Assembly: GCA_050949565.1 (NCBI GenBank)
Contig: JBMNFY010000007.1
Coordinates: 32,001-96,000 of the forward strand
Length of the DNA: 64,000 nucleotides
Direction of reading: 5' to 3'
Source of the DNA: Kiritimatiellia bacterium
Lineage (GTDB): Bacteria > Verrucomicrobiota > Kiritimatiellia > RFP12 > UBA1067
Part shown: one piece after another, positions 1-64,000 of the stretch
Numbering within the stretch: the stretch's first letter is position 1
Layout of the letters: each line of letters starts with the position of its first letter
Position numbers and translations under genes: made by a program
Notes under the pieces: model-generated
What the model was told of the DNA's origin: nothing
Databases searched by the model: none
What the model saw: only the letters and a program-made list of their open reading frames with translations

Positions 1-714
1 GGACAGGTGGGGGATGATCTCGTGGCCCTGAACGCCTATGACTGGCTCAATTCGTCGGTGACATTCGGTCCACAGAAGACGATCCTCTGCGAGGATCTGG
101 AGTTGGTCGGTCCCGGATATCCGGCGATCCGTATTCTGCCGGCCACCTACCGCTACAAGGACGGGACGGAAGTGGACTGTGCGATCAGCGACGTCATCTT
201 CCGTCGCGTGAAAGGGATCAAGTGTTTCAAGATGTATTTACAGACCCCCAACTATGCGGTCGGCACAGAGCCGGAGTGGTCCAAGATCGGTTCTGGTGGT
301 AATCTGCACTTCGAGGATATCGAGATCGATCTTGATCGTCCGATCGACCTGTTCGAGGCCTACACCGGCTCCGATCCGGTGCGTGGGCATTTCGGTGCGT
401 TCGAGTTCGGCGCGAATCTCACCAGCATCCACTTCAAGAACCTCAAGGTGAAGTTCCATGCCGACCGCTATCCACTTTCGCATCTCGCGGTTGTCGGACC
501 GAAATCGGTGCGCTTGACGGGTAGGAAAGGGGAGCCGCGAGAGGTGTTCGACCCGTATGTCAACTGCCGCGTGGGCAAGGTCGTCGTGGAGAACCTCGAA
601 GCAACGGGCGTTGTTCCAGCGAAGCTTGTGCATGCCACCGTTTTTGACGATGTGAACGGCGACGGGCGATCCTCCGGACGCGGCGAAATAGCGGATATTC
701 GGATCTCGAAGTAG
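1..714 (+). CDS. 5'-truncated pectin-lyase-fold (GH28-like beta-helix) protein, C-terminal part
   Basis: Frame open from window start; GDDLVALNAYD resembles the GH28-type GDD motif (also seen in 20341..22512); stop TAG 712-714. Confidence 0.5.
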   Translation, partial: GQVGDDLVALNAYDWLNSSVTFGPQKTILCEDLELVGPGYPAIRILPATYRYKDGTEVDCAISDVIFRRVKGIKCFKMYLQTPNYAVGTEPEWSKIGSGGNLHFEDIEIDLDRPIDLFEAYTGSDPVRGHFGAFEFGANLTSIHFKNLKVKFHADRYPLSHLAVVGPKSVRLTGRKGEPREVFDPYVNCRVGKVVVENLEATGVVPAKLVHATVFDDVNGDGRSSGRGEIADIRISK

Positions 715-921
715 TGGCCGAGTGGCCGCAAAGAACGCAAAGACCGCAAAGAAAGAAGAGTGGTAGATACTCCCAGCCAATTCTATGTGCTCTCTGCGTT
801 CTCTGCGGCTAATCAACTGGTAGAGGCGCCAATTCAATGTGTTCTCTGCGTTCTCTGCGGCTAATCAACTGGTAGGGAGAGTGGCCGCAAAGAACGTAAA
901 GAAAGGAAAAGGGGTATTGGC
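715..921. repeat. Upstream part of ~100-bp hairpin tandem array flanking the GxxExxY gene
   Basis: Full unit 720-826 (gtggccgcaaagaacgcaaag...tctctgcgttctctgcggctaatcaactggtag), half unit 827-877, lone left arm 878-910. Confidence 0.95.
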
Positions 922-1311
922 ATGAGAACTATGAAAGAATTGTGTGACATCGTGCGTGAAACGGCTTATGCAATTCACGTTTATCACGGTCAGGGACATC
1001 TGGAAAAGGTGTACGAGAATGCCTTGGTACATCGTTTGCGTAAAGCAGGCGTGGTGGTCATGCAGCAACATCCGCTCACTGTATATGACGAGGATGGCAC
1101 GGTTATTGGCGAATATCTTGCGGATCTATTTGTGGATGGGCGTCTAATTGTCGAGTTGAAGGCTTGTCGTGCATTGGCGTTGGAACACGTCGCGCAGGTA
1201 TTAGGTTATCTAAAGTCGGCGAGAGTTGAAGACGGGATGCTGATTAATTTTGGGAGCTATCGCTTTGAGGTCAAGAAATTTGCGCTGAGTGCGGCGGTAA
1301 AGAGGATATGA
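922..1311 (+). CDS. GxxExxY protein (PD-(D/E)xK nuclease-like)
   Basis: 129 aa; GHLEKVY motif; ADLFVD...IVELKA; LINFG near C-terminus; visibly AT-richer than neighbours. Confidence 0.93.
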   Translation: MRTMKELCDIVRETAYAIHVYHGQGHLEKVYENALVHRLRKAGVVVMQQHPLTVYDEDGTVIGEYLADLFVDGRLIVELKACRALALEHVAQVLGYLKSARVEDGMLINFGSYRFEVKKFALSAAVKRI

Positions 1312-1620
1312 GTGGCCGCAAAGAAAGAAGAGAGGCGGATGTCTCCCAGCCAATTCTATGTGTTCTCTGCGTTCTCTGCGGCTAATCAACTGGTAGAGGC
1401 GGAGAGTGCCGCAAAGACCGCAAAGAAAGAAGAGTGGCAGATACTCCCAGCCAATTCTATGTGTTCTTTGCGTTCTCTGCGGCTAATCAACTGGTAGAGG
1501 TGGAAAGTGGCCGCAAAGAACACAAAGACCGCAAAGAAAGAAGAGTGGCAGATACTCCCAGCTAATTCTATGTGCTCTCTGCGGCTAATCAACTGGTAGG
1601 GGTGGAGGGTGGCCGCAAAG
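1309..1620. repeat. Downstream part of the hairpin tandem array (3 full units plus a partial)
   Basis: Near-identical units 1309-1400, 1401-1500, 1501-1602, partial 1603-1620. Confidence 0.95.
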
Positions 1621-1648
1621 ATTGCGGAGAAAAAGGCGCACCGGCCGG

Positions 1649-1677
1649 TTGACGTGCCTCTTTTACTGGCCTACAAT
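1649..1677 (+). promoter_or_regulatory. Sigma70-type promoter
   Basis: TTGACG-N17-TACAAT; AGGAG RBS before ATG 1727. Confidence 0.7.
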
Positions 1678-1726
1678 GTGACCATTGTCGTGGTAGAAGG
1701 CGTGTGCTGTTAAACAGGAGACTGCA

Positions 1727-4406
1727 ATGAAAATGAAGATGATTCACGCGAAGGCTTCGATGGTGGTTACTGTGAAGGCGAGAGGAGTCCTGCTCGGCGT
1801 GGCGGCGGGCGTGCTCGGTGCGCTCGCCGTGCGGGGAGATATCGACGATCCGCTGGCCTATTGGAGTTTTGATGACGCGGAGAACCTGCTTGTCAACCAG
1901 GTGACGCCCAGTCCGCATCACAATGCGTCTGTGCTTTTAGGGACGCCGGTCGCTGGAGTCGCCGACGGCGCGTCTGGCATCGTCGGCAACGCGCTATTGC
2001 TGGATGGAACCGCTGCTATCCGGTTGCCGTATCACCAAGATAACCTGGGAACCTCGTTCACGCTTTCGCTGTGGTACTGGCAGCAGACGAACGACACGCG
2101 CCAGAGTGTCTATCAGACGCGCGACAACTACACGGCCACCTACGAGGCCGAGATCGGTGCTCATAGCCGCTTTGCGAGTTATGCTGGACAGGACTACGTC
2201 GGTGCCATCACCACCGAATTGCGGGAGTGGGTGCATTTGACCCATACGTTTGCCACGGTCGGACGGCACGACCACGCTCTCCGTGTACACCAACGGTGTC
2301 TTTGTGTTCAGCCACAGTGTCGGCAGCGGTGCCGTGTTCGGCGGGAGTGAGATCAGGGGGATTAGAGGGTTCCACATTGGTGCCGCACGCGGCGATTTGG
2401 TGTTTGGCGGTTGGGGCTGGCGCTGTTTCAAGGGGATGATCGACGATCTGGCGCTGTGGGGACGTGCGCTCTCCGCCGCCGAGGTCGAGGCGGTCTACCA
2501 GCGCGGTGTCAGCGGGGCGAAGCTTGCCTTCACGCCGGCGCCGGCGCCGGTGATCTCACTGGGCGGGAAGGATCTTTCCTTCACGCTGAACACAGACAGC
2601 GGACTGCCCGCTGGCATGTTTAACAACGGCTGGCTGATACACAACGTGCAGGACCCCGCTTATCCCTACGTGGCGGCTGACACAGCCAGGCCCGTGCTCG
2701 ACTACGTGCCCGACACGGCGGGACACGCGGAGGGGCCATTCAACGCCGAGGTCGCCGATGTGAAATGGAGGGTGCCACTGACCGATACGATGCGGCAACT
2801 TTCGCAAGGCGATTTCACGCTGGAGACGTGGTTCCGCACGACAGATGGCGGCCGGGGTACGGTGATGGGCAATTTCTATGGTCAAACCCTCGGTGTCGTC
2901 AATCTTGAGTTTTTTTACGACAACCAAGTCCGGCTCTATCTGGGCATTCCTAATTACGGAGACATAGATTTTAAGGCGACGGCCACCAACGTGAACACCC
3001 GTAACGGTCAGTGGCACCATTTGGCTGGCATCCGGCACGGCGACACGCTGTATCTGTAAGTGAACGGAGTAGAAGTGGGGACACGAACCATAGCACCGAG
3101 TTCCTACGCTCTTCTAGGCGATTACCTGTATCTGGGACGTGATAGCCGAACCGCTGTCGCCTTTAAAGGCGAAATGGGGGAAAGCCGCGTCTGGATGCGT
3201 GCGTTGAGTACCAACGAGTTGGCGGAGATCGTCGCCTTCGGCGTGCCGGGCAGCGATGCGCTTTCAAAGGATGATCTGCTCGCCGAGTACGATCTGCACG
3301 CGCCCTTTAATGCCAGCAAACCCTGGACAGGTTGGCCGGGCTATCGGATCCTGCTTGGGGCACCGAAGCTCGGAAGGGTTCCGATGACTAATTTCACCTG
3401 CGAAGCTGTTTTCCGCACGACGTCGACAGGTGCGGGGGCTCTAATGGGGAACTGGTCCAACCATGTGTACAACACGGTGAATCTGCAGCTTGAAGGTCCG
3501 AACGTTGTACGGTTTTATCTACGGAATACGGATGCCGCGACCTGGCTGAGTGTCACGCCTACGGATATCAATACGCGCGACGGCCAGTGGCACCGGCTGG
3601 CTGGCGTCCGGGGCAACAACACGATGGCACTGTACCTCGATGGACAACTGATGGGCAGTCAGGCCGAGACGCTGGGGGCGTATCCGTTGCAAGGGCCGTA
3701 CTACTATCTGGGGCGCGACGGTCGCGCCGATGCTGGCTTTTTGTTCAGGGGCGATATCGCTGCCGCGCGGATCTGGACGCGCGCGCTGAGTGCCGACGAG
3801 CTGGCCGGACTGGCGGCTTCCAACGCGGTGCCGGCCGACGGGCTGCTCGTCCAGTACACGCCCATGCTGACCAACTCGCTGACCACGGCGGGCTTCCCGG
3901 GCAGCCGCTTCCTGCGCTCGTTCGTGACCCTGACGAACAGTGCCGCGCTGGTTTTTACCGATCTGCCGCAACATGACAAAATCGGTCTGGGCATGATGCT
4001 GGCGCAGCTCGGTCAGATGAAGCCGACGGCGAAAGGCGACCGCTTCATGATCCGGGTCGACGGGACGGAGGTGCTCAGTGTCGGTCTCGGCCCCAACCAA
4101 GGCGCAGAGCCGCAGATCAGCACGTTGAGTTTGTTCGGCGAGGCGACGAATGTCGAGGTGTTCACGAGTACCCTGACGTGCGGCGATGACCTCTTCTTCT
4201 GCGGCACGGCCTGGAGTGACTATCGTGACCATGTGTACGATCTCGCGTTGCTGGAGCCGCTGCAGAACATTCCGCATTCGGCCGACACCTTGCTGGTTGA
4301 GATTATCGGCGTTCAGGATGCCATTCCCGAAGAAGCGAGTTTCGGGTTCGACCGGTTCGAGTTGACCGTTTACCCGCGCCGTGGCACGATACTTTTCTTG
4401 CAGTAA
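1727..4406 (+). pseudogene. Multi-LamG (concanavalin-like) exported protein interrupted by a +1 frameshift and an in-frame stop
   Basis: ORFs 1727..2350, 2250..3059 and 3060..4406 join into repeated LamG motifs (WHHLAG...LYLDG, W-RALS-E); extra G near 2261; TAA 3057-3059 in TLYL*VNG; ends PRRGTILFLQ. Confidence 0.8.
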
Positions 4407-4476
4407 TGATCAAGGGAACCACAGAGGCACGGAGGCACAGAGAGTTTCTTAATGTTTTTCCTGTTTCGTCAATCAT

Positions 4477-4596
4477 GTGGCACGGGCATCTTGCCCGTGT
4501 TTGCCTCATGGGCGGGACGCCCATGCCACAAGGGGGGGGGCACGGGCATCTTGCCCGTGTTCGCCTCATGGGCGGGACGCCCATGCCACAAGGGGC
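4477..4596. repeat. Two tandem REP-like palindrome doublets
   Basis: cacgggcatcttgcccgtg + catgggcgggacgcccatg twice; same family at 11646-11730, 16865-16890, 27178-27228, 30589-30639, 38183-38235, 60779-60829, 63609-63633. Confidence 0.9.
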
Positions 4597-4630
4597 TACA
4601 GACGGGGATTGCATAGGAGGATAACGTGAA

Positions 4631-5776
4631 ATGGCACCGATAGAGATGCTCAGAACGGGGGACCACCCCGACTTGTCGCGCCGTGATTTTCTGGCGGCAT
4701 CCAGCTTTTTGGCGGTGGGGATCGGCTTGGCCGGTAGCGCGGCCCTCGGACAGGACGCGGCGCCCGCCCGGCGCGCACCCATAAAAATCGGCCAAATCGG
4801 TACCGGCAATCAGCATGCCTACAAGATGTCCACGCTACGTAAACTGCCTGAGTTGTTCGAGGTGGTCGGCCTGGCGGGCGACCATCCGGGCGCACCGGGA
4901 AAAATGCCGGGGAATGCATGCTACAAAGGACTCAACTGGATGAGTCAGGAGGATCTGTTGGCGATCCCCGGGCTTCAGGCGGTGGCCATTGAGACCGAGG
5001 AGCGCATCTGCATTCCTCCCGCTCTGCGCAGCATCCGCGCCGGCAAGCACATCCATCTGGATAAGCCGTGTGGCGAGTCGCTACCGGCGCTCCGTACGCT
5101 GCTGGATGAGGCGAAAGCCCGGCAGCTCACGGTGCAGGTCGGTTATATGTATCGCAACAACCCAGCCGTGCAGTTCTGCATCAAAGCGGTGAAAGAGGGG
5201 CTGGTCGGACGGGTTGTCGATTTGGATGCCTCGATGGGCCGATATGACGGCCAAGGCTACCGCAATCTCATCAAGCAGTACAAGGGCGGCATCCAGTATA
5301 TTCTGGCTTGCCATTTGATCGACCTGATGGTCACGATCATGGGCGCGCCGGAACGCGTGACGCCGTATCAGCGCTGTACCCGTGGCGACGGGGTGCTTGA
5401 CAACGGTTTGGCGGTGTTCGAGTTTGACGGCGGGCGGTTGGCGACCGTCCGGACCTCCATCACCGAGGCGCAGGGATTTGTCAACCGGCGCTTCAAGGTG
5501 ATGGGCGATAAGGGCACGATCATCATTGATCCGCTTGAGTCGCGGGGTAATATGTCGGGAGGCGTTGTGAAGCTCTTTCTGGAAGAGGCACGTGACGGAT
5601 ACAAGAAGGGGGGACAGACCATCGACATGCCGCCGCCGAAAGACCGTTATGAGGATCAGTGGCGCGAGTTCGCCGCCGTGGTGAATGGCGAGATGCTCAA
5701 CCCGTACACCTATGCGCACGATTACCTGGTTCACAAATGTCACCTGCAGGCTTGCGGGATGCCGATCGATGTGTGA
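4631..5776 (+). CDS. Gfo/Idh/MocA oxidoreductase with Tat signal
   Basis: SRRDFL twin-arginine motif; IGQIGTG Rossmann motif; HIHLDKP. Confidence 0.9.
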   Translation: MAPIEMLRTGDHPDLSRRDFLAASSFLAVGIGLAGSAALGQDAAPARRAPIKIGQIGTGNQHAYKMSTLRKLPELFEVVGLAGDHPGAPGKMPGNACYKGLNWMSQEDLLAIPGLQAVAIETEERICIPPALRSIRAGKHIHLDKPCGESLPALRTLLDEAKARQLTVQVGYMYRNNPAVQFCIKAVKEGLVGRVVDLDASMGRYDGQGYRNLIKQYKGGIQYILACHLIDLMVTIMGAPERVTPYQRCTRGDGVLDNGLAVFEFDGGRLATVRTSITEAQGFVNRRFKVMGDKGTIIIDPLESRGNMSGGVVKLFLEEARDGYKKGGQTIDMPPPKDRYEDQWREFAAVVNGEMLNPYTYAHDYLVHKCHLQACGMPIDV

Positions 5777-5791
5777 CCTCGTGTTCGCGGT

Positions 5792-5843
5792 GGGAGGGGC
5801 AAGCGTCTGCTTGCCCGCGGACGTGCAGACGCTCGTCCCTCCC
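5792..5843. repeat. REP-like doublet, second family
   Basis: gggaggggcaagcgtctgcttgccc...ggacgtgcagacgctcgtccctccc; copies near 11114-11139, 11474-11498, 17164-17190, 45944-45995, 63398-63449. Confidence 0.85.
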
Positions 5844-5874
5844 GATGGTAAGAAACGAAAGAACGGAACGAGAA

Positions 5875-7302
5875 ATGAAGAGACGAGAGTTCATCAAAAC
5901 GACAGCAGCGGGGATTGGCGGGTTGTTGTCAGTCATGGGGGCGCGTGGTCAGGACACGGCGGCGGCGCCTGACAAACCGTTACGCGTGGCATTGATCGGC
6001 TGCGGTGACCGTGGCTGTCACGCGATCCTGCCGAATGTTATGACATCGGGCATGGCAGAAATGGTGGCGTTCATCGATCCGGATGGAAACGCGATCACTC
6101 GCGCACGGGAGCGCCTGAAGAAGTACCGGCCTGAAGCGAATGTGGAATCGATCGCCGCGTTCGCCGACTACCGTGATTTTTACAAGCAGATGGCAGGCGG
6201 CGTTGATGCGGTTTTTATCGCGACGCCCAACCATCAGCATTGCCTGCCCGCACTCCTCGCTTTTCGCAACGGCATTCATGCCTACGTTGAAAAGCCGATG
6301 GCCAATACGATTGAGGAGGGGCGCCGGATGCTGGCCGAGGCGCGTGCCAACCGCGTGGTCACGCAAATGGGGCAGCACGGCCACTCCAACGAAGGTGCGC
6401 GCCGACTCTGCGAATATGTCTGGGCGGGAGTCATCGGTCAAGTCACCGAGGTGTATTGCTGGTGTGACCGACTCAACGCGCGCGAGCAGCCGCTCGCACA
6501 GGATTCGGAGTGTCCGAAAAACTTGGACTGGGACAAGTGGATCGGCCCGGCAGCATGGCGCGGCTATAACCGCGGACTTCATCCTGTCGGCTGGTATTCG
6601 TGGCGCAGGTTTGGTAGCGCGACCATCGGCAACATGGGCAACCACGTCATTGATCCCGTCTTCTGGGCGTTGAAACTCGGCAGCCCGGAGAGTGTCCAAC
6701 TCGTGGATTTCCGCCCGGGCGCAGAAGAGTCATGGGGCCTTCGCGACCATATCGTCTGGAAGTTCCCGCAGCGTGGTGACCTTGCGCCTGTCGAGATGCA
6801 TTGGTTTGACGGACTCAAAGGCGACCTGCACTGGGACGACAGCACATGGACGAAGGGCACCTACAAGTACATCGTCAAGAAAGAACACCAGAACCTGCCG
6901 CCGAAACTGTTGGAGATCGAGAAGAAGCACGGTGTCGATCTTGGCCGTTGCGCGTCGATTCTGGTTGGCGAGAAAGGCATTCTCTGCATCAGCGTGTTTG
7001 GCGAGAGTCTGCGGTTTGTGCCGGACAGTCTCCGGTCCACGATTCCGCCGCCGCCCAAGACGCTCCCGCGCATCCGCGGTTCGCATCAGGTGGATTTCAT
7101 GCGCGCGTGCTTGGGCGGTCCGGCGGCCTGTGCGAACTTTGACTACTCACAGCCGCTCAATGAAATCGTGCTGCTCGGTGTTGCCGCTATTGAGGAAGGC
7201 TCCGGCAGAAGGTTGGATTGGGACGGCAAGGCCGGGCGCTTCAAGGATGACGCAGCGAACAAGATTTTGAGTGTGCCGAGTCGCGCAGGATGGGAAGCGT
7301 GA
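5875..7302 (+). CDS. Gfo/Idh/MocA oxidoreductase with Tat signal
   Basis: Start reassigned to MKRREF; ALIGCGDRG, ATPNHQH, YVEKP, LDWDKWIGPA. Confidence 0.92.
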   Translation: MKRREFIKTTAAGIGGLLSVMGARGQDTAAAPDKPLRVALIGCGDRGCHAILPNVMTSGMAEMVAFIDPDGNAITRARERLKKYRPEANVESIAAFADYRDFYKQMAGGVDAVFIATPNHQHCLPALLAFRNGIHAYVEKPMANTIEEGRRMLAEARANRVVTQMGQHGHSNEGARRLCEYVWAGVIGQVTEVYCWCDRLNAREQPLAQDSECPKNLDWDKWIGPAAWRGYNRGLHPVGWYSWRRFGSATIGNMGNHVIDPVFWALKLGSPESVQLVDFRPGAEESWGLRDHIVWKFPQRGDLAPVEMHWFDGLKGDLHWDDSTWTKGTYKYIVKKEHQNLPPKLLEIEKKHGVDLGRCASILVGEKGILCISVFGESLRFVPDSLRSTIPPPPKTLPRIRGSHQVDFMRACLGGPAACANFDYSQPLNEIVLLGVAAIEEGSGRRLDWDGKAGRFKDDAANKILSVPSRAGWEA

Positions 7303-7304
7303 TT

Positions 7305-7371
7305 GGGAGTTAGAATTTAGGAGTTAGAATTTAGGATTTGGGATTTGGGATTTTGGAATGAGGAATGAGGA
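7305..7371. repeat. Degenerate 7-nt periodic tract
   Basis: ggagttagaatttaggagttagaatttaggatttgggatttgggattttggaatgaggaatgagg; reverse-complement family at 17337-17370 and 18521-18551. Confidence 0.8.
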
Positions 7372-7379
7372 GTTGAACA

Positions 7380-8795
7380 ATGAAAAGACGTGATTTCATC
7401 AAAACGACAGCGGCCGGGATTGGCGGGCTGTCAGTCATGGGGGCGCGCGGTCAGGGAGCAACCGGTGCCAAAAAACCGTTGCGTATCGCTTTGATCGGCT
7501 GCGGCGATCGCGGTGGCAGGCAGTTGATCGTCGAGTGTTGTAAGGAGCAGGTCGTGGCGTTGGCCGATCCCGATCCCGCGCGTATCGCGTTCACATTGCA
7601 GCAGGTGCGCAAAACCCTGCCCTCCGCCGACACCGGCGCGATCAAAACGTTTTCCGATTACCGGAAACTTTTCGATGTGATGGGTAAAGATTTGGATGCG
7701 GTGTTCATCGCCACGCCCAACCACCAGCACGCGATACCTGCGTTGATGGCGATCCGCCGTGGACTCCACGTGTATGTTGAAAAGCCCCTGACGCACACGA
7801 TCCAAGAAGCGCGCTTGCTGCGGGAAGAGGCCAAGCGTCATGGCGTGGTAACCCAATTGGGGAATCACGGTCATTCGAACGAGGGATGCCGGCGTCTCTG
7901 CGAGTATATTTGGGCCGGTGCGATCGGTCAGGTGCGCGAGGTGTATTGCTGGACCAGTCGTTGTAACGGTCTGCCCGACGGCAATCACTCTCCGGCTCTT
8001 CCCCTGCCGCAGGGCTTTGATTGGGACTCATGGATCGGACCAGCGCCTTTCCGTGATTTCCATAACGATCTGCATCCGCACAATTGGCACCTCTGGCGCG
8101 ATTTCGGTAACGCCGCGATCGGTAACATGGGCTGCCATATCATCGATCCCGCATTCTGGGCACTCAAGCTGCAAGCGCCGGAAGCGGTAGAACTCGAGGA
8201 TGTGCGTGGCGGGGACAGTAAGGTCTGGCCGATCACGACCCGCCTCCGCTGGGACTTTCCGGCCCGCGGCGAGATGGCACCGGTCAAGGTCTACTGGTAC
8301 GATGGTCTGGCGCATGAGTTGGAATACGGTGAGCAGACGGTGGCGCGGCGCTGGCGCAACGTCAACAAGCGCGAATGGCAATACTTGCCGCCGCTGGTCC
8401 TCGAACTGGAGAAGAAGTACGACCGGAATTTCGGCAGGAACGGATCGTTGCTCATTGGCGACAAGGGAATCATGACGATCGGTGAATTCGGCGACGCTTG
8501 CCGCATGGTGCCCGAGGAGGCTCACCGAGCTTTCCCGATTCCCGACAAGATCCTGCCGCGCGTTAAAGGCACACATCAGGACGACTTCTTCCGCGCGTGC
8601 CGCGGCGGTGCGCCGGCCTGCTCGAACTTCGAGTACTCCGCGCCGTTGGCTGAAATCGCCTTGCTCGGCAATATCGCGATGATTGCGGGGCGTGGCCGTC
8701 GCGTCGAGTGGGACGCCGCCGCGATGCGTTGCACGAACATGCCGGAGTTGAACGCGTATGTGAAGACGACTTATCGAGAGGGGTGGTCCCTCTGA
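7380..8795 (+). CDS. Gfo/Idh/MocA oxidoreductase with Tat signal (paralog of 5875..7302)
   Basis: MKRRDF; ALIGCGDRG, ATPNHQH, YVEKP, FDWDSWIGPA. Confidence 0.92.
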   Translation: MKRRDFIKTTAAGIGGLSVMGARGQGATGAKKPLRIALIGCGDRGGRQLIVECCKEQVVALADPDPARIAFTLQQVRKTLPSADTGAIKTFSDYRKLFDVMGKDLDAVFIATPNHQHAIPALMAIRRGLHVYVEKPLTHTIQEARLLREEAKRHGVVTQLGNHGHSNEGCRRLCEYIWAGAIGQVREVYCWTSRCNGLPDGNHSPALPLPQGFDWDSWIGPAPFRDFHNDLHPHNWHLWRDFGNAAIGNMGCHIIDPAFWALKLQAPEAVELEDVRGGDSKVWPITTRLRWDFPARGEMAPVKVYWYDGLAHELEYGEQTVARRWRNVNKREWQYLPPLVLELEKKYDRNFGRNGSLLIGDKGIMTIGEFGDACRMVPEEAHRAFPIPDKILPRVKGTHQDDFFRACRGGAPACSNFEYSAPLAEIALLGNIAMIAGRGRRVEWDAAAMRCTNMPELNAYVKTTYREGWSL

Positions 8796-9688
8796 TGTTT
8801 GGACGAAGTGTAGGCGACGAAGTGCTTGGACGAAGTGTTTGGACGAAGTGTAGGGATGCGTGGTTCCCTGCCACTAACCGATTACGCGTGGCCGCCGCGC
8901 TTTTGATGGCGGTTGCGCTCTCGGTGTGCGCAGAGGAGAAGCTGCCTGTGTCACTCGACGCGCGAACCGACTTCTACTCGTCCTATGTGTGGCGCGGTAA
9001 AGTGCTGGACCGGCATGCCGTGGCGCAACCCAGCGTCATCACAACCTACGACGCGCAGGAGTACGGCGCGTTCTCCTTGAAGTTTTGGGTGAACTGGGAC
9101 TTGACCCAGCGTTCCTCCAAACCCAAGGCGACGCGCACGGGCGGCGGAATCAACGTGTTCAACATCACGCCGTCTTACAGCCGGGCGTTCGGGCCTGTGG
9201 ATGTCACGATCGGCAACATCTTTTACACGTTCCCGGGCGATGGTTATCCAAAGAACAGCAACAGCACGTATGAACTCTTCACGACGGTGGCCTACAAAAA
9301 CCCAGTCGTGACGCCTTCGCTCAGTGTCTACTACGATTACCGTGATGTGGGCGGCAGTTTCCTTGAGGACAATCCGCTCAAAGACCTCTATATCCGCGCC
9401 GCGCTAGACAAATCGGTACCGATCACTGAGCGGCTACGCGCCGGCGGGTGCGTGCTACTCGGTGCCGGCACCAGCCGCTACAACGCGGTCCGCTACAAGT
9501 CGCCCGGCGAAGGCTTTGCCGATTATCAGACCTCGCTCTTTTTGTCGTATGCCGTCACCGAGAACTTCTCGGCCGGCGCGACGCTGGCCTATACCGGTCT
9601 GATCGGTGGAGCCTGGGGGCTCGACCGCAGCGCCTGTTCGCCGGACGAGATCGTGTGGGGCGGCGTGAATCTGCGGCTGCTTTTCTAA
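8795..9688 (+). CDS. Probable outer-membrane beta-barrel protein; start uncertain
   Basis: Signal peptide ending VCA; SSYVWRG near N-terminus; alternating beta strands; C-terminal WGGVNLRLLF ending in Phe. Confidence 0.7.
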   Translation: MFGRSVGDEVLGRSVWTKCRDAWFPATNRLRVAAALLMAVALSVCAEEKLPVSLDARTDFYSSYVWRGKVLDRHAVAQPSVITTYDAQEYGAFSLKFWVNWDLTQRSSKPKATRTGGGINVFNITPSYSRAFGPVDVTIGNIFYTFPGDGYPKNSNSTYELFTTVAYKNPVVTPSLSVYYDYRDVGGSFLEDNPLKDLYIRAALDKSVPITERLRAGGCVLLGAGTSRYNAVRYKSPGEGFADYQTSLFLSYAVTENFSAGATLAYTGLIGGAWGLDRSACSPDEIVWGGVNLRLLF

Positions 9689-9730
9689 TTAACTCATTAA
9701 CTTGGGATGCGGGCGTTGCCCGCATCCGCG

Positions 9731-10765
9731 CTATTTCCCCATCAGTGCGTTGATGATCAGCAGGTCGAGTTCTTCATAGTCGCGCGCGGCGATGAGGGCG
9801 TCGATCGCCTTCTGATCCAGCCCGCGCGAGACCTCGAGCAGATTCAGGAAAACCGTGCGGCTGTTGGAGAGGTGCTTGGTGCTGACATCGAATTTTTGCG
9901 TGCGCATGGCTTTGATGTCGAGCCCGACAAACTCTCCGCTGCTGCCGTAGGCGTGGCGATCGAGAATGCGCACTTGATTGAACGCGCGCCGCAGGTCGAT
10001 GCTGCCGAAGCTGCGGTCCGCGTCGAACTTGATGCCGTTCTGGTCGTTCAGATGCACCGAGAAGAGTTTTTTGTGTGCCAGCGCAAAGCCCATCTCGTCC
10101 GAGGGATCAAGCCCGGCGAGAATCGCGTGCGCGCTCTCGATATTTACGCCGACGCGCGCGGGATCGGAGCAGAGGTGCCCCAGAGCGATCGCGTGACCGG
10201 TGGTGGGGATGTAGGCCTGATCGACAGGCTCGTTGGGCTTGGGCTCAATCGCAATGCGGATGGAGGAGTCATGGGCCAGCATGCGGTTGATGGCCTCGAC
10301 GAGATACTCGGTCGAGCGCTTGCTGTCCTTGGATTCGCGCACGTAGGTGCCTTCGCGGGCCAGCCAGAGCACGATCAGCTTGGTGTCCAGCGCATGGGCA
10401 ATGTCGATGGCCCGCAGACTGCGCTCGATGGCGTAGGTGCGGCAGGCAGGATCGTTGGCGGTGTAGCCGCCGTCGATCGTGCGCGGGTCTTCCCAGAGCC
10501 GGGGGGCCACGAATTCGGCGACCAGCCCTTCGCCGTCCAGCATACTCTTCACCTCTTTGGCCTTTTTCGCGAGCGCGGTGGAGTCGAGGTCATTCAGGTC
10601 GGGCACGGCGTCGTCATCGTGAAATTGGACGCCATCGAAGCCCAGCGGTTTGAACAGCTTCAGCTTCTGAGCGAATGACATTGAGTCGCGCACGGGCGGA
10701 CCGAAGGGATCAGCGCCTTCGTGAATGTTCCAAGGGCCAAATGAGAAACGGAATGTCGTCTGCAT
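9731..10765 (-). CDS. xylA: Xylose isomerase (class I-like TIM barrel)
   Basis: GADPFG, VQFHDDD, IEPKPNEP, HLNDQ...FDAD metal-site motifs. Confidence 0.88.
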   Translation of the reverse strand: MQTTFRFSFGPWNIHEGADPFGPPVRDSMSFAQKLKLFKPLGFDGVQFHDDDAVPDLNDLDSTALAKKAKEVKSMLDGEGLVAEFVAPRLWEDPRTIDGGYTANDPACRTYAIERSLRAIDIAHALDTKLIVLWLAREGTYVRESKDSKRSTEYLVEAINRMLAHDSSIRIAIEPKPNEPVDQAYIPTTGHAIALGHLCSDPARVGVNIESAHAILAGLDPSDEMGFALAHKKLFSVHLNDQNGIKFDADRSFGSIDLRRAFNQVRILDRHAYGSSGEFVGLDIKAMRTQKFDVSTKHLSNSRTVFLNLLEVSRGLDQKAIDALIAARDYEELDLLIINALMGK

Positions 10766-10865
10766 GATATCAAACCTCCTAAGTTAGAATGATAATGACA
10801 GAATGTGATGCCAGTATACCTGAGTGCGCAGCGGAAGTCTTTACCAAATTTTTATCTGATTTTCG

Positions 10866-10893
10866 CGTAATCGGTTAGTGACAGGGGCTTGCG
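10866..10893 (-). promoter_or_regulatory. 28-bp 11-6-11 recurrent site (first of 7 copies)
   Basis: Reads cgcaagcccct-gtcact-aaccgattacg on minus; other copies 11814-11841, 16753-16780, 40044-40071, 46143-46170, 55352-55379, 63716-63743. Confidence 0.7.
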
Positions 10894-10962
10894 AGTTTAG
10901 TGCGTGGTTTGTGTGTGCGCAGTCGGGAGCGCCCGCAGAAAGTTGAAAGTTAGAAGTTGAAT

Positions 10963-11153
10963 GTTTTTTAACTCAGAACGCTGAACGTCGAACTCTGAAC
11001 TCTGAAGGTGAAAACTCCTTGCCTATAACTTGGCATTAAAATAGGGGCACGGGTTTTCCAACCCGTGGCACGGACAGGAATGTCCGTGCTCCTTTCGCCG
11101 CGCACAGCGCGGCCGGTCAAGCAGACGCTTGACCCTCCCGGTGCTCCGCGAGC
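10963..11153 (+). repeat. 191-bp repeat, left copy of inverted pair with 17150-17340
   Basis: By-eye alignment to reverse complement of 17150-17340 shows 4 mismatches. Confidence 0.92.
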
Positions 11154-11987
11154 TCGGTAAAAGATTTTGTGCGGCGGCAAGCGGTATTCCGCGCGACGCC
11201 GCTTTTTGAACCCTTAGTCCCAGCACTTCGTCGGTTACACTTCGTCCCTACACTTCGCCGCTGGCGTAATCTACCAAGTGGTTTCGACTGTAGACGACTA
11301 AGTGTGTGTCTCCGCTCACGGCGCGGAGAGAAAGCGGTGCCGCGACCCGCGCACAGCGCGGCTCTTGTCACCGCAAATTTTCCGCTGCGCCATGCACGGT
11401 CTAAATACGCCAGATACCTGCCAACTCTCAACGCTCAACTTTCAACGCTCAAGTAGGCGGCGCATGCGCCGCCGGACGAGCAGACGCTCGTCCCTCCCGG
11501 TGCTCCGTAATGAAACCTGAAACCATCCTTCCGCACAGCGGAAGGCGGCTCGTGGGGACACTTGCCCTCCAAATCAAATCATGTAGTTCATGCGCCCGCG
11601 TAGCGGGAAATTAGGTCAATCAGGCCAAAAAAAATTAAACCACGGAACACGGGCAAGATGCCCGTGCCACACCCGTAGCATGGGCGTCCCGCCCATGAAG
11701 CGCACACGGGCAAGATGCTCGTGCCACACCCCTTTTGCAAGGCGTGCTGTCGCTGGCGAGAACGCCCGCGTTATTTTCTCACGACCTCCTTTTCACCAGA
11801 AACGTATGATCCTCGCGCACCCCTGTCACGAACCGATTGCCCAAATTTACTCGATTCCCCTTGCCGATCACGTTCCCGTTTCGTACCATTGCAACGATTT
11901 TTATGCGGGGAAGGTCGATTACCGAGATGACGCGGATGGCGTCTCGGCGGTCGCGGAAACACGTCCGGCCTATGCCGGAGAAGAGAA

Positions 11988-13949
11988 ATGAAAAAGGGGA
12001 AAGTTATGATCTGCAATCGCAATGTTTGGCTGGCGGTAATCGCGGCGGCTTTCGTTTGTCACGGCGGGCAGGAGAATCTGGTGCGCAACCCCGGCTTCGA
12101 GCAGACGGAGCCTTCCGGGGCCACTGTCGCTTGGCCCGAACGCAAACCGGTGTATCGCTTTGCGGATGGCGCAGGACGGGAGGGCTCGCGGGGACTGGTC
12201 TTTGAGAACAGCGATCCCAAGTTCTACTCGTTTCCGTCGCAGGCGCTCGACCTGCAGCGCGGGTGTTGCTACGCCTATGAAGTATGGGTCCGGACCGAAA
12301 ACCTTGTGGGCGAGGAGTCGGGGGCGGCGGTCTGCATGGAGTGGTATGACGGCAGTAAATATCTGGGCGGGGCGTATGCCGAAGGGGTGCGTGGAACCAG
12401 CGAGGGCTGGCAGCGCGTACACGGTTTCACGCGCGCTATCCCGACGAATGCCACGCGCGTCAGCATCTCCCCCTATGTGCGCCGCGGCATGACCGGCAAG
12501 GCGTGGTTCGATGATCTCAAGGTGACGCGCTACGTGCCGCCGCTGGTTCGCGCCGTGAGCGTTTCCACTTATCGCCATGTCGCGGCGGAGGGCCCCGTGT
12601 CATTTCATGCGGCGCTCACGTTGGACGAGTCCGGCGTGGTGCCTTCGGAAGTGAAGGGACTTTTCAGCATCGAAACGAGTGATGGTCAGACGGTGAAACG
12701 CTTGGAACCGGCGACGCTGACCGAACGCCATGCCGCATGCACGTTGGACGCGCGGACGCTACCGGTCGGCACCTACACAGTGCGCTTTACTTTGAATATG
12801 CGTGACGGGACATCTCGCGGTAGCGCGCAGACCCATTTCTTGCGCGTTGATCGTCTGCCGGAGCGGCGTGTGTTCATCGACCCGCACCGGCGGCTGATCG
12901 TGGACGGACAACCGTTCTTCCCGCTCGGCATGTATTGGGGCGGCGTCAAAGAGAAGGAGTTGGGAATTTACGCCAAAGGGCCTTTCAACTGCCTGATGCC
13001 GTACGGCAGTCCGACGACGAATCAGATGGATGCTTGCCATGCGCGCGGCCTCAAGGTGATCTACTCGATCAAAGATTACTACTCCGGCACACGCTGGGCA
13101 CCTGCCCACATGAAGACCGAAGCGGATGAGGTGGCCGAAATCCAGCGGCGCGTGGCGCTGCACGGGAAACATCCGGCCCTGTTGGCTTGGTACATCAACG
13201 ATGAACTGCCGCTCGCGATGGTGGATCGGCTGGCCGCGCGCCAGCGGTTGATGGAGAAGCTTGATCCTGATCATCCCACATGGGTGGTTCTGTATCAGCA
13301 TGACCAAGTGGACGCCTACCTGCCGACCTTCGATGTGATCGGAACCGATCCCTATCCGTTGCCCGCCAAGCCGGTCGGTACGGCGTTGCTGTGGACGCGC
13401 AACACGCGTGATCTTTCTTTCGGCACGCGGGCCATGTGGCAAGTGCCTCAGGTCTTCGATTGGGGCGCATACCGCAAAGGCGAAGCCCGCGAGAAAACAC
13501 GCGCGCCGACGCTGGCGGAGATGCGCGCTATGGCGTGGCAGTGCGTGGCTGCCGGTGCGAACGGATTGGTTTTCTACTCCTTCTTTGACCTGTTCAAGAT
13601 GCATGACCGCGATCCATTCGAGCGGCGTTGGGCTGATGTCTGCGCGATGGGCGAGGAACTCAAGCGTTACATTCCGGTCATGCTCTCGATCGAGCCGCTG
13701 CCGCAATTGACTTGCAAGGCACCGGCGTCCGTGGAAACGCGCGCGTGGCGTGTGGGGTCACATCTCTACCTGCTGGCAGTGAACGGTGACACGGCGGCGG
13801 CTGATGCCGAGGTTTCGATCGCGGGCGGCTTCTCAGAGCTTCACGCTGAATTCGGTCAGGTGCCCAAGGTTTTGGACGGCGGTCGACTGGCCTTCCGCCT
13901 TGACCCGCTGGATCCGGTGATGGTGCGGGTGAAGCTAGGTAAGAGGTAA
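11988..13949 (+). CDS. Exported CBM4/9-like domain plus putative glycoside hydrolase TIM barrel
   Basis: Signal peptide; ENLVRNPGFE and AWFDDLKV CBM motifs; VDGQPFFPLGMY, LLAWYINDE, GTDPYP. Confidence 0.75.
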   Translation: MKKGKVMICNRNVWLAVIAAAFVCHGGQENLVRNPGFEQTEPSGATVAWPERKPVYRFADGAGREGSRGLVFENSDPKFYSFPSQALDLQRGCCYAYEVWVRTENLVGEESGAAVCMEWYDGSKYLGGAYAEGVRGTSEGWQRVHGFTRAIPTNATRVSISPYVRRGMTGKAWFDDLKVTRYVPPLVRAVSVSTYRHVAAEGPVSFHAALTLDESGVVPSEVKGLFSIETSDGQTVKRLEPATLTERHAACTLDARTLPVGTYTVRFTLNMRDGTSRGSAQTHFLRVDRLPERRVFIDPHRRLIVDGQPFFPLGMYWGGVKEKELGIYAKGPFNCLMPYGSPTTNQMDACHARGLKVIYSIKDYYSGTRWAPAHMKTEADEVAEIQRRVALHGKHPALLAWYINDELPLAMVDRLAARQRLMEKLDPDHPTWVVLYQHDQVDAYLPTFDVIGTDPYPLPAKPVGTALLWTRNTRDLSFGTRAMWQVPQVFDWGAYRKGEAREKTRAPTLAEMRAMAWQCVAAGANGLVFYSFFDLFKMHDRDPFERRWADVCAMGEELKRYIPVMLSIEPLPQLTCKAPASVETRAWRVGSHLYLLAVNGDTAAADAEVSIAGGFSELHAEFGQVPKVLDGGRLAFRLDPLDPVMVRVKLGKR

Positions 13950-13964
13950 TAGGGTCTAATTCCC

Positions 13965-16526
13965 TTACTGCTCCTGCGGCACGACGACGAAAACGGGTGT
14001 TCGGCCAACCTCGACGGACGCCGCGCCGACGAGTTCATTTCCCATCGCATCCCATAGGCGCCCCCCCTGCGGCAGAGCCGCGCGATCGAGCCGTGCGCGT
14101 CCCGGCACGAGTACGTCGTCCCATAGAACGCTCACCGAACGGTCGTCCCCACGGAACCGCGCCACGCGCATGCCCTCGGGCGGCGGGGCCAAGGGGGCGG
14201 GTTCAAGGCCATCAATGAAATAGGCGGTCACGGCGGTGGCGGCGGCCACCGGCGAGACGGCACGGTCGTAGTCGGCCAGATTCATCAGCCCGTGCCCGTC
14301 AAAACGGTCCGTGTTGTGCAGCGAATAGAGGAAAAGCTTGGCGATGCCGTTCGCGAACGTGTCCGCCCAGCAGCGCGCGCCAAAGGCAACCGCCTCCTCG
14401 AGATCCTCGGGCGGCGTGCGGCGGAAGGTGTAGAAGCTGGCCGTCATGCTCAGGTTGCCTTCCGTATTCCAGATTTCCGGCGCGGCGCGAGCGCCGAACG
14501 TCGCGCGCATGTTGGCGATGAGGGCGCCGCCGTCGGTGTCGCCGTCGCCGGGGACGTTGCAGAAGTAATAGTGCATCGAGTTGATGTCCGGCCGCTCCGC
14601 GACCGGGGCGCTCTCCAGAAACGGTTTCACGTAGTCGGGACTCGACAGCTCGGTACACCAGCCGACGACCTTCGCGGACGGATTGCCCTTTCGGAGCGCC
14701 GCCGCGCCGGCGTTGAAGACGGGGCCGAACTCCGCCGCCGTGCCGCGGAAGAAATAGCCGGAGATGTAGGGTTCGTTCCACACCTCCCAGTGGTCGATGC
14801 GGCCGGCGTAATGCGCCGCCACCTGCTCGCACCAGGCCGCGAAGGCCGCGGCGTCGTAATGGTGCTTCCCCTGCGCGTCCACGGGATGCGCCCACTCTGG
14901 CGGCCCGTCCGGCAGCCCGAGAATCGCGATGCCCGCCGCCCGGACGGCGTCGACCGGTTCATCGAACCATCTCCACTCGCCCGGCTTCGGGTTGCCGCAG
15001 GACATTTTCGTGATGCCCGAACAGTCATGCAGCCGCTCCCAGCCCATGCCGATCGCCCGCGCATAGCGGATGAAATACGGCGAAAGGCGGAAATGCGTGC
15101 CGAAGCGGCTGCGCTCCCCCAGTCCACGTGGAGGCGGCAAACGGGCCAGCACACGCTCGCACCGCACGGCGGACGAGGCGTCCTGCGGCACAAGCTCCAC
15201 GCGTAGAAGGCCGTTCGCATTCGGCTCAACGTCGAGGTGATGCGTCTTGCCGCCGGCCACAAGCTCCACGCGCCGCTCATGCACCAGGCGGTTCGGATAC
15301 GCCGTCACCCGCAGGGTGGCATGCACCACGGTCCCCGTCGGGCTGTCGGCCGCATGCGCCGCCAGGCGCAGCGGAAGAGGCCGTCCCCACGGCACGATGG
15401 CCGGCTGGTCCGTCGGCGCGTCGAATGCCAGTTCAAGCTCGTGGGGCGCGGCGGGGGCGTACGGCGTCGCGCGCGACCCCAGTTCAAACTGGAGTCCGTC
15501 CACGCGCACGGCATGGCCGTTGTCGCAGGATATCGTAAGCGCCGCCTGCCGGACATCCTCGGGGACGGGCGGCGTCGTCACCTCCAACCGCACCCATCCG
15601 TCCTGTGCCGCCACGGGAAACGTTTTGCCGAAGCGCCATTTGTTCGAATTGAGCCGTCCGTCCCAGCCGCCCAGTCGGACATGTGCCGTACCTTCTTCGC
15701 ATTTTGCCCAAAGCGAAAATGTATACGCTTGCCCGCTCGCCACATCCATCGGACGCGTGACGGTCTCGCCCGCCGTATAGGGACGTTTCGGGAACCACAG
15801 CGCCCGTCGGCCGAACTTGCCGCCCGCGATCCATTCCGGACGCGCGTCCTGCCATTCGCTCCACGCTTCGCCGGTGAAGACGGTGTTGATGAAGAAGTTG
15901 TCGTCCTTCGCCTCGCAGGAGCTTGATGGCACGAGGTTTCCGGCGACGGGTGGATTGTTGTTCTTCTCCACGGTCGCGTCGGGGTTGGCGTCAAATTCCT
16001 CAACCATCACGTCGTCCAGCAGAAAGTGTCCTATGCTGCCTGTGGAGACCATCACGCCAAATCCGCTCTGCACATCGGCCTTGGCGCAGAATGCGAACGC
16101 ATGCCGCTGCCAGCCGTTCGTGGGGCGGAACGTGTTCCCCGCGCCATACATCGTCCAGGGGTAGCCGATTTTCCGCACGCACACGTTGATCTTGCCGGGA
16201 TGATCTATGCCTTTCAGGAGAAAGCTCACGCGGTACCAGCGCTGCTGCCACATCGGCCAGGCGGGCGAGAAGATCTGCAGTTCGCCGCCGAAGTTGCTGG
16301 TCATGTCCACGTTCATCGCCCGCCCTCGACCGTCTGCACCTGTTTGGCTGCCGAACGCGCACGTCCGTCTGCCCCAGTTGCCCACGATCCAGCCCTCCGG
16401 GGCGCTCCGACCGTCCAACGGCATGTCGTCGAACGTCCAATGCGCCACAAGCCGACCCGCATTCGCCCCGGCTAGCGACACTATGCAGCCCCACACGGCC
16501 ACGGAAAGAGCAAGCGACGTCTTCAT
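13965..16526 (-). CDS. Exported multi-CBM plus clan GH-A (GH39/GH5-like) glycoside hydrolase
   Basis: Start reassigned to MKTSLAL; LLDDVMVEE and VDGLQFELG CBM motifs; HWEVWNEP acid/base and IWNTEG nucleophile motifs. Confidence 0.78.
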   Translation of the reverse strand: MKTSLALSVAVWGCIVSLAGANAGRLVAHWTFDDMPLDGRSAPEGWIVGNWGRRTCAFGSQTGADGRGRAMNVDMTSNFGGELQIFSPAWPMWQQRWYRVSFLLKGIDHPGKINVCVRKIGYPWTMYGAGNTFRPTNGWQRHAFAFCAKADVQSGFGVMVSTGSIGHFLLDDVMVEEFDANPDATVEKNNNPPVAGNLVPSSSCEAKDDNFFINTVFTGEAWSEWQDARPEWIAGGKFGRRALWFPKRPYTAGETVTRPMDVASGQAYTFSLWAKCEEGTAHVRLGGWDGRLNSNKWRFGKTFPVAAQDGWVRLEVTTPPVPEDVRQAALTISCDNGHAVRVDGLQFELGSRATPYAPAAPHELELAFDAPTDQPAIVPWGRPLPLRLAAHAADSPTGTVVHATLRVTAYPNRLVHERRVELVAGGKTHHLDVEPNANGLLRVELVPQDASSAVRCERVLARLPPPRGLGERSRFGTHFRLSPYFIRYARAIGMGWERLHDCSGITKMSCGNPKPGEWRWFDEPVDAVRAAGIAILGLPDGPPEWAHPVDAQGKHHYDAAAFAAWCEQVAAHYAGRIDHWEVWNEPYISGYFFRGTAAEFGPVFNAGAAALRKGNPSAKVVGWCTELSSPDYVKPFLESAPVAERPDINSMHYYFCNVPGDGDTDGGALIANMRATFGARAAPEIWNTEGNLSMTASFYTFRRTPPEDLEEAVAFGARCWADTFANGIAKLFLYSLHNTDRFDGHGLMNLADYDRAVSPVAAATAVTAYFIDGLEPAPLAPPPEGMRVARFRGDDRSVSVLWDDVLVPGRARLDRAALPQGGRLWDAMGNELVGAASVEVGRTPVFVVVPQEQ

Positions 16527-17149
16527 CTGACGACGATTACCAGTCTGCCGTCGCCGCGCATAACGCGGCAATGAATGCGGCTTGTCCGATGCGAGGCCGT
16601 GACTGACCTGCACTTACCTTCCTGCGCTTCGTGTCGTGAATCGTCATTTTTTGAGTTCCTTTTCTTATCGCGCTTGTGTCGAGTCGCAAAACGCTGACAA
16701 AAAGGCATTGTCACACATTCCGAGGCGTTTGTCTAATGGACTTCCCCCCCAAAAAAATCGGTTCGTGACAGGGATGTGTGAAGATCGTGCGTTTATGGTG
16801 AAAGGGGGAGTAGAAAGTCGGGCGCGGGTGTCCTCGCCCACAACAACGTGTCTTGTAAAAGGGTGTGGCACGGGCATCTTGCCGTGTTCCATGGTTTCAT
16901 TTTTTGACAGGATTTCCCGCTGCGCGGACGCGTAAACGACACGATCGACATGATTGACATGATTTGGAGGGCGAGTGTCCCCACGAGCCGCAGCCGCGCT
17001 GTGCGCGGATTTTTCACTTCTGCGTTCTGCGTTCGACGTTCTGCGTTCTGCGTTCAAAAGAGACGGCGTTAAACGCCGCCCACTTGAGCGTTGAAAGTTG
17101 AGCGGACGGCGGCTCGTGGGGACACTCGCCCTCCAGTGCTGCGGTCTGG

Positions 17150-17340
17150 GCTCGCGAAGCACCGGGAGGGTCAAGCGTCTGCTTGACCGGCCGCGCTGTG
17201 CGCGGCGAAAGGAGCACGGACATTCCTGTCCGTGCCACGGGTTGGAAAACCCGTGCCCCTATTTTAATGCCAAGTTATAGGCAAGGAGTTTTCGACTTCA
17301 GAGTTTAGAGTTCGACGTTCAGCGTTCTGAGTTAAAAAAC
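17150..17340 (-). repeat. 191-bp repeat, right inverted copy
   Basis: Reverse complement of 10963-11153. Confidence 0.92.
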
Positions 17341-17356
17341 TCCTAACTCCTAAATC

Positions 17357-18457
17357 CTAAATCCTAACTCCGCGCGGCAGCGCGGCCGCGCGGTAGGCGG
17401 CTTCGCGTTCGAGGCAACCCGCGACGGCGGCGTGGATCGCGTCGAGGGTGTTTAGTTCATGCAGGCGTCCGCGCACGTAGGACGAGCCTTTGAGTCCGTG
17501 CAGGTAGCGGAAGAGGTGGCAACGGAAGGTTGTGGCCAGCGTTTCCTCCAACTGTGCGGCATCGACAGGCAGGCCAGAGCGCGCTTGGATGCGTTCGAAC
17601 AACGCGATTTCGGCCGCGATATGCGCTTCGAACGTGTCGCGGATCACGGTGAGGTCGCGGCGCGGACGCGCGCCGGCAAAGGCGGGCGCCGGAGGTTCTG
17701 CGCCGGAAGCAAACGCCGCCAGCGTGTCTTCAAAGATCCAGGGATTGCCGAGTGCGGCGCGGGCGATCATGATGGCGTCCACGCCGGTTTCGTGAAACAT
17801 GCGCCACGCATCGTACGGGGAGGCCACGCCGCCATTGCCGATGACTGGGAGTGTCGCGCGTCGTTTCACTTCGGCCAGCAGGTCGAGATGCACGGGACCG
17901 CCGTGGCCCTGCGAGGTGAAGCGTCCATGTAGCGTGAGGGCGTCGGCACCAGCTTGTTCGGCGGCGTCGAGAGTTTCAAAGATGGCTACACGGTCAGGGG
18001 ACGGCCCAAGACGCGTCTTGAGGGTCAGCGGCAAACGGATGGCGCGTCGCATCGCGGAGAGAATGGCATGGATGCGGCGGGGGTCATGGATCAGGGCGGC
18101 GCCGGCACCGTTCGCGGTGATTTTGTGAACCGGACAGCCAGCGTTGAGGTCGATGCCGACAAAGCGTCCGCTCTGCTCGACACGGACGGCGGCCTCTGCC
18201 AACGACGCAGGGTCGGAACCATAGAGATGGGCGATGACCGGTCCTTCGTCGTCAAAGGTTTCCAGCAGATGCCAGGTCTTGTCAGAGGTGTGTAGCAGGC
18301 CAAGATCACTCGTCATTTCGGTATACGTCAGCGCGGCACCGTGCTGATGACAGAGGCGGCGCATCGGAGCGTTGGTATAACCGGCCATCGGTGCCAAGAA
18401 GAGTAGGGGGGACTGGCGGGATGGAAGGTCGAAACATGCATGCAGAGTCTTGCCCAT
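17357..18457 (-). CDS. dusB: tRNA-dihydrouridine synthase (DusB-like)
   Basis: LAPMAG, YTEM, DLNAGCP, LKTRLG, LHGR, IGNGGV, MIARAALGNPW. Confidence 0.9.
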   Translation of the reverse strand: MGKTLHACFDLPSRQSPLLFLAPMAGYTNAPMRRLCHQHGAALTYTEMTSDLGLLHTSDKTWHLLETFDDEGPVIAHLYGSDPASLAEAAVRVEQSGRFVGIDLNAGCPVHKITANGAGAALIHDPRRIHAILSAMRRAIRLPLTLKTRLGPSPDRVAIFETLDAAEQAGADALTLHGRFTSQGHGGPVHLDLLAEVKRRATLPVIGNGGVASPYDAWRMFHETGVDAIMIARAALGNPWIFEDTLAAFASGAEPPAPAFAGARPRRDLTVIRDTFEAHIAAEIALFERIQARSGLPVDAAQLEETLATTFRCHLFRYLHGLKGSSYVRGRLHELNTLDAIHAAVAGCLEREAAYRAAALPRGVRI

Positions 18458-18631
18458 AACACGTGAAGCATAGCGGAATTCTCCAGAATGCCACACCACA
18501 AAAAGCGAATCATGGCGGAAGTAAATCCTAAATCCCCCAATCCTAAATCCTCCTTGTCTTGGGCGCTGTGTTATGTCAATGTTTCACCGATGCGGTTAAC
18601 TCGTCTAGGCAGACTTCAGCCATACAGGAAT

Positions 18632-20254
18632 ATGAAACGGCTACGGCGCATTGTCGCGGTTGCCTTGGGCTGTGCCTTTACCTATATGCGCGCCCGGGTG
18701 CGACTGTACCGCGAGATGAAAAAAACCGGCGTTTCGGTTGATACCGCCGTCTGTCTCGGCTCTGCTTTACGTACGGCATGCGAGCGTCTGGGCCCCACCT
18801 TTATCAAGTTCGGTCAAGTGCTCAGCACGCGGCGCGACCTGTTGCCGGATGGTGTCGCTGACGAGTTGGCGCGGCTGCAAGACGGTGTCGAGGCCATGCC
18901 GCTGGCCGACGCTATTGCGGTGGTGGAGAGCGAGTACAGGCAGCCGCTCAACACGATTTTCTCTTATTTTTCGGAAACTCCCCTGGGCGCGGCATCGCTT
19001 TCTCAAGTACATGCGGCGCGCCTGGCCGCTACCGGCGAAGCGGTGGTCGTGAAGATCCAGCGTCCCGGTATTCAGGCGCTGGTCGATACCGACATTGATT
19101 TGCTGAGCCGCTTCATTCCCTTGCTCGAACGACACGTCGTAGAACTGCGCCACCTGAACCTCCATAGCATCGTGGAAGAGTTCTACAAGACGATCCGCAT
19201 GGAGATGGATTTCAAGCGTGAAATGCACAACACGCAGAAATTCCATAAGATTTTCGCCGACGATCCAACCGTCAAAATACCTCTGATCTACAAGGAACTC
19301 TGTACCGACAAAGTTCTGGTCATGGAAGAGCTGAAAGGTGTTAAGATCGATCAGGTCGATGAACTTGTTCGGCTGGGCTATGACCGCGACGCGCTCTCTA
19401 AGAGCTTGGTGGCGTTGTTGTCGAAACAGATTTTTACGCACGGCATTTACAACGGGGATGTTCACGCTGGCAATATTCTGGTGATGCCGGGGCCGACCAT
19501 CGGCCTTTTCGACTTTGGCATGGTGCGCACCATCGACCCCGAAACGCAGAAGCTGATGATCGACTTGTTCGTGGCGGTGGTAACCAAAGACGCGATCCGC
19601 ATGAGCCGGATCCTTGTGGCGTATACCGAGCCCGGTCATCAGCCGGACACGAAGCGTCTGGCCCGCGATTTGCATGAACTGCTGGTGTTCTATTACGACC
19701 TCTCCGCTGAAGACCTGAGCGTGGAGACTCTGCTGGAGACGATCATGGACCTGCTTGCCACGCATAAGCTGGTGATGCCCCAACAGTTGATCATGCTCTG
19801 CCGGGCGGCGGTGATGACCGAGAGCATCGTGCGTACGTTATCTCCGCGCATCTACTTTGTGATTGAGCTTTCGCCCTTTATCAAGGAGGCTATCAAGAAC
19901 CGCTTTTCGTTGAGTAACGTACGTGATGAACTGGGGCGGCTGGCGGCTGACGGAACACGCGCGATCAGGGCATTGCCCGGTGCGCTGGGAACATTCCTGA
20001 CGAATATGAACGACGGTGTCCTGCGGATCGAATCGCAACATCGCGATATGGAGCGGTACACGCATCAACTCCGCCGCATGACGACGTGCCTTGCGTTGAG
20101 CGTGATCAGCGTTTCGCTGTTTCTGGGGTCGGTCGTGCTTGTGGTGTTTGCCAAGGACGGTGCGCCCGGCTTGGCGATGGCCGCTCGCATCGGACTCATC
20201 GCGGCTGCGATTCTGATCTGTGCGACATTACTCAAAATGTTCCGACAGCGCTAA
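18632..20254 (+). CDS. AarF/ABC1/UbiB family atypical kinase
   Basis: LGPTFIKFGQ, PLGAASLSQVH, VVKIQRP, GDVHAGN, FDFGM; two C-terminal TM helices. Confidence 0.9.
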   Translation: MKRLRRIVAVALGCAFTYMRARVRLYREMKKTGVSVDTAVCLGSALRTACERLGPTFIKFGQVLSTRRDLLPDGVADELARLQDGVEAMPLADAIAVVESEYRQPLNTIFSYFSETPLGAASLSQVHAARLAATGEAVVVKIQRPGIQALVDTDIDLLSRFIPLLERHVVELRHLNLHSIVEEFYKTIRMEMDFKREMHNTQKFHKIFADDPTVKIPLIYKELCTDKVLVMEELKGVKIDQVDELVRLGYDRDALSKSLVALLSKQIFTHGIYNGDVHAGNILVMPGPTIGLFDFGMVRTIDPETQKLMIDLFVAVVTKDAIRMSRILVAYTEPGHQPDTKRLARDLHELLVFYYDLSAEDLSVETLLETIMDLLATHKLVMPQQLIMLCRAAVMTESIVRTLSPRIYFVIELSPFIKEAIKNRFSLSNVRDELGRLAADGTRAIRALPGALGTFLTNMNDGVLRIESQHRDMERYTHQLRRMTTCLALSVISVSLFLGSVVLVVFAKDGAPGLAMAARIGLIAAAILICATLLKMFRQR

Positions 20255-20340
20255 CGCGGGCGATGTCGCACCCCTCGCACAAAGGCACTGGAGAAGTTCA
20301 GATTGCGGGTTTCGCCCGCATTAGGGAGTTGAGGATTGGT

Positions 20341-22512
20341 ATGAAAGCACTTGTTCTTGGAATCATGGCATTTTGTGTGGTCGCCTCCGGTTGGAGCGGA
20401 TCGGTTCCGTCACCTGCGGTGTGCGTGAGGGCATGTCCTGATGGGGCGCAGTCGGCGCCGCGCCAGTGGAACGGCATAGCACCCCAAGTGAAGGCGTGGG
20501 AGCTCGGAAAGCGACAAGAGACGCTCGCATGGTTCGAGGAGAACCAGTTCGGCAAGACACCGGTCGGCCGCTTGCCGGATGAGGTGATTGGCGAAACCTA
20601 CGTTGCCTTCACCAATGCGGGCATCCGTATTGAGATCCACTGCAGTCTGCCGACCGGCGCTGATGCCGCGCATCCCGTACCGGTTTTTCTCTTCGGCGAT
20701 CATCGGGGCGGTAATGTACCGCCGGATTTCGCGCCGGAGGAATACGCTGGTGTTCCGACAAACTCGATCACGGCTCGCGGCTATGCCTATGTGCGGTGGA
20801 ACTTCAACGCTGTCTGCCCGAACGTGGATGCGAAACATTCATTCGAACGGTGGCCGCTCGGCATTATCTCCTATGTCGCGACAGGCGACAGGAATGCGAC
20901 GAACGTCGTTCGTCAGGCGAACTCTTGGGGAACGATTGGCGCATGGGCGTGGGGTAACTCGCGGGTGATGGACTGGATCGAGACCCGTCCCGAACTCGAC
21001 GCGACGCGTGTCGCCGTGCTCGGGCATAGCCGTGGCGGGAAGACCGCGCTTTGGACGGGCGCACAGGATGAGCGTTTTGCGATGACGATCTCTAACGGTT
21101 CCGGCTGCGGCGGTGCGCGGCTCGGACGGGCGAAAGATCCGAAGGCAGAGACCATCCGGCAGATCCTCAAGAACTTCCCGAATTGGTTCTGCCCCGCCTT
21201 TGTCGCGTGGATTGACCGGGATGCTGAGTTGCCGCATGACGCGGATGACCTCATCCGCCTGATCGCCCCGCGACTCGTCTATGTGGCGAGCGGGAGCGAG
21301 GACGCCTGGGCGGGTCCGGCGGCGGAGAAGGCGGCCTGGGATGCGGCCCATGACATTTATCGCGCGTATAAACTTGAAGAACGTATGGGGTACCACTGCC
21401 ACGACGGGCCTCACAAACTCCGTGCCGACGACTGGGAGAGGTTCATGGATTTTGCGGACCGTCATCTTAAAGCACCGTCCACGGCGGACTCGGATGCGAT
21501 CGAGCGTCGCATCGCGGCGGCATGCGTCGACGGTTCGCGTGCAGTGACGTTGGCGAAGAATGCGGCATCGGTGGACGGCGTTTGGCACCTGACGCGGGCA
21601 ATCCTCGTGCCGGACGACTTCACGCTTGTCTTTGATGGCTGCCGCGTGGAGCTTGTGGACGGGACGCAGGACAATCTTGTGCGCAACGCCGGTGCCGTAG
21701 AGGGGCAGTGTGTGCCGAACCGCGGCATTCGTATTCTCGGCAAGAATGGAGCGGTTCTGAGCGGTGGCAAACGCAACCACTATTTGCCCCGGCGCTCGGG
21801 CGATCCGAACGGCTGGCGGTCGGTCGGCATTCTCCTTTGTGACGTGAGCGACTACGAGGTCGGCGGGTTTGCGATGGAGGAAACCCAATGCTGGGCGATT
21901 TCCCAAGAACGTTGTTGCCGTGGTCACATACACGATATCGTCTTCGGTTCGACGGACATCATGTTCAATCAGGACGGCGTTGACGTGCGCAAGGGGTGCC
22001 ACGATCTTGTGATCGAGAACATCTCCGGTATGACAGGTGACGATGTTGTTGCGTTGACGGCCTATCGTGATCCTCCCGACTCTCCCGCGCGCTTCGGTAT
22101 GCAGATCGGCGGCAATGCGACGCTGGGCGAAGCGGATGACATCTACAACATCACGATTCGCAATATCCGAGCCCGTTCGTCGGGAGGGCATGGCGTCATC
22201 CGTCTGCTGACGTGTGATGGAATCAAGATGCACCACATTACGGTTGAGGATGTCGTTGATACGGCGACGGGGGATGAGAAGCGCCCGCAGGCGACAATCC
22301 GCATCGGAGACAAGAGTTACCACAGGACAAAACGGTGCGAGTTGGGTGAGATGCATCATATAAACGTCCGAGGCGTAAAAGCTTCGGGGAAAGTCGCGGT
22401 GTGGATCAGGGGGCCGCTGAGTGACTCCTCGGTCGTTTCTATCACCGAGGTGCCGGGCGGTAAAAAATATGAGATTTCTGCGCCGATGGAAAATGTCCAG
22501 CTTGACCAATAA
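20341..22512 (+). CDS. Exported CE15-like (glucuronoyl esterase family) esterase fused to a GH28-like beta-helix domain
   Basis: Signal peptide; IGAWAWG, GHSRGGK, SGCGGA, LIAPR (CE15); NQDGVD and TGDDVVAL (GH28-like). Confidence 0.8.
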   Translation: MKALVLGIMAFCVVASGWSGSVPSPAVCVRACPDGAQSAPRQWNGIAPQVKAWELGKRQETLAWFEENQFGKTPVGRLPDEVIGETYVAFTNAGIRIEIHCSLPTGADAAHPVPVFLFGDHRGGNVPPDFAPEEYAGVPTNSITARGYAYVRWNFNAVCPNVDAKHSFERWPLGIISYVATGDRNATNVVRQANSWGTIGAWAWGNSRVMDWIETRPELDATRVAVLGHSRGGKTALWTGAQDERFAMTISNGSGCGGARLGRAKDPKAETIRQILKNFPNWFCPAFVAWIDRDAELPHDADDLIRLIAPRLVYVASGSEDAWAGPAAEKAAWDAAHDIYRAYKLEERMGYHCHDGPHKLRADDWERFMDFADRHLKAPSTADSDAIERRIAAACVDGSRAVTLAKNAASVDGVWHLTRAILVPDDFTLVFDGCRVELVDGTQDNLVRNAGAVEGQCVPNRGIRILGKNGAVLSGGKRNHYLPRRSGDPNGWRSVGILLCDVSDYEVGGFAMEETQCWAISQERCCRGHIHDIVFGSTDIMFNQDGVDVRKGCHDLVIENISGMTGDDVVALTAYRDPPDSPARFGMQIGGNATLGEADDIYNITIRNIRARSSGGHGVIRLLTCDGIKMHHITVEDVVDTATGDEKRPQATIRIGDKSYHRTKRCELGEMHHINVRGVKASGKVAVWIRGPLSDSSVVSITEVPGGKKYEISAPMENVQLDQ

Positions 22513-22528
22513 TGTGTCGGGTTAGGGA

Positions 22529-22558
22529 TTGACTGCCGCTCCCTTCTCTCGGCATAAT
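22529..22558 (+). promoter_or_regulatory. Sigma70-type promoter
   Basis: TTGACT-N18-CATAAT upstream of ATG 22628. Confidence 0.5.
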
Positions 22559-22627
22559 GTGTATCAACTGTGGAAGTTGAGAGTTGCCGGTAGATTCCAT
22601 AAGATGCCAGTGAATGAGAGGGACGTC

Positions 22628-25600
22628 ATGAACTATAAAACGTTGTTCCTGTGTGTGTGTGTCGCCGCATCTGTCGTGCAGGCCCAAACCGTGTTGACCT
22701 ACAACGGCGCCAACGATGGAGACTGGTTCGCGGCGAACGTCTGGCTTGATGCCGCCAGCCAACCTGCGAGTTGGCAAGATGGTGCGGTGGCAGTGATCAC
22801 GAACCGGTATGTCAACCTGACCACGAATGCAACGGTTTACGGTCTGCGCGTCCATCTGGCGGCCTACACCCGCTTTCACGGTGCTGGCAAAATGACAATC
22901 GGTGCGGGCGGCATCGTGAAGACCGGCTCGGGTGAAATGAACATCCGGTATCAGGGCGGTGTCCACCTTACCGCTTCTCAGCCGTGGGACGCCCCGGACG
23001 GCGGTCTGATCTGTCCGGACGGACTGGTTAAGATTACCGCTGAGGACGGCGTGACGATCACAGGAGGCGGCCGCGCCGTGTTGCGCATGAACTCCGGGGG
23101 CGCATTGGGGGCGTCCCAAATGCTGCACGTGAAAACCAATGCGCACATTTCGATGCCTGCCAGCGGCTCGCTGGGATCGCCCGTTGTGTTGCTTGAGGGG
23201 GATGGCGTGCGTCTGTCCGCCGACGCGAATTGCATGTTGAACGCAACGCGGTTTGGTAGCCGGTTGATCGTACGCGATGGCGCTGACCTGAACGGTGCTG
23301 CCTGTACTCTCAGCTTACCGAAAATCGAGGTTGATGCGCCGTCTTTCACGACGCAAGTGGTTTCGTTGGCGACCTTTACTTCGCTCGCGTTGGGAGTGGC
23401 CGAAACCGAACTCGCGGTGACGGCACCTGCGATGTTGCAGATGAACGCCCCGCTGAATGACGCGACTGACGTGTCGGCGGCTTTGCGTAAGACCGGCTCG
23501 GGCGTGCTGCGTCTGAGCCGGGCTGGTCAATTTTCCGGCGGGCTGACTGTCGATAACGGGTGGACCGAACTGGCGCATGCGGCGGGCGCAGGGACCGGAC
23601 CGGTCACGCTGGCCGCAGGGACGACGCTGGAACTGACAGGCGACGGGACTGTCCCGAATGTGATCTCCGGCGACGGGTGCGTGGTCAAATCTGGCGCGAC
23701 GAGCGTGACGTTGGGTGGTGCGAACACGTATGCGGGCGGGACATCGATCGCGGGCGGTGCCGTGCGTGTGGCCACACCGGCCGGACTCGGCAGCGGCGCG
23801 GTGACGGTCGCGGAGGGTGCCAAGCTGGTGTTGACCGCTTCGCAAACGGTCGTGCCGGCCGAGGTGGCGCGTATCGCCGGTGACGGATCGGTCTGGGCCG
23901 GTGCAGGCGCAGAGGTGGTGTGGGGCGCTGATTACATGACGGGCAGCACGCCGGCGCTGTTAGCGGAGTCAGGCGGGATCATCGAGATCGGGCAACTGAC
24001 GGGATCGGGATTTGTCAAAACGCAGCCGGGTACATTACGGATCAACGGAACCACCGGCTACAGCGGCGAGATCGTGGTGAACGAGGGTGTGCTGGATATC
24101 GGCAGCACGGCGAACTTGGCCGCTGGCGTAACGGTGCGGACCGAAGGCAGCGGCTGTGTGCAGCTCAACGGTCTTGCAGGTCAGGATCTGACGCGAATCA
24201 CCGGGACGCGCACCGTGGCGTTCGCTGACGGCGCGAGTGTCGCGGTGGACACCGACACGTTGACTGTCGGCCTGTCCACGGTGGCCAATCAAAGCTGGAC
24301 GGCCGCCCCGTTGAGCGGGTCCGGTGACTTGGTGAAGACCGGACCGGGCACGCTGGTGGTCGCAAACGGTACGGCTTTCACAGGGAATGTACGTGTGCTT
24401 CAGGGTGAGTTGGTAGCTACGGATGCATTGGGCTCTGGTTCGGTCACGGTGTCGAACGGGGTGTTCGCGGCGCGTGGCGCAGACGCATCGCTGTTGAATA
24501 CGTTTACGGTGGCGGGAGGCGAACTGCTGGCGGATGCGGGGGCTTCGCTCGGTGCCGGAACGATTCAGATGCTGGCTGGCGGGGTCGTGGCGGCTACCAA
24601 CGGTGGTTCGTTGGGATCAGGTTCGTTGGCGCTGTCCGCCGGTCGTCTGCGCATGGATGCCGGAGGGTCGGCCGGTACGCGGGCGGTGACACTCTCGAAC
24701 AGTGGCCGCATTGAAGTGTACGATGGCGCGGGATTCGATCAGGGCGCGTCGCTGACGATCGGTGGAGGGACTTTGGAGTTCAGGGCGACGACCACATTGA
24801 ACATCGGTGTCACGCTCACGGCCAACACGACCTTCAGCGCGAACACGTCGGCCGGTGCACAGGAGGCGGTTACGGGAACCTTGGCCGGGTTCCTCACAAC
24901 GACGGCCCGGAGCAAAGTGATCGTGAATGGCAATGCCCGTTTGCGAATCGCGGGCGGCGGTTCTTTCATCAGCGGCGGTGAAATCTTTGTGCAGAGCGAC
25001 GGCGATCTGGAAATTGTTTCAAATAAGGTCACGGTCACCGGTTATGCCGGTTTAGAGTCCAGCGGCAAGCGATTCGCGGTTGCCGATGGCGGCACATTTG
25101 AGATGTCCAACAGCGGGGCGAGGTTGCATGCCGGACACGGAAGCGGTAACGCACTTTTCGAAGTGCTGACCGGGGGCGTGTTTACGGCCAAGAGTGTCGT
25201 GCACGTCGCGATGAATGGGGGCGACTGCACCTTCCGGGTGAATGGCGGCGAGGCGATTCTGGAAGGTAACGTCGGTTTTGAATGTGGCAACGGTTCAGCG
25301 GCCAGCGACGGGCGCATTGAACTGCTTGCGGGAATACTGCGCACCAGCCGTCAACTGACTCGCGGAACGGGGACGGGGCAGGTCGTGTTCAACGGCGGGA
25401 CGTGGGTGCGTGATGCCGCGTTCGCGCCAAATCCATGGATCGCCTCGACCATCCCGCTAACGGTCGAGGCGGGCGGCGGTCAGTTTGTGTTGAACGGTGC
25501 CGAGGGCGTATTGGGGTCGGCCGGGCTTTCGGGGACGGGGCTCTTGCAACTCACAGGTGGCGGGGCGCTGACCTTCGGGGCTGCGTCGCCCGACTGGACA

Positions 25601-27157
25601 GGCGGGTTGACATTGGTCGACGCGGACGCGGCGGCTGCGGCCACGAACGCGCTCGGGTACGGCGACGTTCTGCTCGGCACGAACACGTTGCGCGTCAGCG
25701 CGGATGTGCTGCTGCCGAACCACGTGTATGCACCGCTTGAAGGTGGATGCATATCGGTGGATGAAGGTGTGTGCGGAGCGGTGGCGGAACTGTCGGGTGG
25801 TTATCTGACCAAGCGCGGGGCTGGCGAATTGGTTGCCGATAACATCAAGGAGGGGAGCGACCTGAGTATCCAAGCCGGAACGGTCAAGGTGGAGCCGATC
25901 GCCGCGGTGGCAAAAGTGCCGGCAGGAGAGCCGGTGATCTGGATGGATGCGTCGGTCGCGGCGTCGTGCACGATGGCGACTTCGAATGAAGTCAGTCGCT
26001 GGTACGACCGGCGCACGCCTGGCAGCGACGACAATTTCTATGCAAGCGTTAAGTACAAACCGCCGCTGTGGGTTACCAATGCGCTGAACGGCCTGCCGGT
26101 GTTGGATTTCGGCAAGCTGGGGCAGAGTGGCCAAGTCAATGAGAATCGCATGCTGGAGTTCAAGAGTTATCAGGACAACATCCGTTCGGTCTTTTGGGTT
26201 ATCGGCAGTCGCAACGGCGGCGGTTTTCTGTTGGGGGACAGTAAAAACGACAGCGAGAGACGTCATTTCCATCGCGGCAGTCAGAGCGGGAGCTTTGGTG
26301 GTGTGCCCGGCGATTCCTTGTGGCATGCAGCGTCCGACAAAGGCGTGGTGCGCGCAGGCGAAACCTGGACCAACGGCATTCCGGTAAACGGTATGTCCTG
26401 TGGGCTGAGCGGTGGGTACGATCTGGTCTCGTGGCGGCTCTCCGAAGCCGACGATGCGGCTGGCAACGCGCCGGGCGCGATCTGGTTTGCCTCCTGTTAT
26501 GCACCAACCGACGGACGCCTCAACGGCGGACAGGAATTGGGCGAGGTGTTGATCTACACCAACCGGCTGAGTGAGGCGGAGCGGCTGGCGACGGAGCGCT
26601 ATCTGATGCGCAAGTGGTTCTCGCAGCATACGTCGGCGGGTTTGGCGCTGGGCACGGTGAGTCTGGATGGCGCGGGGGCGGGGTTTGTGAACGCCTATCC
26701 CGCTCCAGTCCGGATCGTTGAGCTGGTGGTGAATGCCGAGGATGTCTTTGTGACGGGTGTTCCCGGAAGCACGATCGCAGAACGAGTGACGGTGACGGCA
26801 TCCGGTGTTTTGGACGCGGCGCGGTTGACGGCGCTGGCTGCGGCCGAGTTGGTGATGCAGGAGCAGGCCACGCTGGCGGCGAGCCTCGATGCCAACGGCC
26901 AGGCTGTTGCGCTACACGTCGAGGGAGATGTCTCATTGCCCGTTGCGGCACGTTACACCGTGGGGCTCGGCGACGGCGTGCGACCTGCTTCGCGCACGTT
27001 GCTGGTCACTGCAGACGGCGCGATCGTCACACCTGGAGCGGCAACGACTTGGACGCGCACGGGAGGGCAGTCGGGCGCCTCGCGCGTGGTGGTCGATCCC
27101 GCCACGTCAACGATCTGGCTGTATTCGCCGCAAGGTACGGTAATGTTCTTACGCTAG
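22628..27157 (+). CDS. Large exported autotransporter-associated beta-strand repeat protein with LamG-like domain, no beta-barrel
   Basis: Signal peptide ending VQA; repeated LxKxGxGxL motifs (LRKTGSGVL, LVKTGPGTL, GANTYAGGT); WMDAS, LNGLPVLDFG, ELGEVLIY...YLMRKW; ends SPQGTVMFLR. Confidence 0.85.
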   Translation: MNYKTLFLCVCVAASVVQAQTVLTYNGANDGDWFAANVWLDAASQPASWQDGAVAVITNRYVNLTTNATVYGLRVHLAAYTRFHGAGKMTIGAGGIVKTGSGEMNIRYQGGVHLTASQPWDAPDGGLICPDGLVKITAEDGVTITGGGRAVLRMNSGGALGASQMLHVKTNAHISMPASGSLGSPVVLLEGDGVRLSADANCMLNATRFGSRLIVRDGADLNGAACTLSLPKIEVDAPSFTTQVVSLATFTSLALGVAETELAVTAPAMLQMNAPLNDATDVSAALRKTGSGVLRLSRAGQFSGGLTVDNGWTELAHAAGAGTGPVTLAAGTTLELTGDGTVPNVISGDGCVVKSGATSVTLGGANTYAGGTSIAGGAVRVATPAGLGSGAVTVAEGAKLVLTASQTVVPAEVARIAGDGSVWAGAGAEVVWGADYMTGSTPALLAESGGIIEIGQLTGSGFVKTQPGTLRINGTTGYSGEIVVNEGVLDIGSTANLAAGVTVRTEGSGCVQLNGLAGQDLTRITGTRTVAFADGASVAVDTDTLTVGLSTVANQSWTAAPLSGSGDLVKTGPGTLVVANGTAFTGNVRVLQGELVATDALGSGSVTVSNGVFAARGADASLLNTFTVAGGELLADAGASLGAGTIQMLAGGVVAATNGGSLGSGSLALSAGRLRMDAGGSAGTRAVTLSNSGRIEVYDGAGFDQGASLTIGGGTLEFRATTTLNIGVTLTANTTFSANTSAGAQEAVTGTLAGFLTTTARSKVIVNGNARLRIAGGGSFISGGEIFVQSDGDLEIVSNKVTVTGYAGLESSGKRFAVADGGTFEMSNSGARLHAGHGSGNALFEVLTGGVFTAKSVVHVAMNGGDCTFRVNGGEAILEGNVGFECGNGSAASDGRIELLAGILRTSRQLTRGTGTGQVVFNGGTWVRDAAFAPNPWIASTIPLTVEAGGGQFVLNGAEGVLGSAGLSGTGLLQLTGGGALTFGAASPDWTGGLTLVDADAAAAATNALGYGDVLLGTNTLRVSADVLLPNHVYAPLEGGCISVDEGVCGAVAELSGGYLTKRGAGELVADNIKEGSDLSIQAGTVKVEPIAAVAKVPAGEPVIWMDASVAASCTMATSNEVSRWYDRRTPGSDDNFYASVKYKPPLWVTNALNGLPVLDFGKLGQSGQVNENRMLEFKSYQDNIRSVFWVIGSRNGGGFLLGDSKNDSERRHFHRGSQSGSFGGVPGDSLWHAASDKGVVRAGETWTNGIPVNGMSCGLSGGYDLVSWRLSEADDAAGNAPGAIWFASCYAPTDGRLNGGQELGEVLIYTNRLSEAERLATERYLMRKWFSQHTSAGLALGTVSLDGAGAGFVNAYPAPVRIVELVVNAEDVFVTGVPGSTIAERVTVTASGVLDAARLTALAAAELVMQEQATLAASLDANGQAVALHVEGDVSLPVAARYTVGLGDGVRPASRTLLVTADGAIVTPGAATTWTRTGGQSGASRVVVDPATSTIWLYSPQGTVMFLR

Positions 27158-27257
27158 AGGTTCTTGCAAACCCCCTCGTGGCATGGGCGTCCCGCCCATG
27201 AAACACGGGCAAGATGCCCGTGCCACACCTGTAAGCAAGGGGTTTTGCAAGACCTTC
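27157..27257 (+). mobile_element. ~100-bp MITE-like element carrying a REP doublet
   Basis: Inverted ends gaggttcttgcaaacccc / ggggttttgcaagacct; copies at 30568-30668 and 60749-60848. Confidence 0.75.
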
Positions 27258-27372
27258 GCTAAGCGACCTGCCGCGGCTCTTACCCAATTTTGCATTGTGT
27301 CATTACCCGTAGAAGGGTACCATGGTGCTCTTATTTTCGTGATAGGTCTCTTGTGCGGGTAAAGGAGTTGAG

Positions 27373-27663
27373 GTGAGTCAAAAGATCGACGTGGCCGAAG
27401 TGGCAGAACAGGCCCGGATAGCGCTGACGCCGGAAGAAAAAAATACGTTTCAGCGGCAATTGGAATCGATCCTCAGCTATGCCGAAAGGATCGGCGAGCT
27501 GGATCTGGACGGGGTTGAGCCGACACTGCACGGCAACCCGCGTGTCAATGTGTTCCGTGATGACGTGGTGGTGCCTTCGGTCGGGCGCGACTGCTTTCTA
27601 AGTAATGCTCCGGAGCGGAATGACGCAGAGATCCGGTTGCCGAAAATCGTGGAAGATGCGTGA
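27373..27663 (+). CDS. gatC: Asp/Glu-tRNA amidotransferase subunit C
   Basis: 96 aa; ELDLDGVEPT, FRDD, NAP...PKIVE; directly upstream of gatA. Confidence 0.93.
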   Translation: MSQKIDVAEVAEQARIALTPEEKNTFQRQLESILSYAERIGELDLDGVEPTLHGNPRVNVFRDDVVVPSVGRDCFLSNAPERNDAEIRLPKIVEDA

Positions 27664-27676
27664 GGGGTCGAACAAG

Positions 27677-29110
27677 ATGATCGGGAAGGAATTAACGCTT
27701 TGCGCGGCCACTGAAGGGCTGCGGCAGAAGACGTTTTCATCGGTTGAACTGACGCAGTCGGTTCTGGATGCGATCCGTGAAAAGGATGGCGAACTGAATG
27801 CCTATTTGAACGTTGATGAGGACGGGGCGTTGCAACAGGCGGCGGCGGCTGATGCGGCGCGTGCGGCGGGGCGCGACGGCGACCTGCTGGGCATTCCGTT
27901 GGCCTTGAAAGATGCGATCAGCGTGGCGGGGCAGCCCTGCTCCTGCGCGTCGAAGATGTTAGCCGATATGATTGCACCGTATGACGCCACGGTGTCGGCG
28001 CGGCTACGCGAGGCGGGCGTGGTCTTTGCGGGACGTACCAACATGGATGAGTTCTCCATGGGGGCGTCAACCGAGGGCTCGGCGTTCAAAATCACGCGTA
28101 ACCCGCATGACCACACGCGCGTCCCCGGCGGTTCGAGCGGCGGCTCGGCGGCGGTGGTGGCCGGCGGCATGGCGCTTGCGGCGCTCGGCACCGACACAGG
28201 CGGCTCAATTCGGCAGCCTGCCGCGTTCTGTGGCTGTGTGGGGCTCAAGCCCTCCTATGGCCGTGTCTCACGTTACGGTGTTGCGGCGTGTGCCTCGTCA
28301 ATGGATCAGGTGGGGCCCATGACTCGCACGGTCGAGGATGCGGCCTTGCTCTTGCAGGTGCTGGCGGGGGTTGACCCGCATGACGGCACTACGCTGGACG
28401 CGCCGGTCCCGGACTATCGGGCGGCGTTGCGCGACGGAATGGCGGGGATGCGGATCGGCTTGCCCCGTGAATATGACACCGGCGATATCGATCCCGAGGT
28501 GACGGCCTGTGTACGCCGGACCGTGGATGCTTGCGCAGCGGCGGGTGCGAAGATCGTGGAACTGAGTCTGCCGCACACGAAGTATGCGGTTGCGGCCTAT
28601 ACGATCTTGGCTGCGGCTGAGGCGTCGGCCAATTTGGCGCGGTTCGACGGGGTACGTTATGGACGCCGCGCAGCGAAGCCGGAATCGGTCTTCGATCTGT
28701 ACGCGCAGAGTCGTGCCGAGGGCTTTGGCCCAGAGGTCAAGCGGCGGATCATCCTAGGAACGTACGTGCTGGGTAGCGGACGTTATGATACCTATTACGG
28801 GCGTGCGCTGCGAGTGCGGACGCTCATCCGGCATGATTTTGACGAGGCGTTCAAACGGTGCGATGTGCTGTTCACGCCGGTGACGCCCACAGTGGCGTAC
28901 AAGATCGGCGAGGCATGCGACGATCCGCTCAAAATGTACCAGAGCGAAATGTTCACGGTGCCAGCCAGTCTGGCGGGAATTTGCGGACTTTCGATGCCGT
29001 GCGGCCGGACCACATCCGGGCTGCCCGTCGGTCTTCAGATCCTCGGACCAGTACTCGGCGAGTGTGCGGTGCTGCGGGCAGGACGGGCGGTGGAAATTGC
29101 GACGCGATGA
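27677..29110 (+). CDS. gatA: Asp/Glu-tRNA amidotransferase subunit A
   Basis: TNMDEFSMG, PGGSSGGS, GTDTGGSIRQPA, NLARFDGVRYG, EVKRRIILGT. Confidence 0.96.
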   Translation: MIGKELTLCAATEGLRQKTFSSVELTQSVLDAIREKDGELNAYLNVDEDGALQQAAAADAARAAGRDGDLLGIPLALKDAISVAGQPCSCASKMLADMIAPYDATVSARLREAGVVFAGRTNMDEFSMGASTEGSAFKITRNPHDHTRVPGGSSGGSAAVVAGGMALAALGTDTGGSIRQPAAFCGCVGLKPSYGRVSRYGVAACASSMDQVGPMTRTVEDAALLLQVLAGVDPHDGTTLDAPVPDYRAALRDGMAGMRIGLPREYDTGDIDPEVTACVRRTVDACAAAGAKIVELSLPHTKYAVAAYTILAAAEASANLARFDGVRYGRRAAKPESVFDLYAQSRAEGFGPEVKRRIILGTYVLGSGRYDTYYGRALRVRTLIRHDFDEAFKRCDVLFTPVTPTVAYKIGEACDDPLKMYQSEMFTVPASLAGICGLSMPCGRTTSGLPVGLQILGPVLGECAVLRAGRAVEIATR

Positions 29111-30564
29111 ACAACGAGGCAAAAATGATTCCGTATTTGGTTACTATCGGTTTGGAGACGCACGTTCAGCTCAAGACCGCCACCAAGATGTTTTGCGGGT
29201 GCAGCCTGACTTTCGGCGAAGAGCCGAACACCACGGTTTGCCCGGTCTGCATGGGATATCCGGGCGCGCTGCCGGTACTCAACCGCGAGGCGGTTCGATT
29301 GACGGTTATCTCCGGTCTGATGTTGGGGTGCGAGATCAGCCGTCACAGCATCTTTGACCGCAAGAACTATTTTTATCCGGATATGTCGAAGGACTATCAG
29401 ATCACGCAGAACACCTATCCGCTTTGTCTGGGTGGCGGTGTCACGATCGAGACGCCAGAGGGACCGAAACGCATCCGTATCCACCACATCCACATGGAGG
29501 AGGATGCGGCGAAGATTAACCACTACGCTCGTTTTAGCGGGGTGGATTTCAACCGCTGCGGCACGCCCTTGATCGAGATCGTGTCCGAGCCTGATCTGGC
29601 CTCGCCGGACGAGGCGATGGCGTATCTCCATGCCCTCAAGCAGATCCTCGTGTATGCGGGAGTGAGCGACTGCAATCTGGAAGAGGGCAACATGCGGTCG
29701 GACGTGAACATCAGTGTGCGTCCCGCAGGTCAGGAACAGCTTGGGACGAAGGTGGAGATCAAGAACATGAACACCTTCAAGGGCATTCATGCGGCACTGG
29801 AGTATGAGATCGCGCGTCAGCTGGCCGTGGTCAGGGGCGGTGGAACACTGGTGCAGGAGACGCGGCGCTGGGATCCTGAACTGGGCGAAACGCAGTCGAT
29901 GCGCAGCAAAGAGGATGCGCTTGACTACCGCTATTTTCCTGAGCCGGACTTGGTGCCGGTTGAGCTGTCCGAGGCGCAGATCGATTCGTGGCGGGCGCAG
30001 TTGCCCGAGGCGCCGGCGGCGCGGCGCGCGCGCATGATGGCCGAGTACGGCATCCCCGAGTATGACGCGGGCGTGCTGGCTGACGTGAAGGAGAACGCTG
30101 ATTTCTTCGAGGCGGCGGCGCGGGCGTGCAAGCCCGAACTGGGCAAGATGGTGTCCAACTGGTTCATGACCGAAGTGATGCGGCTTCTTTCCGAATCAGG
30201 AGCGGGCGTGGACGCATGTGCGTTGACGCCTGCCGCGCTGGCGGAGTTGGTCACGCTGGTGGATGAAGGAGTGATCAACGGACCCACAGCCAAGGAACTG
30301 TTACCCGAAGTGTTCGCAAAGGGCGGTTCACCGCGCGCTATTGTTGACGAGCGTGGACTCGCGCAGGTGAGCGACGTGTCGATGCTGGAGGCGTTTATCG
30401 CTCAAGTATTTGCGGAAAACGCGAAGACGGTCGCAGATTTCCATGCCGGGAAAAAGGCGGCTGCTGGGTTCCTCGTGGGACAGGTGATGAAGTTGAGCAA
30501 GGGCAAGGCCGATCCGAAGCAGGTGGGCCGTTTGGTGGCCGAACGGCTGGCGGAGGGACAGTAG
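29107..30564 (+). CDS. gatB: Asp/Glu-tRNA amidotransferase subunit B
   Basis: IGLETHVQL, FDRKNYFYPD, HMEEDA, DFNRCG, YRYFPEPDL, VGQVMK. Confidence 0.97.
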   Translation: MNNEAKMIPYLVTIGLETHVQLKTATKMFCGCSLTFGEEPNTTVCPVCMGYPGALPVLNREAVRLTVISGLMLGCEISRHSIFDRKNYFYPDMSKDYQITQNTYPLCLGGGVTIETPEGPKRIRIHHIHMEEDAAKINHYARFSGVDFNRCGTPLIEIVSEPDLASPDEAMAYLHALKQILVYAGVSDCNLEEGNMRSDVNISVRPAGQEQLGTKVEIKNMNTFKGIHAALEYEIARQLAVVRGGGTLVQETRRWDPELGETQSMRSKEDALDYRYFPEPDLVPVELSEAQIDSWRAQLPEAPAARRARMMAEYGIPEYDAGVLADVKENADFFEAAARACKPELGKMVSNWFMTEVMRLLSESGAGVDACALTPAALAELVTLVDEGVINGPTAKELLPEVFAKGGSPRAIVDERGLAQVSDVSMLEAFIAQVFAENAKTVADFHAGKKAAAGFLVGQVMKLSKGKADPKQVGRLVAERLAEGQ

Positions 30565-30567
30565 GGG

Positions 30568-30668
30568 GAGGCACTTGCAAAACCCCTCGTGGCATGGGCG
30601 TCCCGCCCATGAAACACGGGCAAGATGCCCGTGCCACACCTGTAAACAAGGAGTTTTGCAAGATCCTC
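30568..30668 (+). mobile_element. MITE-like element, copy 2
   Basis: gaggcacttgcaaaac...gttttgcaagatcctc with the same internal REP doublet. Confidence 0.75.
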
Positions 30669-30745
30669 GGGGACTATTGCGGCTTTCCCGCGAGCGATTT
30701 TTTTGGCAAACTCTTTCCTTCGTACGGCAAGCAAGGAGAACGACG

Positions 30746-32446
30746 GTGACTTCTAACGACGATTATGTGCTGCAGCTTCTACTAGAGCAAGGCTATGTGA
30801 CGGCCGACCAGATTGATGCGGTCGTGGGTTCAATCAGGCAGGAGGGCGAAACCTCGCTTGATATTTTGGTCCAAACGGGGGTCGTCTCTGAAGATGACGT
30901 GCTGGCCTTGGTTGCCGCGCAATTCGGTCTCGACTATGTGCACGTGAATGTAGACGCCATTGATCCGGCCGTCGTGGACCGGGTACCCAGTTCGGTCGCG
31001 CGCAAGTATGGCGTTGTTCCGGTCCTGGCCGATGAGGTGTCAGTGACCGTGGCGCTAAGCGATCCGATGGCGTACGATACCATCGACAGTCTGCGTTATG
31101 TGCTCAAGACTGACGTGCAGGCGGTGGTTGCGCCGCGCAGCGAAGTCAGAGAGGCGATGAACACTCTCTATCCCGAAGAGTTCGAAAGCATCTTCGGGGA
31201 GGACGATCCCAGTATTGACGTTGAGGAGAAGAAGACGGGCGACGATGGCTCGGACGCTAAAGACTCGGACGCCCCAGTCATTCGCCTCGTTAGTTTGCTC
31301 CTGACCGAGGCGGTCAAAATGCGTGCATCCGACATTCATCTGGAGCCGATGGAGCGTCATTTCCGTGTGCGTTACCGTATTGACGGCGTGCTGCGCGAGG
31401 TGGAGCGTCCGCCCAAACGCCTGCAGGCGGCGATCATCAGCCGCGTCAAGATCATGTCCAACATGAAGATCTCGGAAAAACGCGTGCCGCAGGACGGCCG
31501 TATCCAGATCAAGGTGCAAGGCCGCGATCTTGACCTGCGTGTCTCGTCGGTGCCGACCAACCACGGCGAGAGTATCGTCATGCGTATCTTGGACAAGAGC
31601 AATCTTGCGCTCGGCTTGCCCCAGCTCGGGTTCCTGTCGGATGACCAGAACAAGTTCGAGCGGCTGATCGGTCTGCCGGACGGCGTGCTGCTGGTGACCG
31701 GTCCGACCGGTTCCGGTAAGACCACTACGCTCTACGCGTGCTTGGGTCAGATCAACCTGCCGGATCGTAAGATCATCACCGTGGAAGACCCCGTGGAATA
31801 CCAGATGTCCGGCATCAATCAGGTGCAGGTGAACAGGGACGTGGGGCTTGACTTTTCGGCAGCGTTGCGTTCGATTTTGCGTCAGGCCCCGAATATTGTG
31901 ATGATCGGTGAAATTCGTGACCACGAAACTGCGGACATCGCAATGGAGGCAGCGCTGACCGGTCACTTGGTTTTCAGCACGCTGCACACCAATGACGCTC
32001 CCAGCGCCGTGACGCGTCTGTTGGACATCGGGGTTAAACCTTTCTTGGTTGCGTCCGCCTTGCGCGCGGCGATGGCGCAGCGCTTGGTGCGCTCGATTTG
32101 CGATAAGTGCCGCGCGGAGTATGTGCCGACGGAACGAGAGCTGAAGATGCTCGGGGCAATCTCCCAGAACGCCAAGTTCTCAACGACGTCAACCATGTAC
32201 AAGGGCAAGGGATGCGCGAGTTGTTCCCAGAGCGGCTACAAGGGACGTAAAGGTATTTTTGAAATTTTCCAGATTGACGATTCGATCCAACGCCTGATCT
32301 TTGATCAAGCGCCTGCCACGGTGTTGCGTACCCGCGCGCGAGAGATGGGCATGCGGACGTTGCGTGAGGATGGAATGTTAAAGGTTGCCTCGGGCGTGAC
32401 CACGCTTGAGGAAGTGTTGCGGGCCACAATGGGAGATGCAGACTGA
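30746..32446 (+). CDS. GspE/PilB family assembly ATPase
   Basis: GTG start after AGGAG; [43 protein letters not shown], Cys4 motif. Confidence 0.93.
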
Positions 32447-33531
32447 TGAGTACAGATATCAACATGAACGATTTGTTACAGGTAACGGTTAATGAAGGAT
32501 CTTCCGACCTGCATATCCGCGTGGGTGTGCCGCCGATGCTGCGTATTCACGGCTCGCTGACACCTTTGGACAGTCCGCCGCTTACCGCCGAAGACACCGA
32601 GACACTGGCGCGCTCGATCATGGCGGAGGACAAGCAGCAGGAGGTGGAGCAGTGCGGCGGCGCGGACTTCTCTCTGCCGTTTGGCGATCTGGCCCGTTTC
32701 CGTGTGAGTGTCTTCAAGGAGCGTGGCAACTACGGCATTGTGCTGCGCCAGATCCCGAACAAGCTACTGACGTTGGAGCAGATCGGTCTGCCGGAGCAGG
32801 TCAAAGAACTGCTGTTCAAGCCCCGCGGACTGATCCTGGTGACCGGCCCTACCGGTTCCGGTAAAACCACGACGCTGGCGTCGATGATTGATATCATCAA
32901 CCAAGAGCGTGACGTGCACATCATCACGGTGGAAGACCCGATCGAATATTACCACCCGCATAAAAAATCGGTGGTGACCCAGCGCGAGATCGGCCATGAC
33001 GTGCCTACCTTCGCCGAGGCCATCCGCCGCGCGCTGCGCCAAGACCCGGACGTGATATTCGTCGGCGAAATGCGTGACTTGGAAACCATGCAGGCCGCGA
33101 TCACGGCTGCGGAAACCGGCCACTTGGTCTTCGCGACTCTGCATACCACCGGCGCTTCCGCGACGGTCGACCGTATCGTGGACGCCTTCCCCATTGACCA
33201 ACAGGAGCAGGTTCGCACGCAGCTTTCGGTGGGTTTGGTCGCGGTGATCTCGCAGTTGTTGCTGGCGCGCGTGGATAAGCCCGGACGCGTTGCGGCGTTT
33301 GAGATTATGATCTCGACGCCGTCGATCCGCTCGCGCATCCGCGACAACAAAACCTTCCAAATCAACTCCGACATCCAGACCGGTGCGAAGTACGGCATGA
33401 TCTCGCTCGATTCGCACTTGATGAGCCTTTATCTGGGCGGACTGATTTCGTATGACGATCTGGTGACGAAGTCGCAGGATCCTGACACGTTGGTCCAGAA
33501 GCTGAAGGAAGAGTTGCAGACAAGGAGGTAA
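32446..33531 (+). CDS. pilT: Type IV pilus retraction ATPase
   Basis: [41 protein letters not shown]; SRIRDNK equivalent of the AIRNLIRE motif. Confidence 0.93.
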
Positions 33532-33534
33532 GGC

Positions 33535-35256
33535 ATGTCGGGAGAAACTTTGGCACCGGTCACGCCGGCGTATGACCCTTTGCTTGATCTGGTGGTCAGC
33601 AATGGGATCATCGATCTGGAGCAGGCCGATGAATTGCGCGGGGATCAAGCGAACACAGGACGTCCGATCCGGCAACTGCTGGTCGACAACGGCTTTGTGA
33701 GCGAAGATGATCTGCTGGGAATGATGGCAGCCTATCAGGGATGCGATGTCGTTGACCTCTCGGTTATGGCTCTGGATCCCGAGGTGATCCAGAGTATTCC
33801 AGCCAGTGTCGCCCGCATGTATAGCGTCCTGCCGATCTATGCAACGGCCGGGACCGTCACGCTCGCCACGTCGAATCTGGTCGATCCACATGTGATGGAT
33901 GAGCTTATGTTCGTCCTGACCAAGGACGTACAGTTCGCAATGGCGCGCCAGAAGGATGTGGCGGACCTCGTCAAGGAACACTACGGGGATGAAAGCGCGT
34001 CGGTTTCCGACATGCTCAACAGCTTGGAGTCTGACCTGACGCTGGATACCTCGCTGGATGTGGACGAGACCGACGATAAGAGTCTGGAATCAGCGGCTGC
34101 GGCTGCCCCGGTCGTGCGGTTCGTAAACCTGGTGTTGTACCAGGCCGTGACGGACCGGGCCTCTGACATTCACTTCGAGCCGTTCGAGACCGATTTCAAG
34201 ATCCGCTACCGCGTAGACGGCGCGCTGTACGAGATGTCGCCGCCGCCGCGCCGTCTGGCGCTGCCGATCATCTCGCGCATCAAGGTCATGTCCGGTCTGA
34301 ACATCGCCGAACGCCGGGTCCCGCAGGACGGCCGTATTGCGTTGACCGTGGCGGGCCATCAGGTGGACCTGCGTGTGTCGTGTTTGCCCACCGCCCATGG
34401 CGAAAGCGTGGTGTTGCGTGTGCTCGACCGTAGCGCGGTCTCGCTCGACATTGAAAACATTGGGTTGCCTGAAGATATCTACGAAGTGTTGACGATGGAC
34501 ATCGAGAAGCCCAACGGCATCATTGTCGTGACGGGGCCGACCGGTTCCGGCAAGACCACGACGCTCTACTCCTGCCTGCGGCGTATTAACTCGGTCGAGT
34601 CTAAGCTGCTTACGGCAGAGGAGCCCGTCGAGTATGATATGGACGGCATCGTTCAGGTACAGATCAATCCCAGCGCCGGTAACACCTTTATCAAGGTGCT
34701 GCGCGCCTTCCTGCGTCAAGACCCTGACATTATCATGATCGGCGAAATTCGTGACTTGGAAACCGCCGAGATTGCGGTGCAGGCGTCGCTGACCGGCCAC
34801 TTGGTCTTCAGTACGTTGCACACCAACGACGCAGCCGGCGCGGTGACGCGGCTGATCGATATGGACGTCGCGCCGTATCTGATCGCCTCGACTTTGGAGG
34901 CAGTGCTGGCGCAACGGTTGGTGCGTACGATCTGCCTGAACTGCAAGGAGGGGTATGTGCCGGATGACGATACGTTGGAACGCATGGAACTCAAACGTCA
35001 GGATGTCGGCGATCGCTCGTTTTACTACGGTCGCGGATGCTCCAAATGTAACGGAACCGGCTACAAAGGCCGGAAAGGCGTGTTTGAGTATCTGCGCGTG
35101 AGTGATCCGATCCGCGATCTGATCAACGAGCGGCGGCCGACCCTGTTCATCCGTGAACGCGCGCGTGAATTGGGCATGCGTACCATGCGTGAGGACGCCA
35201 TCCGTAACGTGCTGGACGGCTACACGACGGTCGATGAGATTTTGCGTTACACGTAA
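33535..35256 (+). CDS. Second GspE/PilB family assembly ATPase
   Basis: ASDIHFEP, PQDGR, Walker A, LRQDPDIIMIGEIRD, Cys4 motif. Confidence 0.93.
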   Translation: MSGETLAPVTPAYDPLLDLVVSNGIIDLEQADELRGDQANTGRPIRQLLVDNGFVSEDDLLGMMAAYQGCDVVDLSVMALDPEVIQSIPASVARMYSVLPIYATAGTVTLATSNLVDPHVMDELMFVLTKDVQFAMARQKDVADLVKEHYGDESASVSDMLNSLESDLTLDTSLDVDETDDKSLESAAAAAPVVRFVNLVLYQAVTDRASDIHFEPFETDFKIRYRVDGALYEMSPPPRRLALPIISRIKVMSGLNIAERRVPQDGRIALTVAGHQVDLRVSCLPTAHGESVVLRVLDRSAVSLDIENIGLPEDIYEVLTMDIEKPNGIIVVTGPTGSGKTTTLYSCLRRINSVESKLLTAEEPVEYDMDGIVQVQINPSAGNTFIKVLRAFLRQDPDIIMIGEIRDLETAEIAVQASLTGHLVFSTLHTNDAAGAVTRLIDMDVAPYLIASTLEAVLAQRLVRTICLNCKEGYVPDDDTLERMELKRQDVGDRSFYYGRGCSKCNGTGYKGRKGVFEYLRVSDPIRDLINERRPTLFIRERARELGMRTMREDAIRNVLDGYTTVDEILRYT

Positions 35257-35275
35257 GAGAGTAAAGAGAGACGGT

Positions 35276-36196
35276 ATGGAAAACGTTGTGATCATTGGAA
35301 GCGGCCCGGCAGGACTGACGGCAGCAATCTATGCGGCTCGGGCCAGTTTGAATCCTATTGTGATCGAGGGGATGCAGCCGGGCGGTCAGCTCACGCAAAC
35401 CTCAGATGTCGAGAACTTCCCCGGGTTTGAGGATCCGATTACGGGTACAGAGCTCGTCACCGCCATGCGCAAGCAAGCCGAGCGTTTGGGTGTACGCTAT
35501 ATGATGGATGAAGTCACGGGATGTGACTTTTCGGGTGAAACCAAAAAGCTCTCGCTGATGGTCGGCGACATGCTGGAAACCCGCACCGTGATTATAGCGA
35601 CTGGCGCTAGTGCTCGTTATCTGGGGCTCGATTCGGAACAAAAACTAATCGGCAAAGGCGTCTCGGCCTGTGCCACGTGCGACGGCGCGTTTTTCAAAGG
35701 ACGCCCCGTGGCGGTCGTCGGCGGCGGTGACACGGCGATGGAGGAGGCCCTCTATCTGTCGCGCATAGCATCGCATGTGACCGTCATCCACCGCCGCGAC
35801 GAGTTCCGCGCGTCCAAAATTATGGCGGATCGCGTACTCGCCGCGCCGGCCATCGACGTGCGCTGGGATTCGGTGGTTGAAGAGGTGCTGGATGTCGCCA
35901 AGGGCGAGGTCACCGGTCTGCGCCTGCGTAACGTCAAGACCCAAGCGATTGACGACCTGCCCGTCGAGGGTGTGTTCATGGCGATCGGACACATACCCAA
36001 TACGGCAGCCTTCGACGGCCAGTTGGAACGCGACGACGAAGGTTACATCGTTACGGAGAACACGCGCACGTCAGTGCCCGGCGTGTTCGCTGCGGGCGAT
36101 GTTCAGGACCGCCACTACAAGCAGGCGGTCACGGCGGCGGGAACAGGCTGCATAGCGGCGTTGGAGGCCGAGCGGTTCCTGGTCACACACGGATAA
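35276..36196 (+). CDS. trxB: Thioredoxin reductase
   Basis: IIGSGPAGLTAA, ENFPGF, CATCDG, VVGGGDTA, FAAGDV. Confidence 0.96.
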   Translation: MENVVIIGSGPAGLTAAIYAARASLNPIVIEGMQPGGQLTQTSDVENFPGFEDPITGTELVTAMRKQAERLGVRYMMDEVTGCDFSGETKKLSLMVGDMLETRTVIIATGASARYLGLDSEQKLIGKGVSACATCDGAFFKGRPVAVVGGGDTAMEEALYLSRIASHVTVIHRRDEFRASKIMADRVLAAPAIDVRWDSVVEEVLDVAKGEVTGLRLRNVKTQAIDDLPVEGVFMAIGHIPNTAAFDGQLERDDEGYIVTENTRTSVPGVFAAGDVQDRHYKQAVTAAGTGCIAALEAERFLVTHG

Positions 36197-36197
36197 T

Positions 36198-38180
36198 ATG
36201 GCTGAGTTTTTCGACAGAGAGTATACGGCCCGGGAAGCGTACGGACGTCTCTACCAGTATGCCCGGAAATACCGCGGACGCCTGTTGGTCGGCCTGCTGG
36301 CCGGCCTTGTCACGGCCGGTTCGTGGGTGCCGATCTTTCAAGTCATTCAGCCGGTTTTAAGGCAAGTACAACGGGCCGATGAGCGAAGCCACGGGATCAT
36401 GCCCGCCGCTCAAGAGGCCCCGCCTGCAAGCCCCGCGCCGCCGCATGCTACGCTTGATGACGACCTGAAGGATCTGATCAAGCAGGATATCGCCGGCGCA
36501 CGCGATGGCAAACGTGAAGTCGCGTTGCCCGCTTGGTTCGACAAAGCGGAGAGTTACGCCAACCGTTTGGGCATCACCTTTCGCGACGCGCAGGGCCACA
36601 TGACCGGCCAATTGCTGATGCTGACGCTCTTCGTAGTGCCGCTCGTGATGCTGCTGAAGATGGTCGCGATGTACATGAACAACTACTTCCTGCGCTGGAC
36701 CGGTGCCAAGGTGGTGCAGGATTTCCGCGTGGCCATGTTCCGCCATCTGCAATCTCAAGGGTTGCATTTTTTTGGGCGGACCGATGTCGGGCAGTTGATG
36801 AGCCGTTGTACCAACGATCCGCAGCAGGTGGATCATGTGATCTCGCATACGCTGGCGGATCTGTGTCGCGCGCCTTTTGAAATTCTCGTGGCGGTCGGGT
36901 ATGTGATCTACTTCGCCATCAAAAACAACATGCTGGAAACCTTGGTGCTGGTGCTGTTCGGGTTCCCGTTGATTCTGTTGCCGATGGCGGTCTTGGGTTC
37001 GCTGGTGCGCCGTTGGTCGCGCAGGGCCCTGCACCGCATCTCGTTCATCTCCTCGAAGATCCATGAAAATCTGACCTGCATCCGTGTGGTGAAGGCCTAC
37101 CATACCGAAGAATACGAGATTGAGAGATATCGGAAAGTCAATCAGCACTATGTGAAGAGTGTGCTGCGTGCGCTGCGGATTGAGTTACTGATCACGCCTT
37201 CGGTGGAGTGCGTAGGCATTTTTCTGATCTTCGTCTTCGTGATCTACTGCTTCTTCCGCAAGATCGCGATTCATGAAATCGTGCCGCTGCTCGTGCCGTT
37301 CTTCGTGGCCTACCGGCCGATGAAACAACTCGGCAAGGTGCAGGCCCAAATTGAGCGGGGACGCGCGGCGCTGACCCGCATGTTTTCACTGTTGGATACG
37401 GATTTCAGTCTGCCGCTGGCGGCGGATCCGGTGCGCAAGGCGAGCTTTGATGACCGCGTGCGCTTTGACCACGTTGATTTCCGTTATGGCGAAGGACCGG
37501 AACTGACCATCAAAGACGTATCATTTGAGATCCCGCTCGGATCGGTCGTCGCGGTGGTCGGCGGCACCGGCTCAGGCAAAACCACGCTCGCCAACTTGCT
37601 GGCCCGCTTCTACGATCCGGTTGCGGGTTCGGTCTCCATGGACGGCATCGATATGCGCCAGCTCGATATCGGCGATTTGCGCAGCTTGATCGGCGTGGTG
37701 ACGCAGGAAACCGTGCTGTTCAATGACACGATCGCATTCAACATCGCCTATGGTACGCCGGATGCCACGCGCGAGCAGATCATCGCAGCCGCCAAGTTGG
37801 CGAACGCGCATGACTTCATCATGGCGCAGCCCGAAGGCTACGACCGCGTAGCAGGCGAAAAGGGATTTGCTCTGAGCGGCGGCGAACGGCAGCGCGTGGC
37901 GATCGCGCGCGCGATTCTCAAAAATCCGCCGATCCTGATTCTGGACGAAGCGACCAGCGCGCTGGACACGGTGACCGAGCGTCTGGTACAGGATGCAATT
38001 AACAAGCTGATGGCGAACCGCACGACGTTTGCAATTGCGCACCGGCTGAGCACGATCCGCAACGCCGATCTGATTTTAGTGCTGGACAAGGGCCGCATCA
38101 TCGAGCGCGGGACACATGAGCAGCTCTACACGGCGTCCGGAGCGTACCGGAAGCTGTGCGATATGCAGATGCTGGCGTGA
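36198..38180 (+). CDS. ABC exporter, fused permease/ATPase (MsbA-like)
   Basis: N-terminal TM helices; GGTGSGKTT, LSGGERQR, ILDEATS, IAHRLST. Confidence 0.92.
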   Translation: MAEFFDREYTAREAYGRLYQYARKYRGRLLVGLLAGLVTAGSWVPIFQVIQPVLRQVQRADERSHGIMPAAQEAPPASPAPPHATLDDDLKDLIKQDIAGARDGKREVALPAWFDKAESYANRLGITFRDAQGHMTGQLLMLTLFVVPLVMLLKMVAMYMNNYFLRWTGAKVVQDFRVAMFRHLQSQGLHFFGRTDVGQLMSRCTNDPQQVDHVISHTLADLCRAPFEILVAVGYVIYFAIKNNMLETLVLVLFGFPLILLPMAVLGSLVRRWSRRALHRISFISSKIHENLTCIRVVKAYHTEEYEIERYRKVNQHYVKSVLRALRIELLITPSVECVGIFLIFVFVIYCFFRKIAIHEIVPLLVPFFVAYRPMKQLGKVQAQIERGRAALTRMFSLLDTDFSLPLAADPVRKASFDDRVRFDHVDFRYGEGPELTIKDVSFEIPLGSVVAVVGGTGSGKTTLANLLARFYDPVAGSVSMDGIDMRQLDIGDLRSLIGVVTQETVLFNDTIAFNIAYGTPDATREQIIAAAKLANAHDFIMAQPEGYDRVAGEKGFALSGGERQRVAIARAILKNPPILILDEATSALDTVTERLVQDAINKLMANRTTFAIAHRLSTIRNADLILVLDKGRIIERGTHEQLYTASGAYRKLCDMQMLA

Positions 38181-38278
38181 GGCGTGGCATGGGCGTCCCG
38201 CCCATGAGACACGCGGGCAGGATGCCCGTGCCACATCTGCGATCAGGCAGACGGGGACGGTAGGGGAGGGAGAACGAG

Positions 38279-39901
38279 ATGGGGAAGCACAAGGGGAATC
38301 TTGAGTCGCGCATTTTCAGGGCGGGGGGCTTCGTCCTGATCGCGCATATCTTGTTCAAACTGGCGGGGTTGATTCAGGCGAAGGCCATGGGGCACTACCT
38401 GCCGCAGACGACATTTGATGTCGTCTACGCCTTCGCTTTTGAGAACTGCATCTTCATGTTATTCCTGATCGGCGAGGAGGTGCTGGGGCCGGCATTCTTG
38501 CCGGTCTTCATGCGCGAATTGGACATCGAGTCAGAAAAAAGCGCTTGGTCGTTCGCTAACACTGTCCTAACCTTGCAGTTCATCTTGCTCGTCATCGTGG
38601 CGTGCGCATTGTGCCTCGCGCCGTCACTAGCCGTCAACGTGCTGACACATTGGCGGCCGGATTCCACTCCGGAGAAATATGCGTTGGCGACACAAAGCGT
38701 TCGAACGTTGGCGCCAGCTTTGATCGGCTTGTCGCTGGGCTCGACAACCTACGTGCTGCTCAACAGCTACAAGCGTTTCTTTCTAGCGGCCTTCGGTGAT
38801 GCCGTGTGGAAATTCGCAGTGGTGTTTTTCCTGGTCATTGGCGCGATGTTTGCGTACGACAGCGCGCAGGTGCTGATGTGGGGGCTCGTCGCGGGGTCGT
38901 TGTGCAAGGTCGGTACGCACCTCTTCGGCCTGCGCGATAAACTGCACCACTTCCGTCCCGAGCTTGCGTTCTCGCATCCGGCCTTCAAGCGTTTCTGTTG
39001 GTTGGCACTGCCGCTGCTGGCCGGAATTCTGATGGCCAAGGTCCGCGATACGGTGAATAGCGTTTACCTGTTGAGCGCTCTGGATCAATCCGGACTGATG
39101 CAGGCCAACTCGATGGGACGCAAGTTACAGAGCACGTTGCTTTTCCTGATTCCCTATACGCTGTCGATCGCGGCCTTTCCCTTCTTCTGCGAGCTGGTTG
39201 ACAGAAATGACCACCAAAAGCTCGGCGAATTGGTCACCCGCTTTGGGCGTATGCTGCTCTCGGTGTTTGCGCCTTTCTCCCTGTTTGTCGCTGTGGCTGC
39301 CGTGCCCTTCACTTCATTGATTTTCAGGGGTGGGCACTTCGATGCGGTGGCGGTGCAGCGGACGGCGGTCTCGCTCGCCTGCTACACCCTTGTGCTCCCT
39401 GCTGCCGCGATCGAAGCGCTGGTGATGCAGGCTTTTTTCGCCAACCGCCGCATGCTGGCGGTCACGCTCATCGGCATCCTTTTCTCTTCGTTCAGCATCT
39501 TGGTTAGTTGGGTGGGGCTCAAGGTGAGCGGCGGACACGACTTGCTGCTGCTCGCATTCATCGCGGGCGGGTTCACGCTTTCACGCACATTCAAAAGCGT
39601 GGCATTGGTGGAAATGCTCAAGAAAAACGCGCCGGTTTTCCCGTTTCGCCAGACAGTGGCCTTTCTGCTTCGCGTGGGGCTGGCCGCTGGTTTGGCGTCC
39701 GGGCTGAGTTGGCTGCTGCTGGAGCGGGTGCCGATGATCGCCGACCTGCACGGGCGGACGGGCGACCTGATCAAGCTATCCGTCGCAGGGGCGGCGTTCG
39801 GTCTGGTCTATCTCATTGCCGCCTACGCACTGCGCATCAGTGAAATCCATGAACTGTTCACGTTGCTCTGGAAGGGTCGGCGTCGCCCGAGCCCGAGTTG
39901 A
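38279..39901 (+). CDS. murJ: MurJ/MviN-like lipid II flippase
   Basis: About 14 TM helices; GEEVLGPAFLPVF resembles the MurJ EG-L--AF-PV motif; RGGHFD; AFFA. Confidence 0.75.
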   Translation: MGKHKGNLESRIFRAGGFVLIAHILFKLAGLIQAKAMGHYLPQTTFDVVYAFAFENCIFMLFLIGEEVLGPAFLPVFMRELDIESEKSAWSFANTVLTLQFILLVIVACALCLAPSLAVNVLTHWRPDSTPEKYALATQSVRTLAPALIGLSLGSTTYVLLNSYKRFFLAAFGDAVWKFAVVFFLVIGAMFAYDSAQVLMWGLVAGSLCKVGTHLFGLRDKLHHFRPELAFSHPAFKRFCWLALPLLAGILMAKVRDTVNSVYLLSALDQSGLMQANSMGRKLQSTLLFLIPYTLSIAAFPFFCELVDRNDHQKLGELVTRFGRMLLSVFAPFSLFVAVAAVPFTSLIFRGGHFDAVAVQRTAVSLACYTLVLPAAAIEALVMQAFFANRRMLAVTLIGILFSSFSILVSWVGLKVSGGHDLLLLAFIAGGFTLSRTFKSVALVEMLKKNAPVFPFRQTVAFLLRVGLAAGLASGLSWLLLERVPMIADLHGRTGDLIKLSVAGAAFGLVYLIAAYALRISEIHELFTLLWKGRRRPSPS

Positions 39902-40141
39902 TGACTTAGCCGATCATCCAGGCTGTACCACCGCTCGATCGAGACCCTTGTCCGTGTGTTCAGTGTATTCCGTGGTTCCCAAACCCCGAGCCATGCCCCT
40001 CCCACAAAAACCTTCGTGCCCCTCGCGTGAGAAAAAAATGAGCAACACCCCCCTGTCACCAACCGATTACACCCCACGCTAAATCATTCTTGGTTGTGTA
40101 GATAATATGTGCTACGGTGTAACCACGAAATGGGGAGTCCT

Positions 40142-40327
40142 ATGGCGAAATGTTCATTAACAGCGTTTGTCGAGCGTGAGGGAGACGGTTTTGTTTCCCT
40201 CTGTCCCGAACTGGACATTGCCAGTCAGGGAAAAACGGTTGAAGAGGCTGCGGCTAACTTGCGGGAGGCTGTTGAACTCTACTTGGAGTGTGCTGATGCA
40301 CAAGAAATTAAATTAAGAGCCGTTTAG
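40142..40327 (+). CDS. Short HicB-family antitoxin (no HicA partner; possibly truncated)
   Basis: EREGDGFVSLCPELDIASQGKTVEEAAANLREAVELYLE. Confidence 0.8.
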   Translation: MAKCSLTAFVEREGDGFVSLCPELDIASQGKTVEEAAANLREAVELYLECADAQEIKLRAV

Positions 40328-40341
40328 AAAAGGATGAACGT

Positions 40342-40572
40342 ATGGCTACGAAGATCGAAGCTCTGGAAACAAAAGTACTGGAACTGGGAATCGAGGATAG
40401 GGCTCGTTTGGCCGAGAAACTCATACTCAGCCTAGACGCGCCAGAGGAAGAGGAGAACCTGCGCCTGTGGGTTGCAGAAGCCGAGCAGCGGCTACATCAA
40501 CTTCGGGCTGGCAAAGCCACAGAGATACCTGCGCGCGATGTGTTTCGCCGCGCGAGGGCTGCGCTTACATGA
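40342..40572 (+). CDS. Addiction-module antitoxin component
   Basis: 76 aa; LGIEDRARLAEKLILSL...W--EAEQR; overlaps the ParE-like gene. Confidence 0.85.
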   Translation: MATKIEALETKVLELGIEDRARLAEKLILSLDAPEEEENLRLWVAEAEQRLHQLRAGKATEIPARDVFRRARAALT

Positions 40573-40865
40573 AGCGTGTGACCTTCCACGAGGATGCAGA
40601 CGCCGAACTGATCGAGGCGGCTCGCTACTACGAGGCAAGAACGCCGAGCCTGGGGCTGGCACTCTTGCTTGATATTGAGGATGCTGTCGAGCAGATTCAG
40701 GCCAACCCAGAGGCGTTCCCGTTGGTCGGTACGGAAGTGCGACACAAGTTGCTGCGGCGGTTCCCGTACAGCGTCATGTATGCTATTGAACCCGACCGTA
40801 TACGTGTCGTGGCTGTCGCTCACCAGCGACGGCGACCTAGTTACTGGCTTCACCGTTTGACCTGA
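40569..40865 (+). CDS. RelE/ParE family toxin
   Basis: FHEDADAEL, LRRFPYSVMY, VAVAHQRRRPSYW; ATGA overlap with antitoxin. Confidence 0.88.
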   Translation: MKRVTFHEDADAELIEAARYYEARTPSLGLALLLDIEDAVEQIQANPEAFPLVGTEVRHKLLRRFPYSVMYAIEPDRIRVVAVAHQRRRPSYWLHRLT

Positions 40866-40953
40866 AACACCTGTTCCTGTTTGAGCGTGAGTTTCCAGAT
40901 CTCCGGCAACGACGTTGTGACCGAGGTGCTAAAGTCGTACAGAGGAGAGTGAG

Positions 40954-42162
40954 ATGCAGCTGATTTCAAACAACAAAACTCTTGTTAAGACGCTTGTTCG
41001 ATTGATCAATAGTTATACGGATATCTCATTTGCTGTCGCTTGGGCAACCGCAAATCACAAAATCTTCTCTCTGCTAAAGGAGAATTCTTCGAAGATTTCA
41101 CGAGCGGTAATTGGGATCCACTTTTACCAGACCCATCCAGAGGTTCTAAAATCTTTCAAAGAATCAGAAAACGTGCGATTCATCTTTCAAACAGAAGGCG
41201 TATTCCACCCGAAGATCTACCTGTTCAAGTCGAAACATAAATGGGAGGCCATAATTGGTAGCGCAAATTTGACAGCAGGAGCGCTTGGCCGTAATGCAGA
41301 GGCCGTAATATTGATCGGGGGAATGTTAGATGCAGCGAGCGGAATGCCAATTGAGCTAGACAAGCTGATCGAAAGCTACTGGAACGAAGCGAGATCGGCT
41401 AATTCCCATGATGTCGTCGCGTACCAAGCGGTTTGGACAGAACGGCAGCCCGTTATCAAAAGGCTGTCAGGAAAATACGGGGCGGGCAAGGCATCGAAGA
41501 CGGTAATTGAGTCATCTGTAATGACAATGGCGTGGCCGCAGTACTACCAAGCCGTTACCAGAGACAAGCATCACGGCTTTGAGGGTAGATGTGAATTGCT
41601 AAAGGTCGTATCGGCAGCATTCTTAGATTATGACTCGTTTATGGAAATGACGTTGCCGTTGCGAAAGACTATAGCCGGCCTTCCAAACGATAAGGAGAGC
41701 CATTGGGGCTGGTTCGGAAGTATGCGGGGGGCTGGGCACTACCATCAAGCAGTTAACGAAAATAACGCGCACCTTTCAGCTGCGCTTGATGAAATCCCCC
41801 TTCGCGGCATAATCACAAAACGGGAATATGACTCCTACATAAAGAAGTTCATTCTCGCCTTTCCAAACGGACGGCATGGCGTTGGAATTGCGAGCCGTTT
41901 GCTTGCGATGAAAAGACCGGATCAATTTGTTTGTCTCAGTTCAAAAAACAAAAGAGGTCTGTGTAAGGATTTCGGAATAACGCAGTCGAAAATTGACTAC
42001 GACTTCTATTGGGAGGAATTTATTGAGCGGATACGAGACGCCCCTTGGTGGAAATCCGATGAGCCAGAGGAAAAATCTGAAAGAGGGGTGTGGCTTGGAA
42101 GAGCGGCAATGCTTGATGCAATATTCTACGAGGGAAAAGAAATCAAACCCGACGAACCATGA
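40954..42162 (+). CDS. PLD-fold (NgoFVII-like) nuclease-domain protein with unknown C-terminal domain
   Basis: AVAW, FHPKIYLF, IGSANLT...NAEA; AT-richer than host. Confidence 0.8.
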   Translation: MQLISNNKTLVKTLVRLINSYTDISFAVAWATANHKIFSLLKENSSKISRAVIGIHFYQTHPEVLKSFKESENVRFIFQTEGVFHPKIYLFKSKHKWEAIIGSANLTAGALGRNAEAVILIGGMLDAASGMPIELDKLIESYWNEARSANSHDVVAYQAVWTERQPVIKRLSGKYGAGKASKTVIESSVMTMAWPQYYQAVTRDKHHGFEGRCELLKVVSAAFLDYDSFMEMTLPLRKTIAGLPNDKESHWGWFGSMRGAGHYHQAVNENNAHLSAALDEIPLRGIITKREYDSYIKKFILAFPNGRHGVGIASRLLAMKRPDQFVCLSSKNKRGLCKDFGITQSKIDYDFYWEEFIERIRDAPWWKSDEPEEKSERGVWLGRAAMLDAIFYEGKEIKPDEP

Positions 42163-42926
42163 AAAACGAGAGTAAGAACGCATTGCAACAGGTCTTTCGG
42201 CGGTCACGAGTCTTTCTGCCCGTCATTCACCCCGGCACGAAAAAGAGTGCTCTACAGAGCATTGACACGGCTGTCCGGTCTGGAGCGGATGGCATATTCT
42301 TGTTCAATCAAGGGATGTCTTCCGCCCAAGTTCTCGACTTCATCCCGCAAGTGTATCAACGGCACCCGAACCTTTGGATTGGGGTGAATCTGCTCGGAAC
42401 AGAGCCGGAAGAGGTCATTGGTCTCGTCGCCGGTCTTCCGGTGGGCGGCATCTGGTCAGACAATGCTAAGATTGACGAGATGTCCGATGCGCAGCCCGCC
42501 GGAGAACAGTTCCGGCAAGCACGCAACAAGGCCGGATGGAAAGGGCTTTACTTCGGAGGAGTCGCATTCAAGTACCAGCGAGAAGTGGATGCCGCCCTGT
42601 TGCCTGAAGCGGCCAGAAAGGCAAGCCCCTGGATGGACGTAATTACATCGAGTGGCCCGGGGACCGGATACGCCGCGACGGTAGAGAAGGCAAGGGCCTT
42701 GCGATCTGGGGCCGGGACGCATCCGTTGGCCCTTGCCAGCGGCGTGAGCCCAGAGAATGTAGACGGTTTTCTGCCGTATGTGGATGCCTATTTGGTTGCA
42801 TCTGAAATCGAGACAGCGAAGTACTCCGGCATTCTGGTGCCCGAGCGGACAAAGTTGCTGGCTAAAAAAATTCATGGATGGGAGCGGCAGGGGTGCGTCG
42901 AACCAGCAGGCACAGGAGACGTTTAA
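42159..42926 (+). CDS. BtpA/SgcQ-like TIM-barrel protein
   Basis: LPVIH, GADGIFL, IGVNLL, FGGVAFKYQ, TSSGPGTG, ASGVSPENV. Confidence 0.7.
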   Translation: MKNESKNALQQVFRRSRVFLPVIHPGTKKSALQSIDTAVRSGADGIFLFNQGMSSAQVLDFIPQVYQRHPNLWIGVNLLGTEPEEVIGLVAGLPVGGIWSDNAKIDEMSDAQPAGEQFRQARNKAGWKGLYFGGVAFKYQREVDAALLPEAARKASPWMDVITSSGPGTGYAATVEKARALRSGAGTHPLALASGVSPENVDGFLPYVDAYLVASEIETAKYSGILVPERTKLLAKKIHGWERQGCVEPAGTGDV

Positions 42927-42954
42927 CAGCGCACCTGCCCCATACCGGTTACAG
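42897..42954 (+). other. Candidate degenerate attC-like site
   Basis: gtcgAAC...ggcacagg...cctgccc...GTTacag; 58-nt imperfect hairpin overlapping the gene end. Confidence 0.45.
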
Positions 42955-43333
42955 GCAGATAATCAACCATGATGCATATTCATGGCAGCGGATCGTGCGG
43001 ACAAGACGGGGGGATGGCGAGCGAATGAATCAGCCGTGTGGTTCTTTGACGAGGCGATGCGCCGTGGCCTTGTGCCCCAAGAGACCGTTTTTGACGTACC
43101 GGAAGCAACTGCTTGCCTATAACTTGAGCGTTAAAAGTTGAGCGGTGAGCGTTAAACGTTTTTTAACTCAGAACGCTGAACGTCGAACTCTGAACTCTGA
43201 ACTCTGAAGTCGAAAACACAATAAAGTGTGCGCTTGCTTATAGCCGTCAGAGCGAATACCACCTGGATGCGCGTGGGGGCTACCCGCCTTCGTGAGGTAG
43301 GCTAGGTAGTGCTGTTTGGTAGAGGAGATGAGA

Positions 43334-43894
43334 ATGGAACAACTCGACTTCAATGAGAAAACCGGCAAGCAGAAGTTTCTTGATGTTCTGTGCTGGATTG
43401 TGGCGTTACCTGCTTCTGTTCTTGGTTGTGTCATTGCGTATTGGATCGTTGTTATCTTAAATAGGCTCACCATAACACGGCATGTTGCTCCATATTCCTT
43501 CATGGAGCGGGTCTTCGAGCAAGGGATTGGTCATGCTACCATGGGAGCAGCCTTCGTCTACATCAGCGTCTGCATCGTGCCCTCATACAAAAAGCAGACA
43601 GGCATCGTCATCGCAGGCATTGCCCTTCTCTTCTCAGGGGCATCCCTGTTGGCTGCCATCATGACTCGGAACTATTGGGCCATATTCGGGGTTGTTTGCA
43701 TGAATGTGGGGTCGATAGGGGTCGCACACGATGTGTTCAAACATGAGACGCAAAAAGAGACTGACGATTCTGTGCAACAAGATGCAGGGCATATTTCTGA
43801 AGGCACCCGTCTGGGAAATATCATCGTTTTTGTGGGGCGCAGTTTGACATTAGACGCTCCGAGTGATTTTGAGAAAAAGCTATGTGTCGTTTAG
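43334..43894 (+). CDS. Hypothetical membrane protein (about 4 TM)
   Basis: GAGGAG RBS; hydrophobic helices; tail reads through the attC-like hairpin 43772-43895. Confidence 0.7.
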   Translation: MEQLDFNEKTGKQKFLDVLCWIVALPASVLGCVIAYWIVVILNRLTITRHVAPYSFMERVFEQGIGHATMGAAFVYISVCIVPSYKKQTGIVIAGIALLFSGASLLAAIMTRNYWAIFGVVCMNVGSIGVAHDVFKHETQKETDDSVQQDAGHISEGTRLGNIIVFVGRSLTLDAPSDFEKKLCVV

Positions 43895-43895
43895 C
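43772..43895 (+). other. Candidate degenerate attC-like site
   Basis: gtgcAAC...tttctgaaggcacccgtct / agacg...gtgattttgagaaa...GTTtagc imperfect hairpin. Confidence 0.4.
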
Positions 43896-43960
43896 TATCT
43901 TTTGCCTAATGTCAAATCACGCCCATTGCGATAGCCGTCATGCTCGCTGTTGGAGATCGT

Positions 43961-44233
43961 ATGAATGACGCTGTTTTTCAAATCATGCCTCTGGTTATCT
44001 GCCCCATCTTTATGATCGTCGGTATTGCCATTTTTCGGGCGGATCCAAAAAAGCTGCTGTCTTGGGATAGGCGCACCGGCTACCATATTTACAAGAACAA
44101 GCTCAAGTCCACGAACGATGAAGCGAGGGCATTGCGCGCAGCAGGTGATTTCTATAAGTTCTTCGGAGGCTGTTTCTTTCTCTTTTCACTGGTCATGTTA
44201 CTTGTTGCCATTGGTGTTTTGTTCCTGAGATGA
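43961..44233 (+). CDS. Small 2-TM hypothetical protein
   Basis: GGAG RBS; two hydrophobic segments. Confidence 0.65.
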   Translation: MNDAVFQIMPLVICPIFMIVGIAIFRADPKKLLSWDRRTGYHIYKNKLKSTNDEARALRAAGDFYKFFGGCFFLFSLVMLLVAIGVLFLR

Positions 44234-44263
44234 AGCATGACACAGATGGGGCTCGGGCTCTTA

Positions 44264-44341
44264 TCACACGAAGGCACCAAGGACACAAAGGTTTTCCCAT
44301 AACACCCTACACCCCTTAGTGCCTTTGTGCCCTTCGTGTGA
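44264..44341. repeat. Empty periodic-arm hairpin (cacgaagg family)
   Basis: tcacacgaaggcaccaaggacacaaagg ... gtgcctttgtgcccttcgtgtga. Confidence 0.85.
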
Positions 44342-44443
44342 GAAACAACTTGTTTTTTATCGCGCTTGTTGAGCCTTACAGCCTCACAGCCTTACGGCCT
44401 GACAAGCATTTCAGGTTGCGGGGGGCTCCTGCATTAGATTAAA

Positions 44444-45850
44444 ATGCTCGCCATGACACGGAAAAAAGTGATACGGGGCGTCGCGGTGGTCGTGGCGCTG
44501 GGTGTAGTGGGCAACCTGATTGCCTTTGTGGTCCGGCAGCGTCCGCGGCCGGTGCCTTCCGAACCGGCGGCGGTGCGTACGGCGGCGCTTGCGATTTTGG
44601 ACGCCAAGTGTGCCGCATGCCACGACAGCCGAAAATCGTTGCCTTTCTATGTGAAGCTGCCCGGCCCCGGGAGTCTGATACGTCGCGACGTAAAGGACGG
44701 CCTCCGCCATTGGGATCTTTATGATGTGGGGCATCTCGGCGCCGACGCCACAGAGGCTGAGAAGGCGGCGGAGGAAGTCCCGCTCGGGCGTCTGATTAAA
44801 CTCCGTCGAAACGTGGCGGACGGAACCATGCCGCCGATCCAGTACTGGGCGATCCACTGGGGCACCACCCTGACTGCGAGCGAGCGCCAGATTCTGAACG
44901 CATGGGTCGGTCAAGTGTGGGGCGCGTGGCTCGCCAGTTGGGGCATCGAGAACGGTGCCGACGCGGACGTGCATCCGATTCCGCAGACGATCCCGTTCGA
45001 TGCGGCAAAAGCGGCGATGGGCGAGCTGCTCTATTTCGATACGCGCTTCTCCAAGGACAATACAGTTTCATGCGCGTCGTGCCATGCATTCGAGAAGGGC
45101 GGCACCGACAACCTGCAATTCTCCGTGGGCGTTGGCGGCCTCAAGGGCAATGTGAACGCGCCGACCGTTTTCAACGCGGTTTTCAACATGCGCCAGTTCT
45201 GGGACGGTCGCGCCCGTCACCTCGCGGAGCAGGCTGCTGGACCGCCGCTTAATCCCGTCGAAATGGCCTGTGAGAATTGGGATGAGATTATTGCAAAATT
45301 GGAGCAGGATGCCGCCCTCAAAAAGGCCTTCACCGCGCTCTATCCAGAAGGGTTCAGCGAGGCTACGCTCTGCGGCGCGATCGCGGAGTTCGAGCGGCGG
45401 TTGATCACCCCGGGCTCACGCTTTGACCGCTATCTTGCCGGAGAGAAAAACGCGCTCTCGGAAAAGGAGGTCAAGGGCTACACGGCGTTTCAAACGCATC
45501 GCTGCACCACCTGTCACGCCGGTCCTGCAATGGGTGGCCTCTCCTTTGAATACGCCGACCTGAAAGCGGATTACTTCGCTGGCCGCGAGGTGACTGACGG
45601 TGACCAGGGTTTGGCGGCCTTCAGCAAAAACCCGAAGGATGCCAAACGCTTCAAGGTGCCGATCCTGCGCAACATCGCGCTGACCGCGCCTTATCTGCAT
45701 GACGGCAGCCAGCCCGACCTCAAAGAGACGGTGCGCTCGATGATGAAATATCAGGTTGGCGCTGTCGCGTCAGAAGAGGAACTGGACGCGCTCACCGCGT
45801 TCTTGGGAACACTGACCGGCAACCTGTTCGGCAAGTCGCTCGCGCCGTGA
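44444..45850 (+). CDS. ccp: Trihaem cytochrome c peroxidase (YhjA-like)
   Basis: N-terminal TM anchor; three CxxCH (CAACH, CASCH, CTTCH); NAPTVFN, QFWDGRA, FKVPILRNIALTAPYLHDG. Confidence 0.92.
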   Translation: MLAMTRKKVIRGVAVVVALGVVGNLIAFVVRQRPRPVPSEPAAVRTAALAILDAKCAACHDSRKSLPFYVKLPGPGSLIRRDVKDGLRHWDLYDVGHLGADATEAEKAAEEVPLGRLIKLRRNVADGTMPPIQYWAIHWGTTLTASERQILNAWVGQVWGAWLASWGIENGADADVHPIPQTIPFDAAKAAMGELLYFDTRFSKDNTVSCASCHAFEKGGTDNLQFSVGVGGLKGNVNAPTVFNAVFNMRQFWDGRARHLAEQAAGPPLNPVEMACENWDEIIAKLEQDAALKKAFTALYPEGFSEATLCGAIAEFERRLITPGSRFDRYLAGEKNALSEKEVKGYTAFQTHRCTTCHAGPAMGGLSFEYADLKADYFAGREVTDGDQGLAAFSKNPKDAKRFKVPILRNIALTAPYLHDGSQPDLKETVRSMMKYQVGAVASEEELDALTAFLGTLTGNLFGKSLAP

Positions 45851-46243
45851 CGCCGCGCCCGCGCGGCGGAAAAAGTTGAGGTTTTTTAACGCAGAGACGC
45901 GGAGACGCAGAGGTTTTTACGGGGTGGTGGCGTGACCGCCGTCGGGAGGGGCAAGCGTCTGCTTGCCCGCGGACGAGCAGACGCTCGTCCCTCCCCTCCT
46001 GCGGTCAAAGACAAAAAAGAAAAAATCTGCGCAATCTGTGCAAATCTGCGGATAAAACCAGAAAACCGCAAGACACGTTGTCGCAGGCGAGAACGCCCGC
46101 GTTACCTTCTCACGACCTCCTTTTCACCAGAAACATGACCTTCGCATACCCCTCTCACTAACCGATAACGACTTTTTGATTGATTGCTGTCGATAAGTCG
46201 TTACACTTTGGGCTTGAACAGGTGAAAAAGAGGTTACAATGTC

Positions 46244-47227
46244 ATGCCCGGAAAACCTTTCCAGTCAAAACTGAACCCGCACGAGGATGAGATTTTTGTT
46301 CTGCTGGATGCGGGTTGGAGCTTTCGCCGGGTCGCCGAACAGCTTAACCGCACCCACGGCCTCGGGGTGACGCACAACGCGGTGTTCTCTTTTGTGAAGT
46401 GCCGTCGCAAACGGCGCGGTCCCCGTTTCTTTTTCGAGGGGCTCTCTCCCGATATCCGCGACCACATGCTGAAGCAGATTGCCGCTGTCTGGACGCACGA
46501 CTCTACCGCTATCGAGGGGAACACGTTAACGCTGGGCGACACGGCTAAGATTCTGGAGTTGGGGTTGACCATCAGCGGGAAAAGTCTGCGCGAGCATCAG
46601 GAGGTTTACGGACACGCCCGTGCGATTGATCTGATTTACCGGATGTTACGTCAGCCGGGTATCACCGAAAAGGATCTGTTCGCCTTGCACTGCGCCGTGA
46701 TGCAACTCTCGGCGATAGACGCCCTGAATCCGGTGGGGGCGTGGAAGCAGTCATACAACGGCACTACCGGCGTGGTGAACGGTCAGGTCGTTTTCATGGA
46801 GTACGCCGATCCCTTGGATGTGCCGTACCTGATGAAGCGATGGCTTGAAACATTCAATGCGTCGCTGGATGAAGCGCAACAACCGGAAGAGGCCGTCGGT
46901 GCTTATGTCCGGACACATCTGGGCTTCGTGCGGATCCATCCGTTTTTCGATGGTAACGGACGCGTGGCGCGGCTGGTCGCGAATCTGCCTGTGCTACGTG
47001 CCGGTTATCCGCCCGTCACCGTTCCGCTGGAGCGTCGCGGCGATTACATCGACATCCTGTGGGAGCACGAGAACGCGGTCGGCAAGATCCAGCGTGACGA
47101 TCCGCTTGTGCCGCCGTATCCAGCCATCGAGCGATTTACGGCGTTATTGCAGGCCGAATGGCAGCGGACACTGAAGCCCCTAGAAGAGGCTCGCCGCCGG
47201 GAAGCCGAGAGAAAAAGTAATAGGTAG
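46244..47227 (+). CDS. Class II Fic (AMPylase) protein with N-terminal HTH-like region
   Basis: HPFFDGNGRVAR catalytic motif; STAIEGN inhibitory motif. Confidence 0.92.
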   Translation: MPGKPFQSKLNPHEDEIFVLLDAGWSFRRVAEQLNRTHGLGVTHNAVFSFVKCRRKRRGPRFFFEGLSPDIRDHMLKQIAAVWTHDSTAIEGNTLTLGDTAKILELGLTISGKSLREHQEVYGHARAIDLIYRMLRQPGITEKDLFALHCAVMQLSAIDALNPVGAWKQSYNGTTGVVNGQVVFMEYADPLDVPYLMKRWLETFNASLDEAQQPEEAVGAYVRTHLGFVRIHPFFDGNGRVARLVANLPVLRAGYPPVTVPLERRGDYIDILWEHENAVGKIQRDDPLVPPYPAIERFTALLQAEWQRTLKPLEEARRREAERKSNR

Positions 47228-47314
47228 TAGGTAATGGGTAATAGGTAAGAAGTAATAGGTAAGAAGTAATAGGTAATAGGTAGTAGGTAATAGGTAATGG
47301 GTAATGGGTAATAG
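47218..47314. repeat. 7-nt periodic tandem tract overlapping the Fic stop
   Basis: About 13-14 units of taatagg/tagtagg/taatggg/taagaag. Confidence 0.92.
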
Positions 47315-47402
47315 TGTCCCCAAAAAAACCTCTGCGTCTCTGCGCCTCTGCGTTAAACAAACAACTTTTTTATCGTGCTTGTCGGACCGTAAGGCGCTAA
47401 TC

Positions 47403-48068
47403 TCAATACTCGCTCCTACGGATGTCACGCACTTCGTTGCTGAAGATGTTGATGCGGATGTAGCGGGTCACGTTGTCCTTGACGGCGCGTGCGTAGATAA
47501 ATTTCTGTCCCTCTTTGATCGAAGCGGGGAACGTCACTTTGCCTCGCTTGTCGACCTTGGCGGTGATGTCGGTCTCCACGCCGCCCGGTTGCTTGTAGTA
47601 GAGGCGTGAACCCGGTTTGACATTGAAGGTGACCGTGATGGTCGCCGAGGCCGAGACATCAGTGGAGTCGAACGTGACGTCCACGCCTGCGGCGCGCATG
47701 TTCAGCACCTGACGCCGGTTGGCGGTAAGCATCGCGTCGGGATTGTCGAAGAGCAACTGCGGATGCAGGCGGTCGAGGTCGCTCAGCCGCGCCACGCGGA
47801 AGCGGTATTCGGGATAGGAGACGGTGCCGCTCTTGGTGACCGGCCCGACAGCCACCGCGCGGATCGCGTTGTCCACGCGATCCTGATCGGCGGGGCGCGT
47901 CAACATCTTGAAGCGGTAAGTGCAGGGGATGGATACGGTGGCGTTGCGTGAGCCGCCGAGGCTGGCGCAACCGGCGGAGAGCAGCATCGTTGCGGCCAGC
48001 ACGCATCCAAATGCGCGGGCGAGGAGGGCTGCATGGGGGGGGAGGGTGGTGGGGGCGACAGGGTTCAT
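47403..48068 (-). CDS. Hypothetical lipoprotein
   Basis: Hydrophobic leader with LSAGC lipobox; host-like composition. Confidence 0.7.
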   Translation of the reverse strand: MNPVAPTTLPPHAALLARAFGCVLAATMLLSAGCASLGGSRNATVSIPCTYRFKMLTRPADQDRVDNAIRAVAVGPVTKSGTVSYPEYRFRVARLSDLDRLHPQLLFDNPDAMLTANRRQVLNMRAAGVDVTFDSTDVSASATITVTFNVKPGSRLYYKQPGGVETDITAKVDKRGKVTFPASIKEGQKFIYARAVKDNVTRYIRINIFSNEVRDIRRSEY

Positions 48069-48097
48069 AGGGGATTCCTTGGTTTGGGGGTTAGAGG

Positions 48098-48817
48098 TTA
48101 AAGAAGGTGCTGACCACCGTCGACAAACAGGATCTGACCTGTGGTGGATTCGGCTTCCAGCAGAAAACGTACGGCGGCGGCGACCTGACAAACCGTAGGG
48201 CGCACCGACAACGGAAATTCACCGGCTGCTTCACGCGCAGCCGTGTCTGTCGGCGGCAGAACGGCGCCGGGCGCCACTGCGTTGACGCGCAGGCGCGGCG
48301 CGAAGGCCAGCGCCGCAGAGAGCGTGTACGCTTCAAGCGCTTTCTTTGAGACAAGGTAGGGGACAGCCATCGCGTCGGGCTGCGTGATGCGCTGGTCGAG
48401 CAGATTCACGGCGCAACCGACGGCGTCACGCCGCTTCAGATGGTCGGCGAGCCGCTGCGTCAGCATCATCGGCGCGAGTGCGTTGACGCGCCACTGGTGG
48501 TCGAAGTCGGCGGCTGTCGCGTCTGCCAGCGGCTGACGCGCGAACACTGCGGCGTTGTTGACGAGCGCGTCGATACGACCGGCCTGCGCGAGCGCGGCTG
48601 CGAACACCGCGTCCGGACCGCCCACCGCCGCGAGGTCGCCCGCAACGCGCCAGGCCCGTGCACCGGTGTCGGCAGTCAGCGCAGCGCACAACGCATCGGC
48701 CTCCGCCGTCGCGCGGTGCGCGTGGACGACGACATTCCAGCCTGTGCGGGCCAGCGTTTCTGCGATGCCCCGTCCGATACGACGTGCAGCGCCCGTGATG
48801 AGAATAGTCTGCTTCAT
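48098..48817 (-). CDS. SDR oxidoreductase (pteridine reductase/FolM-like)
   Basis: ITGAARRIG, LVNNAAVF, YLVSK, RVNAVAPG, VDGG. Confidence 0.88.
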   Translation of the reverse strand: MKQTILITGAARRIGRGIAETLARTGWNVVVHAHRATAEADALCAALTADTGARAWRVAGDLAAVGGPDAVFAAALAQAGRIDALVNNAAVFARQPLADATAADFDHQWRVNALAPMMLTQRLADHLKRRDAVGCAVNLLDQRITQPDAMAVPYLVSKKALEAYTLSAALAFAPRLRVNAVAPGAVLPPTDTAAREAAGEFPLSVRPTVCQVAAAVRFLLEAESTTGQILFVDGGQHLL

Positions 48818-48857
48818 GGGATTGACAACTGTCACGGAGCATCATACCTTAATCGCA

Positions 48858-49769
48858 ATGCCCAGTCATGTCAAAAGCGTCAATATGAATGTCGCCGAGC
48901 GCGACTTCAAGTACTATATCTTCGATTGGGACGACAATATCCTGCACATGCCTACGCGCATTCACCTTGAGAAACGTCAGCCCGACGGCTCTTGGCGGCC
49001 GCACAGTGTCTCGACTGCAGCGTTCGCAGTGGTGCGCAATGACCACGAAAATTACCGGCCGCCGGACGGTGTGTGGGAGAATGCCTTTGTCGAATTTCAG
49101 GACACGGCGGGCGAGAGCGAGAGCCGCTTCTTGCACGATACGCGGATCTCGTTGGAGCGGGTCATGGCGGGCGAGATTGCGCCCGGCCCCAGTTTTGAAA
49201 CGCTGCGCGAAACGCTGCGCGAGGGACGGCTGTTTGCAATCGTCACAGCCCGCGGTCATGAGTCGGAGTCGCTCAAGAAAGCGGTGCGCCTCTTTATCGA
49301 TGTGGTGCTGACCGACGCTGAGCGTGAAGAGATGATGGCGAACCTCCGGGGCTACCGCGCCTGTTTTGACGGATGTACGACATTCGGCACGGACGAGGAA
49401 GAGCTGACCTACTACCTGAATCTCAACCGCTACCACGCGGTGACGAACCCCTCGTTCAAACGCTGGATGGCCGCAGCGACAGAGGGCGGCGCTTCGTCGG
49501 GAGATGCCAAGCCGTTTGCGATCCGCGATTTTGTGGAGCATGTGGTAAAGATTCTGTCGCGGACCGGCGCGGAGTCCCTGCGCCGACCGATCAGCGTGGG
49601 TTTTTCTGATGACGATGCCGGGAACGTGCGTGCCGTCGAGCGTTACATTCAGGAGGAGCTGTCACGGCGCTTTCCCGGCATCAAGTTTTGCGTGTATGAT
49701 ACGTCGGATCCGGCTGTGCCGGACGGTCGCAAGGTGACCGTATCAGGCCAGCTCGATTTCGGCTTTTAA
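48858..49769 (+). CDS. HAD-superfamily phosphatase-like hypothetical protein
   Basis: FDWDDN (DxD), IVTARG, GFSDDD; TTGACA-N17-TACCTT at 48822-48850. Confidence 0.7.
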   Translation: MPSHVKSVNMNVAERDFKYYIFDWDDNILHMPTRIHLEKRQPDGSWRPHSVSTAAFAVVRNDHENYRPPDGVWENAFVEFQDTAGESESRFLHDTRISLERVMAGEIAPGPSFETLRETLREGRLFAIVTARGHESESLKKAVRLFIDVVLTDAEREEMMANLRGYRACFDGCTTFGTDEEELTYYLNLNRYHAVTNPSFKRWMAAATEGGASSGDAKPFAIRDFVEHVVKILSRTGAESLRRPISVGFSDDDAGNVRAVERYIQEELSRRFPGIKFCVYDTSDPAVPDGRKVTVSGQLDFGF

Positions 49770-49786
49770 CCCGAAAGGAGGCTGCG

Positions 49787-50401
49787 ATGAAAGTGGTCGC
49801 GTTCAATGGAAGTCCGAACCCAGAAGGAAACACGGCTATCCTGCTCATGAAAGTGCTGTCGCGCGTCGCGCGCGCGGGGATCAACACCGAGTTGGTGCAG
49901 GTCGGCGGCAATAAGATTCAAGGATGCATGGCGTGTTACCAGTGCTTCAAGGCCAAGGACAAGTGCTGTGCGATCACCGATGACATCGTCAATGATTGCA
50001 TCGCCAAAATGATCGAGGCGGATGCCATCGTCATGGGTACGCCCACCTATTTCGCGAACATGACGGCTGAGATGAAGGCGTTGATCGACCGTGCGGGATT
50101 GGTGGCGGTCGCCAACGAACAGCTTTTCGCACGCAAAATCGGTGCGGCGGTGGCGGTCAATCGGCGCGGCGGGGCGGTGCATGCGGTTGACGCTATCAAC
50201 CACATGTTTCTGATGACGCGCATGATCGTGCCAGGCTCGATCTATTGGAATTTCGGCGTGGGGATGCGGCCCGGCGATGTGGAGAACGACACCGAGGCGG
50301 TCGAGAACATGCACGATCTGGGTGAAACCATCGTTTGGCTGGTGAAGAGCCTGTGCCGCGGCGATGGACAGGCGGCGGACGCACAAGGGGGGCTCGTATG
50401 A
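49787..50401 (+). CDS. Iron-sulfur flavoprotein (flavodoxin/NADPH-dependent FMN reductase family)
   Basis: NGSP--GNT, CMACYQC...C, GTPTYF, RRGG. Confidence 0.9.
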   Translation: MKVVAFNGSPNPEGNTAILLMKVLSRVARAGINTELVQVGGNKIQGCMACYQCFKAKDKCCAITDDIVNDCIAKMIEADAIVMGTPTYFANMTAEMKALIDRAGLVAVANEQLFARKIGAAVAVNRRGGAVHAVDAINHMFLMTRMIVPGSIYWNFGVGMRPGDVENDTEAVENMHDLGETIVWLVKSLCRGDGQAADAQGGLV

Positions 50402-51165
50402 ATCGCAGATGTACATGGCTGATGGTCGCGGCGCTTGCCGTTTGTGTGTTGGCGCGCGGCGGCGAAGTCGCCTGTCCGGGTGCATATCCGGGGCATTTGC
50501 AAGGGATTGCCCGCGATGACGATGGCAATCTCTACTGGTCGTTCACGACGTTTCTGATCAAGACCGATGCGTCAGGCACCGAGCGCGCGAAGGTGGCGGT
50601 GCCGAACCACTACGGCGATCTGACGTGGCACGACGGCAAAGTTTACGTGGCGGTCAATTACGGTGCGTTCAACAAAGAGCCGGGTAAGGCGAAGTCGTGG
50701 GTCTGCGTGCATGATGCCAACTCGCTCGCGCTGCTCTCCTCGAATGCCGTGCCAGAGGTGGTACACGGCGCGGGCGGCATGGAGTGGCACGATGGCCGCT
50801 TCTTCATTGTCGGCGGACTGCCGGAAACGCATACCGCCAACTACGTCTACGAGTACTCCGAATCGTTTGAGTTCCGGAAGCGTCACGTCATTGAGAGCGG
50901 CTGGACCCATTTGGGCATCCAGACAGTCTGCCGCGCCAACGACGGCACATGGTGGTTCGGCTGCTACGGCAAACCGGCCGTCACGTTGCGCACCGACGAC
51001 TCGTTCCGCTTCCTCGGCAAGCACGCCTTCAACTGCTCGGTGGGTGTTGCGCGTGCGCCGGACAGCGGCGAGTTACTGGTCGCGAAAAACTTCCGCTCCA
51101 AAGAGGACAAGCGCAACACGGCGACTGTGGCGCCAGTCCCGATCAAGACGATCCTCGCGAAATAA
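50398..51165 (+). CDS. Exported hypothetical protein (possible beta-propeller)
   Basis: Signal peptide; GHLQGI, HYGDL, HGAGG, LGIQT motifs. Confidence 0.7.
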   Translation: MNRRCTWLMVAALAVCVLARGGEVACPGAYPGHLQGIARDDDGNLYWSFTTFLIKTDASGTERAKVAVPNHYGDLTWHDGKVYVAVNYGAFNKEPGKAKSWVCVHDANSLALLSSNAVPEVVHGAGGMEWHDGRFFIVGGLPETHTANYVYEYSESFEFRKRHVIESGWTHLGIQTVCRANDGTWWFGCYGKPAVTLRTDDSFRFLGKHAFNCSVGVARAPDSGELLVAKNFRSKEDKRNTATVAPVPIKTILAK

Positions 51166-51628
51166 ATAATCGGTTGTTTTTAACGCAGAGGCGCAGAGAC
51201 GCAGAGTTTTTCTACGGTGTAGCGGCGGTGCCGCGCCCCGCGCACTCCAGATTGCCGCGGGACAACGTACCTGTTACCCTAAAAAGAGCAGTTGAAGTAT
51301 CAACTGCTCTTTGGTTTCTGACATGGCTCGGTTTTTCTATCCACAGATGACAGATGACGCAGATTTTTTGGGGGCATGACTCGGGTTTTTCTCACACGAA
51401 GGCACGAAGGTCACGAAGGTTTTGGATGGCGGGTGTCCTCGCCCGCAAAAAGTTGAGGGTGCGTCTAAATATCTGTCCCTTTGTCGCCAAATTCTATCAT
51501 TCTTTGCCTTTCCACTATTCTATTCCCACCAATTAAATTGGGCTGCGGACTCTGCCGCATTAGCACTTGTTGCGACTACACAGTGGATTGCAACGCGAAC
51601 TCCCTACTACAAAGCGCCCCCTGTCAAT

Positions 51629-52087
51629 CTACTCTGCTTCACCTGAATCACTATTCTGAATGCGTTGAATCAAATCAGTAAATGAAGACGCTATCGGCAT
51701 GATCGCACAACTGGGATCGGCTTCTTCATGGAACCACAGTACAATGTCTGGGCTAGTTTTCCCTGCGCCGTAGCGGAAACAAACATAATTTCCCGTTCCG
51801 TCATCAGCAATTGGGAGTAATCCAGCGGGCAGGCGATCACGATAAATATCAAGCAAGAGCAAGACGTTTTCTTTTGTATCGTTTTCCGAAAAACTGATGA
51901 ACGAGTTGATATCAAAAATGCTTCCATCTGGAAGAAGAAGTTCCGAAGGGTTCGGAATCGCCCCGTTGTACCGCCGTAGCCATGCTTTGAAATCTTCGGG
52001 CAGAGACCGCTCTAAAATAGACTCGATGCGAGAAATATCTTGCTCGGTTACCGGCGTTTGCATCAACATCCACTCAAGCTGTTTCAT
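51629..52087 (-). CDS. SMI1/KNR4 (SUKH) immunity protein
   Basis: IESILERSLPEDFKAWL-RYNG, LLPIADDGTGNYVC, WFHE, IASSFTDLI. Confidence 0.92.
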   Translation of the reverse strand: MKQLEWMLMQTPVTEQDISRIESILERSLPEDFKAWLRRYNGAIPNPSELLLPDGSIFDINSFISFSENDTKENVLLLLDIYRDRLPAGLLPIADDGTGNYVCFRYGAGKTSPDIVLWFHEEADPSCAIMPIASSFTDLIQRIQNSDSGEAE

Positions 52088-53097
52088 GATTGAATTCCTT
52101 CCGTCGAATCGGTTTTTTTGAGGAGATCGCTTAAAGCTTGGTCATTAGCTGTCCGCACTGAGTCTAACTGTTGCCAGCGTGCTTTCGATTCAGCTTCCCG
52201 GCAGATTTGCTCTTGGATTTGCAACTGTTGCAAGCGATAACTCTCCCAACAGTAATCTACGAGAGCGCGCGTAGCCGCATAAGACAAGGTCGCCCCCCAG
52301 GTAGCCGGGCTTCCATAAAGAATCCGAATGCCATGAAACCAGCCGGGCGGCGGGGCTGCGGCCTGAGGAAGTAGTTTCGCTATGAGATATTCTGTGCTGA
52401 ATGCAGCTGTACCGCCCGCAACTGCTCGGGTTGTCGCCTGCGCAAAATGGTCAACATCCAATTCGCCATCGGCTAGCAACCCCGCCGAACTGGCGGCAAT
52501 GTCAAAGACCGCAACAGAACCCCATCGTAAAGCAGTCAAACGTAAGGCGCGTTTACTGTCGAATTGACCCCACGTCTTCGCGCCGCCTACATGATCAGTA
52601 GAATGTTCGTTTTTATCCACGAGTTGCATTCGGCCCCCTTTCCCATCGTGGTGCCATGCTTTTCCCCGCGGGGTTTTGCGTTGCTTTAGTATTAGTAGTT
52701 GAATGTCTTCCTCGGTAAGTTTAAGTTTCTTTATCAAATCTGGATTCTTCTTGCATGCTTCTAGGAGCTTCTCACTGCAGTGTTTTGCGTAGGAAGAACT
52801 GCGATATTGGGAAGGCTCTAGTTGAACATCAAACTGTGATTTGAACTTTGGAAATCCCCGCCAATCATAGTGAACTCCAGTGCGAGCATCAACTGTGTTT
52901 GCAAGCTTATGTAATTTTTGATAGTTCGCATTACTCAAGAAGTCGCTACGCAACAAAAAGGAACGTCCGTATGGCGCAAGGGTACCCGAAGACGACAATG
53001 CGTCTGATGCCGTAGAAGGGTCTGATGCATCCGCATAAGTAATTGAAAATGAGGTGCAAAGCACCACCAGAGCAAGTAAAACCTTAGAAGTCATCAA
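52084..53097 (-). CDS. Signal-peptide-bearing WHH (HNH/EndoVII) nuclease toxin
   Basis: N-terminal signal peptide; GVHYDWRGFPKF, TPRGKAWHH--GGRMQLV--EH--HVGG--WG; ATGA overlap with the SMI1 gene. Confidence 0.88.
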   Translation of the reverse strand: MMTSKVLLALVVLCTSFSITYADASDPSTASDALSSSGTLAPYGRSFLLRSDFLSNANYQKLHKLANTVDARTGVHYDWRGFPKFKSQFDVQLEPSQYRSSSYAKHCSEKLLEACKKNPDLIKKLKLTEEDIQLLILKQRKTPRGKAWHHDGKGGRMQLVDKNEHSTDHVGGAKTWGQFDSKRALRLTALRWGSVAVFDIAASSAGLLADGELDVDHFAQATTRAVAGGTAAFSTEYLIAKLLPQAAAPPPGWFHGIRILYGSPATWGATLSYAATRALVDYCWESYRLQQLQIQEQICREAESKARWQQLDSVRTANDQALSDLLKKTDSTEGIQS

Positions 53098-54094
53098 GGG
53101 TTTTCCTTTTTTCTAAATTGCGTATTGCTTGATATCGCACCCGCTCTTTAGATTTGAGGGCATCGATACTGTCATAAAGCTCATAAAGCCTTTTTGTTAT
53201 TTCCCTTGAGAGCGAAGGTTCGGCAACAAGCGACACGTTTACCTCGCTCAGCCGCCTGTAAAGCTCCATTGCTTTGGCTTCATCCAACTTACGCGACACA
53301 TTCATTGGATCAGTTTCTCTATAAAGACCTTCGGCCCAGAGTGTATACTTGAGGCGCTGCCTTTCCCTCAGTACGGAAGCGGCATGACCTAGGTGAGCCA
53401 TTGCGGCCTCCCATTTCTCGCGAGCAGTTCCGGTTGCATCAGGAGAAAGAGACATCAGAATCTGACGTGCGGATTCGCACTCCTGAAGGCAGGTGCTTAA
53501 AAGTCCGTTTGCTTTGGCGTTTTCAATAATTGAGAGATTTTCTTTTTTTGCCTTTTCTACAGCCGAATTGATAATTACGATGGCCTTTTCAATTGAGTCC
53601 AGTGTTGTTGAAGCAGCGACAGTCGAAGACTCCTGATGATTTGAATCCGCCCTGTTTGCGTCATTGTCATCAGACAAGTTTGATTCCGTCTCAATTGTTT
53701 TAACGAGTTCTAAAGCCCATCTTTGGTCTTCAGCAGATAGCCACCCGAAGGGGATAGCCTGAATAATCGACAGCGCGTCAAGCTGAATGGCTTCACGCAT
53801 GAACGGGCTCACATCTTTATCAGGTACAGAGGCGATGCGTTTACGCGCAAGCTCAATCATCTGCTGGGCATGCTTTCGCTTTTCCACTTCATACTTCGCA
53901 TCAGTAATGAGGGCCTGGATGACTTGCTTGTCAACATCCTTGTTAGGATTCGCCAACAAGGCTTCCAGACGTACAATTCTGTCCTGCGGCGAGAGCGTGT
54001 GGTTGTTCCGAATTTCGGATAATGTGTCCGCCCTTGCAGAAAAAACCGTCAGCAGCCCCCCGAATGATAAAATTGAAAGGATTATGGTTCTCAT
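53084..54094 (-). CDS. Exported alpha-helical hypothetical protein
   Basis: Signal peptide ending ARA; charged helical sequence; overlaps both neighbours. Confidence 0.8.
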   Translation of the reverse strand: MRTIILSILSFGGLLTVFSARADTLSEIRNNHTLSPQDRIVRLEALLANPNKDVDKQVIQALITDAKYEVEKRKHAQQMIELARKRIASVPDKDVSPFMREAIQLDALSIIQAIPFGWLSAEDQRWALELVKTIETESNLSDDNDANRADSNHQESSTVAASTTLDSIEKAIVIINSAVEKAKKENLSIIENAKANGLLSTCLQECESARQILMSLSPDATGTAREKWEAAMAHLGHAASVLRERQRLKYTLWAEGLYRETDPMNVSRKLDEAKAMELYRRLSEVNVSLVAEPSLSREITKRLYELYDSIDALKSKERVRYQAIRNLEKRKTLDDF

Positions 54095-55197
54095 TTCAAA
54101 GGCCCGAATGTTTCAAAAGCAACGAAACTTTTGTCTGCGACATCATCGGCCGATGCCTTACCGATGAATGCCCAGCTCTTGCCATCAATCTTGCCAATTT
54201 TTGACGAGAAAACTAAGGCGTCTCGACGAACGCGGTTTTTCTTGTAAATAAGCACTTCCGTACCATCGCCTGTATTCTTGAGAACGGTAATGATCGGAAT
54301 TTTAACGTTGATGTCTGTTGTAAGCGCAAAAGGAGCCTCCTTCCGAAATGGATACTCATTGGCACCTTGTTTGAGCACGACATAATACTTCGCACTGTCA
54401 ACCTTCTTCCCGCCTTTCAAAGCCGCTGCCTGACTCAGGTGGATGCTTCGAATCCGCACAATATACCTCTCGCCAAGCGCTAAATTTCCCTGCTCAACCG
54501 GGGTCTTCGCTTCGCGAAGTCGAAACGCTACGGACGCTGTATGTTTTTCTCCTAGATTAGTCTCGTCGTAATCAAGCCTGCCGTTAAGCGGGAACTCTTC
54601 ACTTTCCGGACATTTCATCTCAAATACAATCCGATCATTGGCTGACAACGCTCCGGTCGCGGTACCCGCAGCAATTCCTGTGCAACCTCCAATGACCGCA
54701 CCGATGAGTGCCCCAGCAGGAGCACCCAGCCCTCCAGTAAAGACTCCGGCAGCTATGCCACCGATGAGAGCTCCTACGCCTATTAATCCCACGACACCAA
54801 TTCTGCCAGCCGTTGCCGATGCCTCAACTTCTTCAGAGATCTCAACTTTTTTATCGGAAAAAAACACATTGATGCTGATCGTGTTCCCTTTTTCCCACAG
54901 CAATGCGGGCATCGCGTCATGCGTTGCCGGCCATTCAAAAACAGTCTGATTTCTGCGTACCTTTTTCTTCGGTGATGTCCACACAGGCACCCCATCGCTT
55001 TTGATGACAAGATAAACGTACGTGCTAGACAGTATAGCTAGGTGTTTTTTGGAAGCCTTTTCCTGAAAATAACGCGGCATCGTTATTGATTGCAGTTGCG
55101 TTGCGTACAGTTTTGCACCTTCGGCTTGCTCCGCCGCATAAGCGCCTAGAGACACCACGAGGCTAAGAATGATGGTCGTCAGCAGGGTTCTGGACAT
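54091..55197 (-). CDS. Exported protein with glycine-zipper hydrophobic hairpin
   Basis: AGAGGAG RBS; signal peptide ending AYA; GLIGVGALIGGIAAGVFTGGLGAPAGALIGAVIGGCTG. Confidence 0.82.
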   Translation of the reverse strand: MSRTLLTTIILSLVVSLGAYAAEQAEGAKLYATQLQSITMPRYFQEKASKKHLAILSSTYVYLVIKSDGVPVWTSPKKKVRRNQTVFEWPATHDAMPALLWEKGNTISINVFFSDKKVEISEEVEASATAGRIGVVGLIGVGALIGGIAAGVFTGGLGAPAGALIGAVIGGCTGIAAGTATGALSANDRIVFEMKCPESEEFPLNGRLDYDETNLGEKHTASVAFRLREAKTPVEQGNLALGERYIVRIRSIHLSQAAALKGGKKVDSAKYYVVLKQGANEYPFRKEAPFALTTDINVKIPIITVLKNTGDGTEVLIYKKNRVRRDALVFSSKIGKIDGKSWAFIGKASADDVADKSFVAFETFGPLK

Positions 55198-55296
55198 GTC
55201 TTTCTCCTCTATCGCTTGTTAAACGGTGTGTTGGGTTCAATTTCGCGCACACGCGACATCAACCCAAAATTTTCCTCAAAACTCCTAACTTCTGGA

Positions 55297-55326
55297 ATAG
55301 TATTGTTTTCATTGAGGGCTTGTCAA
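55297..55326 (-). promoter_or_regulatory. Sigma70-type promoter of the toxin operon
   Basis: TTGACA-N18-TACTAT on the minus strand. Confidence 0.65.
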
Positions 55327-55487
55327 ACGCTGTTTTCAATCGTGGCGCGATCATGATCGATTAGTAACAGGGGCATGCGAGTCGAGTGCGCGTTTTGTTG
55401 CGCAGTCGGGGGCAATGCCCTCAAAAAAACCTTTGTGCCCTTTGTGCCTTTGTGTGAGATTGGCACGCCTCGCGAAATAGGCGCGCG

Positions 55488-56297
55488 TTACGCGTCTTCG
55501 AGGGCGACCGGGTTGGTGAGTTCACCGATGCCGTCGATAGCGACGGTCACGGTGTCGCCCGCCGCGAGATAAAGCGGCGGTATGCGCGAGAAGCCAGCCC
55601 CGGCAGGGGTGCCGGTGAAGATCGCCGTGCCGGCCGGCAACGTGGTGCTGCCGCTCAGGAAGACGATCAGGTCGACCACGCTGAAGATGTGGTCCGCCGT
55701 GTTGGAGCATTGGCGCAGGTCGCCGTTGACCCAAGCCTTCAGGGCGAGGTTCTGTGGATCGGGAATCTCGTCGCGGGTGACGATCACGGGGCCGAGCGGC
55801 GCGAAGGTATCGAAGGATTTGCCGCGGCACCACTGATTACCGCCAAAGCTCTTTTGCCAGTCGCGCGCCGTGACGTCATTGCCGCAGGTGTAGCCCAGCA
55901 CATAATCAAGTGCATTGTCAGGCGTGGCATTCTTACACGGCTTGCCGAGAATCACGACCAACTCGGCCTCATAGTCCACTTGGGTGCTGGGCAGATGCGT
56001 GGGGATGAGGATCGGATCGCCGGGGTGCTGCACGCTCCACGGGCTTTTCATGAAGAGCACCGGATGCTCCGGAATCGGCTGCCGCGTCTCGTGGGCGTGG
56101 GCGCGGAAGTTGAGGCCGATCGCCAAGATGACGGGCGGCTGGAGCGGGGCGAGCAGCTTGGCGACGCGCTCGCGGCGTCCGCTGGGCTGCCAAGATCCGA
56201 AGAGGTCGCCGATGATCGGCTCGGCCGAGCCGTCGGGATGGAGGATGCCGGTCTGCGGTTCGGCGCAGGTGTCTGTCAGGAAGCGAATGATTTTCAT
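55488..56297 (-). CDS. Fumarylacetoacetate hydrolase family protein
   Basis: IGLNF, PVLFMK, VDYEAEL, GNDVTARD, GKSFDTFAPLGP, FTGTP. Confidence 0.92.
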   Translation of the reverse strand: MKIIRFLTDTCAEPQTGILHPDGSAEPIIGDLFGSWQPSGRRERVAKLLAPLQPPVILAIGLNFRAHAHETRQPIPEHPVLFMKSPWSVQHPGDPILIPTHLPSTQVDYEAELVVILGKPCKNATPDNALDYVLGYTCGNDVTARDWQKSFGGNQWCRGKSFDTFAPLGPVIVTRDEIPDPQNLALKAWVNGDLRQCSNTADHIFSVVDLIVFLSGSTTLPAGTAIFTGTPAGAGFSRIPPLYLAAGDTVTVAIDGIGELTNPVALEDA

Positions 56298-57424
56298 GCG
56301 GGTATCGTAGCAGGTTTTTCTAGAATCGTGTCAAGCAGGGACGAGACGTCATCCGCCGTGACGGGGCGGGGATTGGCGGCGGTCGAACCCGAGGCGAGCG
56401 TCTCGCGGATGAAGGCCTCGCGGTCGGCCACCTGTTGGCCGGCAAAGGGATTTTTCAGTTCCATCGCCGTCATCCAAGCGGCGATCTGCGCTTCCACGTC
56501 CAGCCCGTGCTGTGATTTAAGCGTGTTGAGATCGCGAGCCACGGCTTTCCGGTTGAAGGCAAGACAGGCTGGCAGGCAGCAAGCGCAGACCAGCCCGTGC
56601 GCGACGTTGAAGCGCACGCCCAGCGGGTGAGCGAGACCGTGGATGATGCCCAGGCGCGCGTGCGACAGCGCGACGCCCGCCAGATAACTCGCCTCCAGCA
56701 TCTCGCCTGCCAGATCGCTGTTGCCTTGATAGAACGGCAGCAACGCGCGTGCAATGCGTGTCAAGGCCAGTTCCGAGAGCGCCCGCGTGAAGGGCGTGGC
56801 GTGCAGGCTGGTGTAGGACTCAAAGGCCTGCACGAAGGCGTCGAATCCCGCCGCCGCGCGCGTGTTCGACGGACAGCACCGGAGCAGGCAGGGGTCGAGG
56901 ATCACCAGACGCGGCATGTAGGAGGGATGGCGGATCGATTGTTTCACGGTTCGCGACGGGTCGGTCAGCACCGACACCACCGTAGCTTCCGCGCCGGTAC
57001 CGGCGGTGGTGGGCGCCGCGATCAGTGGCAGTGCCGCCGGGGGAATCGACGCCGGATGCATCTGGTAAAACGCGGTGTTTTCCGGCGCGTCCAGCAGTCC
57101 CGCCGCCGCCTTGGCCAGATCGATCACACTGCCGCCGCCGACTGCCGCCACCCAATCGGGACGGTCGGCTTTCAGATCGGCGCGCAGTGCATCGACCGCG
57201 TCGACGGTCGGTTCGTTACCGGCATGGCGCCAAGCGCGAACTCGCATGCCGAACGGTGGCTCGTTTAAGATCGCGTCCAGTAGCTCGGAGCGTTGCAACG
57301 AACAACCGTGAACCAATACACCGCTCGAACCGAACTCAGCGGCAAGGTTGGTGAGGCGCAACACCGCGCCTTCAGCGGCGACGGTCCGTTGCGGCAGGAG
57401 CAGGGATGCGGGCAAAAGATTCAT
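56294..57424 (-). CDS. Iron-containing alcohol dehydrogenase
   Basis: GGGSVIDLAK, PTTAGTG-EAT, LDP, LGIIHGLAH, HG. Confidence 0.9.
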   Translation of the reverse strand: MNLLPASLLLPQRTVAAEGAVLRLTNLAAEFGSSGVLVHGCSLQRSELLDAILNEPPFGMRVRAWRHAGNEPTVDAVDALRADLKADRPDWVAAVGGGSVIDLAKAAAGLLDAPENTAFYQMHPASIPPAALPLIAAPTTAGTGAEATVVSVLTDPSRTVKQSIRHPSYMPRLVILDPCLLRCCPSNTRAAAGFDAFVQAFESYTSLHATPFTRALSELALTRIARALLPFYQGNSDLAGEMLEASYLAGVALSHARLGIIHGLAHPLGVRFNVAHGLVCACCLPACLAFNRKAVARDLNTLKSQHGLDVEAQIAAWMTAMELKNPFAGQQVADREAFIRETLASGSTAANPRPVTADDVSSLLDTILEKPATIPA

Positions 57425-57465
57425 AAGGATTTTCTCTGAAGATAAAGATGTGGGTACGGGTAGAC

Positions 57466-57819
57466 TCAGGCAACCTGCACGATGATGGCGGCGATGACCA
57501 GCGGTTCGCTGCCGGTGTTTTCGACGCCGTGTGAAGCGCCCTTGCCGGTCAGGATCGCGTCGCCGGGCTGGATGGGCACCCATTTGCCCTGCTCTTCGAT
57601 AAGTCCGCTGCCGGAGAGAACCAGATAGATCTCGTCCTCGCCGTCGTGCGTGTGGCTGCCGATAGAGCCGCCGGGCTCAATCGTCAAGCGTGCGCAAAGT
57701 CGCGCCTTGGCACTGAACGCTTCGGGCTTGAACCAGTGCTCGACCTTAACCGTACCTTTGCCACCGCGCATGTTTGGACGGAGTTCCATTTGAAGCGCAT
57801 CATTTCTCGCAATCATCAC
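57466..57819 (-). CDS. Cupin domain protein
   Basis: GSHTH--EDEIY--SG-G...HGVENTG; AGAGGAGG RBS. Confidence 0.88.
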   Translation of the reverse strand: MMIARNDALQMELRPNMRGGKGTVKVEHWFKPEAFSAKARLCARLTIEPGGSIGSHTHDGEDEIYLVLSGSGLIEEQGKWVPIQPGDAILTGKGASHGVENTGSEPLVIAAIIVQVA

Positions 57820-57974
57820 AACCTCCTCTATTATTAAAACGTCATCTTAGCATATGAGCGCTGTCGGACGAATCGTTTTTTGAAGAGATCATTTGGGCCG
57901 CGGTTACGCGCTTATTCGTGAAGGGCCGAAAGTACGGCTTGCGGATTCTTTGCTGCCACGGTGAGGAGCGCTCG

Positions 57975-58550
57975 CCAAATCGGGATCGGGATCGCTATCG
58001 AAATCGGAACCGATTGGCGAACAGCAGAGCAGGGCTTTTACACTCATCATTGCGACCACTGGGTGGCCGCAATAAGAGGTGGTTGACTCGCGACTTGCGA
58101 CCTACGACGCGCGCGATACCGATAGCGATACCGATCCCGATACCGATAGCGATGCGCTGCAAGTTTGAAGTGACCTTTCTGGCCACCATGCCTTTCGCTC
58201 CCGGACCCAGGGCTGCGCTACGTTTGCCCTGGCTAAGGTGATGCCGCCCCTTCGGGGCTGTGATTCCGCGCACGGCGCGGAAGGCGGCTCGCGGGGACGC
58301 TCGCCCTCCAACCTATGATCGGACTTGCGGAGCGCCGGGAGGGACGAACGTCTGCTCTGAAAGTTTGGCTAAAGAATTTGGAGTGCGTGCGGCAAGCGGT
58401 ATTCCGCGCGACGCCGCTTTTCAAGCATGAGTACGGCGGCAGGGCGGTGCGCAAAAGCGGTGCCGCGAATCGCACGTAGCGCGACTCTTGTCACCGCACT
58501 CCAACTTTCGCGCACCAAAACCTACTGCCTACTGCCCATTGCCTACTGCA
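57975..58550. repeat. Mosaic of 6-nt periodic arms, REP-like palindromes and a 7-mer tract
   Basis: atcgggatcgggatcgctatcg vs cgataccgatagcgataccgatcccgat; gccccttcggggc; ttggagtgcg...cgcactccaa; cctactgcctactgcccattgcctactg. Confidence 0.8.
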
Positions 58551-58553
58551 GAT

Positions 58554-59375
58554 TTACATCAGACTTTGGATTTTGGCGCGGACGTAGGCTTGTACGTCTG
58601 CCTCGACCGGTTTGAAACACAGGTCGATGGGTTTGAATGTGTCGCCGCAAGCCGCGATTTCGGCCGCGACACGTTTGAGGAATAGGCTCTGCAACTCGGT
58701 GGCGATATTGATCTTGGCTACGCCGTTGTCAATAGCCAGCCGGAGCTGGTCTTCTGGGACGCCGGTACCGCCGTGAAGAACAAGCGGGACATCCACTTTC
58801 TCGCCGATTTCCCGCGCGCGCTCGATGTCCAGCATGGGTGCCTTTTTATAGAAGCCGTGGACTGTACCGATGGAGATGGCCAGGGCGTCGACACCGGTCT
58901 TCGAGACGAATTCGTGAGCCTCTGCGGCGGTGGATAGTTCGATCGTGCCGTCGCCGAAGGGCACGTGCCCGATCTCGGCTTCCAGCGTGACTCCGGCGTC
59001 GTGCGCGATGCGCGCGGCCTCGGCACTGAGCGCGATATTCTCAGCAAAAGAGAGCTTGGAGCCATCGATCATGACCGAGGTATAGCCGATTGCGATTGCC
59101 GCGCGGAGCTGTTCCAGCGATTCTCCGTGATCCAGATGCAGGACAACGGGAATGTCGGACTCCGATGCCAGACGCGTCACCATGGCTGCTATCAGGCTTG
59201 CGCGTTCATCTTTGAAAAGGCGTTGGTATACCTGAATGATCACAGGCGCTTTCAACGCTTCCGCCTCCTTGAAGACCGCGAGCACGGTCTCCAAGTTGGC
59301 GACGTTGAAGGCGGCCACGGCCCGCTTTTCAGCGCGGGCCTGTGGCAGGATTTCGTTAACCGTGACAAGAGGCAT
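58554..59375 (-). CDS. Class II ketose-bisphosphate aldolase
   Basis: AFNV, LHLDH, SVMIDGS, EAEIGHV, LAISIGTVHG, LVLHGG, KINI. Confidence 0.93.
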   Translation of the reverse strand: MPLVTVNEILPQARAEKRAVAAFNVANLETVLAVFKEAEALKAPVIIQVYQRLFKDERASLIAAMVTRLASESDIPVVLHLDHGESLEQLRAAIAIGYTSVMIDGSKLSFAENIALSAEAARIAHDAGVTLEAEIGHVPFGDGTIELSTAAEAHEFVSKTGVDALAISIGTVHGFYKKAPMLDIERAREIGEKVDVPLVLHGGTGVPEDQLRLAIDNGVAKINIATELQSLFLKRVAAEIAACGDTFKPIDLCFKPVEADVQAYVRAKIQSLM

Positions 59376-59383
59376 GATTTTCC

Positions 59384-60733
59384 TTATTTCACGAGCACGG
59401 GCTTGATGTCCAGCCAGCGGCAGAGTTCGAGCAGGTCGTTCTCGATGTCGGCGTGGATGATCGAGTAGTGGTGCTTGAAGCCCTCGGTCATGATCGTGTT
59501 GACCAGCCGCTCGGCGGTGCAGTCGAAACGGACGTTCAGCGGATTGCCGCGGATGAACGGCTCGGTGTCGAGCGCGGTGCCCTTGGCGATCAGCATGCGG
59601 TAGCCGTCGCCGTCTTCATCGAGCTGCGCCAGCGTGATCGGGCCGGCCTTCATCGAGAATTCGTTCGTGAGCCCTTTCTTGTTGCCGCCGTCCACGCGGA
59701 AGTGCTGGGATAGGGTGGTCTCCTCGAACTTGCGGCAGATGGCGGAGGGCGCCGCGCCGCAATGCCAGAGCACGGCCGTGTCTTGGTCGTAGTCGAATGA
59801 GATGAGGTCGGCGAAGAAGGGAATGCCGCCGCTCAGCGACGCTTCGATCTGCATCAGGACCGCGCCCAGCACGTCGCCTTCGCAACTGCTGACGAGGCGG
59901 TCGTTGTTGAGCATGCCGATCACGGCGCACGGCGCGATGCCGTAAATGTCCGACCACTCCGGCCAGCAGCGGATGGCGTATGCGGAGAGCGCGTACTTCT
60001 TGGCGGTCTTGCGGAACGATGCGTACATCCTTCCGGCGGGCTCGATATCCTTCTCGATCGTTTTGGCGCAGACGGCGGCGGTCTTGCGGACGGTGTCGAC
60101 GCCCTGCTTGACCTCAGCCTCGCTCAGTTTTTTGGCGGTGTCGACAATCTCGAGGAGGTCGATGATCTCGATCTCCGTGCCGAGCTTGGCGCGCAGCCGC
60201 ATCTCGTCGCAGTTGGAGGTGTAGAAGCCGGGGACGCGTCCGCCGACGAGGCCGACTTTGCCAGCGGCGAGGTCAGAGACGCACTTCAGGATTTCGAGGG
60301 GGCGCTTGACAAGCTCCCCGGCCTGTTCGGCCGGCCCGAAGACGAAGGTGTTCTTGCGGCCGAGTTGGCGCAGCGTGTGCACGGCCATGTTCGATCCGCA
60401 GAAGGAGTTCTGCGTCCACATGCGGTTGGCCTGCGGTTTTTCAGGCGTGGAGATCAGCACCACCGGCACCGGCAGTTCCTTGGCGATGACCGGAACGATC
60501 GCGCCGACCGGGAAGGTCGCCATGAAGACGATGACGGCGCTGACATCCTGCTTACGCAGGTCGGCGCAGAGCGCGGACGCCTCCGCTGCGGTCGTGGTCA
60601 GGCTGTCGTCGGCCACGATCTCGTAGGGGAGGGTCTTGAGACTGGCCAGCATGGTCTTGCGCAGGTTGTCGATCTCGGGCGTAGCCCAACTGGCTTTGGT
60701 AAGTGCGATGAATCCGACTTTGAATACTTTCAT
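59384..60733 (-). CDS. L-fucose/L-arabinose isomerase family protein
   Basis: NSFCG, RVPGF, IRCWPE, SCEGD, WHCG, GFKHH. Confidence 0.85.
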   Translation of the reverse strand: MKVFKVGFIALTKASWATPEIDNLRKTMLASLKTLPYEIVADDSLTTTAAEASALCADLRKQDVSAVIVFMATFPVGAIVPVIAKELPVPVVLISTPEKPQANRMWTQNSFCGSNMAVHTLRQLGRKNTFVFGPAEQAGELVKRPLEILKCVSDLAAGKVGLVGGRVPGFYTSNCDEMRLRAKLGTEIEIIDLLEIVDTAKKLSEAEVKQGVDTVRKTAAVCAKTIEKDIEPAGRMYASFRKTAKKYALSAYAIRCWPEWSDIYGIAPCAVIGMLNNDRLVSSCEGDVLGAVLMQIEASLSGGIPFFADLISFDYDQDTAVLWHCGAAPSAICRKFEETTLSQHFRVDGGNKKGLTNEFSMKAGPITLAQLDEDGDGYRMLIAKGTALDTEPFIRGNPLNVRFDCTAERLVNTIMTEGFKHHYSIIHADIENDLLELCRWLDIKPVLVK

Positions 60734-60748
60734 TGATGGGTTTCCTTT

Positions 60749-60848
60749 GAGGCGCTTGCAAAACTTCTTGCTTGCGGGTGTGGCACGGGCATCTTGCCCG
60801 TGTTTCATGGGCGGGACGCCCATGCCACGAGGGTCTTGCAAGAGTCTC
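60749..60848 (-). mobile_element. MITE-like element, copy 3 (inverted)
   Basis: gaggcgcttgcaaaac...gtcttgcaagagtctc with the internal REP doublet reversed. Confidence 0.75.
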
Positions 60849-60906
60849 GTTTGGTTAGTGGTTAAGGACTGGTGAACCAGAGTGACCAAATTGACCGAAG
60901 TGACGG

Positions 60907-61878
60907 TTAATCCTGTGACAGAGCGACCGCTTCTTCGAGCGTGATGACATCGAAGGCGGGGTTGTACTTCTTCAGGGTGTCTTTCACGGTCTGCGACGCG
61001 GTGATGAAACGGGTCTTTCCGAGTCCCTCGGCAAGATCGTAGACGCGCTGGCAGAGCCGTTCGGCGAGTGTCGGGTAGAGCGTGTCGTAGACTACGGCGC
61101 CTTCGCCCACGGCGTAGGACTCTTCCACGTTGGTACCGAACGGCACGAGCTTGTAGCCGAGCTGCTTGAGCAGGTCGCGCGGCGCGGAAGGATTGCCGCA
61201 GTAGTTCTTGAGGAAATCGCTTTCCAAATAAACCGCCTTGCGCGAGCCGGTCTTGTTCATGCCTTGCTCCACGAAGTACGCGGCGCTGTGGATGACCTTG
61301 ACGTCGGGCAGGCGGTCGTGCAGGAACTCAAACGCCGAGGGCTCCGCCACGATCAGGGTCTTGCAGCCGCTGTCGGTGACCGCCTTCTTGAAGCGCGCGA
61401 AGACCTTTTTCGAAGCGGCTTCGAAGCCCAGCACCGCAAGAGCCTTGCCGGGGTCGCCGCCGGTGATCACCGCGCATCCTTTGTACAGTTCGGGCGTGGG
61501 GCCGAAGTAGAGCGCGTTCCCTTTGCCCTTGACGCTAAAGGCGTCCTTTTCCAGTGTCTTGGCCAGTGCCTTCACTGCGGCGGGTGCGAGGTCCGCCTCA
61601 ACGATATCCCGGCGCACCGCGAGGACGAGGCCAGTTTCGTCATAGTCGCTCACGCAGTGGAAGCGGTTGGCGGCGCTCAATGCGCTGCGATAGAACGCGT
61701 CGATGTAGTCGGGATTCGACAGGTTGGCGGCATCCATGCGGATGCGGTCGCACATCAGCGCACGGCCGCGCGGGGTGTCGGCTTCACGGAAGGTGACGTT
61801 CCCCACCGGGTCGAGATGCCTGCACATGAAGCAGAAGCGGCAGGCGTCAATCACATTCAGATAATTTTCGATATGCAT
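60907..61878 (-). CDS. Fe-S oxidoreductase-like subunit (GlcF/GlpC-like, degenerate)
   Basis: CRFCFMCRH...TPRGR; follows the FAD oxidoreductase. Confidence 0.75.
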   Translation of the reverse strand: MHIENYLNVIDACRFCFMCRHLDPVGNVTFREADTPRGRALMCDRIRMDAANLSNPDYIDAFYRSALSAANRFHCVSDYDETGLVLAVRRDIVEADLAPAAVKALAKTLEKDAFSVKGKGNALYFGPTPELYKGCAVITGGDPGKALAVLGFEAASKKVFARFKKAVTDSGCKTLIVAEPSAFEFLHDRLPDVKVIHSAAYFVEQGMNKTGSRKAVYLESDFLKNYCGNPSAPRDLLKQLGYKLVPFGTNVEESYAVGEGAVVYDTLYPTLAERLCQRVYDLAEGLGKTRFITASQTVKDTLKKYNPAFDVITLEEAVALSQD

Positions 61879-61882
61879 GTTG

Positions 61883-63325
61883 TTACACTCCTTTTCCGGG
61901 GAAACCCATTTTGCCGGGGTTCATGATGTTGTTGGGGTCGAGCACTTTCTTGAGAGACTCAAGCACATTGAAGGCTGGCCCGTAAAGGTCGCGCATGATG
62001 CGGCCGAGCTTGAGGCCCACGCCGTGGTGCTCGTTGATCACGCCACCCTCGCGGATCGCCGCGCGGATCGCCATGTCCCAGATGCGGTTGTAGAGCGCGA
62101 CCGCCTCGTTCGGGTCCTGTGGCGGTTCCTCGATGATGAAGCGCGCATAGAGCATGCAGCCCCAGTCGTACCAGTGCGAGAAGTGACCGATGAAGGCGGC
62201 CTGCGGGAAGTTCTCTTTGACGACATTCTTCATGGCCCAGTAGACATTCTCGATGTTGGCGAAGGTGGCGACCGTGTCGAGTGTGCCGAAAGCCTGCGGC
62301 AACTGGAACATATAGGGCGGGTAGAAGAACTTGTAGCGGTTTTTCCACCACGACTGCCCGGCCTCTGTGCCCAGATCCTCCTTGGAGGTTCTTTCACAGA
62401 TTTTGCAGGCCTCTTCCATCTCCAGATCCACGATCTTTTCCGGGCCGTCAAAGCCGAACACCAAGTACGCGCCCTTGCGGTCGATGTTGAGCACCCGCTT
62501 GATGACCCTGGCGGTCGAGGCCTCGTCATAGAGACGGATGACGGCGGGACGCATGCGGCTGATCATAAGTTGGGAACCCGCCACCATGGCATCGTGCATG
62601 GTTTCGAACAGGTAGGCGTGGAACTTACGCGCGGCCGGGATCGGGTGAATCTTCATGACCGCCTTGGTCACGACTCCCAGTGTGCCCTCGCTGCCCAAAA
62701 AGAGTTCAGTGAGGGAGGGGCCGGAGGCGTGACGCGGTACCGGCAGGGTGTTGATGATTTCGCCGGTCGGTGTGACCACCTCCAGCGACATGATCATGTC
62801 TTCGATCTTGCCGTACTTGGTGCTGAGCACACCGGTACCGCGGTGCGCGATGAAGCCACCGAGTGTGGCGCAGGAAATCGAGGCGGGGAGGTGCATGGTG
62901 CTGAAACCAGCTTTCTCGACCTCCCACTCCAGATGCTGCGCGTTGATGCCGGCTTCCGCAGTAACGCACATCGTGACCGGATCAATTTCGATCACTTTGT
63001 TCATGCGCTTCATGTCCAGCACGATGCCGCCGTAGATCGGCAACGCGCCGCCTTGGGAGCCCGAGCCGCCACCCCACGGGGTCACGGGAATATTGTGGGT
63101 GTTGGCGATCTTGAGAATCGCGGCGACCTCCTGCGTGTTGCCGGGATAGACAACAAGATCCGGCGGCGTGGGTCTTTCACCGCGATCGTGCCAGCACTCC
63201 GGCACCCAATAGTAGTCGATGGAGTGGCCGAGATTATCGGCCTCGTTAGCTTGGACATACTCGTCGCCGACCACCCAGGTCAGCTCGCTACGAATCATCT
63301 CGTAGAGGTAGTTTTTTGGTGTCAT
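61883..63325 (-). CDS. FAD-linked oxidoreductase (GlcD / alkyl-DHAP synthase-like)
   Basis: PWGGGSG, ATLGG, STKYGKIEDM, GSEGTLG, HFSH, EHHGVG, DPNNIMNPGK. Confidence 0.9.
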   Translation of the reverse strand: MTPKNYLYEMIRSELTWVVGDEYVQANEADNLGHSIDYYWVPECWHDRGERPTPPDLVVYPGNTQEVAAILKIANTHNIPVTPWGGGSGSQGGALPIYGGIVLDMKRMNKVIEIDPVTMCVTAEAGINAQHLEWEVEKAGFSTMHLPASISCATLGGFIAHRGTGVLSTKYGKIEDMIMSLEVVTPTGEIINTLPVPRHASGPSLTELFLGSEGTLGVVTKAVMKIHPIPAARKFHAYLFETMHDAMVAGSQLMISRMRPAVIRLYDEASTARVIKRVLNIDRKGAYLVFGFDGPEKIVDLEMEEACKICERTSKEDLGTEAGQSWWKNRYKFFYPPYMFQLPQAFGTLDTVATFANIENVYWAMKNVVKENFPQAAFIGHFSHWYDWGCMLYARFIIEEPPQDPNEAVALYNRIWDMAIRAAIREGGVINEHHGVGLKLGRIMRDLYGPAFNVLESLKKVLDPNNIMNPGKMGFPGKGV

Positions 63326-63339
63326 GTTTTCTCCTTTAA

Positions 63340-63800
63340 GAGTTGTTTTTTAACGCAGAGACGCAGAGGTTTTGATGGATGCGGCGTGACCGCCGCTGGG
63401 AGGGGCAAGCGTCTGCTTGCCCGCGGACGAGCAGACGCTCGTCCCTCCCGGTGCTCCGCAATGAACCCTGAAACCATCCTTCCGCACAGCGGAAGGCGGC
63501 TCGTGGGGACACTCGCCATCCATTGCCCGTCCCTGCGGCTCGTGGGGACACTCGCCATCCAAATCATGTCAATCATGTCAATCATGTCAAAAAAATGAAA
63601 CCATGGAACACGGGCAAGATGCCCGTGCCACACCCTTTTGCAAGACACGTTGTTGCGGGCGAGGACGCCCGACTCCAAATCTCTGCTCCCCTTTTCACCA
63701 GAAACGCACGATCTTCGCACATCCCTGTCATTAACCGACTGTGGATGGTCATGGAAAAACCTTTGTGTCCTTTGTGCCTTTGTGTGAGATTGAATTGGGT
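63340..63800. repeat. Intergenic repeat mosaic
   Basis: cgcagaga arm, three REP families, (aatcatgtc)x3, 28-bp site, cctttgtg arm; blocks shared with 11474-11841, 16753-16990 and 45881-46170. Confidence 0.88.
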
Positions 63801-63855
63801 TGCGGGCTTTACCCGCGCTAGGTGAAAGGATCTAATAACGTTCAACGCTTAACGC

Positions 63856-63999
63856 TCAACTTTTAACGCTCAAGTTTTGAAGGGCGAGGTTCCTGTAGCA
63901 CGGAGCCAGCACGTCGTGGATGGCGCGGTAGCGTTGGAACTGACTGTTGTAAAACTCCGCGCGTCCGGCGTCGGGCAACAACTCGCGATCAAAACGCAG
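63856..63999 (-). CDS. C-terminal end of a probable FGGY carbohydrate kinase (continues beyond window)
   Basis: Translates LRFDRELLPDAGRAEFYNSQFQRYRAIHDVLAP...*, like FGGY kinase C-termini; upstream of the isomerase/aldolase cluster. Confidence 0.55.
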   Translation of the reverse strand: MRFDRELLPDAGRAEFYNSQFQRYRAIHDVLAPCYRNLALQNLSVKS

Positions 64000-64000
64000 G

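Follow-up and report, generated by a model that had tools for sequence, protein, structure and literature searches.

A GxxExxY gene of a Kiritimatiellia bacterium lies in a block of hairpins at positions 717-1637, and this block plausibly represents one copy of a compact selfish cassette, a GxxExxY gene in inverted arms of ~9-nt sub-repeats, a reading that we hold with about even confidence. Positions refer to the window, that is, the whole stretch of 64,000 nucleotides that was analysed (GCA_050949565.1, contig JBMNFY010000007.1, positions 32,001-96,000, forward strand). Local tandem amplification of the cassette's own gene-less hairpin unit would surround the window copy. The features of the block, as defined with Tandem Repeats Finder (TRF) and a repeat search of the window, are the following.

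713-728, + strand: two copies of the 8-nt unit AGTGGCCG (TRF); the repeat block begins here, in overlap with the upstream stop codon.
717-826, + strand: hairpin unit 1 (TRF and repeat search); left arm 725-753, loop, right arm 781-809, tail to 826.
828-875, + strand: half unit (TRF, 52-nt period); lacks a left arm and consists of the loop end, the right arm and the tail.
876-909, + strand: lone left arm, the reference of family D2; directly 5' of the GxxExxY gene.
922-1311, + strand: intact GxxExxY gene of 129 aa; profile matches to PF13366 and TIGR04256.
1309-1399, + strand: hairpin unit A (TRF and repeat search); starts within the GxxExxY stop codon.
1400-1500, + strand: hairpin unit B (repeat search); two sub-repeats in the left arm and two in the right arm.
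1501-1602, + strand: hairpin unit C (repeat search); three sub-repeats in the left arm and one in the right arm; weak hairpin.
1604-1637, + strand: terminal lone left arm, a family D2 copy; closes the repeat block.

Hairpin units of ~100 bp with arms of 9-nt sub-repeats are thus found on either side of the gene (717-909 and 1309-1637), and TRF and the repeat search bear out the repeat layout described in an earlier sequence-only reading of this DNA. TRF reported a 9-nt period with 3 copies at 727-753, a 52-nt period with 1.9 copies at 776-875, a 101-nt period with 2.5 copies at 1316-1583 and a 9-nt period with 3 copies at 1354-1380. The repeat search returned four copies of a 91-nt unit (736-826, 1309-1399, 1410-1500, 1521-1611), eight register-overlapping copies of the left arm that mark six arms (717-759, 876-909, 1307-1340, 1400-1433, 1502-1544, 1604-1637), and five copies of the piece consisting of loop, right arm and tail (776-823, 828-875, 1349-1396, 1450-1497, 1552-1599). 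The half unit at 828-875 is the reference of family D3, and the remaining full D3 copies are 96-98% identical in this search. Unit 1, the arms of which are located at C7:32725-32753 and 32781-32809 in contig coordinates, contains three sub-repeats in its left arm and two in its right arm, while unit A contains one and two, respectively. The left/right counts read from the sequence are 3/2, 1/2, 2/2 and 3/1 for units 1, A, B and C, in agreement with the previous claim that sub-repeat number differs between units. The inverted pair of unit B (1408-1427 / 1464-1483) is 90% complementary. The purine-rich 3' end of the lone left arm at 876-909 runs into the ribosome-binding region, and the order around the gene is left arm, gene, left arm, loop, right arm. 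The suggestion that the gene occupies the loop position of a unit therefore holds only in part: the gene is directly 3' of a lone left arm, but at the window locus it is not literally in a loop.

The window protein is an active-looking predicted PD-(D/E)xK nuclease in which the catalytic residues are kept. Its membership of the GxxExxY family is indicated by matches above the profile cut-offs of PF13366 (PDDEXK_3; E 7e-30, 104.2 bits versus a cut-off of 22) and TIGR04256 (E 5e-31, 107.5 bits versus a cut-off of 35), and by the presence of both the GxxExxY motif (G25-E28-Y31) and the D...(D/E)xK core (D68 ... E78-x-K80), followed by Q92. Among 45 sequences the invariant columns include G25, E28, Y31, D68, K80 and Q92, with conservation of at least 90% at E78. 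The structure model has a pLDDT of 94.3 and its Foldseek matches are PD-(D/E)xK nucleases (best E 1.8e-4), the nearest solved folds being Cas4 SSO0001, the AdnAB nuclease domain, lambda exonuclease and Hjc; a sequence search against solved structures gave no match up to E 1. The dN/dS values of 0.066 and 0.026 indicate purifying selection. The composition of the gene is foreign to the host genome. With a GC content of 0.474, where its neighbours have 0.577 and 0.603 and the genome 0.604, the gene is AT-richer than its flanks, as had been noted before; GC3 is 0.50 versus 0.72-0.73, and all five intact GxxExxY copies have 45-48% GC in this genome of 60% GC. GxxExxY proteins were detected in 75 of the 151 sampled genomes of the phylum. 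A 2012 survey of the superfamily gives their function as unknown (PMC3424549).

The link between the GxxExxY gene and the arms lies far above chance, and does so across phyla. All six GxxExxY loci of this genome have a flank match score of at least 16 (inverted or direct), compared to 153 of its 3470 ORF-genes (4.4%), a count that takes in the six GxxExxY loci themselves, IS copies and spurious ORFs inside arrays. For the phylum we used 30 loci from other genomes, one each, chosen by HMM score alone. Inverted arms with a score of at least 14 were present at 23 of these loci, versus 0/57 when the geometry was shifted by 900 nt and 32/870 for mismatched upstream/downstream pairs. Close orthologues (64-85% amino acid identity), which were found with the single window protein as query, were bracketed at 53 of 80 loci versus none of 146 shifted controls. 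Both comparisons uphold the proposed enrichment of such arms near GxxExxY genes. The bracketed orthologues carry arms of the CGCAAAGAA type, as the window does. The close orthologues span at least eight phyla, their record titles naming Kiritimatiellae, Verrucomicrobiota, Planctomycetes, Anaerolineae, Nitrospirota, a cyanobacterium, Acidobacteria, Hydrogenedentota and Trichlorobacter; one orthologue, 70% identical to the window protein, belongs to a cultured strain of Trichlorobacter thiogenes. The left arm occupies the same upstream position at all six loci of this genome and in orthologues, and the best sub-repeat period was 8-10 nt in 19/23 and 47/52 GxxExxY arms. Gene and arms are inherited and transferred across phyla as one unit. 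Neighbouring genes were co-directional with the GxxExxY gene at 71 of 99 (upstream) and 69 of 92 (downstream) scorable loci, which is uninformative because it is about as expected for any bacterial gene.

Within this genome, the identity of the five intact paralogues to the window protein is 29-31%, and every paralogue comes with an arm family of its own. Together with the common arm type of the orthologues across phyla, this agrees with the prediction that arm type tracks protein lineage, a co-occurrence that may follow from physical linkage alone. The families comprise 9, 67, 117, 56 and 7 arm-bearing loci with one or two genes each, so that gene-less arms far outnumber gene-bearing ones, and for several abundant arm families this assembly, which is 92% complete, contains no GxxExxY gene. 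The cassettes span about 450-730 bp. The full 100-bp unit is confined to the window locus and only 15-23 nt pieces of the arm region recur elsewhere, which speaks against the idea that the window protein has spread this unit through the genome. Tandem arrays of 47-110-nt units adjoin four of the six GxxExxY genes, upstream, downstream or on both sides; many cassettes have no array and consist of the gene with just one left and one right arm. Such arms now and then enclose ordinary genes too, among them nrdR and some genes at C17:558-565 kb. In relatives G004 and G006, the pair of arms at C17:565 kb encloses an HpcH-type aldolase gene, next to which remnants of the GxxExxY gene survive, from either end in G004 and from the 3' end in G006; a tblastn search found no copy of this aldolase in G000.

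The block at 717-1637 sits at a synteny break, and homology with relatives stops exactly at the arms. In G004 and G023 it stops at 713-728, and the upstream gene has different final codons and other neighbours, while in G002 just a lone left arm follows the upstream gene. Downstream, homology to G004 resumes at 1638, upstream of a LamG-type gene, where G004 has a lone arm of the same type. Orthologous cassettes of three other genera are located in three other contexts; two of them have the same arm order as the window locus, and the plain form of left arm, gene and right arm was found in an orthologue of another genus. Among the relatives examined there was no clean filled/empty pair for the window locus, since none of them matches the window in its downstream context. 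Inspection by eye revealed no consistent target-site duplication beside the 34 best-scoring cassettes.

The arms are also unstable in populations, as is evident from indels of 8-nt and 9-nt units in metagenome contigs. Short-read contigs from metagenomes of independent studies contain the gene with its adjacent arms at 99-100% identity (848-1376 and 876-1360). One 8-nt AGTGGCCG copy is absent at 713 in contigs of three of four sequencing runs, and a 9-nt sub-repeat is absent at 1362 in one RNA-library contig. Over 1337-1458, contig depths add up to ~2 to 4 times the value of the flanks, the unit count resting on short-read assembly. In RNA libraries, contig depth over the gene resembles that over the flanks and may reflect DNA carry-over.

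We also examined the folding of the units. As + strand DNA, units 1, A and B fold better than shuffled sequences (z -2.99, -2.72 and -4.27, respectively), and unit C (1501-1602) folds weakly (z -0.48). Folding is stronger on the - strand (z -4.89 for unit 1 and -5.92 for unit B), because A.C mismatches of the + strand turn into G.T. As sense-strand RNA, the units gave z-scores of -4.02 and -3.40. The arm mismatches of 53 cassettes show no RNA-wobble bias, and there is no sign of RNA-level selection: on the sense strand we counted 41 G.T versus 59 A.C mismatches, with an excess of G.T at 14 loci, an excess of A.C at 20 and equal numbers at 19. Since the left and right sub-repeat numbers do not co-vary and unit C barely folds, exact pairing is not strictly kept. 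A search of 600-1800 against Rfam gave no family at threshold and no rRNA match, the only matches being to microRNA-like hairpins at 20-25 bits versus gathering cut-offs of 54-105. The mismatch pattern and the Rfam result thus lend no support to the suggestion that the array encodes a structured RNA on which the protein acts. It should be noted here that an early hairpin census listed only 19 periodic hairpins; this method was too insensitive for counts because the arms are not colinear copies, and its sense-strand tally (3 G.T versus 13 A.C) points in the same direction as the count over 53 cassettes.

The same architecture is shared by genes of another protein family. Among the nine four-helix-bundle genes of this genome, the inverted score is at least 14 in five and 12-13 in three, and one has a direct match of 38. 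Across the phylum, arms bracketed 14 of the 26 four-helix-bundle loci that could be evaluated versus 0/55 controls, and the sub-repeat period was 7 nt in 12 of the 14. The sub-repeat period therefore tracks the protein family, with 8-10 nt for GxxExxY and 7 nt for the four-helix bundle.

On comparison with known systems, the design of the cassette is best read as probably related to that of the ORF-bearing 23S rRNA intervening sequences (IVS) and to that of REP/RAYT. In the report on Coxiella burnetii, the helix-45 IVS with its S23p ORF is called a selfish element of unknown origin, and it likewise has a small ORF in long-stem inverted repeats with variable short tandem sub-repeats just upstream (PMC4990558). 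S23p-type four-helix-bundle genes of the present genome share the periodic arms. Inverted repeats around a small ORF, by which an IVS is recognized, are present here too, the right arm in the window following only after a further left arm and loop. Unlike an IVS, the GxxExxY cassette lies between protein-coding genes and outside helix 25/45 of 23S rRNA, carries a PD-(D/E)xK nuclease as cargo and has sub-repeats of ~9 nt rather than 7, while its gene-less copies are dispersed by tens to hundreds and its units are tandemly amplified. The likeness to REP/REPIN-RAYT systems consists in a gene that is flanked by its cognate repeats, with one repeat family per gene copy, and in many extragenic gene-less hairpin doublets, clusters and tandem arrays, as described by Bertels and Rainey 2011 (PMC3116915). 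In contrast to RAYTs, the GxxExxY protein has the PD-(D/E)xK fold and no Y1 HUH transposase, matching only PF13366 and TIGR04256, and each arm is a sub-repeat array, unlike the single palindrome of a REP. RAYTs are mostly vertically inherited, whereas the GxxExxY cassette lineage occurs at 64-85% identity in many phyla. With MITEs and other small elements with terminal inverted repeats, of which the Correia elements of Neisseria are an example, the cassettes share the terminal inverted repeats, are likewise small and intergenic, and have gene-less derivatives; they differ in having no transposase of a known class and, in the 34 inspected, no target-site duplication. Subscription journals were outside the coverage of our literature searches, within which none of the GxxExxY papers listed deals with repeats, no description of such a hairpin-armed GxxExxY element was present, and none of the papers listed on PVC phyla and repeats was relevant.

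If the block is a selfish cassette, the arms may be the substrate of their own nuclease, which would bind them as a series of sites or act on them once extruded as a hairpin or cruciform. The resulting cut would be mended by host recombination or replication, and this repair would copy the cassette and leave gene-less derivatives, while slippage or unequal exchange would multiply the units in tandem. The arms would thereby become joints for the reshuffling of flanking genes. They probably pair in the transcript too, as in the ORF-bearing 23S rRNA intervening sequences, which could make an intergenic cassette nearly harmless. A nuclease of 129 aa can cut and has no strand-joining activity, and no joining enzyme was found for the cassette. 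The presence of non-nuclease four-helix-bundle genes in the same architecture implies that the arms need not be nuclease substrates. With respect to the REP/RAYT-like interpretation of the sequence-only reading, the gene/arm linkage, the lineage-specific arms and the excess of gene-less copies were all recovered; recognition and spreading of the hairpins by the protein were not. The tie of GxxExxY to a defined DNA architecture provides a concrete candidate substrate for these proteins, and the cassettes offer an explanation for part of the dense intergenic repeats with 7-9-nt period. The origin puzzle of the rRNA intervening sequences is thereby linked to a much larger cassette family and, if the arms are recombination joints, this would bear on the reshuffling of gene order in these bacteria. 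More tentatively, and in our view rather doubtfully, the GxxExxY cassettes, the S23p four-helix-bundle cassettes and the 23S IVS might form one class of hairpin-armed mobile elements, in which each protein recognizes its arms by their sub-repeat period (~9 nt for the nuclease, 7 nt for the bundle) and drives a hairpin- or cruciform-directed cut-and-copy process, the arms swapping host genes such as the C17:565 kb aldolase. Were this true, it would amount to an integron-like gene shuffling without an integrase.

Four other explanations have to be weighed against the selfish cassette. The block could be an IVS-like RNA element, with arms that pair in the transcript and a stem that is cut by RNase III to release or insulate the ORF RNA from the host operon, while the nuclease would have a target apart from the arms, such as one in defence or repair. 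The Coxiella IVS offers a precedent, having a 28-bp terminal stem, variable tandem heptamers upstream of the S23p ORF and excision by RNase III (PMC4990558). The similar bracketing of four-helix-bundle genes in this genome, the good folding of the units as sense-strand RNA and the positions of the arms, the left one stopping just 5' of the ribosome-binding site and the next one beginning at the stop codon, are also consistent with it. Yet the sense strand shows no excess of G.U-compatible mismatches over the 53 cassettes, the antisense strand folds better in the window, and an RNase III stem alone would leave the family-specific period and the hundreds of gene-less arms unexplained; we therefore regard this explanation as unlikely, though worth serious consideration. 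Less probable still is that the periodic hairpins are a passive landing pad, that is, general intergenic recombination hot spots where small foreign genes pile up without a functional tie. Such repeats are certainly abundant, with genome-wide TRF counts of 902 rows at period 7, 690 at period 8 and 1075 at period 9, and ordinary genes (nrdR, those at C17:558-565 kb and the C17:565 kb aldolase) are bracketed too. This explanation is opposed by the occurrence of the same arm type with the same protein lineage in at least eight phyla whose other intergenic repeats differ, by the bracketing of six out of six GxxExxY genes versus 4.4% of the ORF-genes, and by the correlation of sub-repeat period with protein family. 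The orthologue loci also go part of the way towards showing cognate arms beside the gene in genomes that would otherwise be devoid of periodic hairpins.

In type III toxin-antitoxin systems such as ToxIN, a small nuclease gene lies beside a tandem array of short units; these tandem direct repeats are always directly upstream of the toxin gene, with a terminator between them. A module of this kind, in which the transcribed array would be processed by the nuclease and inhibit it, would fit the unit arrays next to four of the six genes and the prediction of a small nuclease. In the GxxExxY cassettes, however, the position of the array is not fixed and most of them are arrayless, the units are inverted-pair hairpins rather than plain direct repeats, arms of the same family are spread genome-wide over 7 to 117 loci that are nearly all gene-less, and no terminator-like site was found on the + strand between array and gene, which makes this module very improbable. 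The least probable explanation, to the point of being negligible, is that the pattern reflects coincidental repeats in repeat-rich DNA or a misassembled array. Short-read assemblies do break in the array, and none of the contigs listed spans it. Coincidence is nonetheless contradicted by the controls for genome, phylum and orthologues, and misassembly by the recovery of the gene and adjacent arms at near-identity from metagenomes of different studies, by the raised depth of the units and by the same layout in orthologues of other genera.

Two further observations concern the window. One RNA-library contig (depth 3.4) joins position 817 to 1499 via six other letters. We considered this contig as a gene-less allele and rejected it as proof, as it resembles a unit-to-unit junction of a variant array. 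Furthermore, a MITE-like insertion with a 7-8-bp duplication is located at 10852-11840.

The locus consists of a gene for a 129-aa GxxExxY protein, which matches Pfam PF13366 (PDDEXK_3, E 7e-30) and NCBIfam TIGR04256 (GxxExxY, E 5e-31), set among arms, that is, inverted repeats of roughly 9-nt sub-repeats. A unit comprises left arm, loop and right arm, and by cassette we mean the gene between its arms. The features are as follows.

717-826: full unit, with left arm at 725-753 (three 9-nt sub-repeats), loop, right arm at 781-809 and tail
828-875: half unit
876-909: lone left arm, directly 5' of the ribosome-binding region of the gene
922-1311 (+): GxxExxY gene
1309-1399: unit 3' of the gene
1400-1500: unit 3' of the gene
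1501-1602: unit 3' of the gene
1604-1637: last lone left arm

The sequence-only reading was right that repeats bracket the gene on both sides (717-909 and 1309-1637), that the gene is AT-richer than its flanks (47.4% GC and GC3 0.50, versus 58-60% GC and GC3 0.72-0.73 in the neighbour genes), and that sub-repeat number varies among units. The left/right counts in the four full units are 3/2, 1/2, 2/2 and 3/1, which means that the two arms of one unit do not change together. Its description of every unit as a hairpin applies to three of the four full units, which fold as + strand DNA clearly better than shuffled sequence (z −2.7 to −4.3), and not to the last one (z −0.48). Folding improves on the − strand of the units (z −4.9 and −5.9), since every + strand A.C mismatch is G.T there. 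Its comparison of the gene's position to the loop of a unit does not hold literally at this locus, where the order is left arm, gene, left arm, loop, right arm.

The complete 100-bp unit is present at this locus only in the 4.66-Mb assembly, the rest of the genome repeating merely 15-23-nt pieces of the arm region. We compared the locus with contigs of two RNA libraries and of two DNA metagenomes that come from separate studies. The gene and the arms next to it are present in these contigs at 99-100% identity (848-1376 and 876-1360), as are pieces of the units, and in the DNA runs the contig depth summed over 1337-1458 exceeds that of the flanks about 2- to 4-fold. Unit-sized indels were seen, one of 8 nt (at 713, three of the four runs) and one of 9 nt (at 1362, one run). 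None of the contigs listed in the four runs crosses the whole array, so that the number of units given here is that of the assembly. One contig per DNA run departs from the window at 697 into other sequence, which fits co-existing strains with another junction.

A control was essential because the genome is crowded with short-period repeats (TRF rows: 902 of period 7, 690 of period 8 and 1075 of period 9). At all six GxxExxY loci of this genome, one of which is frameshifted, a periodic arm directly adjoins the gene upstream of its start; downstream lies either the reverse complement of that arm or a left-loop-right hairpin, and tandem arrays of 47-110-bp units adjoin four of them. Under one scoring rule, a flank score of 16 was reached by 6/6 of these loci versus 153 of 3470 ORF-genes and 71 of the 969 ORFs of 200 aa or less, counts that contain the six loci themselves, IS copies and spurious ORFs inside arrays. 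The enrichment of arms beside GxxExxY genes, to which the sequence-only reading had pointed as a check, was also present in 30 other genomes of the phylum, from each of which one locus was picked by HMM score alone. Inverted arms scored 14 or more at 23 of these 30 loci and 16 or more at 19, against 0/57 when the geometry was shifted by 900 nt and 32/870 for mismatched upstream and downstream flanks.

The arms go with the lineage of the protein, a second check proposed beforehand. Each of the five intact paralogues in this genome, which share 29-31% identity with the window protein, has an arm sequence of its own. When one genome per species was scanned, at least 241 relatives turned up among 600 candidate stretches listed; the best 80 are 64-85% identical to the window protein and by their record titles come from Kiritimatiellae (the closest among the matches listed), Verrucomicrobiota, Victivallales, Planctomycetes, Anaerolineae, Nitrospirota, Acidobacteria, Hydrogenedentota, a cyanobacterium and the isolate Trichlorobacter thiogenes. 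Inverted arms scored 14 or more in 53 and 16 or more in 44 of these 80 (shifted controls 0/146), and, like those of the window, they are CGCAAAGAA-type arrays; the outer non-periodic end is often shared. Thus, arms differ between proteins of about 30% identity in one genome, whereas proteins of 70-80% identity share their arms even when they come from different phyla. The presence of orthologues this close in separate phyla suggests that whole cassettes have been transferred horizontally, in agreement with the words "multiple transfers, mixed clades" on PF13366 in a 2012 superfamily survey (PMC3424549). At the level of sequence, these comparisons show gene and arms to behave as one heritable, transferable unit. 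Window-family arms are found at nine loci of the genome, eight of them away from the window locus; the arm families of other GxxExxY genes occupy 67, 117, 56 and 7 loci, and this assembly, 92% complete, lacks a resident gene for some abundant arm families.

Two genomes of the same genus carry the upstream gene at 96-97% identity, and two other genera carry it at 85-86%. In the relatives G004 and G023 its last codons, read by eye, are ...RISAAVPSR and ...RISAAAKSREK versus ...RISK in the window, and unrelated genes follow, the one in G004 reading by eye like gyrA. Another relative, G002, shares the window's end of this gene; after it come a lone left arm, then other repeats and a different gene. 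The downstream LamG-type gene is collinear with contig C4 of G004 from 1638 on, and a lone arm of the window type also stands at that junction. Homology with these relatives thus stops exactly at the two outer arms, with the repeat block at a synteny break. In three other genera, orthologous cassettes each have a context of their own; one is plain left-gene-right, and two have the left-gene-left-loop-right form of the window with further units.

At a second locus of the same genome (C17:565 kb), a conserved upstream gene and a transporter gene enclose left-arm units, a GxxExxY gene and a right arm. In G004 and in a further relative, G006, a 263-264-aa gene, by eye of HpcH aldolase type, is bounded by the same right arm, and G004 keeps the left arm as well. 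The first codons and the last eight codons of the GxxExxY gene flank the aldolase gene in G004; in G006 a degraded remnant of the GxxExxY 3' end survives. No copy of the aldolase was found in the window's genome (tblastn, E 1e-5). Exchange between arms is evident at this second locus. Ordinary genes at C17:558-565 kb, in a 12-kb stretch of this locus (L015, C17:553001-567500) compared with the relatives' loci L127 and L128, are also separated by the same arms.

A parallel is provided by the nine strong TIGR02436 genes of the genome (23S-IVS-protein type, four-helix-bundle), which have inverted arms of 7-nt units.

C20:20564-20884: four-helix-bundle gene
C17:395446-395766: four-helix-bundle gene
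C17:399225-399545: four-helix-bundle gene
C8:62233-62547: four-helix-bundle gene
Five more loci of the same kind

By eye, periodic arms flank all nine genes on either side; five have inverted scores of 14 or more and three of 12-13, and a direct match of 38 was found in one. Elsewhere in the phylum, brackets were present at 14 of 26 evaluable loci versus 0/55 controls, three of 29 having been left out at contig ends. The best arm period is 7 nt in 21 of the 26 (12 of the 14 bracketed), and 8-10 nt in 19/23 and 47/52 of the GxxExxY arms. The Coxiella IVS, as described in one report, has an S23p ORF and a 28-bp terminal stem and is excised by RNase III; its tandem heptamers, two or three depending on the strain, precede the start codon (PMC4990558). 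The architecture was therefore already known for one cargo in one location; the window has the same architecture, but another cargo, period and location. In the searchable literature, a scope that excludes subscription journals, we found no description of GxxExxY genes with such arms, and by analogy we rate the cassette as akin to IVS-like and REP/RAYT-like hairpin elements.

Positions G25, E28, Y31, L35, D68, K80, Q92, G105, N109 and F110 are invariant in 45 aligned sequences and E78 is conserved in at least 90% of them, the GxxExxY motif and the D ... ExK core falling within conserved columns. The structure model is confident (pLDDT 94.3, pTM 0.87); its nearest solved folds are Cas4 SSO0001 (E 1.8e-4, TM 0.58), the AdnAB nuclease domain, 3ijm (a Spirosoma protein resembling restriction endonucleases), lambda exonuclease and RecE, with a weaker match to the archaeal resolvase Hjc. 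With dN/dS values of 0.066 and 0.026 against orthologues of two other genera, the gene is under selection and encodes a nuclease that is probably active.

We give an even chance to the reading that this nuclease would act on its own arms, with host repair or replication completing the process. Such a mechanism would explain the lineage-specific arms, family-linked period, gene-less derivatives, tandem amplification, unstable sub-repeat numbers and synteny breaks at arms. Counting against it, no target duplication was found by eye in the 34 best cassettes, the cassette contains no joining enzyme, and non-nuclease cargo occurs with the same arms. In the main rival, which we regard as possible but rather unlikely, the arms would serve chiefly as an RNA stem, as they do in IVS, and the nuclease would act elsewhere. 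The sense strand does fold as RNA (z −3.4 to −4.0), but selection for a stem in the sense transcript should enrich G.U-compatible changes, which is not the case: the 127 arm mismatches in 53 bracketed orthologous cassettes comprise, on that strand, 41 G.T, 59 A.C and 27 others (more G.T at 14 loci, more A.C at 20, equal at 19). Judged by this tally, the mismatches show no constraint beyond symmetric similarity of the two arms. Rfam gave no family at threshold and no terminator-like site was found on the + strand; a promoter-like site lies at 1649-1677, after the array and 5' of the LamG-type gene.

Other explanations fit less well than a nuclease acting on its arms: a passive landing pad is improbable, a type III toxin-antitoxin-like module very improbable, and chance or artefact hardly credible.

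Several further repeats and insertions were observed. Dense short-period intergenic repeats occur in the window at, for example, 7306-7371, 10938-11006, 17018-17401, 45889-46050, 47217-47353 and 63353-63878, and the dominant repeat units of the genome are ACGCAGAG (145 TRF rows), AAATCCT (125) and AACACACGG (71). Long tandem arrays (C17:778485-781191, C5:12489-13382, C18:19329-20522 and C15:26979-28743) have units of 300, 429 and about 620 bp that string together several arm families, and spurious ORFs of 97-172 aa arise in them. At 10852-11840 lies a mosaic of several repeat modules (about 990 nt) with inverted ends of GTAATCGGTTAGTGACAGGGG type and a flanking 7-8-bp direct duplication (CAAATTT); since it is missing from the collinear G004 contig, it represents a clean MITE-like insertion of another, non-periodic family. 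A 3.4-kb segment (13937-17379) is likewise missing from collinear G004, and its right end (about 16900-17440) carries many modules of the mosaic (10900-11200) in reverse, a possible sign that the two insertions are related. Where the window has 98 nt with a GC-rich hairpin (5777-5874), locus L133 on C4 of G004 has 805 nt, which by eye encode a small antitoxin-like protein and a PIN-like protein. Finally, a 60-bp unit with two GC-rich palindromes stands twice in tandem (98% matches) at 4479-4595, downstream of the LamG-type gene cluster.

Follow-up and report, generated by a model that had tools for sequence, protein, structure and literature searches.

How would a nuclease toxin that carries no trafficking signal other than a signal peptide reach another cell, and what are the two exported proteins encoded in front of it? 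Both questions are raised by a low-GC locus in the window, i.e. the whole 64,000-nucleotide stretch of DNA from a Kiritimatiellia bacterium that was analysed. The locus consists of four genes, g1-g2-g3-g4, located on the minus strand between positions 51629 and 55197, with overlaps of 4 nt (g1/g2), 14 nt (g2/g3) and 4 nt (g3/g4). A first-pass annotation had described them as three exported proteins followed by an SMI1/KNR4 protein in four overlapping genes, and this layout is borne out by the open reading frames, Pfam, hydropathy and structural models. Of the promoter that had been attributed to the operon, a promoter-like site agreeing with the consensus at 10 of 12 positions is indeed present upstream of g1, but it is a consensus match only, the scan of the region having returned 7 such sites where shuffled sequence gave 3.9 ± 1.8. 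Upstream of g1 lies a ribosome-binding site of the GGAG type. What is new here are g1 and g2, two exported partner proteins without prior description, which always travel with a WHH nuclease, together with a putative SUKH antidote in the long form. Neither these two proteins nor the C-terminal domain of g3 belong to any Pfam or NCBIfam family, and a comparison of g1, g2 and g3 with the PADLOC defence-system models gave 0 families at E ≤ 0.01.

Features of the cassette and of the surrounding island (window coordinates)
Feature	Position	Strand	Basis
Left 12-nt direct repeat, CCTCGCGAAATA	51153..51164	+	Repeat search, family D13
4.3-kb island bearing the cassette	51165..55479	.	Low GC, empty site in close relative
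Host repeat module, left arm, CACRAAGG x3	51390..51423	+	Inverted relative to right arm
g4, SMI1/KNR4 (SUKH) immunity-type protein, 152 aa, cytoplasmic	51629..52087	-	Pfam
g3, predicted exported nuclease toxin, 337 aa	52084..53097	-	ORF, Pfam, homologues
g3, conserved C-terminal domain, residues ~183-337	52087..52551	-	A2, A5, hydropathy; no known family
g3, Colicin-DNase/WHH HNH-type nuclease domain, residues 77-178	52564..52869	-	Pfam
g2, exported all-helical protein, 336 aa	53084..54094	-	ORF, AlphaFold2
g1, exported tandem C2-fold protein, 368 aa	54091..55197	-	ORF, AlphaFold2, fold searches
g1, glycine-zipper insert, residues ~119-186 (~65 residues)	54640..54843	-	A1, hydropathy, pLDDT
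Promoter-like TTGACA-N18-TACTAT 5' of g1 (candidate only)	55297..55326	-	Consensus scan, 10/12 positions
Host repeat module, right arm	55426..55459	-	blastn-short
Right copy of 12-nt direct repeat	55468..55479	+	Repeat search, empty-site contigs

The nuclease domain of g3 is recognised by two Pfam families, namely Colicin-DNase (PF12639, residues 77-170, E 3.5e-15, 57 bits, cut-off 25) and WHH (PF14414, residues 140-178, 30.9 bits, cut-off 25.1). The former is found in all 16 full-length homologues of g3 (333-354 aa) and the latter in 10 of them. The start codon listed for g3 is TTG; an ATG one codon downstream agrees with the start of its relatives. Residues His149, His150, His165, His169, Gly171 and Gly172 are invariant in an alignment of 18 long-form sequences (A2), as are the HH pair, His168 and the GG in a second alignment of 7 sequences comprising long and short forms (A5). 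A sequence search of the PDB gave a weak hit to the DNase of colicin E7 (E 0.06). Judged by its sequence, g3 is a member of the Tox-WHH/Colicin-DNase family (HNH, His-Me finger) with predicted nuclease activity. The domain does not occupy the central position originally assigned to it but lies in the N-terminal half of the chain (residues ~45-180), where it is followed by a domain built of moderately hydrophobic, small-residue-rich helices and a subsequent Gln/Glu-rich helix. This C-terminal domain is conserved as much as the nuclease domain itself (A2, A5). Hydrophobic segments behind the nuclease, as annotated before, are present, but they are just moderate, with a Kyte-Doolittle maximum of 1.22 (1.28-1.44 in relatives), less than classical membrane helices reach. 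Sub-threshold leads only were obtained for this domain from the ESM Atlas.

The SMI1/KNR4 call for g4 holds with an E-value of 6.7e-24 (PF09346, 85.3 bits, cut-off 25.4), and no N-terminal hydrophobic stretch was detected in this protein by the hydropathy script. A SUKH homologue directly follows g3 in 6/6 long-form loci. By family match and by its position after a nuclease gene g4 corresponds to the SUKH immunity proteins, and it probably acts as antidote by neutralising g3. Against PADLOC, g4 gives a short match only (candidate model PDC-M40A, E 5e-6, residues 9-44).

The gene order g1-g2-g3-g4 is kept in all six long-form loci with enough sequence (L004-L009), the proteins being 29-66% identical and all four diverging in step. 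A short form, g1-g2-g3 without SUKH, is found in 3 further genomes, the order again being kept in all three loci of sufficient length (L024, L026, L027), and the homologues of g1, g2 and g3 retrieved by separate searches lie on contigs matching in size. The search for g1 and g2 homologues that had been proposed with the annotation thus finds them next to the toxin gene elsewhere, in 6/6 long-form and 3/3 short-form loci. The same cannot be said of the expected variation of the toxin/immunity pair: the g3 family, nuclease together with C-terminal domain (A2, A5), is the same in all nine loci with sufficient sequence, a small sample for a test of toxin swapping. Since the nuclease family never changes, the genes represent a dedicated co-inherited unit rather than a carrier for swappable toxins, and g1 and g2 have the appearance of partners dedicated to a single toxin family, not of a general translocator with exchangeable cargo. 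Neither toxin/immunity polymorphism nor orphan immunity genes were seen among these loci, unlike in classical competition toxins. The locus does not fit a polymorphic toxin system in the sense of Zhang et al. 2012 on two counts: the toxin domain is not C-terminal (residues 77-178 of 337, with a domain of ~150 residues behind it), and no toxin-domain exchange occurs among the nine related loci; an N-terminal trafficking signal and, in the long form though not in the short form, a SUKH gene downstream are shared with such systems. In two short-form genomes the g3 genes lie in a 92.6%-identical block while the downstream gene differs. Such an absence of SUKH is surprising for a nuclease that endangers the cell making it.

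The AlphaFold2 model of g1 (mean pLDDT 74.2, pTM 0.69) depicts two beta-sandwiches, formed by residues ~29-114 and 188-231 and by residues ~240-368, behind a predicted signal peptide of ~21 residues inferred from the N-terminal hydrophobic stretch. A Foldseek search with this model resulted in 81 matches at E ≤ 1e-3 with C2 proteins on top. Using VIA-align, residues 240-368 were superimposed on the C2 domain 9bkw_A (Z 10.6, rmsd 3.0, 114 aligned residues), g1 on 7a1r_B (Z 10.5, rmsd 2.5, 110 residues), the first sandwich (residues 20-232) on 6kxt_A and 7bi4_A (Z 8.4-9.2) and both domains on C2A-C2B of E-Syt2 (4npj_A, Z 9.1, 249 residues, rmsd 7.5). The best matches are all eukaryotic C2 domains, from extended synaptotagmin, the copine BON1, ferlins and cPLA2, with a sequence identity of just 4-18%; the Pfam C2 family gives no match to g1 at E ≤ 1. 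In the model both sandwiches have the eight-stranded C2 fold, so that the guess of C2-like regions made in the first-pass annotation is correct at fold level. The glycine zipper had been placed between two beta-rich regions; these regions exist, but the zipper is inserted inside the first of them. Its G/A pattern is invariant over 21 homologues (A1), its Kyte-Doolittle maximum is 2.3 (19-residue window) and the pLDDT of residues 119-183 in the model is below 50. Length and hydrophobicity are sufficient for a putative membrane hairpin. A DDxxD stretch near the C-terminus of g1 is also conserved in A1. A distant g1-like module forms the end of a 938-aa protein (L010/L011) with no g2 or g3 nearby; hence such modules are not confined to toxin systems.

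For g2, previously described as an exported helical protein, an N-terminal hydrophobic stretch and an all-helical AlphaFold2 model (pLDDT 85.6) are found in agreement with that description. The C-terminal ~100 residues are strongly conserved (A3, 25 sequences), and fold searches returned generic three-helix-bundle matches and nothing more specific. An N-terminal hydrophobic stretch followed by a small-residue motif is common to g1, g2 and g3 and to nearly all of their homologues (hydropathy script), the only exceptions being N-terminally truncated records, so that the signal peptides claimed for all three extend to the three families. The reported lack of a delivery carrier likewise stands: Pfam reveals no RHS, CDI, LXG or PAAR carrier in the roughly 13 kb flanking the cassette on each side, and the host genome, which is 92% complete, yielded no T6SS sheath gene. 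The host is diderm, and its genome encodes BamA and five secretin genes.

The cassette resides in an island whose GC content of ~0.40-0.55 contrasts with ~0.60-0.69 in the flanks, and the cassette is below its flanks in GC not only in the window but also in L007, L024 and L026. An empty site is provided by a 1639-nt contig of run X19, which joins position 51131 to 55468 with 21 diverged letters in between; the same joint is present in DNA run X14. The empty-site contigs, which belong to a close relative, contain one copy of the 12-nt direct repeat that bounds the island, the left copy of which comprises the last codons and the stop of the neighbouring 276-aa gene. Flanking genes differ at every locus, with no secretion or mobility gene in common. 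Of the 401 genomes sampled from the host phylum one has the full g1, and four short forms bring the total to 5/401; the cassette is found in 1/135 Hydrogenedentota genomes and in 1/301 genomes from the order of G402. The DNA also turns up in digester, bioreactor and wastewater metagenomes. The distribution is patchy, horizontal, accessory and of conflict type, and the insertion is polymorphic.

About evenly poised, in our judgement, is the reading of the locus as a self-contained, horizontally mobile cassette of a Sec-exported HNH-type nuclease toxin (g3), its SUKH antidote (g4) and two obligate partners (g1 and g2). In this cassette g4 would protect its own cell from nuclease molecules that fold prior to export or come back in from sister cells, and g1 and g2 would have co-evolved with the toxin as obligate exported partners. 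The three exported proteins would exit the cytoplasm via Sec; for the passage of the outer membrane they might use type II secretion, vesicles or leakage. The two C2-type lipid-binding sandwiches of g1 would then attach to a membrane, which the glycine-zipper hairpin would permeabilise or into which it would insert. Within a presumed complex g2 could bridge or chaperone the C-terminal domain of g3, and the nuclease would reach the DNA of a competitor cell, the probable target, and be toxic to it with no machine for contact-dependent injection involved. It is plausible that g1 and g2 act as a translocator. Only tentatively do we suggest that such a freely secreted three-protein machine constitutes a third way of nuclease delivery besides single-chain colicins and contact-dependent injection. 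If true, a synaptotagmin-like tandem-C2 protein would dock on the target membrane and open it with its zipper hairpin, a helical adaptor would grip the C-terminal domain of g3 so that the nuclease is passed through, and the whole unit would hop between phyla on a 3-4 kb island without a recombinase of its own.

Among known systems, the nuclease colicins and S-type pyocins (colicin E7 DNase and Im7) resemble the proposed cassette in being diffusible HNH DNases that are co-expressed with an antidote and use no injection machine. Colicins, however, combine the domains for receptor binding, translocation and DNase activity in a single chain, the DNase being last, and they have an Im-type immunity protein, a lysis gene and no signal peptide, whereas the putative membrane functions of the cassette are located on separate Sec-exported proteins and its immunity protein is of the SUKH type. 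A bacteriocin of colicin or S-pyocin type is ruled out by this architecture, by the SUKH immunity and by the lack of a lysis-type gene in the island. In MafB toxins a MAFB-N (DUF1020) domain is combined with toxin domains that vary at the C-terminus. Their arrangement with MafA and MafI in Neisseria is similar in that a Sec-dependent toxin has an accessory gene upstream and an immunity gene downstream. A toxin of this type was rejected, since MAFB-N was not found in the cassette at Pfam E ≤ 1 and the toxin of the cassette is fixed. The passages on Tox-WHH in Zhang et al. 2012 (PMC3482391), a paper that also mentions MafB, list this nuclease with Imm-SUKH and Sec/T2SS export among its routes. 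Such toxins share with the cassette the nuclease and immunity families, the SUKH gene directly downstream and the signal peptide as sole trafficking signal; they differ in that their toxin domain is C-terminal, whereas that of g3 is N-terminal to a conserved domain, and in the cassette the toxin is not swapped, two dedicated exported genes precede it and a short form without SUKH exists.

Passage of a DNase has been tied to a glycine zipper in the Agrobacterium T6SS effector Tde1, which according to Ali et al. 2023 (PMC10240207) needs it to cross the cytoplasmic membrane of the target cell. The zipper of Tde1 is short, N-terminal and on the toxin itself, which is delivered by the T6SS. In the cassette, by contrast, a C2-fold protein distinct from the toxin carries a zipper of ~65 residues, and the search for a T6SS sheath gene was negative. 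The bacteriocin CdzC/CdzD of Caulobacter is reportedly also made of glycine-zipper proteins, which serve to kill neighbours and whose small operon includes immunity; the Cdz proteins are said to be small, type I-exported and themselves the toxin, with no nuclease and no C2 fold.

That g1 and g2 are instead a release module, which permeabilises or remodels the envelope of the producer while target entry is left to the C-terminal domain of g3, appears unlikely. It would suit the fact that g1, g2 and g3 meet the periplasm and membranes of the producer first after Sec export, that a release step is needed because the host is diderm, and that entry could be handled by g3 itself, whose C-terminal domain is conserved and moderately hydrophobic. 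Colicin operons, too, are composed of toxin, immunity and release genes, the lysis or release protein letting the toxin out. However, g1 and g2 contain no lipobox and do not resemble the small lysis lipoproteins of colicin operons, two large, strongly conserved proteins (336-368 aa) seem more than release needs, and C2 sandwiches are membrane-targeting, not lytic, modules.

The zipper of g1 is hydrophobic enough for a two-helix anchor (Kyte-Doolittle 2.3) and could just as well fix g1 in the inner membrane of the producer. There g1 and g2 might hold g3 at the periplasmic face as an envelope-resident nuclease complex, which would cut incoming or environmental DNA for defence, uptake control or nutrients, with g4 guarding the cytoplasm against mislocalised enzyme. 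We consider such a complex improbable. NucA-Nin of Bacillus subtilis is a comparable nuclease-inhibitor pair. An evident outer-membrane route and toxin polymorphism are both lacking, as would fit a complex of this kind, and the short form could do without an immunity gene more easily with an enzyme that never gets back into cells. Against it, g1, g2 and g3 match no PADLOC family, and the extreme rarity and island-like mobility speak more for a conflict element than for a physiological role.

Grazing is common in digesters, bioreactors and wastewater, from which metagenomes with the DNA derive, and g1 has its best fold matches exclusively among eukaryotic C2 domains; yet a nuclease that kills protist grazers after the C2 sandwiches have recognised eukaryote-type acidic phospholipids is highly improbable, since fold similarity at 4-18% identity tells nothing of lipid specificity, conflict between bacteria is the setting in which WHH-SUKH pairs are known and no eukaryote-directed domain was found.

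Inside the direct repeats the mobile cassette is further enclosed by two inverted arms of a host repeat module (34 nt, 88% identity, blastn-short), whose CACRAAGG-type motif is present in 53 copies in the host genome compared with 0 for the reversed control.

The cassette comprises four genes, g1 (a protein with two C2-type folds in tandem and an inserted glycine zipper), g2 (all-helical protein), g3 (nuclease) and g4 (SUKH protein), which all lie on the minus strand, arranged head to tail with overlaps of 4, 14 and 4 nt. The reading frames, their overlaps and the Pfam assignments of g3 and g4 confirm the four-gene nuclease/SMI1 operon described in the first-pass annotation. The ORF of g3 is listed from a TTG codon, and an ATG one codon later agrees with the N-terminus of its closest relative, P0022. 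A ribosome-binding site of GGAG type precedes g1, and for the promoter that had been ascribed to the operon a candidate is found upstream of g1, namely a promoter-like element that is a match to the consensus alone, in a region where 3.9 ± 1.8 such sites are expected and seven occur. A possible operator is a perfect palindrome of 12 nt (CGATCATGATCG), situated some 22 nt upstream of the -35-like hexamer. The host genome contains no second copy of g1, g2 or g3. Two short contigs from the public RNA library X19 are identical to parts of g2 (53144-53312) and g1 (54606-54792); RNA libraries may contain DNA, and unmatched parts of the cassette prove nothing with regard to expression.

Coordinates of the cassette, its surroundings and related features (window unless another locus is named)
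Feature	Locus	Coordinates	Strand	Remark
g1	window	54091-55197	-	ORF, 368 aa
g2	window	53084-54094	-	ORF, 336 aa
g3	window	52084-53097	-	ORF, 337 aa
g4	window	51629-52087	-	ORF, 152 aa
Promoter-like TTGACA-N18-TACTAT	window	55326-55297	-	consensus match alone, upstream of g1
Palindrome, 12 nt	window	55348-55359
Direct repeat, 12 nt	window	51153-51164; 55468-55479		perfect
Triple-repeat module	window	51390-51423	+	just inside island end, inverted pair
Triple-repeat module	window	55426-55459	-	just inside island end, inverted pair
Triple-repeat module, other copies	window	44275-44338; 63760-63776
ParE-family toxin	window	40467-40862		5-11 kb from cassette
PLD-like nuclease	window	40954-42159		5-11 kb from cassette
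Fic-domain protein	window	46244-47224		5-11 kb from cassette
NADPH-dependent FMN reductase	window	49787-50401	+	convergent, downstream of cassette
NADPH-dependent FMN reductase	L008	10100-10468	-	convergent, downstream of cassette
Direct repeat, 21 nt	L007	3855-3875; 8083-8103		perfect
Direct repeat, 38 nt	L027	3108-3145; 6267-6304		89% identical
Lipoprotein-like gene after g3	L026	3601-4116	-
Lipoprotein-like gene after g3	L027	3222-3728	-
Fused g1-like protein	L010	1-2505		also P0071, P0083, P0085, P0087, P0090
Fused g1-like protein	L011	4536-7352

In g3, residues 77-170 match Colicin-DNase (PF12639, E 3.5e-15) and residues 140-178 match WHH (PF14414), and g4 is assigned to SMI1_KNR4 (Pfam, E 6.7e-24). 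The His-His pair, the histidines after it and a GG motif are invariant in alignment A2 of g3, and the 150 residues C-terminal of the nuclease are conserved at least as strongly as the nuclease itself. The nuclease lies in the N-terminal half of g3 (residues ~45-180), not centrally as first described; the hydrophobic segments said to follow it are only moderately hydrophobic (hydropathy maximum 1.22, up to 1.44 in relatives) and are therefore not called transmembrane helices. For this C-terminal domain the ESM Atlas labels 'colicin-like pore-forming' and 'glycine zipper' both scored 0.86, below the bar of 0.9, and were not used.

Neither g1 nor g2 matches a family above cut-off in Pfam or NCBIfam. 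The AlphaFold2 model of g1, calculated from the 21-homologue alignment A1 (mean pLDDT 74.2), depicts two beta-sandwiches, both of which match C2 domains, as had been guessed for the beta-rich regions. Sandwich 2 (residues ~240-368) superposes on the C2 domain 9bkw_A (Z 10.6, rmsd 3.0, 114 residues) and on the E-Syt C2B domain 7a1r_B (Z 10.5, rmsd 2.5, 110 residues), and sandwich 1 (residues ~29-114 and 188-231) matches C2 domains at Z 8.4-9.2. Taken as a pair, the sandwiches can be aligned to C2A-C2B of extended synaptotagmin 2 (4npj_A, Z 9.1, rmsd 7.5 for 249 residues), and C2 proteins head the 81 Foldseek matches at E<=1e-3. The almost invariant Gly/Ala zipper (residues 119-183 in A1) is present as proposed, its position being within sandwich 1 rather than between the two beta-rich regions. 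With a Kyte-Doolittle 19-residue maximum of 2.3 it is long enough for a two-helix membrane hairpin, a region in which the model itself is unreliable (pLDDT <50).

The model of g2 is all-helical and confident (pLDDT 85.6), its most conserved part being the last ~100 residues (alignment A3). Fold searches with g2 yielded no Foldseek match at E<=0.001, no usable result in the ESM Atlas and, with VIA-align, only generic three-helix bundles (Z<=11, short of the score recommended for helical proteins). The Munc13 MUN domain and Exo70 are among the weak leading Foldseek matches of g2 (E 0.04-0.2), probably by chance among helical proteins; synaptotagmin and Munc13-type C2 domains are also among the fold matches of g1, a curious parallel in two paired proteins.

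An N-terminal hydrophobic stretch followed by a small-residue motif is found in g1, g2, g3 and nearly all of their homologues, and is missing from g4. As the first-pass annotation had suggested, the products of genes 1-3 are thus probably exported, judging by these signal-peptide-like N-termini.

Relatives were searched among 5.8 billion clustered proteins, which yielded 21 for g1, 26 for g2 (the window's own protein counted) and 16 for g3, every one of the latter full length (333-354 aa). The lists share longest contigs of the same size (10 for g1/g2, 12 for g2/g3 and 5 for g1/g3), an indirect sign of co-location. Direct evidence is provided by the six loci L004-L009, in all of which the gene order is g1-g2-g3-g4. 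They comprise a Hydrogenedentota MAG (L004), two MAGs labelled Bacteroidota with near-identical cassettes (L005 and L006), a metagenome contig (L007) and two near-identical loci from a low-GC organism (L008 and L009). Identities to the window for g1, g2, g3 and g4 are 53, 49, 53 and 48% in L004, 51, 47, 50 and 52% in L005, 60, 66, 57 and 61% in L007, and 39, 30, 29 and 31% in L008; therefore the four genes have diverged together as one unit. A further locus, L012, carries g1 and the beginning of g2 before the contig ends.

Four partial g1 matches within the host phylum represent a reduced cassette. Three of these loci (L024 in genome G277, L026 in G037 and L027 in G382) contain a g1-like gene, a g2-like gene and g3 in this order, and the fourth (L025 in G073) contains the first two genes and then the contig end. 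The g1-like product (205-259 aa) consists of a signal peptide, one sandwich and the zipper, the second product (195-198 aa) retains the conserved C-terminal module of g2, and the g3 homologue (323-330 aa) has the nuclease motif and the C-terminal domain of the long form. No SUKH gene was detected in the short-form loci by tblastn (E<=0.01). In L024, g3 is followed by transposase genes, and in L026 and L027 by a gene for a lipoprotein-like product of ~170 aa (26% identical between the two), the nucleotide block with g3-g2-g1 being 92.6% identical and ending exactly at the end of g3. This product may be either an exchanged periplasmic immunity protein or an unrelated neighbor. Since g1-g2-g3 is kept and the gene after g3 differs, g1-g2-g3 forms the constant core and the fourth gene varies. 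Homologues of genes 1 and 2 are thus present with g3 in L004-L009, L024, L026 and L027. The toxin/immunity pair, expected to be polymorphic, belongs among the related loci to a fixed, non-polymorphic unit.

In a profile search of 1.84 billion representatives, 182 proteins passed E<=1e-3; 46 of them also passed E<=1e-10, and 27 passed E<=1e-30. The weaker matches mostly cover the zipper alone. In L010 and L011 a 938-aa protein ends in a distant g1-like module (33% identity); such fused proteins of 690-940 aa carry the tandem sandwich and zipper C-terminally, and their N-terminal parts match no Pfam family. Those of P0071 and P0083 are not g2-like (hhalign probability <=0.2%), and neither g2 nor g3 was found in the visible 2.8 kb downstream or 4.5 kb upstream of a fused protein.

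With respect to delivery, Pfam scans of 20 ORFs in the part of the window from 36 kb to 64 kb revealed no RHS, CDI, PAAR or LXG domain, and no TssC sheath gene was found in the 92%-complete host genome, in agreement with the earlier remark that no delivery system is recognizable. Besides metabolic genes, these scans identified other conflict-type genes, namely those for a ParE toxin, a Fic protein and a nuclease of PLD type. The genome encodes BamA and five secretin genes above cut-off.

The distribution of the cassette is sporadic. Full-length g1 occurs in one of 401 genomes sampled from the host phylum, namely that of the host, in none of 17 genomes of the host family, in one of 135 Hydrogenedentota and in one of 301 genomes in the order of genome G402; a pattern scan of 185,579 species genomes gave three loci. 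No relatives were found on phage contigs or plasmids. The genes flanking the cassette differ in every locus, and no secretion or mobility gene is common to the flanks. An FMN reductase gene lies beside the cassette in both the window and the unrelated low-GC L008, which may be coincidence. Sequencing runs with window DNA derive from digester, bioreactor, wastewater and soil metagenomes, two of them (X13 and X14) containing the cassette without any difference.

The GC content of the cassette is ~0.47 against ~0.61 in the flanks of the window, 0.48 against 0.59 in L007, 0.47 against 0.66 and 0.53 in L024, and 0.43 against 0.52 and 0.48 in L026. A direct repeat of 12 nt (CCTCGCGAAATA), perfect in its two copies, bounds a 4.3-kb island in the window, and comparison of public contigs with window 50300-56400 revealed the corresponding empty site. 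A contig of 1639 nt from X19 spans 50328-51131, continues with 21 diverged letters (the last codons of the left-hand gene) and then with 55468-56258. Compared with the window, its two parts show 34 and 12 differing letters, so its source is a close relative, and as it joins the flanks this relative has one repeat copy and no island. The same joint is present in the DNA run X14. The cassettes of L007 and L027 are likewise bracketed by direct repeats, which take in an extra 151-aa ORF before g1 and the downstream lipoprotein gene, respectively. None of the three islands contains a recombinase gene. An integron cassette, a transposon and an integrase island were considered and rejected, with no recombinase, no attC-like site and no island-specific terminal inverted repeats detected. 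The window contains no tRNA, and 50900-55700 has no Rfam match.

Taken together, the identities of nuclease and SUKH protein, the signals for export, the strict linkage and a distribution that is sporadic and island-like point to a conflict element with an exported nuclease toxin at its center. The interpretation first put forward is partly supported: the domain assignments and the export signals hold, and the polymorphic framing does not fit. Part of the cassette is already known: Tox-WHH is listed with Imm-SUKH, with Sec/T2SS among its export routes (Zhang et al. 2012, PMC3482391). A membrane-crossing role of the g1 zipper is plausible by analogy, because the DNase effector Tde1 needs a glycine zipper to cross the target cytoplasmic membrane (PMC10240207). 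The main rival explanations are that g1 and g2 free the toxin from the producer instead of carrying it into the target, that g1, g2 and g3 form a resident periplasmic nuclease complex, or that the target of the toxin is a eukaryote. Should g1 and g2 act only in release or anchoring, the finding would modestly extend what is known of bacteriocins. With regard to a complex, the prediction for g1, g2 and g3 (g3 as partner) scored 0.63 and a control with g1 replaced 0.57, which speaks neither for nor against binding.

No description of a bacterial toxin with both a C2 domain and a glycine zipper was found in the literature covered, which excluded most subscription journals. Nor could a description be found of the exported pair of a tandem C2-fold/glycine-zipper protein and a helical protein, of the reversed toxin architecture with its dedicated C-terminal domain, or of the fixed, non-polymorphic unit; there is thus weak evidence that the system is so far undescribed. 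The passage of nuclease toxins across the inner membrane of their target cells is poorly understood, and this holds even for colicins and T6SS effectors. As a conflict element, the cassette would distribute putative C2 membrane-binding, zipper membrane-inserting, adaptor and catalytic modules over separate small proteins encoded by four genes, and therefore each step is testable on its own, making it a minimal model, with separable parts, of the way in which a nuclease toxin might get across membranes. It contributes two protein families and a toxin-associated domain that have no present annotation, would bring membrane-binding domains of C2 fold into a bacterial conflict system, and indicates that a WHH-SUKH pair can belong to a fixed, co-evolving unit rather than a polymorphic one.

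Just inside the island ends lies an inverted pair of a triple-repeat module (CACRAAGG-type, three units of 8-9 nt), of which the genome contains 53 copies against 0 for the reversed control. Elsewhere in the host the module usually forms close inverted pairs, whereas at the island the arms are 4 kb apart. Further short tandem motifs occur in 51165-51430, a segment of very high depth in metagenomes.
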